A stretch of DNA of 64,000 bases from Eledone cirrhosa (lineage: Eukaryota), in the NCBI GenBank assembly GCA_964016885.1, contig OZ024740.1, forward strand, positions 101,370,001-101,434,000. The letters run 5' to 3'. The position numbers and the translations under genes were made by a program. Positions 1 to 64,000 of the stretch are shown here, piece after piece. Each line of letters opens with the position of its first letter. Position 1 is the stretch's first letter. The notes beneath the pieces were generated by a model, which was given only the letters and a program-made list of their open reading frames with translations, had not been told where the DNA came from and did not search any database.

Positions 1-802
1 ATGCAGTATGACTCAGTGTGTCACAAGGCTGACATTTTGAATTACAGTTTAAACTAATTTTTATTAGCTTCTGATCAGTTTCTCTCTATCTAGTATCACT
101 CACAATGCATGAATCAGCCTGAGATTATAGTAAAAGACACTTACCCAAGATACCCCACAGTGGATCAAACCCAGAATTTAATGATTAAAAACTGAACTAA
201 TCATTTGGCCATGCTGTGTGCTATATAAACTATACCTAAAATAAGATGTGTTGATCATGGCTGTAATGTCATTGATCACAAGTCTGCCGACTCATGACTA
301 AACAACAAAAAGAGCTACAACAACAATCTGCAATAGTTTGGAGTCTTAACCAGGGAGCAATTATTTTCTTTCATCTATGCAACATCATAAAGCCAGAGCT
401 AATCACAAGTAGTCAATCAGCACTTAATATGTATTGATTTATTGTTAGTTATTAGTGCACATGTGTATGTATGAATGCACACCTATATTCAAACTTAGTT
501 GCATATCTAAAGTTTGATATGTAAATGTATAGAAAGCTTGATATGTAGATATATCTAAAAATTTCTGTATGTAGATACAAAGTTTTATATGTACATATAC
601 CCAAAATCATATATGTTGCTATATCCAAAAGTTTATATATATAGATACATAAAAAATTGTGTGTAGATTCTTACAAATCTTGATATGTCGATTTCAGAAA
701 AGGTTCTTGGTTAGAAAAAGGATTATTTTTTTCGTTTGTAAAATATATATATATATATATACGATATTAAATAAATGGAAACTATATTTATAAAACCATA
801 TT

Positions 803-868
803 TATTTCATTATATATATTTCAGGGATATCATATTAACAATATGCTATGCCTTCCTCAGACAAAATA
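803..868 (-). ncRNA. Minimal type I hammerhead ribozyme motif (F1 left arm)
   Basis: TATTTTGT-CTGAGGA-AGG[long stem II]CCT-GAAA-TATATA-TA-ATGAAATA; stem I pairs with G-U wobbles; palindromic stem III. Confidence 0.65.
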
Positions 869-1022
869 CAATATAGACAGTTTTATAGATAAATAGATTT
901 GACATACCGTTCAACATCGACTTGTATTTGAAAAAAGTTGATTTGGCAGATCAACTTTTTCAAATACAAGTCGATGTTGAACGGTATGTCAAATCTATTT
1001 ATCTATAAAACTGTCTATATTG

Positions 1023-1088
1023 TATTTTGTCTGAGGAAGGCATAGCATATTGTTAATATGATATCCCTGAAATAGATATAATGAAATA
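1023..1088 (+). ncRNA. Minimal type I hammerhead ribozyme motif (F1 right arm)
   Basis: CTGAGGA-AGGCATAGCATATT-GTT-AATATGATATCCCT-GAAA-TAGATA-TA-ATGAAATA; one substitution in stem III relative to the left arm. Confidence 0.6.
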
Positions 1089-1093
1089 AATAT

Positions 1094-2398
1094 CATCATC
1101 ATCATCATCATCAACGTTTAACGTCCGTGTTCCACGCTTGCATGGGTTTGGACGGGGGTAGTCCCACTTGAGGCAAGAGGGATTGTCTTGCTCGCATAGG
1201 ACTGTCTGGCAGGTTTTCTACAGTTGGATGCCCTTCCTAACACCAACCACATTTACAGTGTGGGTCTGGGAGGTTTTTACCGTGTTGCCTACATGGCTAC
1301 ATTACAGCGTGGACTGTGTGTTTTTTTGTCGTGACACCTACACGATCTCATTTGTTTCGGCCTGGATGGCGCGGCACCAACATAACTTTACATAGAACGG
1401 GGTGGTGTGGATGGGGTGGGGGTGGTGGTGGGACGGGGTGTATTTTGTTAGAGATGCCTACTGGCTGGAGTAGGTTTTACTATATATTTAGGTAAGGCGG
1501 GTCTTCTCTGTTACTGAGTACCGCCAAAGGTCTCGGTCCAGTGACATTGTCTTGGAGAGGTGTAAGTGTGTGATGTCGGAGTTTATCAGCTCGTCCCAGG
1601 TTTTTCTAGGTCTGCCTATTCCGTGACTACCGTCTATCTTTATTGCCCTGCACTTTGTTATACAGCTATCGACTTTCATGCGCATCACGTGTCCATACCA
1701 ACGTAGCCTTCTCTCGAGTAAACAACATCTGATCCCTCTTATCTCTAATTTTTTCCTTAGTTCGTTTATGCTTTGCCGTTCAAGTATATTACTGTTACAC
1801 ATCCAGCGGAGCATGCAAGCTTCGTTCCTCTCTAGTCTGCGTATATCCTCTGCACACAATGCCCAGGTCTCACTGCCATGCAGCATTGCTGTTCGTATGC
1901 AGGCATCGTACAACCTGCCTTTCGTTTTTAGGGAGAACCCTTTAGCAGCTAATAGTGGTATAAGCTCTCTGAACTTTTTCCAACCAGTTCTGACTCTAGC
2001 TACAGTACTTTCAGAGCACCCTCCCCCACTGCTGATTTTATCGCCCAGGTAACGGAAGCTGTCCACTATTGCTATAGAACCCTCTGCGCAATTGAAAGAG
2101 CTAGTATTTTGTGGGCACTTGCTGCTACTTATTGCACCAGAACACCGGCCACATGAAAATCTATGTTCTTAGTTAGCTTACCTGTGATCCCACTACATCT
2201 TTTATGCACCCATACTTTGCATTTAGGACATAAAATGGAGTTTCTACCTACGCCTTTCCTACACACCGAGCACAACCATTTCCCAGAAGGGACCGCCGCC
2301 TTGTTTTCTTTCCTACAAACTAGTACTTTGGTCTTAGCCAGGTTAATTTTAAGTCCTTTTGACTCTAGGCCGTGCTTCCATGTTTGGAATTTCTTCTC
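1094..2398 (-). mobile_element. RTE-clade LINE family A, 5'-truncated, frameshifted RT C-terminus
   Basis: ORF pieces GLKINLAKTKVL, FRYLGD, MLHGSETW, RLRWYGHVMR; (GAT)n tail at 1094-1113; candidate TSD AAATAT at 1088-1093 and 2400-2405; highly similar to 59636-62893. Confidence 0.95.
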
Positions 2399-2399
2399 C

Positions 2400-2530
2400 A
2401 AATATGGTTTTATAAATATAGTTTCCATTTATTTAATATCGTAAATATACTCCAAATACTTGTTGAGTGCTTTTATATCAGTTATAAATATTTACTAGTT
2501 GTAACCCAACAATTTAAATATAACTTTCCA
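2400..2530 (+). mobile_element. Remainder of F1 right arm plus ~90-bp unpaired 3' tail
   Basis: 2400-2442 is the reverse complement of 762-804; the rest matches the reverse complement of 30806-30894; ends at (TA)n. Confidence 0.8.
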
Positions 2531-2554
2531 TATATATATATATATATATATATT

Positions 2555-4003
2555 CATAACCTGATGGATCAGGTTATAAAAGTGGCAGAAAGGATATTAG
2601 CACAACTAATTAGAGAAAGGGTCAAACTAGATGAGATGCAGTTTGGTTTTGTGCCTGGGAAGAGTACAATAGATTCCCTCTTCTTGGTGAGACAATTGCA
2701 AGAGAGGTTCTTAGAGAAAAATAAGCCACTATACTTAGCCTTTGTTGACCTAGAGAAGGCCTTTGATAGGGTACCCCGATCTGTCATCTGGTAGTCCCTA
2801 AGGAAGCTAGGTGTTGAGGAATGGCTTGTGAGGACAGTGCAAACTTTGTACAGAGGTACTCTCAGTAAAGTGAGGGTAGAAATAGAGTTTAGTGAGGAAT
2901 TCCAGATACAAGTAGGAGTACATCAAGGTTCGGTCCTTAGCCCGCTCTTGTTCATTATAGTCCTCCAAGCCATAACAGAGGAGTTTAAGACTGGCTGTCC
3001 ATGGGAACTTCTCTATGCGGACGATCTGGTTCTTATAGCAGAATCAGTAGAGGAGCTAGAGAATAAATTCTGGCTATGGAAACAGCAGTTGGAAGCAAGA
3101 GGACTGAGAGTGAACCGAGCTAAGACAAAAGTGTTGATGAGTAGAAAAGAGGACAAAACTCTGATTTCATCAGGGAAATGGCCATGTTCGATATGCAGAA
3201 AAGGAACTGGCATAAATTCTATAAAGTGCACACAATGCAGATCCTGGGTACACAAGAGATGTAGCGGGATAGCAGGAAAACTAACAGGTAGGGAGAAATA
3301 TGTATGCAGTAGATGTACAGGGAAATTAGACAGTAGAAGTCGCACTGATAGACACATTTTTCAAATGCAGGAGGGCGCTATAGAAGTGGTGGATAGCTTC
3401 CGGTACCTAGGAGATCAGATTAGCATGGGAGGAGGGTGTTCCGAGGCCATAGTATCTAGAATAAGGATGGGTTGGAAGAAGTTTAGGGAGCTGATTCCTC
3501 TGCTGACGAAGAAGGGTTTCTCCCTGCGTACGAAAGGCCGGAGATATGATGCCTGTGTGAGGAGTGCGATACTGCATGGTAGTGAGACATGGGCAGCAAC
3601 TGCAGAGGATATGCAACAGCTGGAGAGAAATGAGGCAGCATGCTCCATTGGATGTGCAGTGTAAATGTGCATGAACGACCCAGCATGAATGCGTTGTGAG
3701 AGAAACTGTCTGAGAGGGATAGAATGTAGTGTACGGGAGAGGAGACTGAGGTGGTAAGGACATGTGATGCGCATGGAGGAAGACCGATGGGTGAAGAAGT
3801 GTCAGGAAATGCCAGTTGAAGGAAGACGTGGTAGAAGTAGACCACGAAAAACATGGGCGGAGGTGGTGAGAACAGACCTCAGATCGTTGAAACTCACGGT
3901 AAGGATGATGAAGGACTGTGACGAGTGGAGAGATGCTTTGCTGAATAAGACCCGTCCCACCCTTGCAAGCAGGGAAAAGCGGATGTAAAATGATGATGAT
4001 GAT
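2555..4003 (+). mobile_element. RTE-clade LINE family B, 5'-truncated RT pseudogene
   Basis: QFGFVPG, FVDLEKAFDRVPR, GVHQGSVLSPLLF, LLYADDLVL motifs with stops/frameshift; terminal hairpin and (GAT)n tail; flanked by (TA)n. Confidence 0.95.
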
Positions 4004-4234
4004 ATATATATAGTGTGTGTGTGTGTGTGTTAGTTAAGTATGCAACAACATGTGCAGTTTAGATGTGTCTTTGCACATATAAGCTTATATATTTGATGAG
4101 ATGTGAAAAAAGTTGGGCACCATCACCTTGATTGTACCCTGAGCCGATTGATATCAAAACAAGTGTAATATGCAAATAAAAAATTTGTACATATGTTGCT
4201 ACACTAACTTCAACTCTTTTAAATCTATCTATAG

Positions 4235-4290
<56 letters not shown>

Positions 4291-5454
4291 CTACAACTTT
4301 ATCTATATTGTATTTCCCCTTTGCTCTGATTCCTCCGATATGTTTTTATATACTTCCATCTTACTACATCACTACCCTAGCTATGAAGGCGTTTTATTTA
4401 TGTATTTTACTTTTTACTTTTATTAGTTTATTAATGTATTTTTATCAATGTATTCTTTATCTTTGTATTTTATCTTTGTATCCTGCCTTTATTTATTTGT
4501 AACTTTCCTTACTCAGGTCATTATGCACCTTTCATAGCCCCCTACCCACCAAAGAACCACACTACTTATAACCCGGACTAACTGGGACTTTAAAATAATT
4601 ATAGTCTATTTGCACTTTTCATTGGGTTTTGCTACCTTCGAATGATGTTGCTTTTCCCGGCTGCGCGCCGGGCACTCGGAAGGTTCAGCCTTCCTTGAGT
4701 GCTTGGAAAAATAAATTTCCCCTCTTTCGGTAAACGAAATTACTCGGAGCGGCTTGCTTTGCCCCGGGCCCGCCACGCCGCCTGTTTTGACTGCCATATT
4801 ATACTTATACCTATAAACTCTAGGCTTAGGCATAACTGTTAGCTGTATCATGCCTCTAGTGGCACGTAAATAAACCCCTCATGTGTGAATTAATAGTATT
4901 CGTTTGGTATAGACGATGGCTTGCCGACTCGGAAATATTAATTTCCATTTCTTTCGCTGGATGATACCACTCGAAACTGGCTGACACGTGGTTAGGAGGT
5001 GCTGGCTGGGATTCACAATCGAAGGTTTTAATCTTTACTCTATATCCCACCCTGATATCTTATCGAGATTAACTTTTTCATATAAGACTCTCTCTGTAAG
5101 TTCATTAAATAAATTTTCTAATAATTTTTCTTATTTATTTATTTTTCAATTTATTATTTTTTAATTTAATTTCATCCTATAACTCGTAACATAAGTTTAA
5201 CGTTCCAATTTTCTGTTCACACATTAGACCATACAGGCACCCATTATATATGCTTTTGTTAAAATATAGATTCTTTGGAATAACATTTTTCACAGCGTTT
5301 TCTAGCATGACTGATTTGTGACCCTTATGCTGACTTCTTTCTTTTTTCTTCTTTCTTTCTTTCTTTCTTCCCCTTTTCTATTCTTTGACAGAGAGGTGAT
5401 AGTACATTATAAGCCTTCACCCCTTCACCAGATGGTCATTAGCAGACCGAGTAG

Positions 5455-5677
5455 CCTTCACTTTGAGAGCGACTGGCCGAGGTGAAGGCAGCTAGTTGGT
5501 CAGTCGTCCTTTCTGTCTCTGATTTTTCGGACCCATGGTTTTTACATATTCCTTTGTTATATTTCGAATACCTCATGATATCACCAGATTCATATGGAAC
5601 CCGGTCATTGAAGTGATCATAGTATAATAAACCTTTCAAGGATTTACACCAGTCCAGCCTCCTGTTATTTTATTTAT
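5455..5677 (+). repeat. Dispersed repeat (possible PLE 3' end), related to 63008-63232
   Basis: Clear inverted similarity to 63008-63232 (e.g. CCAGTCCAGCCTCCTGTTATTTTA); AATAAA near end; only a degenerate HHR-like stretch. Confidence 0.6.
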
Positions 5678-5934
5678 ATGAGATCGTGTAGGTGTCACGA
5701 CAAAAAAACACACAGTCCACGCTGTAATGTGGCCGTGTAGGCAACACGGTAAAAACCTCCCAGACCCACACTGTAAATGTGGTTGGTGTTAGGAAGGGCA
5801 TCCAACTGTAGAAAACCTGCCAGACAGTCCTATGCGAGCAAGAAAATCACTCTTGCCTCAAGTGGGACTACCCCCGTCCAAACCCATGCAAGCGTGGAAC
5901 ACGGACGTTAAACGTTGATGATGATGATGATGAT
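5678..5934 (+). mobile_element. RTE family A 3' UTR-only insertion
   Basis: Reverse complement of 1094-1350; ends in (GAT)n followed by (TA)n. Confidence 0.9.
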
Positions 5935-5949
5935 ATATATATATATATA

Positions 5950-6322
5950 AATCCAGGGGTTGTAACATGAATTTACAGTAGGTTCATCCAGGTGAGTACT
6001 CGATGTTTAGATTCACGTCTGTAGCGAGGTGTAGAGCAAAAGAGAGTGTAAATATAATATTACAGGAACGATTTGTTAAGCCTTCATTATGTTTATTGAT
6101 TGGTGACGTGCGTTTTGGTATTGATGAGCTCAAGGATCAATCTGTATCGATCGAGCCCGACTCTGGAATCTAAAGCTCATCGGACCTCTGTTGTTGCAGA
6201 GGTCTGATGAACTTTTTATTCCAGAGTCAGGCCAGATCGATACAGATCGAACCTTGAGCTGATCAATAGCAAAATGCACGTCACCAATCAATAAACATAA
6301 TGAAAGCTTAACAAATCGTCCC
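5950..6322. repeat. Imperfect fold-back module with ~115-bp one-sided tail
   Basis: Arms ~6065-6190 and ~6197-6322 around loop TTGTTG; about 12 mismatches in the inner 89 bp; bounded by (TA)n on both sides. Confidence 0.75.
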
Positions 6323-6342
6323 TATATATATATATATATATA

Positions 6343-6419
<77 letters not shown>

Positions 6420-7076
6420 TATATATATTGTGTGTGCGTGTGTGTATATACATATATATATATATATATATACACACACATATGCAGTCGTCCACTGCTT
6501 TTAACTACAGGTACTAAATATGGTTAATAGTATTTTATTAGTTAGTCTGACCCAGCAGCCTTTAGCTCTGGAGTTTTCCCTGATACTTCCTAAAACAGGA
6601 AACACCTGGTTTTTCCTCCTTGAGGAGTCAGCCACAGACCTGGGAACATCCAGATTAATAAGATGAGTTCGTTTTCCTGTTGTTTGTAAACTGAAATGCA
6701 TATACATACTTAAGTGTGCATGTTTTTTTTCTGTGTGTGTACACATCTTTGAAGTTGTTGAAAGAAAAATGGTTAGAATATTCTACATAGTACTGCAAAG
6801 TTTTTCAGTTTGTGTTTATATGAGGGGAAAATCTCTTCACTGTTCATTTTGATAACCCTGTCACTGCAAGGTTACTACATGAGAATTTTGTTACATAGCT
6901 TGCCAAATCAAAAACTGCATGTGAGCAGGAAGTTATTATCAAAATTTTGAAGAGTTGTAGCTTCTGTACCAGTTCAATAGTTCCATATAAATGTTTGTTT
7001 TATTTCATAAAGTTGATAAAATGTTCACATATACACTCATGCATATCAGTATTCAACCTGTCAACACAGTCAATGA

Positions 7077-7183
<107 letters not shown>

Positions 7184-7313
7184 GTGAGGTTTTTTTTACA
7201 AAGTGAAAAATAACCGAGGTGTCCTACACGAGTGGAAGTATAAAGAAAAAGGGATGAAATCGAAAATGCAACTGAAGTCTTATTTTTTTTTTTAAATATA
7301 TATTTATTTGGTT

Positions 7314-7351
7314 CCTTTACCGGTTTCGCAGTTCTTCTGCTTTTCAAAAGG
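7314..7351 (-). ncRNA. Minimal hammerhead, U3-A8 core variant
   Basis: CCTT-TTGAAAA-GCAG-AAGAA-CTGC-GAAA-CCGG-TA-AAGG. Confidence 0.7.
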
Positions 7352-7426
7352 TGAGTTGAGATGGAGGGTCTGTGGTTTTTCTCACATCTGATGTGAGAAA
7401 AACCACAGACCCTCCATCTCAACTCA

Positions 7427-7464
7427 CCTTTTGAAAAGCAGAAGAACTGCGAAACCGGTAGAGG
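7427..7464 (+). ncRNA. Minimal hammerhead, U3-A8 core variant
   Basis: CCTT-TTGAAAA-GCAG-AAGAA-CTGC-GAAA-CCGG-TA-GAGG; palindromic ACCGGT; GUA cleavage triplet. Confidence 0.7.
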
Positions 7465-7533
7465 AACCAAATAAATATATATATTTTTAAAAAAAATAAG
7501 ACTTCAGTTGCATTTTCGATTTCATCCCTTTTT

Positions 7534-7576
<43 letters not shown>

Positions 7577-7852
7577 ATGTATATAGATGTGCATAGTTTC
7601 TCCGTATGTCTCTATTTATGTGCACAATTTTAGATGTACAAAGGAAAGATAAATGTAAAATATGCTGTGCAGATCAAATGAAAGAATATATGTGCATGAT
7701 GTCTGTATGTGTATTTATGTTTGGGTGACAGTGCATATGTACATGCCTCTGTGTGTGTTTGTGTTCATGTCTCTGTTCTTATGTACTGTCACCTCTCTCT
7801 CATACATGCACACATTCACATTTACCATCACCTTGTATGTAAGTATATACCT

Positions 7853-8030
7853 ATACGAGGGGGCATCAAACATTTCCCGGACTAGTTTTTAAAAAACTAA
7901 TATATTTACCTAAGTTTAAACATCATCTCCTTTGAAATAGTCATCTTGCACAGCAATAGACTGGTACCAGCATTCCAGCCAGTTTCGGAAGTAATTTTCC
8001 GTAAGCAAGTTGAGAACCTTCTGTAATTCA
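7853..8030. mobile_element. Mariner-like terminal fragment
   Basis: TA followed by CGAGGGGGCATCAAACATTTCCCGGACT, resembling mariner TIRs; truncated by an RTE. Confidence 0.45.
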
Positions 8031-8803
8031 CTTGGGATCCTGGGTAGACAAGAGATGTAGTGGGATAGCATGCAAACTAACAGGTAGGGAGAAATACGTA
8101 TGCAGTAGATGTACAGGGAAATTAAACAGTAGAAGTCGCATTGATAGACACATTTTTCAAATGCAGGCAGGTGCTATAAAACTGGTGGATAGCTTTCGGT
8201 ACCTAGGAGATCAGATTAGCATGGGAGGGGTGTGTTCCGAGGGCATAGTATCTAGAATAAGGACACGTTGGAAGAAGTTTAGGGAGCTGCTTCCTCTGCT
8301 GACGAAGAAGGGTTTCTCCCTGCATACAAAAGGCTGGTTATATGATGCCTGTGTGAGGAGCGCGATGCTGCATGGTAGTGAGACATGGGCAGCAACTGCA
8401 GAGGATATGCGACGGCTGGAGAGAAATGAGGCAAGCATGCTCCATTGGATGTGCAATGTCAATGTGCGTGAACGACCGAGCATGGATGTGTTGAGAGAGA
8501 AACTGTGTCTGAGAGGGATAGAATGTAGTGTACGAGAGAGGAGACTGCAGTGGTCTGGACATGTGATGCACATGGAAGATGACCGATGGGTGAAGAAGTG
8601 CCAGGAAATGCCAGTTGAAGGAAGACGTGGTAGAGGTAGACCACGAAAAACATGGGCGGAGGTGGTGAGAACAGACCTCAGATCGCTGAAGCTCACGGTG
8701 GAGATGACGAAGGACCGTGACAAGTGGAGAGATGCTGTGCTGAAAAAGACCCATCCCACCCTTGCAAGCAGGGAAAAGTGGACGTAAAATGATGATGATG
8801 ATG
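8031..8803 (+). mobile_element. RTE family B 3' fragment (251-aa open stretch)
   Basis: Highly similar to 3240-4003; FRYLGD...RGRGRPRKTW; (GAT)n tail. Confidence 0.95.
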
Positions 8804-8939
8804 TCGATGAAAGTGATTAAAAATATGACATATACAGTAATCCTGTATATGTCATAGCAATCCTGGACTCCAAAATTAAATATGTTCAACATTATTACCA
8901 TGAATATTGACAGCATGGCTCCACTAGTATGTATATAAA

Positions 8940-9740
8940 CATCATCACTATTTTATATCTCTTTTCTATACTGGCATGGGTTCGCCAGTGTGGTTTTTGA
9001 TGCATTATATTGTGGAACCAAAGCTACTATTTTACTGGGAGGGCTGAATATATTTTATCGTGCCACCAGAAACCAGGCACTAGGTTCATTCCAATGTGGC
9101 ATTAGCACATGGGCAATCATTGTGTCCTTAGATAAGCTCAGAGAGAGAGCGAGTGAAGGTAGATGAGAGCATTGTGAGAGGGGCACTGTACAACCAATAG
9201 CAACTACATGTTGCTGAGATATCCATCACTCACAGTTCTGGATCATGGGGGTGATCTTCAAGAAGCAGGGTTAAAAGCATGCTGAGAGTGGGTGTGGGAT
9301 GAAGTGGGGTATATTGGCAGGAGTGGAACCTAAATGTTGATATGTCTCTCAGCCTCGACATTATAATCCTCCTCATACTTGTTTCATTCTGCTAGTATAT
9401 GAGGACATGTCTTTTTTCATACATTAACTCACCAATTGACTTGATCGTGCATCATCTCTGGTGAGGTCAGCATTCAGCATGTCATTCATGTCTTTCTTTT
9501 CCACAGACTCCTTCAATTTTGCATGATTTGCACTTTATACATTTGACACCTTCCATATATATCACATGCATACACCAAGTCTTCTTTTTTACACTGATCC
9601 CGCTCTCTCTTATACCCATGTTTTTTTCATCCCATTAATGTATTGTCATTCATGTGCACTACTATTGCATATGAACCAGAGCATGATCTCTTCATTTCTT
9701 TCCAACCTACACAGATCCTCCAAGTTAAAAACTCAACCAC
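8940..9740 (-). mobile_element. Old, decayed RTE 3' end
   Basis: Degenerate similarity to the RT C-terminus (LERNE.MLxW) and CATCATC/GCATGGGTT terminus. Confidence 0.55.
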
Positions 9741-11676
9741 TTGACATTAATTTCACAAACAGGTTGTTCAGTTGATGAAGCAACTGCAACATTCATAGTC
9801 AGATCTGATAAAGGTTCAACACGTACACATATGTTTGCAAGAAGAAAAAAATACTCTATACTAAGTAATGTGAGTGGAAACATTTATTAGATACTGAAAC
9901 TTCACAAATTTTCTTTTCCAAGTTTCTCATTGCCGACCTTTGGGTGATTGTGAAAAAATAGAACATATGATTTGATATTTAAAGAACCTTCAGAAAGTTT
10001 TGAATAACATATAGCAACCATTGGTTCGTTTATGTGAAATAATAAAGGAATATTTCTTTGTAATATAAAAATTATTTTCTGTTTAAAAAGAAGAAAATGA
10101 AAAATAAATAATTAGGTTTGACCAGACATTGCACAGAGCTTGCAAAACTGAGCATTTCTGACCATTTATTCAAACTTCTATTGTCACCTTGAAATAAGAT
10201 TGCAATCTTTATTTGAATAGAATTGGCTGCACAATCTTGAATAAAATTTGTAATGATTGGCATATCAGAATATATTGCTAATGAAATTTAAGAAAAACAT
10301 TTTTCTATAAAGCTTTTTTCTATAAACCTATTTACATAGGTTTTATTTTGGTTTTTTTACAATGACAGTGTTAAAATATATTTTTTCTTCCAATTTTCCA
10401 CTTTTCAAATAATGAATAATGTTGCCAAACAATAATATAAAAATATTCTATTTTATATTAGCTGGTTATACTACTGAACATTTTGATTTAACCCTCCTAC
10501 CCTCACCTCCAGTATTGTAGCTATGGAAATGTGAGTATGCTGCTTTAGTTGACTCTTCTTTTTTAGTTGCGGGTGAATGCAGCACTTGATGTGTGATATG
10601 TATATTATGGAAGAGTAAAGCTGAAAGCCTGCTTCAGGTGGTACAAACACTAGCTACACCATTGCTACCACTTGAACCATAGCTGTTAGAAAAAGCATGT
10701 TAAAAAAGCATACTATGGGTGCAGAGTGCTTAGATCAGTCATATACTCCCTGGATATTATATCACACAGTGACATGATCTGCTAATCCCTGCCCAACTCA
10801 TAGCTCACACAGCACACTAAGTCCTGTTACTTTTCTGCACAACTCACTTTTATTTAGTTTATATATTTTTTTAATTTTAACTTAATTTCATCTAATTTTA
10901 TTTCCTTTATTTTAGTTTGTACTTTTAAAATTTTAATGTGATTTAATTTTACCATATTTATGCTTTCTAATTTTGTATATTTCTGATTGTTGATATTGGT
11001 TTCCTTTTTATGAGACTATCAACATATTTACCATGGATATGAAACAAACATTAGTTTATTATATCACCATATACTTTAGTTCTCCACTACCTCACTATGT
11101 CAATGAAATTCACATCAGACACCAGAAAACAAATGTTTTAAAAGAGGTAACAAACAAAATTAACTGGCAAACTGTCTCAAAAGTGTCTTGATTTGATTTA
11201 CTTGTTTGTATTTTTTTAGGGGACAAAGACAGCGTATGTTGTTATTGTGGTGGTGGTAGTGATTGTTTTAGTTGTTGGTGTTGTAATTGTATTGGTGGTG
11301 GTAGTGCAGGTGATAGTTGTTAGCATTTTTATTTTGGTGGTGGTAATGGTGGTATGAACGGAGGAGGATATGATAGAGGTTAGTAACTTTGAGCTGCTGA
11401 TATAGGAATGCAATAATACTGCTGGGGGTTTTGCCTGTTGATGTTGACAAATTTTGCCATTCTGCTCACATGAAAGTAATTCAGCTATCTAGAGTAGAGT
11501 AACTCCAGGGCTCTGTATTGATCTGTATCTATAGTATAGATCATGGATTCCAAATAGGGTTCAATGAGAAAATTCTGGTGTTAAATCTTTTGATAAAATT
11601 TAATAATTATTGAATATATCTACATATTTCTTATATAAATTACACAATAATCAAAACTATGTTCAAATCATTTTAT

Positions 11677-11723
11677 TGCTGACAATCGTTTCTTCTAAAC
11701 TTTTGTTTGAAATCCTCGGAGCA
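11677..11723 (-). ncRNA. Solo minimal hammerhead motif with one core substitution
   Basis: TGCT-CCGAGGA-TTTCAAAC-AAAA-GTTTAGAA-GAAA-CGATTG-TC-AGCA followed directly by AATAAA. Confidence 0.55.
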
Positions 11724-14700
11724 CTAGCAAAGTTTGGATATATAATTAACTTCCTATTCAACTGAACAATCATATAGATACATGGGTATTAATGTTGTCA
11801 TCAACAGTTTCGTATTTACAGAGTGGAATGCATGTGACAGAGATTACAAGAGAATAGTATAATAATTAAAGCAGTATAGAGAGTGTAAATGTGTTACGCA
11901 TATACAAGACAGTTAGGTAGGAAACAAGCAATGGTACTAGGCATATATAATTACTGCATGGCAAAGGTATCACATAAAATAACTTTGGTTTACAAGCATA
12001 TCAAGCAGGCAAAGGTGTTTGTGTATTAAAATTATGAGTTTATGGTGGATGTAGTGTGACAATTGTTTCTGTAATGTTCAAATGGGCATGTGTGGAGAGT
12101 ATTATTATCATTGTTATCTTTTCCATTACATTGGTTATATTTTATTTTAGTGAGTGTTTATAATAAGATACAGCTATTGATTGTATATTATTCCTATTAT
12201 GCTGTTATCCTGGGTTCGAGTTGTTCTGAAGTGATTCTTCTAATGGTTTAATTTCCGGAAGTGAGTTTGAGATCTATATTAAGGGAAGCTAATGTGAAAG
12301 GGGAGGTCATTAGCGATTAATTTGTATATGATAGAAACAAATAGAAAAAAATGTATAGCTCCAATTAGTTAAATTCCTTTTGCTAATATACATTATATTG
12401 TGTTACAAGTGAATCCCTTTTATTTATTCATATTTCTTATATGAACAAATGCTCTCCCTAAACAATATTTCATTTAATGCCCTATTAGAATTAGGGAGGT
12501 GGTGATTGTCTATGAAATATGTAGTCTTTGCAATTTTTAGAATATCATATAAGGGTTCTGTAATAAAATAATTCTAAGAAACACTGATACAAAGTATTGA
12601 GTACTTCTTGGAATATGTACTACTTGCCACAAATCTTGTTTGAATCAGCTTTATTTAGACAGTTGCTTTATTGTGGCATGTGACTTAACCCATTCAGCAC
12701 TAACCTCCACAACACTTTCTCCTGTCATAAACTTATTCCTTTAAAGCGTATTTATTAAAATCGAAATCTTCCATCATAATTCAATGTAAGAATATTTAGA
12801 TATACGTTATATTCCAAGCATCAGCTTAATAATCACAAATTTTATTTTATAAAATCTTTCTGAATTTTCTATTTCTTTCAAAATTAATTGAAACACAGTG
12901 GCTAAATATTTCACCACAAATATGAACAGAAGATTAAACATAATTGGTTTTTGTGCATATGTGTGTGCATATGAAGATGTATGTATGTATGTTAATTTTG
13001 ATGGCCTGTGGTGGCAGAGATTTTGTACCTGTAACCAATATTGCAATATTATCTGTGACACATGCAGCTTCCCATCTCTTTTTTGCTAAGTTGCTCATTA
13101 TTTTACCGTAACAATTCTCTCCTCATATCACAGGATTCTATTTTCTGATACTTTTGTTTTTCACACTATCCAGATGTGGCTACTACCAGCTCACCTTTTC
13201 ATGTTTATGTGTCACTTATTCTGGTGTCATTCCAGTTTTCTGTTTATTAAGTTAATGATTTGGTATGGCTTAGTTGTTTAAAGGTTTTGCTAGATTTGTG
13301 ATTTGATGTTGTTTTAATTTGTTCCAGTTTATTATTTAAGCAGAGTGCTGATTTCAGGAAGGGTTTGGATTTCTGGTACAGTTTCTGCAGTTGGATGCCT
13401 TGTGTAAAACCAGCCACTTTACAGCATGTACCGACTTTTTCTCATGGCACCACCACTACTACCTGAAAGGCAGAACTGGGTGCTTTCTCATGACACCAGC
13501 ACTACCACTTTACAGAGTATGCTGGGTGCATTTTATCATAACACCAATTTCAAACATAGCTGATAAAATTTTGTTGGAAAGTTTTAATTTAGAACACTAG
13601 AATGGTAGGATTTATTCTATAGAACAAAAGGTGACCTTAGGTGGGTTGGTATGAAAAAAAGGTTGTCTATCTGTTGATGTTATTACTTACAATTTTAGAA
13701 AAAGCAGCATTTTTTATAATGGTTTTTGAAATGTATGTGTTTGTATGTATTTGTGTCTGTGTGTATTATAATCTGTACATCCTTTTTAACATGTATATTT
13801 AGTATATGTGGATAGTTTCATGTTTTTTAATGCATGTTTTATAGTAATACCTTATTATTGTCATGTTTCATTTTATTAGTTTCTTGTTTATTTTTCATTT
13901 CTGTTTTTATTTTATTTTATTTATTTATTTGCCAGATGTGGTCTCTTTTAATCACATGTACTAACAATAATAATTTTATTGAGCACTTAGAGATAAAAGT
14001 TTGCTTTGTTCAGATTTGTTAGGATCCAGCTTCATAACTCCAAGCAACAGAAACTACTTCTCCATTTCATAAAATCCTCTCATTGCTATTTCCATTCATT
14101 CTTCCACAAGACTTTTACATATATAACATTTGAATTATTTATAGAGTTCTGGCACAGTAGCTTTCCTTTTATCATAAATGAAATGTCTATCATATAAAGA
14201 AAGAAGAGAATAAAATGTTTAACTCAGTATTTAATTCTAGCATAATCTGCAGAGGTGTCACAGAGTTGTTATAAAGAATTGGTTTACATAATCAATGGTT
14301 GGATGTCAACATTGTGTAAGAAATACTGCCTCAAACCTCTTCAGCACTTTACTGAGACTTTACACTCACACACAGACTTTACAATCTATACACAGACGTG
14401 CACACACACACACACGCATGCATGTGTGTAGTTAGTTAGTTGTTGTTTAGCCTCAGATCGACACTGTTTGCGACACTGCCTATGATAAAAGATATCTAAT
14501 CTATGATCATTAGGCTTTTTGTTCCATGTAGAGAACTACATTATCTACAAATGGTATTGTATGTGACTTGAGAGGGAATTTGGCTTCTATTTCTAGCAGA
14601 TTGAGTGGCTACATAGAGACGCTCTTGATAAATTGTAGAACTAATTAGTGAGATGAATGGTTCACCCAACAGGAAGTTTATGTTTGACAAGTTTACAATG

Positions 14701-15104
14701 TTAATCTACATCATAAATGAAATTGAAATAATCATATCAATCAACTATTTGTTTTTAGTCTTTCTTTTACTTGTATTTTGTTTCAATGAATATAATTGTT
14801 GATTATCTTTGGATGAAATGTTGTTATGTGTGGAGCAAATTTCCTTCTGCTCACTTAAAATATCAAATTGGCCTCAATGGTGGGTTACATTGTAGTCTGA
14901 AAACTACTGTAATAAAATCAAATTCCATTCACACTGCCACCACCACCATTGTGTGTGTGTGAGAGAGAGGGAGAGAGGTACAATGGTTGTTATTCTTTAA
15001 TTCCAAGTCAAGCCTAATCATACAGACCTACAACCAAAGGTGCTTCATGTGTGGTCATCTAATGATGATCTTATCTTTTTGTGTATCTATGCTGAATGCT
15101 CAGA

Positions 15105-15260
15105 CACTTTGATTGTTTACAGTCTCGCTCGTTCCCCTTATTTACGTGTCCCAACGACTTTCTCGAGCTGTTGCTCGCACCAACCGGAGGTATATGGTCT
15201 TTAAAGTGATGAAATACCAATGAAGGTTGGAAGATCACTGATGAAGGACTAACTTTATTC
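15105..15260 (+). repeat. Dispersed repeat ending at (AT)n, related to 38121-38250
   Basis: Reverse complement of 38121-38250; both copies stop at ...CTGATGAAGGACTAACTTTATTC. Confidence 0.75.
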
Positions 15261-17319
15261 ATATATATATATATATTACATTTAATCTATTCCTCTATTT
15301 TTCTTACTCTATATCCCTTCTTCTATCAATCTCTCCTTCTTCTTTACCGCCCATGCATGGGAGATTTCACTCAAAGTGTATGTGAAAACTAAAGAGACAA
15401 CTTTAAATCAAATAAGTTCTATTTTCGATGCTGAAATTCTCTCAGTATATTCATTATTATAAAGTATTTATCTTCTTTCAAAATTGCTTGTTTGTTTCCA
15501 AAATATAATTAATCATGATTTATGATCATTTTCATGTCATTCTCTTATTTACTTATTTATGTATTTATTTTATAATTTTCTGAACTTTCTGATTTATATT
15601 TTCACATTACTTAATTATGTTCTGTTTTATTTCATTTTATAATTCAATATATAATATATATTTCAAATATTTGAAATAGCAGCCAAATTCTCTCAGTTCG
15701 TTCCCTATCATCTTAAAATCTTCTCTGTGAGATTTTTTCCAATGTTCAACACTCATGTCCTGCAAAACAGACTCAGAAAATTACATAGTATGCCCTCTAC
15801 TTCTTTCCCTAAATTTAAAATTTAATATAGCCCAAAAGTTCCTAGCTCTCATAGATAAATAGTTTTTCACTAATCATAAGTAAAAAAAAAGATTGTTAAA
15901 GTTGCATAAAACTCAGCTACTTATGTGCTAAATGTATGAAGGCTCATATCCCCAGCAGACCCATCATACATAGTGTCCCAGCCTCCTCTTGGAGATGACC
16001 TGAAAGTAACTAGTAGATCTTATGTTATCATCATCATTCTCATTTTGCATTTATTTCCTGTTGGCATGGGTTAGATGGGCTGTCACATCAAACATTGTCA
16101 GATTACAACATCTTGTCCATGTGTTTCATTTTGGCCAGGTTTTTACATTCTGCCAAATGCAAACTACTTTAAATCATGTACTGGATGCATCTTATCATAG
16201 AATCAGCACTTCAACCTTACAGGGTGAACTGGATGCATTTTATTATGGCACCAGCACTACCATTATACTGAGTGGGCTGTGTGTATTTTATCAAAACATC
16301 AGCACTACCACATTACTGAATGGCCTGGGATCATTTTATCTTGGAAGCAGCGCTACCACTTTACAATTCTACAGTGTTTATCTCATTGTGTCCTCAGCCA
16401 ACTGGTGCAGGTGTAAGATGAGAGTAGAGTGGAAGGTGACAAGTAACATGTTTCCTGCTGTGGGAAAGAGTTATCCCACAATGGGAGGAGAGGAAGTGTT
16501 GGATTTGGGATGGATATTTACTTTGAAGAGAATTACTTAGAATGACACCTGGCAATACATTGATAGCTGTACCCATCTTCCTATCCTGGCATGGGTTGAA
16601 CAAAAAGGAGGGAATTAAAGATGTGGATGAGGGAATAAATACTGGGCTGCAGGTTAGGGGTGGGTTTCTTGAAAAGAATGAGCAATGCCTAGCAGCACAT
16701 TGTAGGGGGAAACCTCAGTCTTTCTATGCTGACATTGGCTGAACAATGAAAGGGGAGTCAAGGATGTGCATGAAAGATGAAAGTGGGAAGAAGAATTAGA
16801 TAATGAGTGAGGAGGGGGGGGGGAGATTATAGGTGCGAAGGACAGATATAAAAGATGCCACTGTGTGAAAACCTTCAGCAAGTGTTTCCTACTATAGCAT
16901 CAAGCTAACCAATACCTTTTGAGTAAAATTGGGTTGAGCTAAACTGTGCAGAAGCCTGTTGTGTGTGTGTATGTGTGTGTTTATAGGTATTTGTCTCATT
17001 GTTCATATTGTTTGAAAAATCAATGCTCTTTGTGTTTGCCCTGCAACCAAGCAGTTCAATAAAATGAAATTGATAAAATAAGTACTGGGGTCAATATGAT
17101 CGAATAAACCTTTCAAGGCAGTGGCTCAAAATAACTGCTATCCAGTAAAAGAATACATATATACACGCACACACACTCACATACACACTCACTTACATAT
17201 ACACACATGCAGGCATACATATATATTTGCCTAGTTGATGTTGTCTAAATTCCAATGAAAGAACCTTGTGTCTATGTTAGAAACCGGTTCTCTCTCTATT
17301 GGTAAAACAATAAAATAAT

Positions 17320-17505
17320 TGTTTCTACTTTTGGCACAAGGCCAGCAATTATCCCAGTGTATTACTGGTACTTGATTTTATCGACCCCGTAAGGATGAAA
17401 GGCAAAGTTAACCACGGCGGGATTTGAACTCAGTCCATAAAGGGAAGTTACTGTGCTGCAAAGCATGGCGTCCGACCTTCTACCGATACTGCCAATCCAC
17501 CGCCA
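17320..17505 (-). mobile_element. tRNA-derived SINE (decayed); related copies at ~18960-19130 and ~31960-32110
   Basis: B-box-like GAGTTCAAATCC on minus strand; shared body ATCGACCCC..AAGGATGAAAGGCAAAGT; GGCACAAGGCCAGCAATT end. Confidence 0.6.
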
Positions 17506-17558
17506 TTAAAACTATAAAATAATGAAGCCAGATGAGCATACATACATACATACATACA

Positions 17559-17592
<34 letters not shown>

Positions 17593-17925
17593 CATATATA
17601 CATATATACATACATAACTGTACACTCTGAGTACGGAATTACTCTCACCATAACAGGTCCATCCATGCCAGCATTGAAAATGGACGTAAAAATTAGGATG
17701 ATGATGATACATATGTCTATTGGTTTGTATCGCTATTTACTTATCTGGAAATATTGAATCAATGATTACTGTATGTCTTAATCATAGACACTCTGTCGTG
17801 CTGATAACAAGGTTATTAACATCTCCCTCACCAGCCAGCAGACTGACACTATATTAATACAGATGGCTGTATAAATCTATTGTCATCCAATAGATGAACA
17901 ATTAATAATATATAGTCTTTTTCTA

Positions 17926-17983
<58 letters not shown>

Positions 17984-20152
17984 CCATTCACTGTCATTTT
18001 CTGCTCCTCTTTCTATATCTCTCTCACTCACACTTATTTGTCTTCTGTCTATTTTTCTATATATAGTTATTTTGTTTTTCCAATAAATAAAGCTGCCAAT
18101 TGCATTTTTTAAAGAAGCAGACTCGATTCTATGAATATTTCAAACATATTTCTGTTTTAGTTCAGATTTGCTTTCTGGATGTTATATTCAGTTTTTAATC
18201 ATATATTTATTTTTCCGAATATAGAAGACTGGCTCCAACAGGAATATCCAGTACTGAATTTTTGGCATTAGTTCATTTGATGAGAATATCTGATATATTA
18301 AATCTTTATTTCATTGAGCTATATACAATATTCTAAGTTGAGTTTTTCACTAGATAAATTTTCTTTTGTTATTTTTCTACTGATGAAAATCATTGCTGTT
18401 GGTCAAGATGTATATAACACAGCTATAGTTTGGATATGCATGAAAAGCAATAACAAAAAATACTGAATGAGAAAAGGTTTGAAGATAAGAGAATAAAAAA
18501 CATTTTGTTTCTACAAATTCGGCCAATGAGAGAACTTCCATGAAGTTACATAATCGCAGGAAATAGTCAAATTTCCCTCAGATAACATCTGACCATCTTA
18601 ACAAAAAGTAGAGTACATTTAATAATGTGGTCTGTGTCAGACTATATCTGAAAAATGAAACAATAGGCATACTAAGAATGTCTTTAGTCATAGGTGTACT
18701 TGATCGTAGGTGTACTGCAGCAACAACATGAAGTATGGGGGCAACAAGAAAGCCTCTATATAGATGCTTAACATGCTTGGAATAGTAGCATAATCTCCCT
18801 CAGATCATACCTTTCTATCTGGAAAAGAGGAATGGCTTATTGCATAATATATTCTTAGATATACAATGACTAATATAAATTTTTTAAATGGGATGATCAT
18901 GACCAAAATTCCTTTTATCAGAAATCATTCAATCATAGGACACCTGAGGCTAAATAACTGTTTCTGATTTAGGCACAAGGCCAACCATTTAATTGACCCT
19001 AGTTCATTACTTGTGCTTCAATTTATCGACTCCAAAAGAATGAAAAGCTAACTTCAGTGGGATTCAAACTCATAACATAAAGGGCTATATAACTATATGC
19101 TGCAAAGCATGTTGTCTGATGCAGCAGCAGCAAATTTTCATTGGATTTGGGATTTTAATTATCTTCCTCATCACCACCACCACTACCATTGCATGATTTG
19201 AATGGGTCCTCCTCAAAACAATATCTCACTAATGTTTTTTTGTCATCACCTTTGTGAAATTTAGCATGTTGAAATCACCTTGAACTAATCATCTCTCCCT
19301 TAGCCTTCCTATTTCATAGCTTCCTTTCACTAGGAACTTCTGGCCCTTCTTTACACAAGAGTTATCATCCATACACATGTTATTGGGGATTACTTTAGTA
19401 TATTCCTTCACCTAATTATTGTTCTCTGTTAAGTTTGTGCATATTTGTACAAAAGAAATATATATTCAGCCAAAGACAAAATACAGAATATTGAACACAT
19501 TGTTTTATTCTATAATAAACACGGAATGGAAATATATATTCACTACTTGCCAATGTAGAGTTAGTTTCACTGTATCAAGTCTGCTTGGTGACAAAAATTC
19601 ATTGTTAATATCAAAAGACTACAGTTTTTGTGCCAAGAAATGTTAAATGAAATATGGTAAAATGTTTGAGAACAGAAGTAGATGCAACATTTTACAAGGA
19701 GGGTTGAGTGAGTATAAAAATATTTGTATGCATGTGTGTATGTATATATGAATAAGTTCACTAAATATTTTAAAATCTATCATGTAATTTGTCACCTTTT
19801 TGTATATGATGTTAATTGCATAAGAATTTTCATCACTGAGGTCATGGTAGTAAACAGAATTTCTGTATATACTTGAATATAAGCCGATGGCAAAATGGAG
19901 GGGGTTCAGCTTATATTTGTATTGGCTTATTATATACAGTACTGTTGTTTAATGCAGTAGGCAACAAATAGAAAATAACAATAATATATTAAACAGTACC
20001 CAGAATGGAGCACAAGTGAGAGGTAGTCTTTTGACATGTCTATGATGTCAGTAACTACTAATACAAATAAAAACTAATATGAAAGGGAATGAAGAGTCGT
20101 CCAACACATGCCACTATGGAAACCATGCATAAAATGATGATAATGATATATA

Positions 20153-20300
20153 CAGGCATGGCTGTGTGCTTAAGGAGTTCACTCCACAACCATGTGGTTC
20201 TGAGTTCAGTCCCACTTAGTAACACATATTATAGCATTGGATTGACCAATGATTTATGAGTGAAATTTGGTAGATGAAGACAGCAGAAATCTGAAGTCTG
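20153..20300 (+). mobile_element. tRNA-derived SINE fragment
   Basis: A-box-like TGGCTGTGTGC and B-box-like GAGTTCAGTCC. Confidence 0.45.
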
Positions 20301-20317
20301 TTGTATATATATGTGTA

Positions 20318-22655
20318 TCATCATCATCACCGTTTTACGTCCGTTCTTCCACGCTAGCATGGGTTAGACGGGTTGTCCTGTTGTGGGCAGTGTCTGGTCG
20401 GCTGACCATGCCTTGCTCATACAGGAACTGATCTGGCTTGATTTCTACAGCTGGATGCCCTTCCTAACACCAACCTCATTTACAGTGAGTGCTGGGTGCT
20501 TTTTCGTGGTGCCTACACGTCCACTTTACAGTGTGGGCTGGGTGCTTTTTTGCCGTGGCACCTCCACGAACACCTTGCGGTGGGGGGAGTGGGGGCATAT
20601 TGTTTATATGCTTCAGCATGTACCCATGGGAGGTCGGGTACCCTGTATTACTGCGTGACGCCAGAAGTCACGGTCGTGTGTCATTGTCTTTGAGAGGTGT
20701 AGTTGGGTAAGGTCGGCTTTTATCACCTCATCCCAAGTCATCTTGGGTCTCCCCACTCCGCGGTTTCCATCAACTTCTAGTGCTCTGCACCTTTTTATGC
20801 AGCTGTCATCCTTCATACGCATCACATGTCCATACCAGCGTAACCGCCTCTCCTGCACGCAGCATTTGATTCCTCTTATGCTCAGTCTCTCTCTCAATTC
20901 CTTTATGCTTTGTCGTTCACGTATATTACTGTTACACATCCATCGGAGCATGCAGGCTTCGTTTCTCTCTAATCTACGTAAGTCTTCCACCTTCAGCGCC
21001 CAGGTCTCACTACCATGCAACATCGCTGTTCGGATACACGCATCATACAGTCTGCCTTTCATTCTGAGGGAGAAGCCTTTTGCAGCTAGCAGTGGTAGTA
21101 GTTCCCTAAACTTCTTCCATCCCGTTCTTACCCTAGTTATTGTACTTTCTGAGCACTCACCTCCGTTGCTAATTCGGTCACCTAGGTAGCAGAAGCTGTC
21201 TACTGTTTCTACAGGGCCCTCCCAGAGATTGGTGGTACTTGTTTCCTGTGGCTGTTTGCTTGCTGTTTCAACACAGCTGCTGCATGTGAATCCTACATTC
21301 TTAATTAAGCTTCCTGAGATCCCGCTACATCTCTTGTGTACCCATTGTTTGCATTTGGGGCAGAGAATGGAGTTCCTACCTACACCTTTCCTACATACTG
21401 AGCAAGGCCATTTCCCTGAGGGGATCTGGGTTCTGTTTTCTCGTCTACTTACAAGGACCTTAGTCTTTGTCATGTTGACTTTGAGGCCCTTTCTCTCTAG
21501 TCCCTGCTTCCAGGTTTGGAATTTATTCTCTAGTTCTACCATAGATTCAGCTATGAGTGCGAGGTCATCAGCATACAGGAGTTCCCATGGGCATCCGGTC
21601 TTAAACTCCTCCGTTATTGCCTGCAGGACTATGATGAACAGGAGAGGGCTAAGAACAGAGCCCTGGTGGACCCCAACCTGTACGCTAAATTCCTCGCTAT
21701 ACTCATTGCTAATCCTAACTTTGCTGACTGCTCCCCTATACATGGCTTGTACCGCTTTCACAAGCCATTCATCTACTCCTAGTTTTCTAAGAGCCCACCA
21801 GATTACCGCACATGGAACTCTGTCAAAGGCTTTCTCAAGGTCGACAAATGCCAAGTAGAGTGGCTTACTTTTAGCTAGGTACTTTTCCTGTAATTGCCTC
21901 ACAAGGAAGAGGGCATCAGTGGTGCCTCTCCCTGGTACAAACCCAAATTGCATCTCGTCTATATTCACCCGGTCCCTAATCAGCTGTGCTATAACTCTTT
22001 CTGTTACTTTCATGACCTGGTCCATCAACTTTATACCTCTATAGTTTCCTCTATCTAGTGCATCGCCTTTACCTTTGTAGCAGTTGACAATGATGCTACT
22101 GCACCAATCTTTTGGTATGGCCCCTTCTAGTATTACCTGGTTAACGATACGTGTGGTTATAGTGTGACCTACAGACCCAGATGCCTTCAGCATCTCGGCA
22201 GCTATACCCGATGGACCGGTTGCCTTCCCCATCTTCATATCTCTGATTGCCTTACTTACTACGCTGCCGCTGACTTGTACTGCTGGTCCCTCTATAGGGT
22301 CTACATGGGGTAGGGTCTCTTCTTCCCATGCATTCTCCTCATTTAGTAATCTATCATAATGACTCTTCCATGCATCTTTCTTCTCAGCACTTGTGAGGGC
22401 AAGCTCACCTTTATCATTCCGGATACACTTCTCTCCAATGACATCACAACTATCTCTGACACACTGCCTCGCAATCTTGAATACCTCCTGTTTCTGGTCC
22501 TCACGTTGTAAAACATGCTTGAATTTTCTATCCTCTGCTTCCCTCCTAGCTAAGTATACTTGTCGCCTAGCTTCCCTCTTGGTCTCTATGTAATGTACCC
22601 TGCTCCCACCGTTCTTCCATTCTTTCCATGCCTGTCTCTTGGCCTTGACTGCTGT
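20318..22655 (-). mobile_element. RTE-clade LINE family C, 5'-truncated; RT ORF 20613-22238 (541 aa)
   Basis: Complete RT motifs incl. NYRGIKL, DLEKAFD, GVHQGSVLSP, YADD; (GAT)n tail; inserted in (TA)n. Confidence 0.95.
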
Positions 22656-23859
22656 ATATATATATATATCCTGAATCTTTTCATATTACCCACTCTACTA
22701 CCCCAAGTATCAAATATCTGGTGAGTTAATGGTCTAGCTGGTTTATACCACATCCTATTTTATATATATATGTATATATATATATATCCTTATCGATCCT
22801 TCTTTGGATTTTAGTCTTCACATTTACTCTTAATATATATATATATATATATAGTGTGTGTGTCCACGTTTGTGTGGGTATGTTTGTCTGTGTTTGTGTC
22901 TCATAACTTACCATTTCAACTTAAAGAGGTCAATAACATACCAACCAGACTTGAAAAGTAAGTATTGGGGTGGTACTCCAGCATGACTGCAGTGTTATAA
23001 TTAAAATCAGTAAAAGAATAGACACATACATACATGCATATATATATATATATATATGCATGTATGTATGTGTCTATACACACATACACACACACACACA
23101 CACTGGACATGCTTAGATATATTATTAAAATGCTCAAATTTGCATTGATATTGAACCTGTACTAAAAAAAAACGACTGAAAATGTAAAACAATTATTGAA
23201 AATAATTACAGAGAAAGTATAAGGGTTAAAAAAATATAACTTCTTAATCTAAAATGATCTAATAGGATCTGTGATAAGAGAAATAGTGTTTTAACCCTTG
23301 TGTCATTGCAAAATACTTAACCAATCAATATTATTCACTATCCTACACTCTGCTAATATTTTAAATCGGATCAACAAAGCAAAAAGCAAATTCTATAATA
23401 GTAAACACCATAAAAAGGCGATAAGAATGTTGTTTTTCTTGGTGTGGAAGTCAATAAGATGAAAGTTGTATTATGAGTTAAAATGTCACAAGATCAAAGA
23501 TGGCTGGCGACTTAGAAACAAACAGGAGGCAGAATGATTGGAAAAAAAAATTATCAAGTAGCTTAATAGGAACATTGTAGTTACTTTATCTGCTGCTACG
23601 TTTTGTATGTGTATATTTTGCTTTCTTTCATAGTCTTGAAAGTTTTTGATATATAGTTTAAGGATTAAGGCCCACCATCTTTTATGTAAAGTTTTCAAAG
23701 GGTTATATAGGAAACTTATCTGTGTAAAGTTTATTTTGTGTCATATTTTAAAACCTCAAACTCTACTGTGAAACTTGATAGTAGAGTAATGTTTACTTTC
23801 CAGCTCTTGTTTTGTGGTTACTGCTAGTGTCATCTTTTTTAATAGTTTTGTACTAATAC

Positions 23860-24740
23860 CATCATCAACATTTTGCATCCTTTTGTCCATGCTTGCATGA
23901 TTTGGATGGGTCAGCCTCCCTCCACTTATAATGTTCCTTTGTGATCTTTTCTCTGAGATTCAGTGTTATATTATCAGTTCTAGACACCTCTGCCAAGATT
24001 TTTCTTGGTCTTCCTCTACTGCAGCTTCCTTCTATTAGCATCTCTTGGTACTTTTTCACAATCGACAATTATCTTCTCATGTGCAGCCTTCTCTCATGTA
24101 CACTACATCAGATTCCTCTTATACTCAACTTTTCTATTTGTTCATTCATGCCCTGTCATTCATGCACACTAACATACATAAATATGAGCAAGACAAAGTT
24201 ATCTGACCTGCTTAGTCTCAGAACATCTAGCAACACATCTAACCCATGCAAAATAGATGTTAAACAGTGATGATGATGATGATATATGTTTAGTGTGGAA
24301 CAAATTCCCAGAGGCATGAATGTTTTTAGAACTTCCAAATTGTGTGGGAGAGAGGGGAATGTAATGCACCTGAGTACTGTACACAATAATTTCCTTATTA
24401 TTATTAAATTAGAGAATTGGTTTGAATGCTTGCAACAGAGTATGAAATCTACAAAGAAATGATACAAGTATGCTTTGGTTGGTATGTAAATATTAGTGTA
24501 CACAAATGATTCAGCATAAGTGGAATTGGATGTAGTGTGTAAGAGAGAAGACTGTGTTGGTATAGGCATGTGGTGCATATGGAAGATAACAGCTGTATAA
24601 AGAGGTGCAAAGAAATCTCAGTTGTTGGGACTAATTGAAGATGTAGATGAATGAAGACATGGAATGTAACAGTGAAGACCTAAGAAAGCTTAATCTCATG
24701 ACAGATGATAAAGGACCCCAAGGAATGGGGACAATATAAA
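23860..24740. mobile_element. Several decayed RTE 3' fragments in both orientations
   Basis: Remnant RGRPRK/RRLCWY-like motifs and CCATGCAA..(GAT)n termini. Confidence 0.55.
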
Positions 24741-25429
24741 AAATGCGGATGTACCCTGACTCTTTAGTAACTAGTCCCACCATCAATATCAAGGATCACT
24801 CCCACCTCTTTTAAATTCCAACACACCAGTCATAACTTTAGGAACTGATTCCATATTCACTGTAACCCCATTTATATAGGATCATCCCTTCTCCACAACC
24901 CTCCTCCTTATATCTCCCTGTCAACTCCCACCACACATCACACTTTTAAACCCCACTGCACTTATTATACAGCCATGGCATTACCTATTGTCACTAACCC
25001 ATAGCATCATGCTTACTAGCTTTTTTATCTACCCCATCCTACTTCCCAACAAAACACATCACATTTAGGACAAGTCATCATATCGCACCAGAGAGGTCTT
25101 CAGTTAATGACAACCTCCCTTGTGTTAATGCCATGAAGAAATGTACCCAGTACATCCTGTAAAATGGTTGGTTTTCAAGTGGCTTCCAGATATAGTAATC
25201 ATATCCCCCCCCCCTCCAAAAAAAAACCGTCGAGGAGACCCTTCATTTATGATATAATAACTTCTCTATTTCTGTTACCACAAAAAATGCACCCAGAATA
25301 CACTGATGCGGTTATTGATCCAGTTATAGAAACCAAGCCTAACAAAGAGTTGAAAGGACACTCCAGTTGTGTCAAAGATATGAAAACCTTAATGCAGGTT
25401 AAAAATGTTAAAGTCTATCCCAAGTTATC

Positions 25430-25680
25430 AGGCTCATCAGGCTGCTGCTTATCCCGGCTTTCATTTTTATTTGTGTTAAGCGACTAAGTGTATAAGATTC
25501 TTCCCAGAACAGGATGCCATTCTATTGTAGGGTTAACTCCCAGCTACTGCTGGTACTCATTTTCAAATGAGGGTACTGGAGCAAAAGGGAATGAAGTGGT
25601 TTTCTCAAAACCATAACATGCCACGTATTCCAAGAATTCAAACAATGTTTAAATTCCAAGACATTAATTACTAAGCCACG
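25430..25680 (-). mobile_element. Decayed SINE
   Basis: GCTGGTACTCATTTT...ACTGGAGCAA...GAAGTG resembles the reverse complement of the SINE body at 55480-55540. Confidence 0.45.
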
Positions 25681-25764
25681 TGCTTTAATGCGGGTAACAT
25701 GATAAAATGCACCCAGTACAGTCTGCAGAATGTGGTAACTTATGTAAGCAAAATATAGTCCCTG

Positions 25765-26018
25765 TAAATTATAAGTATGAAGAAGTAGGAATAATTCTTC
25801 CGGCATCAACTGCTGGCAGTTTACTGGTGATGATCGCTTTGGAAACACTGGTCCTAACTGAAGGTGTCCCTTAATAAGCTTGACACCTCATGGATAAGGT
25901 GCAAGTGGAGCGACATTGAACTTTTTCCCCACAGCACAAGCAAAACTGCTGGCAGTCGGGGCTGTGAGAAATTATTCAGTATACATTTATCTATATTTTT
26001 CTTCATACTTATAATTTA
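25765..26018. repeat. Short element with 20-bp terminal inverted repeats (MITE-like)
   Basis: TAAATTATAAGTATGAAGAA ... TTCTTCATACTTATAATTTA; internal hairpin AGGTGTC/GACACCT. Confidence 0.45.
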
Positions 26019-26583
26019 AATTTAGCTCTATTTAATTGATTATTTATTTAGTTAATTTCTCTGGACTAAGAAGAAAAGTTAGGTTAATTTGATCTGTTTG
26101 TACTTCAAACTAATAATTTTATATAGCTTTGATTAATGTTTATTTATTTAATTCATTCATCTAGCCACATTCAGTTGAAGGTGGACTACACTCATATATG
26201 TATCTGTGCTTATGTATAAATATATATGTGTTTTCTCTCACTTTATATATCATGCTACCATGGAAAGGTGGATGTATAAATGATGATGATGATATATATA
26301 TATATAATATATACATACACATAAACATAAATACACACACATTCATATATATATATATATATATATGTGTGTATATATATATTGACATATAATGTTGATG
26401 ATAGTTATATACATACATATATATCATTATCATCATCATCATTTTATGTTTGTGTTCCCTGTTGCTATGATTCCAGTTCCTCAGAGGAATAACAACACAA
26501 CCAGGAGCTGGAAATATCGATGTATTGACGGAGTAAAACACACTTCAACAACATGTGTACCTGTCTTTCCCACACCAATTTGG

Positions 26584-26638
26584 ACTGCCTGAAGAGGTCA
26601 CAGCCAATGATAGCTGTCACCGAAATATATATAGCAGT
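26584..26638 (+). ncRNA. Solo minimal type I hammerhead, canonical core
   Basis: ACTGC-CTGAAGA-GGTCACAGC-CAATGATA-GCTGTCACC-GAAA-TATATA-TA-GCAGT; AATAAA ~15 nt downstream. Confidence 0.8.
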
Positions 26639-26671
26639 ATACCAATAATTTATAATAAACGAAGCCAAATT

Positions 26672-26861
26672 TGTGGCTTGATTTCTACAGCTGGATGCCC
26701 TTCCTAATACCAAGCTCATTTACAGTGAGTGCTGGCTGCTTTTTTCCATGGTGCCTACACGTCCACTTTACAGTGCGGGCAGGGTGCTTTTATGCCGTGG
26801 CACCTCCACGACCACTTTAGAGTAGGAGGGTGTGGGGGCATATCGTCTATATGCCTCAGCT

Positions 26862-26862
<1 letters not shown>
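26672..26862 (-). mobile_element. RTE family C 3' UTR internal fragment
   Basis: Matches 20430-20620. Confidence 0.8.
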
Positions 26863-28106
<1,244 letters not shown>

Positions 28107-28107
<1 letters not shown>

Positions 28108-46240: not shown

Positions 46241-48095
46241 ATGTGAAAGTAAGGGTTGGGGGAAGAACGGGGTTGCATGTTCAGGAAGAGGTGTGTGTGG
46301 GGGGGTTTGTGTGTCGGAGTGTCTGTGCGTGTGTGGATAGAGGGGTGGGGGAGAGGAATTAGGAGGCTGAGGGTGTAAATATGTGGTGGAAAGCACGTGT
46401 GTGTGGGGTTTAAGCGTGTTGTGGGTGTAGGTGGCGTGTGGAGAAAAAAATCTTTTTGGGTGTGTGTGTGTAGGTGAGTTATATAGGTGATTACGTAAGA
46501 GGATGGTTGAAAAGTAGGTAAATTCCAAAGGTGTTTAGCGGATTCTGTGTTGGTCAATTTCTGCGTGCGGGTATTCCATGAAGCGATGGTCGGAAGAGGA
46601 GAGATGTGGGGTGCGCGCGCAACAGGAAGTGGTCAAGCAGTGGGAGTGCTGTGTGTCTGTTTGTGCTGGGGGTGGTCAGAGGGCATAGCAGCAGTCGGTG
46701 GAATGGTAAAGGGGCGAGGATTGGTAGGTGTGAAAGTTGGAGTGAGGAGGGTGTGTGTGTGTGTATTAGTAGAGGTGTTAGTGGGATGAGTGAGTGTGGA
46801 GCGAGGGTGTGGGTGGAGCGGGGAGAGAAGGGGGTGTGTGGTTCTATGGAGGGAGTGTGGTGTACTGGTGTATGTGTAGTTTGATGAAGGGGTGTTAGTG
46901 GGTGTTAGTATACGGGAGGTGGGGAGGGGTTAAATGCAGGTGTGAGTGGGGGTTAGTGGTGGTGGGGTGTGTAGAGTTGGTGGTGTACGAGGGTGTGTGG
47001 GTACGTGTGCGTGGGGTTGGGGGGTGTTAGTGATGTTAGTTGCGTGTGGGGTGGGTGGTGTAAGTGGGTGCGTGTGTTCGTGTGCTTGGGGTTAGGAGGT
47101 GTTAGTGAGGTTAGTTGCGGGGTGGTGGGATGGAGGTGTGGGGGTGAGGGTTAGTGGTGGTAGTAGGGTGTGTGTTTAGTGTGAGCGCGTGTATATATGT
47201 GCCGGTGGGTGTGTGCGTGTGATAAGGAGGGGGGAGGAGGAGAAGAAGGGAGGGATGTTAGTATGTTAGTTGGGGAAGGGTGGTCAGATGAGGGGTGGAG
47301 TGGAGGTGTTAGTATTGTTAGTTGGGGGGTGGGCGGTGAAAAGGAGGGGTGTGTTAGTGGTGTTAGTGGGGGGTAAGTGTGTGTGTGTGGGGGGGGGGGG
47401 GCGATCGAAGGCTAAAGGAATAAGGGTGGGGAGTTCAGGCCGGGGGAGTGTGGGTCTGTAAGATGAAGATAGTTCGTTGTTCGACCGTAAGGCGAATGGC
47501 GGGTGTTCCGTGGCACTGGAGTAGGCCACAGACTGTGAGATGGCGTGCGGAATGTCCAAGGCCACCAAAGTGGCGGGCGATGGGGGAACTACCCCCGAGA
47601 CGAATATCCCGGAGGTGCTCGGTGAATCGGTCCGCCAGGCGACGCCCCGTCTGTCCGACATAAGGTTGGAGGAGGTGCAACGGAAGGCATGCCGGACAGA
47701 GAGAGAGTGGCCGTTGGAACCCTGGAAGGTGGTGGTGTTGGTGATGTGGGGACAGGTGTTGCAGCGGGGCCTAGAACAGGGAAAGGAACCGGGGGGAAAA
47801 CAGAGCGTGGGTTGGGGGTAGGGAGCTGTGGACGAGGAGGGTGCGGAGATTGCGTGCGCGTTTGAAGGAGGGGAGTGGTGGGGTTGGGAAGATGTGGGAG
47901 GTGGAGGGGTCGGACTGGAGGCGTCGGAAGAGGCGGCGGATGGTGCGGTGGAGGGGTGGTAAGTGATGGGGAAGGGGAGACGGTGGGTGGGTGTGCGGTG
48001 GCGTGGGGTGAGGGTGGTGGAGCGGGGGACAGCACGGGCGCGGGTGAGAGCGGTGTGGACGAGAGAGGGGGGGGGGGTAACCTCTGCGGATGAAA
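45763..48095 (-). mobile_element. Penelope-like retroelement (Neptune-type), 5'-truncated: linker + GIY-YIG remnant (~47435-48095) and long CA-rich 3' UTR
   Basis: RRGYP..ALTRAR..PFPITYHP; CSRPRCNTC; YVGQTGRRLADRFTEHLRDI..PIARHF; AATAAA near the end. Confidence 0.88.
45854..45885 (-). ncRNA. Minimal hammerhead at PLE 3' end
   Basis: AC-CTGAGGA-A-GGGC-TTAT-GCCC-GAAA-CG-TC-GT; stem I is very short. Confidence 0.7.
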
Positions 48096-48189
48096 TGTAT
48101 ATATATATGTATATATATATATATATATATGTATATATGAGAGACGTAAAATAAGAAAATTATAAAATTAACTTACTTACTAAAATATC

Positions 48190-48271
48190 ACTTCCAACTA
48201 ATTAGTTTCTGGAATGGAGTAAATATATTTTCCGAAGAAGATATAGAGAAACATTCCGTCATCAGGGAAGT
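48190..48271 (-). ncRNA. Type I hammerhead with long stem II (left arm)
   Basis: Reverse complement of 48593-48674 with a few changes in stem II. Confidence 0.78.
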
Positions 48272-48592
48272 CTATTCTCAGCTAAGTTTCCAGGCAAAGC
48301 GAGGACTCTGGAAACTTATTAAAAAAATAATTCAGTGGATAGGAAGAATTCCTAGCCATTGAGAAAATCACTGCCTCTGCGTCTGTGGCAAATTCAAAAA
48401 GAATCAATCACGTGACATCGAGGTCAATCAGTGGAAAGTGGTTTGCTAATAAGACAGCGGCCTGCCTACTACCATAGCAGCAGTCATGGCCAATATTGCT
48501 CGACAAATAATTTGGAGATAATTATAAAGAATTAATATCTAGTAACATATATATACATACAAATGCATATCAATGCTAGCAGCTGAGAATAG

Positions 48593-48674
48593 ACTTCCCT
48601 GATGACGGAATGTTTCTAAATATTTTCTTCGGAAAATATATTTACTCCATTCCAGAAACTAATTAGTTGGAAGT
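48593..48674 (+). ncRNA. Type I hammerhead with long stem II (right arm)
   Basis: ACTTCC-CTGATGA-C-GGAATG..ATATTTTC-TTCG-GAAAATAT..CATTCC-A-GAAA-CTAATTAG-TT-GGAAGT. Confidence 0.82.
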
Positions 48675-48853
48675 GATATTTTAGTAAGTAAGTTAATTTT
48701 ATAATTTTCTTATTTTACGTCTCTCATATTATTGTTCTGCAACCCCATGCATTGAACCACAATGTTACTAAGACAAAACCTATATATTTGCTAGCATTGA
48801 TATGCATCTGTATGTATATATATGTTACTAGATATTAATTCTTTATATATATG

Positions 48854-48906
<53 letters not shown>

Positions 48907-48971
48907 ATATGTATATATGAATATATATATATGTATATATATATATGTATATATATATATGTATATATGTT

Positions 48972-49002
<31 letters not shown>

Positions 49003-49027
49003 GTATATATGTATATATATGTATATA

Positions 49028-49088
<61 letters not shown>

Positions 49089-49091
49089 GTA

Positions 49092-49142
<51 letters not shown>

Positions 49143-49159
49143 GTATGTATGTATATATA

Positions 49160-50462
49160 CAGGATGCGGACGAAATTTGTTCGCAAGATTACTGTCTAGG
49201 GAAAGGTAACACAGTAGTTTTATTTTTTAAGATATATTTATCAAACTTGGGTCAATTCTTCATGACTTGTTCTTTCGATGTCACTCGATAAACCCGCTAT
49301 TCGCTTTGATGACAGCCTCAAGGCGGCCTCGGAACCGGCGACAGGCCTTCGTCACTGTCCCCCGACATAGGCCCCTAAAGGCACTTGTGATCCTGGCTTT
49401 CAGATCGTCTTTCGTATTGCAGCTAGATCTGTTGGTGTCTCGTTCCACTGCGCCCCACACAGAGAAGTTGAGGGGGTTACAGGCAGGCAGGCTGGGAGGC
49501 CAGATGTCAGGTGAAGTGTGGTCGACGAAGTTCTATGACAGCCAGGCTTGGGTCTTTCAGCTGGTATGGCAGGACGCTGAGTCTTGCTACCACACGTACG
49601 GCTTACATGCAGCTACCTGGTCGATCCACGGCTTTACTACCTTTCTCAGAACGCGGATGTAGCCATCGGTGTTCAGCTTGAGTCCCTCAGGGAAGAAGTG
49701 AGGTGGCATGACGTCACCTTGACTGCTGAAGACACCTAAGACCAATGTTGTCACTTGAAACTTTGTCTGCATGACTCTGGGCACGTCTTTGAATGAGACA
49801 GCGAGCCACCTGTTGTTCTGGGAGTTGATCTTCTGGTCTTGGCAAAAGTTGTTCTAGTCGGAGAAAAACCACAGCATGTCTGGCTCCAGTGGGGGTTTCA
49901 GCTTGTTGATCAGCTTCTCTGTGTGCTTCACTCGCTTTTCTTGCATCGCCTTTGACAGAAATTGTCCTTTCCTCATCTTGTATGAAACGTAGCGAATGTC
50001 TTCATGTACAACCAGCCTAATGAACTTTTCATCTACGCCTTTCTCCATTGCAATGGCACGCACCGACTTGCTAGGTTCATTGTTGATGATTTCCTGAACT
50101 TCAGCGACGAACTCGGGCGTTCTGAAGGCATCAGATCGTCGATCATGTGTTTTCCTCTCTGATGTTGCTTCGTAGTCGAATCCTGAATCTACCAATTCCT
50201 TTCTGACCTTTTCCACCATTCTCCTGCTGACGCTGAAAAAGTCTGAAATTTCCTTATTTGTCTTCTCTGCGCAGATTCCAAGAAAAAATCCGTGTCTCTT
50301 CCCAAATTTAGAGGTTCAAAATTATTCATAATCAATTATTCTGAAAATAAATAATTGAAATATAGTCACTGTTTTTATGAAGACAAGAGTGACAACGGAA
50401 GTAAAACAAATTTGCATAAAATTAGCAGTTGAAAATTGCGAAAAAACATCGTCCACACCCTG
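49160..50462 (-). mobile_element. Tc1/mariner DD37D (maT-type) DNA transposon, full length, transposase with several stops
   Basis: Imperfect 26-bp TIRs (CAGGATGCGGACGA.. / ..TCGTCCACACCCTG) flanked by TA; WFFSD, QDSA.CH, WPPS.P.CNPL with 37 residues between the second D and the third catalytic position. Confidence 0.9.
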
Positions 50463-50520
<58 letters not shown>

Positions 50521-50522
<2 letters not shown>

Positions 50523-50917
50523 ATCCAGAAAAACCTGGGACGATTTGATAAATTCCGACCTCACACACTTACACCTCCCCAAGACAATGTCACTGGACCG
50601 AGATATTTGGTGCTATGCAGTAATACAGAAGATCCGCCTTGCCTAAGTACAAAGTGAAACCTACAGTCAGTAGGCACCTGTTAACCAAAATACATCCCCG
50701 TCCCACTACCCCTACCCCTATGCCCATCTACACACCCCTTTCGATTAAAGTCATGTTGGTACCACATCATCCAGTCCTAAATAAATGAGGTCGTGTAGGT
50801 GTCACGACACAAAAACACAGTCCACGCTGTAATGTGGCCGTGTAGGTAACACGGTAAAAACCTCCCAGTCGACACTGTAAATGTGCTGGTGTTAGGAAGG
50901 GCATCCAGCCGTAGATA
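50521..50917 (+). mobile_element. RTE family A subfamily fragment (ORF end + partial 3' UTR)
   Basis: RKTWDDLINSDLTHLHL; GTTAGGAAGGGCATCCAGCCGTAGA. Confidence 0.85.
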
Positions 50918-50921
50918 ACAT

Positions 50922-51000
<79 letters not shown>

Positions 51001-51207
51001 TGTATGTATGTGTATATGTATATATATATATGTATGTATGTATGTATGTGTATGTATATATATATATGCATGTATGTATGTTTATATGTATGTATATATA
51101 TATATATGTATGTATGTATGTATGTATTTATGTATGTATGTATATATATATATGTATATATGTATGTTTATATATATGTATGTATGTATATATGTATGTA
51201 TATATAT

Positions 51208-51337
51208 CAGGAGTTACCGATGATGTTGATCTTTTCTTCTTTTCGGGTTATAGCTACTGTCGCTCAGAGAGTGGGATTGGCTCAGTGCACAGTCTTTCCT
51301 CACTTTCCTCACTCGATAACGAGGGGGCAGCCATCAT
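51208..51337 (+). mobile_element. Short bipartite RTE-BovB derivative (5' UTR piece fused to 3' terminus)
   Basis: 51211-51306 essentially identical to 32521-32615; 51311-51337 resembles the BovB-like terminus at 53579-53605. Confidence 0.65.
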
Positions 51338-51378
51338 ATATGTATGTATGTATGTATATATGTATGTACATATATATG

Positions 51379-51410
<32 letters not shown>

Positions 51411-51416
51411 TGTATA

Positions 51417-52765
51417 TTATCTCTTTCTCTTAATTTCGAGTATAATTTTGACCGGCCACCTTCCTGGTGGCAATGTTGTAACAGAAAAGAAATTGTCATC
51501 CCTTGAATCGCAAGAATGTTTTGCAAATTTTGAAGGTGCTAGCTATCGCAGCCATTTGTAGACTATGAATTAGGGAGCTGCGCTCTTTGTCCGCAAATCC
51601 AAGTTCAGTTATATATTGGTCCAAGTGGGTTGGTATATAACCCGTAGCTCCAATAATGATGGGTATGAAGCTAAAGGTGTATCTTGGATACTGGATTTGT
51701 AAACTCCTCATCAATGGTCCATAGATGTCTTCCTTCTCTTGTATTTTTCTGACAACGTTTACATCAAGTGGGCAACTGATCTCCACAACAGAACACGTTT
51801 TCAATGTGTAGTCCCAAACAACAATATCCAGCCGGTTGTGCTTTAATTTGGTGGCAATTTTTATTTTCAGGTTCCACCAGTATTCTTAATGCCATCTGTC
51901 TCAATATATTCTTCCTCGTTTGTTTTTAATTTTGTTTTCCGAAGTGCGTTCCAGATGGTTCTAGCTATCCCATCGTGTCTCATGGGGAGGTAGTAGCGAG
52001 ATGACATTCTTTCGCAGCTGGCAACAAAGTGGCTTACATCTTCGATCTTTGTTTAACATAGCCTACATTTATTGTCAGCTGATGGCCCTCCTCTATTGTG
52101 CAGCAATATTTGGTAGGGAGTTCTTGTGCTTGTATTGCATAAAGATATCCCTCAAGGTGTAATGTCATAAACTTGTCGGAACTCCATGCCAGGCTTTTGG
52201 GGTGGTTTATCCCCTCTATGGTCTGTGTTTTACGTCTCAAGTATCCATGCACCACTTTTTCTGTAAATTGGTCAATTTTTCATCTTGTTTGAACATTGAA
52301 TAGGATCTTCCGATTTCTCTGGGTGAGAGATTTATATCAGGCTTTATTCCATATCTCTCCTCCAGATCAGTAGCTATCCTAATGATGTTTTTTTTTTTCA
52401 TGCTCATAAACTTGGGCAAGATGATTGCCAACCTTTTTCCTCTGTTGAAGGTGTTGCTTCAGTGTTACTATCCGGGTCTCATATAATGTTAATATGGATT
52501 TTAGACCCCGGCCACCTTCTTTGCATGAGAAGTATAGCCTATCCATATCACCATTGATGTTAAAGTTCCCAGTAACACTGAGAAGTTTGCGAGTTCTAAC
52601 ATCCATCTCACTTAGTTCTTGCAATGACCAGTTCAGCAGGCCTAATGTTGGCGTTAGAATTGGCACAGCATAAGTATTGTGGGCAATGTAGTTGTTGTAC
52701 GCTGACAGTTCTGATGACCATATTTTCTTTAACCTTCTGAGGTATTCAGTTCTGGTTCTCACCTT
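51417..52765 (-). mobile_element. R4/Dong-like RLE-type LINE, 5'-truncated, frameshifted
   Basis: DRLY...EGGRGL, MHGY, CRLC...H...C zinc knuckle, RHD, NR(P/L)DIVVWD..E.SCP, IPIIIGATG. Confidence 0.88.
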
Positions 52766-52795
52766 ATTTATGTATGTATGTATATATGTATATGT

Positions 52796-53297
52796 TATCT
52801 CTTTCTCTTAATTTTGAGTATATTTTTTTGACCGGCCACCTTCCTGGTGGTAAGGTTGAAAAAGAAAAGAAATTGTCATCCCTTGAATCGCAAGAATGTT
52901 TTGCAAATTTTGAAGGTGCCAGTTATCGCAGCCATTTGTAGACTATGAATTAGGGAGCTGCGCTCTTTGTCCGCAAATCCAAGTTCAGTTATATATTGGT
53001 CCAAGTGGGTTGGTATATAACCCGTAGCTCCAATAATGATGGGTATGAAGCTAAAGGTGTATCTTGGATACTGGATTTGTAAACTCCTCATCAATGGTCC
53101 ATAGATGTCTTCCTTCTCTTGTATTTTTCTGACATGTGGGCAACTGATCTCCACAACAGAACACGTTTTCAATGTGTGGTCCCAAACAAAAATATCAGGC
53201 CGGTTGTGCTTTAATTTGGTGGCAGTTTTTATTTTCAGGTTCCACCAGTATTCCTTAGTGCCATCTGTCTCAATATATTCTTCCTCGTTTGTTGTTA
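52796..53297 (-). mobile_element. Second R4/Dong-like LINE 3' fragment (RLE domain)
   Basis: Near-duplicate of 51417-51925 with a 12-bp deletion; retains NRPD. Confidence 0.88.
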
Positions 53298-53299
53298 AT

Positions 53300-53332
<33 letters not shown>

Positions 53333-53394
53333 ATATGTATGTATGCATATATATGTATGTATGTATATATGTATATATGTATGTATGCATTGCT

Positions 53395-53606
53395 TTATAT
53401 CTGGAGTTCTCTCTGCACTTGTCGTCACATGGTACGATGGGCCCAGCACTATGTGTCAATAATTGTCACAAGTGTAGTGTTCGTACCAGAGTTTTCAAGT
53501 CACTGGCTGGACTAAAAAGTCACACTCATTCAGCGCATGGGTAGGGGTTTTCCTACATGGATATAAAGTAGTGGCCGTACTCGAGAACGAGTTGGCAGCC
53601 ACCATG
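53395..53606 (+). mobile_element. Probable RTE-BovB-like 3' end with C2H2-like finger remnant
   Basis: [24 protein letters not shown] then stop and short UTR ending GGCAGCCACCAT at (AT)n. Confidence 0.6.
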
Positions 53607-53646
53607 AATATATATATATGTATGTATATATGTATGTATATATATA

Positions 53647-53742
<96 letters not shown>

Positions 53743-53769
53743 TGTATGTATATATATATGTATGTATAT

Positions 53770-55381
53770 TCATCATCATCGTCATCATCATTATCATCAC
53801 CGTTTTACGTCCGTTCTTCCACGCTAGCATGGGTTAGACGGGTTGTCCTGTTGTGGGCAGTGTCTGGTCGGCTGACCATGCCTTGCGCATACAGGAACTG
53901 ATTTGGCTTGATTTCTACAGCTGGATGCCCTTCCTAACACCAACCTCATTTACAATGATTTCTGGGTGCTTTTTCGTGGCGCCTACACGTCCACTTTACA
54001 GTGTGGGCTGGGTGCTTTTTACCGTGGCACCTCCACGACCACCTTGCGGTGGGCGGTGTGGGGGCATATTGTCTATATGCTTCAGCTTGTACACATGGGA
54101 GGTCGGGTACTCTGTATTACTGCATGACGCCAGAGGTCACGGTCGTGTGTCATTGCCTTTAAGAGGTGTAATTGGGTAAGGTCGGCTTTTATCACCTCAT
54201 CCCAGGTCATCTTGGGTCTCACCACTCCGCGGTTTCCATCGACTTCTAGTGCTCTGTACCTTTTTATGCAGCTGTCATCCTTCACGCGCATCACATGTCC
54301 ATACCAGCGCAACCGCCTCTCCTGCACACAGCATTTGATTCCTCTTATGCTTTGTCGTTCACGTATATTACTGTTACACATCCATCGTAGCATGCAGGCT
54401 TCGTTTCTCTCTAATCTACGTAAGTCTTCCACCTTCAGCGCCCAGGTCTCACTACCATGCAACATCGTTGTTCGGATACACGCATCATACAGTCTGCCTT
54501 TCATTCCGAGGGAGAAGCCTTTTACAGCTAGCAGTGATAGTAGTTCCCTGAACTTCTTCCATCCCGTTCTTACCCTAGTTATTGTACTTTCTGAACACCC
54601 ACCTCCGCTGCTAATTCAGTCACCTAGGTAGCAGAAGCTGTCTACTGTTTCTACAGAGCCCTCCCAGAGATTGGTGGTACTTGTTTCCTGTGGCTGTTTG
54701 CTTGCTGTTTCAACACAGCTGCTGCATGTGAATCCTACATTCTTAATTAAGCTTCCTGAGATCCCGCTACATCTCTTGTGTACCCATTGTTTGCATTTGG
54801 GGCAGAGAATGGAGTTCCTACCTACACCTTTCCTACATACTGAGCAAGGCCATTTCCCTGAGGGGATCTGGGTTCTGTTTTCTCGTCTACTTACAAGGAC
54901 CTTAGTCTTTGTCATGTTGACTTTGAGGCCCTTTCTCTCTAGTCCCTGCTTCCAGGTTTGGAATTTATTCTCTAGTTCTACCATAGATTCAGCTATGAGT
55001 GCGAGGTCATCAGCATACAGGAGTTCCCTTGGGCATCCGATCTTAAACTCCTCCGTTATTGCCTGCAGGACTATGAAGAACGGGAGAGGGCTAAGAACAG
55101 AGCCCTGGTGGACCCCAACCTGTACGCTAAATTCCTCGCTATATTCATTGCTAATCCTAACTTTGCTGACTGCTCCCCTATACATGGCTTGTACCGCTTT
55201 CACAAGCCATTCATCTACTCCTAGTTTTCTAAGAGCCCACCAGATTACAGCACGTGGAACTCTGTCAAAGGCTTTCTCAAGGTCGACAAATGCCAAGTAG
55301 AGTGGCTTACTTTTAGCTAGGTACTTTTCCTGTAATTGCCTAACAAGGAAGAAGGCATCAGTGGTGCCTCTTCCTGGTACA
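53770..55381 (-). mobile_element. RTE family C, 5'-truncated, disrupted
   Basis: Highly similar to 20318-21940; in-frame stop and 24-bp deletion; (GAT)n tail. Confidence 0.95.
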
Positions 55382-55397
55382 TATATATATATATAAT

Positions 55398-55545
55398 GGA
55401 GCCACATGGCTTAGTGGTTAGACCATTGGCCTTGCAATCGAAAGGTTGTGAGTTCAATTCTCAGACCGGGTGATGTGTTGTTTCCTTGAGCAAGACACTT
55501 TATTTCACATTGCTCCAGTTTATTCAGCTGTAGAAATGAGATGAT
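55398..55545 (+). mobile_element. tRNA-derived SINE 5' part
   Basis: A box TGGCTTAGTGG, B box GAGTTCAATTC, then body TCCTTGAGCAAGACACTTTATTTCAC. Confidence 0.75.
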
Positions 55546-55831
55546 AGGGACCTCAGAATTATTTGATAATATATATACATCATCTCTTCTCCCAATCAGC
55601 ATAATTAACCACACAAAAAATCAATTTGACCAGGCTATAAGAATAAAAGGCACCTATGAAGAAACAATAAATAAATACGTCACAGCGGCGTCTTCGCGTG
55701 CAACCGCTATAGAATATTTACCCAACATTTCAACAGCACGTAGAAATTAATTAAATACACGGTCAACCATACATAATTAGGTAAAATTAAAGTTAGAAAT
55801 GCTTATATACATACCAGGATTAAATCACTAA

Positions 55832-55880
55832 ATCCAGACCCATGGGTTTCGCTCACATTTTGAGATATCTTATTAAGGAT
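55832..55880 (-). ncRNA. Degenerate hammerhead-like motif
   Basis: ATCC-TTAATAA-G..CTCA/TGAG-C-GAAA-CCCATGGG-TC-TGGAT; 5' core deviates. Confidence 0.35.
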
Positions 55881-56004
55881 AATACTCGAGTTTATATATA
55901 TGTATATATATGTATGTATGTATATATATATATATATATGTGTATATATATATATATATATATGTATGTATATATATATGTATATATATATATATGTATA
56001 TATG

Positions 56005-56048
<44 letters not shown>

Positions 56049-56207
56049 GGTATATATATGTATGTATATATATATATATGTAGATATATGTATTTATGTA
56101 TATATATGTATGTATAAACAAGATATTTTTGCGAGCAATGAATCTTGATGTAGATTTAACCCCCAAAACTCTTTCCGAACTATGTAAGGAACACTTGTGA
56201 CTATTTA

Positions 56208-56247
56208 TGCCCTTGAGAGGCCCAACTGGGCGAAACGTACGTAGGTG
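56208..56247 (+). ncRNA. Hammerhead-like motif with deviant 5' core
   Basis: TGCC-CTTGAGA-G-GCCC-AACT-GGGC-GAAA-CGTACG-TA-GGTG, followed by AATAAA. Confidence 0.5.
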
Positions 56248-56463
56248 ATATTTTAAATAAACATGTTTTAACGGTCTATTCTCCGATTTTTTACTTTCCC
56301 ACGTGCTTACGCTCTGCTAACTCTCTAGCCCACTAAATATTAACACTTCGAATATTTAATACTGCCGGCACTAGTATCGAGCACCTTTGGCATACGCTAC
56401 TTGGCAAATAACTATATGTATCACCTATCCCTCCTTTTTCTCTCTTTCTCGATACGTAAATAC

Positions 56464-56548
<85 letters not shown>

Positions 56549-56746
56549 ATATATATATGTAATATATATATATTTATTAAAATAACAGCTTAAAGTTTAA
56601 GCAAAGAATCGCTGCTTTCACCCTTAACGGGATCTTCTGTATGTATATATATATGTATATATATGTATGTATATATATATGTATGTATATATATATATGT
56701 GTATATATATATATGTATGCATATATATATATATGTATATATATAT

Positions 56747-58532
56747 GAATATAGACATAGAATATTCGAAAATATTCTGTATGTTTATAATAAACATTTT
56801 GAAGACCTAATCGCTATAGAATAGAATACGTCACGTATTACAATTAGATTCTCGATAAAAGCAAGGGAAGTAATCTACGCGTTTCATTCTCGTTAGAAAT
56901 CATCAGGACTACATATCCAGTGCTTTTATCGAGAATGACACAGCTAGAGACTTATAGAATACTTAGCTGTGTACAGGAACTGGTTTGAAAGAGCGGTTGC
57001 CGGTCCGGCAGAAATTAGAAATTGGAATAAATGCTCTGAAATAGCGATATATATGTGAATATAGACATAGAATATTCGAAAATATTCTGTATGTTTATAA
57101 TAAACATTTTGAAGACCTAATCGCTATAGAATAGAATACGTCACGTATTACAATTAGATTCTCGATAAAAGCAAGGGAAGTAATCTACGCGTTTCATTCT
57201 CGTTAGAAATCATCAGGACTACATATCCAGTGCTTTTATCGAGAATGACACAGCTAGAGACTTATAGAATACTTAGCTGTGTACAGGAACTGGTTTGAAA
57301 GAGCGGTTGCCGGTCCGGCAGAAATTAGAAATTGGAATAAATGCTCTGAAATAGCGATATATATGTGAATATAGACATAGAATATTCGAAAATATTCTGT
57401 ATGTTTATAATAAACATTTTGAAGACCTAATCGCTATAGAATAGAATACGTCACGTATTACAATTAGATTCTCGATAAAAGCAAGGGAAGTAATCTACGC
57501 GTTTCATTCTCGTTAGAAATCATCAGGACTACATATCCAGTGCTTTTATCGAGAATGACACAGCTAGAGACTTATAGAATACTTAGCTGTGTACAGGAAC
57601 TGGTTTGAAAGAGCGGTTGCCGGTCCGGCAGAAATTAGAAATTGGAATAAATGCTCTGAAATAGCGATATATATGTGAATATAGACATAGAATATTCGAA
57701 AATATTCTGTATGTTTATAATAAACATTTTGAAGACCTAATCGCTATAGAATAGAATACGTCACGTATTACAATTAGATTCTCGATAAAAGCAAGGGAAG
57801 TAATCTACGCGTTTCATTCTCGTTAGAAATCATCAGGACTACATATCCAGTGCTTTTATCGAGAATGACACAGCTAGAGACTTATAGAATACTTAGCTGT
57901 GTACAGGAACTGGTTTGAAAGAGCGGTTGCCGGTCCGGCAGAAATTAGAAATTGGAATAAATGCTCTGAAATAGCGATATATATGTGAATATAGACATAG
58001 AATATTCGAAAATATTCTGTATGTTTATAATAAACATTTTGAAGACCTAATCGCTATAGAATAGAATACGTCACGTATTACAATTAGATTCTCGATAAAA
58101 GCAAGGGAAGTAATCTACGCGTTTCATTCTCGTTAGAAATCATCAGGACTACATATCCAGTGCTTTTATCGAGAATGACACAGCTAGAGACTTATAGAAT
58201 ACTTAGCTGTGTACAGGAACTGGTTTGAAAGAGCGGTTGCCGGTCCGGCAGAAATTAGAAATTGGAATAAATGCTCTGAAATAGCGATATATATGTGAAT
58301 ATAGACATAGAATATTCGAAAATATTCTGTATGTTTATAATAAACATTTTGAAGACCTAATCGCTATAGAATAGAATACGTCACGTATTACAATTAGATT
58401 CTCGATAAAAGCAAGGGAAGTAATCTACGCGTTTCATTCTCGTTAGAAATCATCAGGACTACATATCCAGTGCTTTTATCGAGAATGACACAGCTAGAGA
58501 CTTATAGAATACTTAGCTGTGTACAGGAACTG
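56747..58532 (-). repeat. 310-bp tandem array (~5.8 units), candidate non-LTR retrozyme; HHRs at 56870-56912 and every +310 up to 58420-58462
   Basis: ATAGACATAG recurs at 56751, 57061, 57371, 57681, 57991, 58301; no differences seen between units. Confidence 0.95.
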
Positions 58533-59482
58533 AGCATTTATTCCAATTTCTAATTTCTGCCGGACCGGCAACCGCTCTTTCAAACCAGTTCCTGTACACA
58601 GCTAAGTATTCTATAAGTCTCTAGCTGTGTCATTCTCGATAAAAGCACTGGATATGTAGTCCTGATGATTTCTAACGAGAATGAAACGCGTAGATTACTT
58701 CCCTTGCTTTTATCGAGAATCTAATTGTAATACGTGACGTATTCTATTCTATAGCGATTAGGTCTTCAAAATGTTTATTATAAACATACAGAATATTTTC
58801 GAATATTCTATGTCTATATTCACATATATATCGCTATTTCAGAGCATTTATTCCAATTTCTAATTTCTGCCGGACCGGCAACCGCTCTTTCAAACCAGTT
58901 CCTGTACACAGCTAAGTATTCTATAAGTCTCTAGCTGTGTCATTCTCGATAAAAGCACTGGATATGTAGTCCTGATGATTTCTAACGAGAATGAAACGCG
59001 TAGATTACTTCCCTTGCTTTTATCGAGAATCTAATTGTAATACGTGACGTATTCTATTCTATAGCGATTAGGTCTTCAAAATGTTTATTATAAACATACA
59101 GAATATTTTCGAATATTCTATGTCTATATTCACATATATATCGCTATTTCAGAGCATTTATTCCAATTTCTAATTTCTGCCGGACCGGCAACCGCTCTTT
59201 CAAACCAGTTCCTGTACACAGCTAAGTATTCTATAAGTCTCTAGCTGTGTCATTCTCGATAAAAGCACTGGATATGTAGTCCTGATGATTTCTAACGAGA
59301 ATGAAACGCGTAGATTACTTCCCTTGCTTTTATCGAGAATCTAATTGTAATACGTGACGTATTCTATTCTATAGCGATTAGGTCTTCAAAATGTTTATTA
59401 TAAACATACAGAATATTTTCGAATATTCTATGTCTATATTCACATATATATCGCTATTTCAGAGCATTTATTCCAATTTCTA
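58532..59482 (+). repeat. Same 310-bp unit in inverted orientation (~3.1 units); HHRs at 58656-58698, 58966-59008, 59276-59318
   Basis: AGAGCATTTA at 58841, 59151, 59461; reverse complement of the left block. Confidence 0.95.
58656..58698 (+). ncRNA. Minimal type I hammerhead ribozyme (representative of 9 copies)
   Basis: GTAGTC-CTGATGA-T-TTCT-AACG-AGAA-T-GAAA-CGCG-TA-GATTAC; stem I extended by a perfect 16-bp helix ATTCTCGATAAAAGCA/TGCTTTTATCGAGAAT. Confidence 0.88.
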
Positions 59483-59635
59483 TATATATATATATATATA
59501 TGTATGTATCTATATATATGTGTATCTATATATATATGTATATATATATATATGTATGTATGTATATATATATGTATATATATATGTATATATATATGTA
59601 TATATATATATATATATATATACATATATATATGT

Positions 59636-62600
59636 ATCATCATCATCATCATCATCAACGTTTAACGTCCGTGTTCCACGCTTGCATGGGTTTGGACGGG
59701 GGTTTTCCCACTTGAGGCAAGAGTGATTGTCTTGCTCGCATAGGACTGTCTGGCAGGTTTTCTACAGTTGGATGCCCTTCCTAACACCAACCACATTTAC
59801 AGTGTGGGTCTCGGAGGTTTTTACCGTGTTGCCTACACGGCCACATTACAGCGTGGACTGTGTGTTTTTTTGTCGTGACACCTACACGATCTCATTTGTT
59901 TCGGCCTGGATGGTGTGGCACCAACATAACTTTACATAGAAGGGGGCGGTGTGGATGGGGTTGGGTGGTGGGACGGGGGTGTATTTTGTTAGAGATGCCT
60001 ACTGACTGTAGGTTTCGCTTTGTATTTAGGTAAGGCGGGTCTTCTCTATTACTGAGTACCGCCAAAGGTCTCGGTCCTGTGACATTGTCTTGGTGAGGTG
60101 AAAGTGTGTGAGGTCGGTGTTTATCAGCTCGTCCCAGGTTTTTCTGGGTCTGCCTATTCCGTGGCTACCGTCTATCTTTATTGCCCTGCACTTTGTTATA
60201 CAGCTATCGTCCTTCATGCGCATCACGTGACCATACCAACGTAGTCTTCTCTCTAGTAAACAACATCTGATCCCTCTTATTTCTAATTTTTTCCTTAGTT
60301 CATTTATGCTTTGTCGTTCACGTATATTACTATTACACATCCAGCGGAGCATGCAAGCTTCGTTTCTCTCTAGTCTGCGTATATCCTCTGCACACAATGC
60401 CCAGGTCTCACTGCCATGCAACATTGCTGTTCGTATGCAGGCATCGTGCAGCCTGCCTTTCATTTTTAGGGAGAACCCTTTAGCGGCTAATAGTGGTATA
60501 AGCTCTCTGAACTTTTTCCACCCAGTTCTGACTCTAGCTACTGTACTTTCAGAGCACCCTCCCCCACTGCTGATTTTGTCACCCAGGTAACGGAAGCTGT
60601 CCACTATTTCTATAGAACCCTCTGCGCAGTTGAAAGAGCTAGTATTTTGTGGGCACTTGCTGCTACTTATATCCCCAGAACACCGGCTACATGTAAAATC
60701 TATGTTCTTAGTTAGCTTACCTGTGATCCCACTACATCTTTTATGCACCCAAACTTTGCATTTGGGACACAAAATGGAATGTCTACCTACGCCTTTCCTA
60801 CACTCTGCGCATGGCCACTTCCCGGAGGGGACCGCCGCCTTATTTTCTTTCTTACAAACTAGAACTTTAGTCTTAGCCAGGTTAATTTTAAGGCCTTTTG
60901 ATTCTAGGCCGTGCTTCCATGTTTGGAATTTCTTCTCTAGCTCGGCCATTGATTCAGCTATGAGCGTTAGATCATCTGCGTATAGGAGTTCCCATGGGCA
61001 GCCGGTCTTGAACTCCACTGTTATAGCCTGGAGGGCAATAATAAATAGTAGGGGGCTAAGGATAGAGCCCTGATGAACACCAACTTTTACACTAAACTCT
61101 TCGCTATATTCGTTGTTAATTCTAACCTTGCTGACTGTTTCTTTATACATGGCTTGTATAGCTCTCACAAGCCATTCATCAACGCCTAGTTTTCTAAGAG
61201 CCCACCAGATAATGGAACGGGGGACTCTGTCGAAGGCCTTCTCCAAGTCGACGAAAGCTAAGTATAGGGGTTTACTTTTAGCTAGGTACTTCTCCTGTAG
61301 TTGTCGTACAATGAAAAGAGCGTCTGTGGTACTTTTTCCTGACACAAACCCGAACTGCATTTCATCTAGATCAATTCGCTCTCTGATTAGTTGCGCTATT
61401 ACTTTTTCCGTGACCTTCATGACCTGGTCGATTAATGTAATGCCTCTATAGTTACTCATATCTAGGGCATCTCCTTTACCCTTATAACAGTTAACGATAA
61501 TGCTGCTACGCCAGTCCTTCGGAACAACCCCTTTCTGTATGACTTCGTTGACTATCCGGGTGACCATGGTGTGTTCCACCGTTCCAGATGCCTTCAGTAT
61601 CTCGGCAACTATTTCCGAAGGCCCAGCCGCCTTGCCTGTCTTCATATCTTTGATTGTCTTACTTATTATACTACTCTCGACTAACACTGCTGGTCCCTCT
61701 ATTGGGTCGATGTGGGGGAGACTGTCTTTCTCCCATTTATTCTCCTCATTTAGTAGCCTTTCATAGTGACACTTCCAAGCTACCTTCTTATCGGCGTCGG
61801 TGATGGCAAGTATGCCGTCATCGTTAAGTACACACTTTTCCCCGACAATATCACTGTTTTCCTTGACACATTGCCTAGCAATCCTGAACACCTCACGTTT
61901 TTGGTCCTCACGTTGTAGAACATGCTTGAACTTTCTTTCCTCTGCTTCCCTTCTTGCGAAGTACACTTGTCTCCTAGCTTCCCTCCTGGCCACTTGATAG
62001 TCTTCTCTGCTTCCCCCATCCCGCCATACTTTCCAAGCCTGCTTTTTGGCCTTAATTGACTCCTCCACCTTACTGTTCCACCACCATCTAACTCTCCTCC
62101 TGCCTACAGGCCTGCTCCAGCCGCAGACTTCGTCTGCCGCCGTCAGCAGGTTTGCTTTCAGGAATTCCCACTGTTCCTCTACCTTGTACGTCTCTAATTG
62201 CTCTTCCTCACTGTCGAAAGCATCAAGTAATATGCTTTGGAATTTATTTTTGGCTGTGGGGTCCTTTAGCTTCCATATTTTTCTCCTGAGGATAGTCCTC
62301 TTCTGTTGTCTAGTACGTCTCGTCCTGACTATTAGGTCGCTAATTATCAGTCTATGTTGGGAAGTGCATTCTTCATGGGGGAGGGATTTAGTGTTTACGA
62401 CAGTCACTTTGTCACGTCTTCTGGTAAGGATATAATCTACCTGGCTAGTATGTTCCCCTGATCTGTAGGTGATCAAGTGATTGTCTCGTTTTTTGAAGTT
62501 AGTGTTGCAGATAGTTAGGTTATTTGCGTCGCAGAATTCCAGGATTCTGGAGCCTTCCTCATTTCTAGTACCAAACCCATAGCCCCCATGGATTTCGTCG

Positions 62601-62893
62601 TAGCCGTCACAATGTTGTCCAACGTGACCGTTTAGGTCGCCTGCAATAATTATATAGTCACTGTCGGTTATTTGGGAGGTAGTGAGCATCAGTGTCTCAT
62701 AGAATCTGTCTTTTATAGTGCTGGGCAGTCCGGATTGGGGTGCGTACGCGGATATTACTGTCACCGTAGTTCTATTGAGGACAAGTCTTATTTTAATTAT
62801 TCTGTCGTTCACTCTATTTACGTCTATTATCTTATCTGCCCACTTTTCTGCTACCATGATTCCTACTCCACCCAGCCCATTGTCGTTTCCCAT
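59636..62893 (-). mobile_element. RTE family A, young copy truncated within the endonuclease
   Basis: (GAT)n tail, 3' UTR, uninterrupted ORF; possible TSD ATGTAT. Confidence 0.97.
60026..62893 (-). CDS. RTE polyprotein: APE endonuclease (N-terminus missing) + reverse transcriptase with PHD-like finger, 955 aa
   Basis: AYAPQ, GDLNGHVG, QVDYIL, SQHRL; DLEKAFD, GVHQGSILSP, YADD, FRYLG, RLRWYGHVMR. Confidence 0.92.
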   Translation of the reverse strand: MGNDNGLGGVGIMVAEKWADKIIDVNRVNDRIIKIRLVLNRTTVTVISAYAPQSGLPSTIKDRFYETLMLTTSQITDSDYIIIAGDLNGHVGQHCDGYDEIHGGYGFGTRNEEGSRILEFCDANNLTICNTNFKKRDNHLITYRSGEHTSQVDYILTRRRDKVTVVNTKSLPHEECTSQHRLIISDLIVRTRRTRQQKRTILRRKIWKLKDPTAKNKFQSILLDAFDSEEEQLETYKVEEQWEFLKANLLTAADEVCGWSRPVGRRRVRWWWNSKVEESIKAKKQAWKVWRDGGSREDYQVARREARRQVYFARREAEERKFKHVLQREDQKREVFRIARQCVKENSDIVGEKCVLNDDGILAITDADKKVAWKCHYERLLNEENKWEKDSLPHIDPIEGPAVLVESSIISKTIKDMKTGKAAGPSEIVAEILKASGTVEHTMVTRIVNEVIQKGVVPKDWRSSIIVNCYKGKGDALDMSNYRGITLIDQVMKVTEKVIAQLIRERIDLDEMQFGFVSGKSTTDALFIVRQLQEKYLAKSKPLYLAFVDLEKAFDRVPRSIIWWALRKLGVDEWLVRAIQAMYKETVSKVRINNEYSEEFSVKVGVHQGSILSPLLFIIALQAITVEFKTGCPWELLYADDLTLIAESMAELEKKFQTWKHGLESKGLKINLAKTKVLVCKKENKAAVPSGKWPCAECRKGVGRHSILCPKCKVWVHKRCSGITGKLTKNIDFTCSRCSGDISSSKCPQNTSSFNCAEGSIEIVDSFRYLGDKISSGGGCSESTVARVRTGWKKFRELIPLLAAKGFSLKMKGRLHDACIRTAMLHGSETWALCAEDIRRLERNEACMLRWMCNSNIRERQSINELRKKLEIRGIRCCLLERRLRWYGHVMRMKDDSCITKCRAIKIDGSHGIGRPRKTWDELINTDLTHFHLTKTMSQDRDLWRYSVIEKTRLT

Positions 62894-63007
62894 GTATGTA
62901 TGTATATATTTATTTAGGTTTGTTGATTCACCACTGGATAGAACTGGGCATTCCGTATGGTCAACCTTGATGTAAAATTAGGGAGAGCACTAAGTACGGA
63001 GTTAATT

Positions 63008-63232
63008 ATTATAAAATAACAGGAGGCTGGACTGGTGTAATTCGATAAAAGGTTTTTTATACTATAATCATTTCAATGACCGGGTTCGGTATGAATTCGG
63101 TGATATCATCATGTATTCGAAATATAACAAAGGAATATAATAGACAAAATACATGGGGCTGACAATCAGAGACATGAGGGCGACCGAACATTTAGCAGCT
63201 TCTACCCCGGTTGGCCACCCTCAAGTCACTTG
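63008..63232 (-). repeat. Dispersed repeat related to 5455-5677
   Basis: Inverted similarity with moderate divergence. Confidence 0.6.
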
Positions 63233-63234
63233 CT

Positions 63235-64000
63235 TTGAGAGCCTTGGGAGAGGGCTCCAACACTGATGGCATCTACCTTGATTTCAGCAAGGCCTTTGAT
63301 AGGGTTGATCATAAGTTTCTACTGAAAAAACTATCCAATATTGGTCTCTCTGGAAAGTTACTACAGTGGATCAAATGTTTCCTGACAGACAGAACCCAAC
63401 ATGTTTTAGACGAAGGAGTAAAATCAAGCCCTGCCAATGTCAGCAGTGGCGTCCCACAAGGCACTGTGTTGGGCCCACTTCTTTTCATCATCTACATTAA
63501 TGAAATTACTGACATCATCAAGCACAGCAACGTAAAAATCTTCGCAGATGATTCCAAGCTCCAAAGGGCCATTAATGAGGTGGGTGACGGGACTTGGCTT
63601 CAGTCAGATTTACTGGCTGTTATCCAATTGGCAGAAAAGAATAATATGCTGTTGAATGAGGATAAGTTTGAATTAATCCACTTTGGAAAAAAGGATGCTC
63701 TGAAACTACCATACTCTCTTCCTTCAGGTGAAACTCTAGTGGCATCCAATAACATCAGAGACCTGGGAGTAATTGTGGACAACAATATAAGCTGGGCCAC
63801 TCATATAAACAGCAAAGTTGATATTGCCCGCAGAATGTGTTCCTGGATTCTCAGAACTTTCCAGTCGACAGATATCGACACTGTTATCCTTCTCTTCTCC
63901 ACTTTTGCTCGACCCCACCTTGAACACTGTTGTCCACTGTGGTCTCCCCACACGAAACAAAGTATCATGAAAGTTGAAGCACCCGAAAAGTCAATTACAA
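63235..64000 (+). mobile_element. CR1-group LINE RT fragment, open frame running off the window
   Basis: IYLDFSKAFDRVDH, SGVPQGTVLGPLLFIIYIN, FADDSKL, RDLGVIVD, RPHLEHC.PLWSP. Confidence 0.92.

What the first reader, a model, noticed from the sequence alone, without database searches (positions are those of the whole stretch)
58622..59002. The 310-nt monomer is pre-folded to close its own ends
Seen on the ribozyme strand: a perfect 16-bp helix ATTCTCGATAAAAGCA/TGCTTTTATCGAGAAT extends stem I beyond an internal loop. There are further helices: AATACG/CGTATT, ATAGCGAT/ATCGCTAT, ATGTTTA/TAAACAT, AGAATATT-TTCG-AATATTCT, AGAGC/GCTCT, TGCCGG/CCGGCA and ACACAGCTA/TAGCTGTGT. Inference: after cleavage the 5'-OH and 2',3'-cyclic phosphate ends would be held together for ligation (self or RtcB), giving a branched viroid-like circle, and the stem I internal loop could dock with loop II (AACG).
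Basis: partly seen in the sequence, partly recalled or inferred. Interest (0 to 1): 0.75.

Follow-up and report, generated by a model that had tools for sequence, protein, structure and literature searches.

The report
Conserved self-closing fold of a retrozyme
This 310-base repeat, present thousands of times in an animal genome, carries a hammerhead self-cutting RNA motif and a long stem that is conserved across four related families and is predicted to staple the cut RNA's start near its end, likely so that a host enzyme can close it into a circle, as is already known for animal retrozymes.

Summary
The helices are real: all 8 are perfect complements, the circular fold beats 200 of 200 shuffles (z -4.5), and the long stem-I extension keeps pairing through double-sided changes at 8 of 13 pairs across four subfamilies in this genome. 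The unit is a young type I hammerhead non-LTR retrozyme (4,226 exact cores), a known class for which circles and RtcB ligation are published. Corrections: the helix fixes the 5' end 31 nt from the 3' end, and the ends are no closer than in shuffles; stem III is one pair plus a palindrome in every subfamily, so cutting likely needs a double hammerhead (which by geometry pairs a monomer's own ends before cutting) and self-ligation is unlikely; loop II AACG is a minority allele. Whether that register wins depends on construct length in the folding model. New here: locus-wide variants spare the helices, and all five A>G sites lie opposite U in helices, which looks like RNA editing of a paired template. 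No RNA data could be tested. The scan found this family and its two-armed Penelope-type insertions before on other DNA.

The parts
58693..59002 (+). 310-nt monomer, cleavage site to cleavage site
   Evidence: period 310, units identical
58532..59482 (+). plus arm of the array, 3.07 units, monomer phase 150 to 170
56746..58532 (-). minus arm of the array, 5.76 units, phase 204 to about 130-139; joins the plus arm with a 1-nt overlap at 58532
58693..58698 (+). stem I proximal helix, strand 3' of the cut (5' end of the monomer)
   Evidence: pairs with 58966-58971 (own unit) or 58656-58661 (unit before); p 0.97-0.99 in the monomer; 4 of 6 pairs double-changed
58699..58699 (+). unpaired U1.7, predicted partner of the last A of loop II
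   Evidence: conserved in all four subfamilies; contact known from PMC11875169 passages
58700..58702 (+). 3-bp helix beyond the 3x1 internal loop, pairs with 58960-58962
58705..58720 (+). 16-bp extension, 5' strand in the monomer
58942..58957 (+). 16-bp extension, 3' strand in the monomer
58966..58971 (+). stem I proximal helix, strand before the core; A at 58968 (phase 276) is the recurrent A>G site
58972..59002 (+). hammerhead core, stem II with U.U at its base, GAAA, palindromic stem III (58996-59001), cut predicted after 59002
   Evidence: sequence, motif scan; no Rfam match
58729..58743 (+). hairpin AATACG/CGTATT; a hairpin sits here in B and C in another register
58751..58837 (+). arm closed by ATAGCGAT/ATCGCTAT, holding the ATGTTTA and AGAATATT hairpins
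   Evidence: double-sided changes in the two inner hairpins (1 of 7 and 2 of 8 pairs)
58841..58888 (+). arm closed by AGAGC/GCTCT with the TGCCG/CGGCA hairpin; nearly invariant, no double-sided change
58906..58940 (+). hairpin ACACAGCTA/TAGCTGTGT; B and C have a hairpin of other sequence here
59452..59482 (+). about 30-nt 'tail' between the two fixed outer ends (phases 128-139 and 163-172)
59481..59637 (.). TA-rich microsatellite, right flank (left flank 56638-56746)

Best explanation
The repeat is a young, high-copy non-coding retrozyme whose unit carries a type I hammerhead motif and a roughly 25-pair stem conserved by compensatory change; multimeric transcripts are predicted to cut themselves as paired (double) hammerheads, the stem would then hold each monomer closed on itself, a host RtcB ligase likely seals it into a circle, and a Penelope-type reverse transcriptase likely copies that RNA into (TA)n sites as two opposed arms. 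Steps shown here: the sequence anatomy, covariation, copy number, two-armed insertions with fixed outer ends, locus-wide variants that spare helices. Steps inferred: transcription, cleavage, dimer mode (from a palindromic stem III in all four subfamilies and the literature), strand-swapped register (geometry of a double hammerhead: each core pairs its upstream stem I strand with the strand after the other core's cut, so the unit between two cuts is paired end to end), RtcB ligation (by analogy), A-to-I editing of the helix (from five A>G sites), circular template.
For: Fold beats shuffles. Outer helix over subfamilies A-D, 32 sequences: 90.5% of cells paired against 34-53% when slid, 8 of 13 pairs double-changed; whole structure over A-C, 12 sequences: 21 of 77 pairs double-changed against 2-4 slid, of them 10 of 19 in the extension, 4 of 6 in stem I, 2 of 4 in stem II. 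Core positions 3 and 8 covary, C-G in A and B, U-A in C (18 of 18 parsed) and D (5 of 6), a known active variant (PMC3088659). Stem III is self-complementary with different letters and lengths: 6 nt in A, 9 in B (23 of 26), 12 in C (12 of 18), 10 or 14 in D (2 of 6 perfect); such ribozymes work as dimers (PMC4209133; PMC7229834). In 408-nt two-hammerhead stretches the unconstrained optimum is the swapped double hammerhead (74 of 84 natural A stretches, 71 of 71 with an intact upstream strand; 6 of 6 doubled C units). In 57 A loci, 22 variants run through most or all units of a locus: 1 of 22 breaks a listed pair against 26 of 59 single-unit changes (Fisher p 0.0005); 5 of 7 in helices are A>G opposite U against 0 of 15 outside (p 0.0008); A276>G, in a UAG, recurs in 7 loci on 3 haplotype backgrounds. 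RtcB and adenosine deaminase genes are in the genome. 52 of 57 loci are two-armed; 49 of those 52 show both outer ends, at phases 128-139 and 163-172, matching the PLE inverted copy, 30-40 bp tail and (TA)n target (PMC8557442; PMC11167929).
Against: The register result depends on the construct: swapped is favoured by 0.9-4.6 kcal/mol in 5 of 17 windows and disfavoured by 5.9-6.9 in 12 of 17 longer ones, where near-palindromic hairpins pair between units; all 10 snapshots of the natural plus arm fold in the neighbour-paired register with no stem III. Subfamily B gives swapped in only 5 of 15 doubled units and inter-unit stem III in 2 of 15, and its one natural dimer tested folds locally (a damaged copy). 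Ends are not unusually close. Covariation rests on four related subfamilies, a handful of events; the count of double-changed pairs is reached by 68 of 500 shuffles. The editing signal is 5 sites (about p 0.04 if judged against 48 of 91 A being paired, my arithmetic), could be selection for G.U plus descent, and older subfamilies show no whole-unit A>G excess (B 19 vs 21 T>C, C 32 vs 23, D 40 vs 41). No Rfam match. Eight of nine Xenopus retrozyme dimers did not cleave in vitro (preprint 10.64898/2026.07.22.740005). No autonomous PLE sharing the tail was sought or found.
Confidence: 0.72

Rival explanations
1. The long helix is selected as a local extension of stem I (single hammerhead, paired between neighbouring units) that drives cleavage; the products stay bound to their neighbours and closing of a monomer is a later refolding or a by-product.
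For: The neighbour-paired register forms first and wins in all 10 snapshots and in 12 of 17 windows; the module is worth -30.5 kcal/mol, so release is slow; U1.7 and loop II are kept; covariation cannot tell the two registers apart.
Against: Stem III of one pair is too weak for a lone hammerhead in the literature read, and its palindrome is kept through changes of sequence and length.
Confidence: 0.2
2. The monomer ligates itself by the reverse hammerhead reaction.
For: Full type I hammerheads with loop contacts ligate 2000-fold faster than minimal ones (PMC6155905 passage); the contact nucleotides are present.
Against: Axolotl and mussel monomers self-ligate 3% and 1% against over 80% and 30% with RtcB; stem II is formed at p 0.14-0.28 and stem III is one pair; in a double hammerhead the reverse reaction would join two different monomers (inference).
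Confidence: 0.08
3. The helix serves RNA stability or recognition by the mobilising protein, the template is an uncut linear multimer, and locus-wide variants are inherited from homogeneous source arrays rather than from editing of one circle.
For: For an anole PLE, ribozyme cleavage was not needed for insertion in vitro; several variants mark subfamilies shared by many loci; L125 and L129 are mosaic at 276.
Against: Private variants run through every unit of both arms (for example 92A>G 4 of 4, 259A>G 7 of 7, 210C>A 17 of 17), 276A>G recurs on three backgrounds, and the core covaries at 3-8, so catalysis was under selection.
Confidence: 0.15
4. An ordinary satellite whose hairpins are chance or DNA-level palindromes.
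For: Both strands fold equally well; several hairpins are near-palindromes.
Against: Double-sided changes, G.U pairs on one strand, intact core, dispersed two-armed insertions.
Confidence: 0.02

Closest known systems
Metazoan non-LTR retrozymes (coral, mussel, axolotl; Cervera and de la Pena 2020, PMC7229834, parts 2-4 of 6 read; Li, Clavereau and Pollet 2026 preprint, parts 1-3 of 5 read)
   Same: Tandem units of 150-450 bp, low GC (34.5% here), one type I hammerhead per unit, self-paired predicted circle, U.U at the base of stem II as in axolotl HHR_Amex2, one-pair palindromic stem III as in HHR_Amex1, proposed RtcB closing and PLE mobilisation.
   Different: No sequence link tested; here the arrays are two opposed arms with fixed ends, and the closing stem is shown by covariation and by the placement of variants, which the parts read do not report. 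Expression and circles are shown there, not here.
Double hammerheads of newt satellite 2 and avocado sunblotch viroid (Forster et al. 1988, not held; seen through passages of PMC4209133, PMC6155905, PMC6466107)
   Same: Weak palindromic stem III, cleavage expected in multimers and avoided in the monomeric circle.
   Different: Stem I extension of about 25 pairs; the viroid has no DNA form and ribozymes on both strands.
Penelope-like elements, EN+ clades (PMC8557442 passages; PMC11167929 parts 1-2 of 4)
   Same: Inverted 5'-truncated second copy, 30-40 bp tail from two start sites, (TA)n target, hammerhead in the repeat.
   Different: No ORF; many complete rounds of a 310-nt unit in both arms; the partner element was not identified here.

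Membership tests
Type I hammerhead ribozyme | Core CUGANGA, GAAA, UH with stem I open to the flanks | tested here: met
Type I hammerhead ribozyme | Stems I, II, III with covariation | tested here: met
   stem I 4 of 6 and stem II 2 of 4 pairs double-changed; 10.1-11.1 is U.U, a tolerated variant and A-U in 8 of 57 loci; stem III one pair plus palindrome
Type I hammerhead ribozyme | Loop I to loop II contact (U1.7 with last A of loop II) | tested here: inconclusive
   nucleotides conserved; no structure or activity test
Type I hammerhead ribozyme | Match to an Rfam hammerhead model | tested here: not met
   none at gathering score or at E up to 10
Type I hammerhead ribozyme | Self-cleavage | not testable with these tools
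   needs in vitro transcription
Metazoan non-LTR retrozyme | Tandem 150-450 bp units, each with a type I hammerhead, many genomic copies | tested here: met
Metazoan non-LTR retrozyme | GC under 50%, non-coding, no LTR framing | tested here: met
   107 of 310 G+C; arrays abut (TA)n directly; no frame of 130 aa or more listed in the window array. PBS and PPT were not searched for
Metazoan non-LTR retrozyme | Stable self-paired circular fold | tested here: met
   prediction; covariation
Metazoan non-LTR retrozyme | Expressed as linear and circular monomers | not testable with these tools
   no raw RNA reads were available
Metazoan non-LTR retrozyme | Target site duplication longer than 4 bp when present | tested here: inconclusive
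   flanks are (TA)n
Non-autonomous Penelope-like element | Inverted truncated copy, 30-40 bp tail, microsatellite target | tested here: met
Non-autonomous Penelope-like element | Sequence shared with the pLTR of an autonomous PLE | not tested
   only a Pfam scan of 30 of 157 nearby open frames, no GIY-YIG hit
Viroid (Avsunviroidae) | No DNA counterpart | tested here: not met
   4,226 exact genomic cores
Viroid (Avsunviroidae) | Hammerheads on both polarities | tested here: not met
   two-strand scan found only the one motif in the arrays
Viroid (Avsunviroidae) | RNA-to-RNA replication | not testable with these tools
   no RNA data

The most novel reading that the evidence does not exclude
The genome holds a record of single RNA circles: ADAR edits adenosines in the closing helix of one 310-nt circle, and two Penelope-type reverse transcriptases primed from both strands of a (TA)n break run round that same molecule, so each edit appears in every unit of both arms. 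The A>G scars are then in vivo structure probing of the retrotransposition intermediate, and the double hammerhead is what delivers monomers already paired end to end.
Probability: 0.4. Interest if true: 0.72.

Novelty: new member of a known kind. Interest (0 to 1): 0.42.

Why it matters
What this family adds is a test bed: four subfamilies that give a covariation-backed structure, a very young subfamily with identical units, and variants that suggest the helix is formed and edited in the RNA that gets copied. It makes two open points directly testable: whether cleavage goes through a strand-swapped double hammerhead that pre-closes the monomer, and whether the reverse-transcribed template is a circle.

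Tried and rejected
Rfam: nothing at gathering score, only chance hits at E 3-6. DNA search of the own genome with the monomer returned nothing, probably because common words are skipped; a pattern search replaced it. Sequencing runs: no RNA holder listed; 6 runs of unknown kind, all contigs; 4 of 6 laid: two gave one 340-nt contig (310 plus 30) without differences, which a tandem array and a circle would both give, so no inference on expression or circles. RNAalifold on subfamily B copies missed the long helix, so its paired/unpaired counts for B are unreliable and were not used for the claim. MAFFT misaligned the D core in A2 and the ATAGCGAT strand in A1, so only the outer helix was counted and helix 8 (36% paired) is an alignment fault; by eye ATAGCG/CGCTAT is present in B. 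My first folding result for the double hammerhead did not survive longer windows and is not taken as proof. End-to-end distance as a sign of design: rejected. Locus L113 looked like an array fused to an open frame; it is an assembly gap. Pfam scan of 30 of 157 long frames found only LINE-type domains. The newt and Schistosoma primary papers are not held. A look-up of earlier scan notes by sequence and by words gave nothing.

Full report
Observation. The stretch lies in a 310-bp tandem array made of a minus arm (56746-58532, 5.76 units) and a plus arm (58532-59482, 3.07 units), all units identical, set in TA microsatellite. On the plus strand each unit ends in a type I hammerhead motif; the monomer from cut to cut is 58693-59002. 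All 8 helices of the finding are exact complements at the expected places. The linear fold is -72.5 kcal/mol, z -3.9, 1 of 100 shuffles as good; the circular fold -67.8, z -4.5, 0 of 200; no shuffle of 2,000 held a perfect stem over 12 bp; the interior alone gives z -2.6. TGCCGG/CCGGCA can make only 5 pairs in one unit, and ATAGCGAT, ATGTTTA and stem II are weakly predicted (p 0.57, 0.42, 0.14-0.28). Rfam gave no hammerhead match.

Family. The 31-nt core occurs 4,226 times exactly in the 3.0-Gb genome, 0 for the reversed control. Three older subfamilies turned up beside fetched loci: B (66% to the window unit, 311 nt), C (79% to B) and D (about 365 nt). I used 30, 20 and 15 best copies of these; each search scored only 40 of 1,398-2,636 candidates.

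On 32 sequences (2 A, 10 of 30 B, 10 of 20 C, 10 of 15 D) the outer 13 pairs of the extension are 90.5% paired against 34-53% when slid, with 8 pairs changed on both sides; cells paired, cells double-changed and the covariation score exceed all 500 shuffles, but the number of such pairs is reached by 68 of 500 and the number of pair types by 458 of 500. On 12 full units of A, B, C, 21 of 77 pairs are double-changed against 2-4 when slid: 10 of 19 in the extension, 4 of 6 in stem I, 2 of 4 in stem II, 2 of 8 in AGAATATT, 1 of 7 in ATGTTTA, 2 of 9 in ACACAGCTA, none in AGAGC, TGCCG, AATACG and ATAGCGAT (family-level pairs). B and C carry hairpins of other sequence or register where A has AATACG and ACACAGCTA. 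These are a few events on a four-branch tree, not dozens, but they run through every part of the closing stem. The tertiary core pair 3-8 is C-G in A and B and U-A in C and D, a variant reported as natural and active (PMC3088659, passages), so catalysis was under selection.

Do the ends meet? The stem pins nucleotide 1 to 279; the last 31 nt (core, stem II, stem III) are a tether. In the predicted fold the ends are 22 steps apart, and 132 of 200 shuffles are as close or closer. Only a folded hammerhead would bring the cyclic phosphate to the 5'-OH, and its stem III is one A-U pair closed by CGCG. Stem III is self-complementary in all four subfamilies with different letters and lengths, the mark of ribozymes that cleave as dimers and stay quiet as monomeric circles (PMC4209133 passages; PMC7229834; PMC6466107 passages). 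It follows from the geometry of a double hammerhead (inference) that stem I is strand-swapped: the unit between two cuts pairs its own 5' strand with its own 3' strand before it is cut, and is held to the rest by only 6 pairs (-7.5 kcal/mol, against -30.5 for the stem I module). Folding does not settle it: the swapped form is the optimum for 408-nt two-hammerhead stretches (74 of 84 natural A stretches, the 10 misses all cut short by the inversion junction, 71 of 71 intact; doubled C units 6 of 6, doubled B units 5 of 15), but longer windows favour pairing between neighbours by 5.9-6.9 kcal/mol in 12 of 17 windows and in all 10 snapshots of the plus arm. For closing, published monomers gave 3% and 1% by themselves and over 80% and 30% with RtcB (PMC7229834); an RtcB gene is in this genome. 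For a plant viroid, changes round the ligation site mattered little unless they hit the ribozyme (PMC5895719, abstract), a caution that the long helix may not be what the ligase needs.

Loop contact. U1.7 is unpaired and kept in 49 of 49 parsed A loci, 26 of 26 B, 18 of 18 C and 6 of 6 D copies (parsed from 56, 30, 20 and 15); loop II ends in A in most A, B and C copies. That fits the known U1.7 to loop II A pair (PMC11875169 passages; PMC6155905 passages). AACG is not the conserved part: 37 of 57 loci have A for its G and 11 have U for its C.

Evidence that the helix forms in the copied RNA. In 57 A loci (the window, 10 picked by the core pattern, 46 by the tail-end pattern, all from the first 115 Mb of contig C1) I classed substitutions, leaving out indels and the C>T artefacts at 129 and 131 where the unit meets TA. 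22 variants fill at least 65% of a locus's units; only 1 breaks a listed pair (a marginal pair closing a 3-nt loop) against 26 of 59 single-unit changes. Five of the 7 in helices are A>G opposite U (phases 20, 92, 218, 259, 276), none of the 15 outside is. 276A>G, in a UAG, occurs in 7 loci on three haplotypes, in all units in 5, in 12 of 13 in one, and in one locus as A in the four outer units of one arm and G in the other nine. Adenosine deaminase genes are present; the preference of ADAR for UAG in duplexes is recalled. In C, A>G is 27 of 1,120 cells at paired A against 5 of 998 at unpaired A, but cells share descent; whole-unit spectra of B, C, D show no clear A>G excess. Editing of a paired, probably circular template is the simplest reading; selection for G.U plus descent is not excluded.

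Mobilisation. 52 of 57 loci have two opposed arms, 49 of them with both outer ends in view at phases 128-139 and 163-172; among the 11 loci not chosen by their end, 10 do. Inner junctions fall at scattered phases, mostly with 0-5 nt overlap (40 of 52). This matches the inverted copy, 30-40 bp tail and (TA)n target of Penelope-like elements (PMC8557442 passages) and the two internal start sites and two-strand priming of an anole PLE (PMC11167929). I reached this before opening the scan's notes, which report the same architecture several times. The partner PLE was not identified.

Comparison and novelty. It works like, and meets the testable features of, a metazoan non-LTR retrozyme; expression and cleavage are untested. 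It is not a viroid. Searches for retrozyme with ADAR and editing (1 unrelated paper), for this animal group with hammerhead and Penelope (1 paper listed) and searches showed no description of this family or of editing scars in retrozyme helices in the held library; supplements of PMC7229834 and the 2026 preprint were not seen and may list it. Verdict: real, selected structure of a new member of a known kind; interest 0.42.

Noticed in passing
window 60029-62977 (-); also 20616-22685 (-), 54619-55410 (-), 2795-3661 (+), 63196-63999 (+), 32563-33732 (+): LINE-type open frames; the first is 983 aa with endonuclease, RT and PHD-finger matches, 550 bp from the array. Probably an unrelated neighbour.
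   Followed up: partly
window 56205-56250 (+): A damaged hammerhead-like motif with a palindromic stem III between TA runs, 500 bp left of the array; it did not pass my motif scan.
   Followed up: no
window 26589, 30134, 44100 (+); L037 1583 and 1913; L040 1556: Other hammerhead-like motifs from the two-strand scan, so further ribozyme repeat families are nearby.
   Followed up: no
L125 368-4014: Phase 276 reads A in the four outer units of the tailed arm, then G in the two inner units and all seven of the other arm: an edit during copying, a template switch or gene conversion.
   Followed up: partly
L071-L105: Subfamilies C and D use the U3-A8 core variant; C has two stem I alleles with G.U at alternate positions, as if from two different A>G changes.
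   Followed up: partly
L091-L105: 11 of 15 D copies carry an ATGCAAAT octamer in the unit, recalled as an snRNA-type promoter element; not seen in the window unit. How A is transcribed is unknown.
   Followed up: no
L106 1118-5851: The two-armed structure appears twice with the same junction: a tandem duplication or an assembly fault.
   Followed up: no
L113 883-2210: GC-rich frames after an assembly gap with motifs recalled as PLE reverse transcriptase; Pfam gave no match.
   Followed up: no
runs X1-X6: Runs under four organism labels hold 90-100% of the unit's words; X1 also has a short piece like subfamily C with further changes in a hairpin. Label, diet, contamination or transfer were not told apart.
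   Followed up: no
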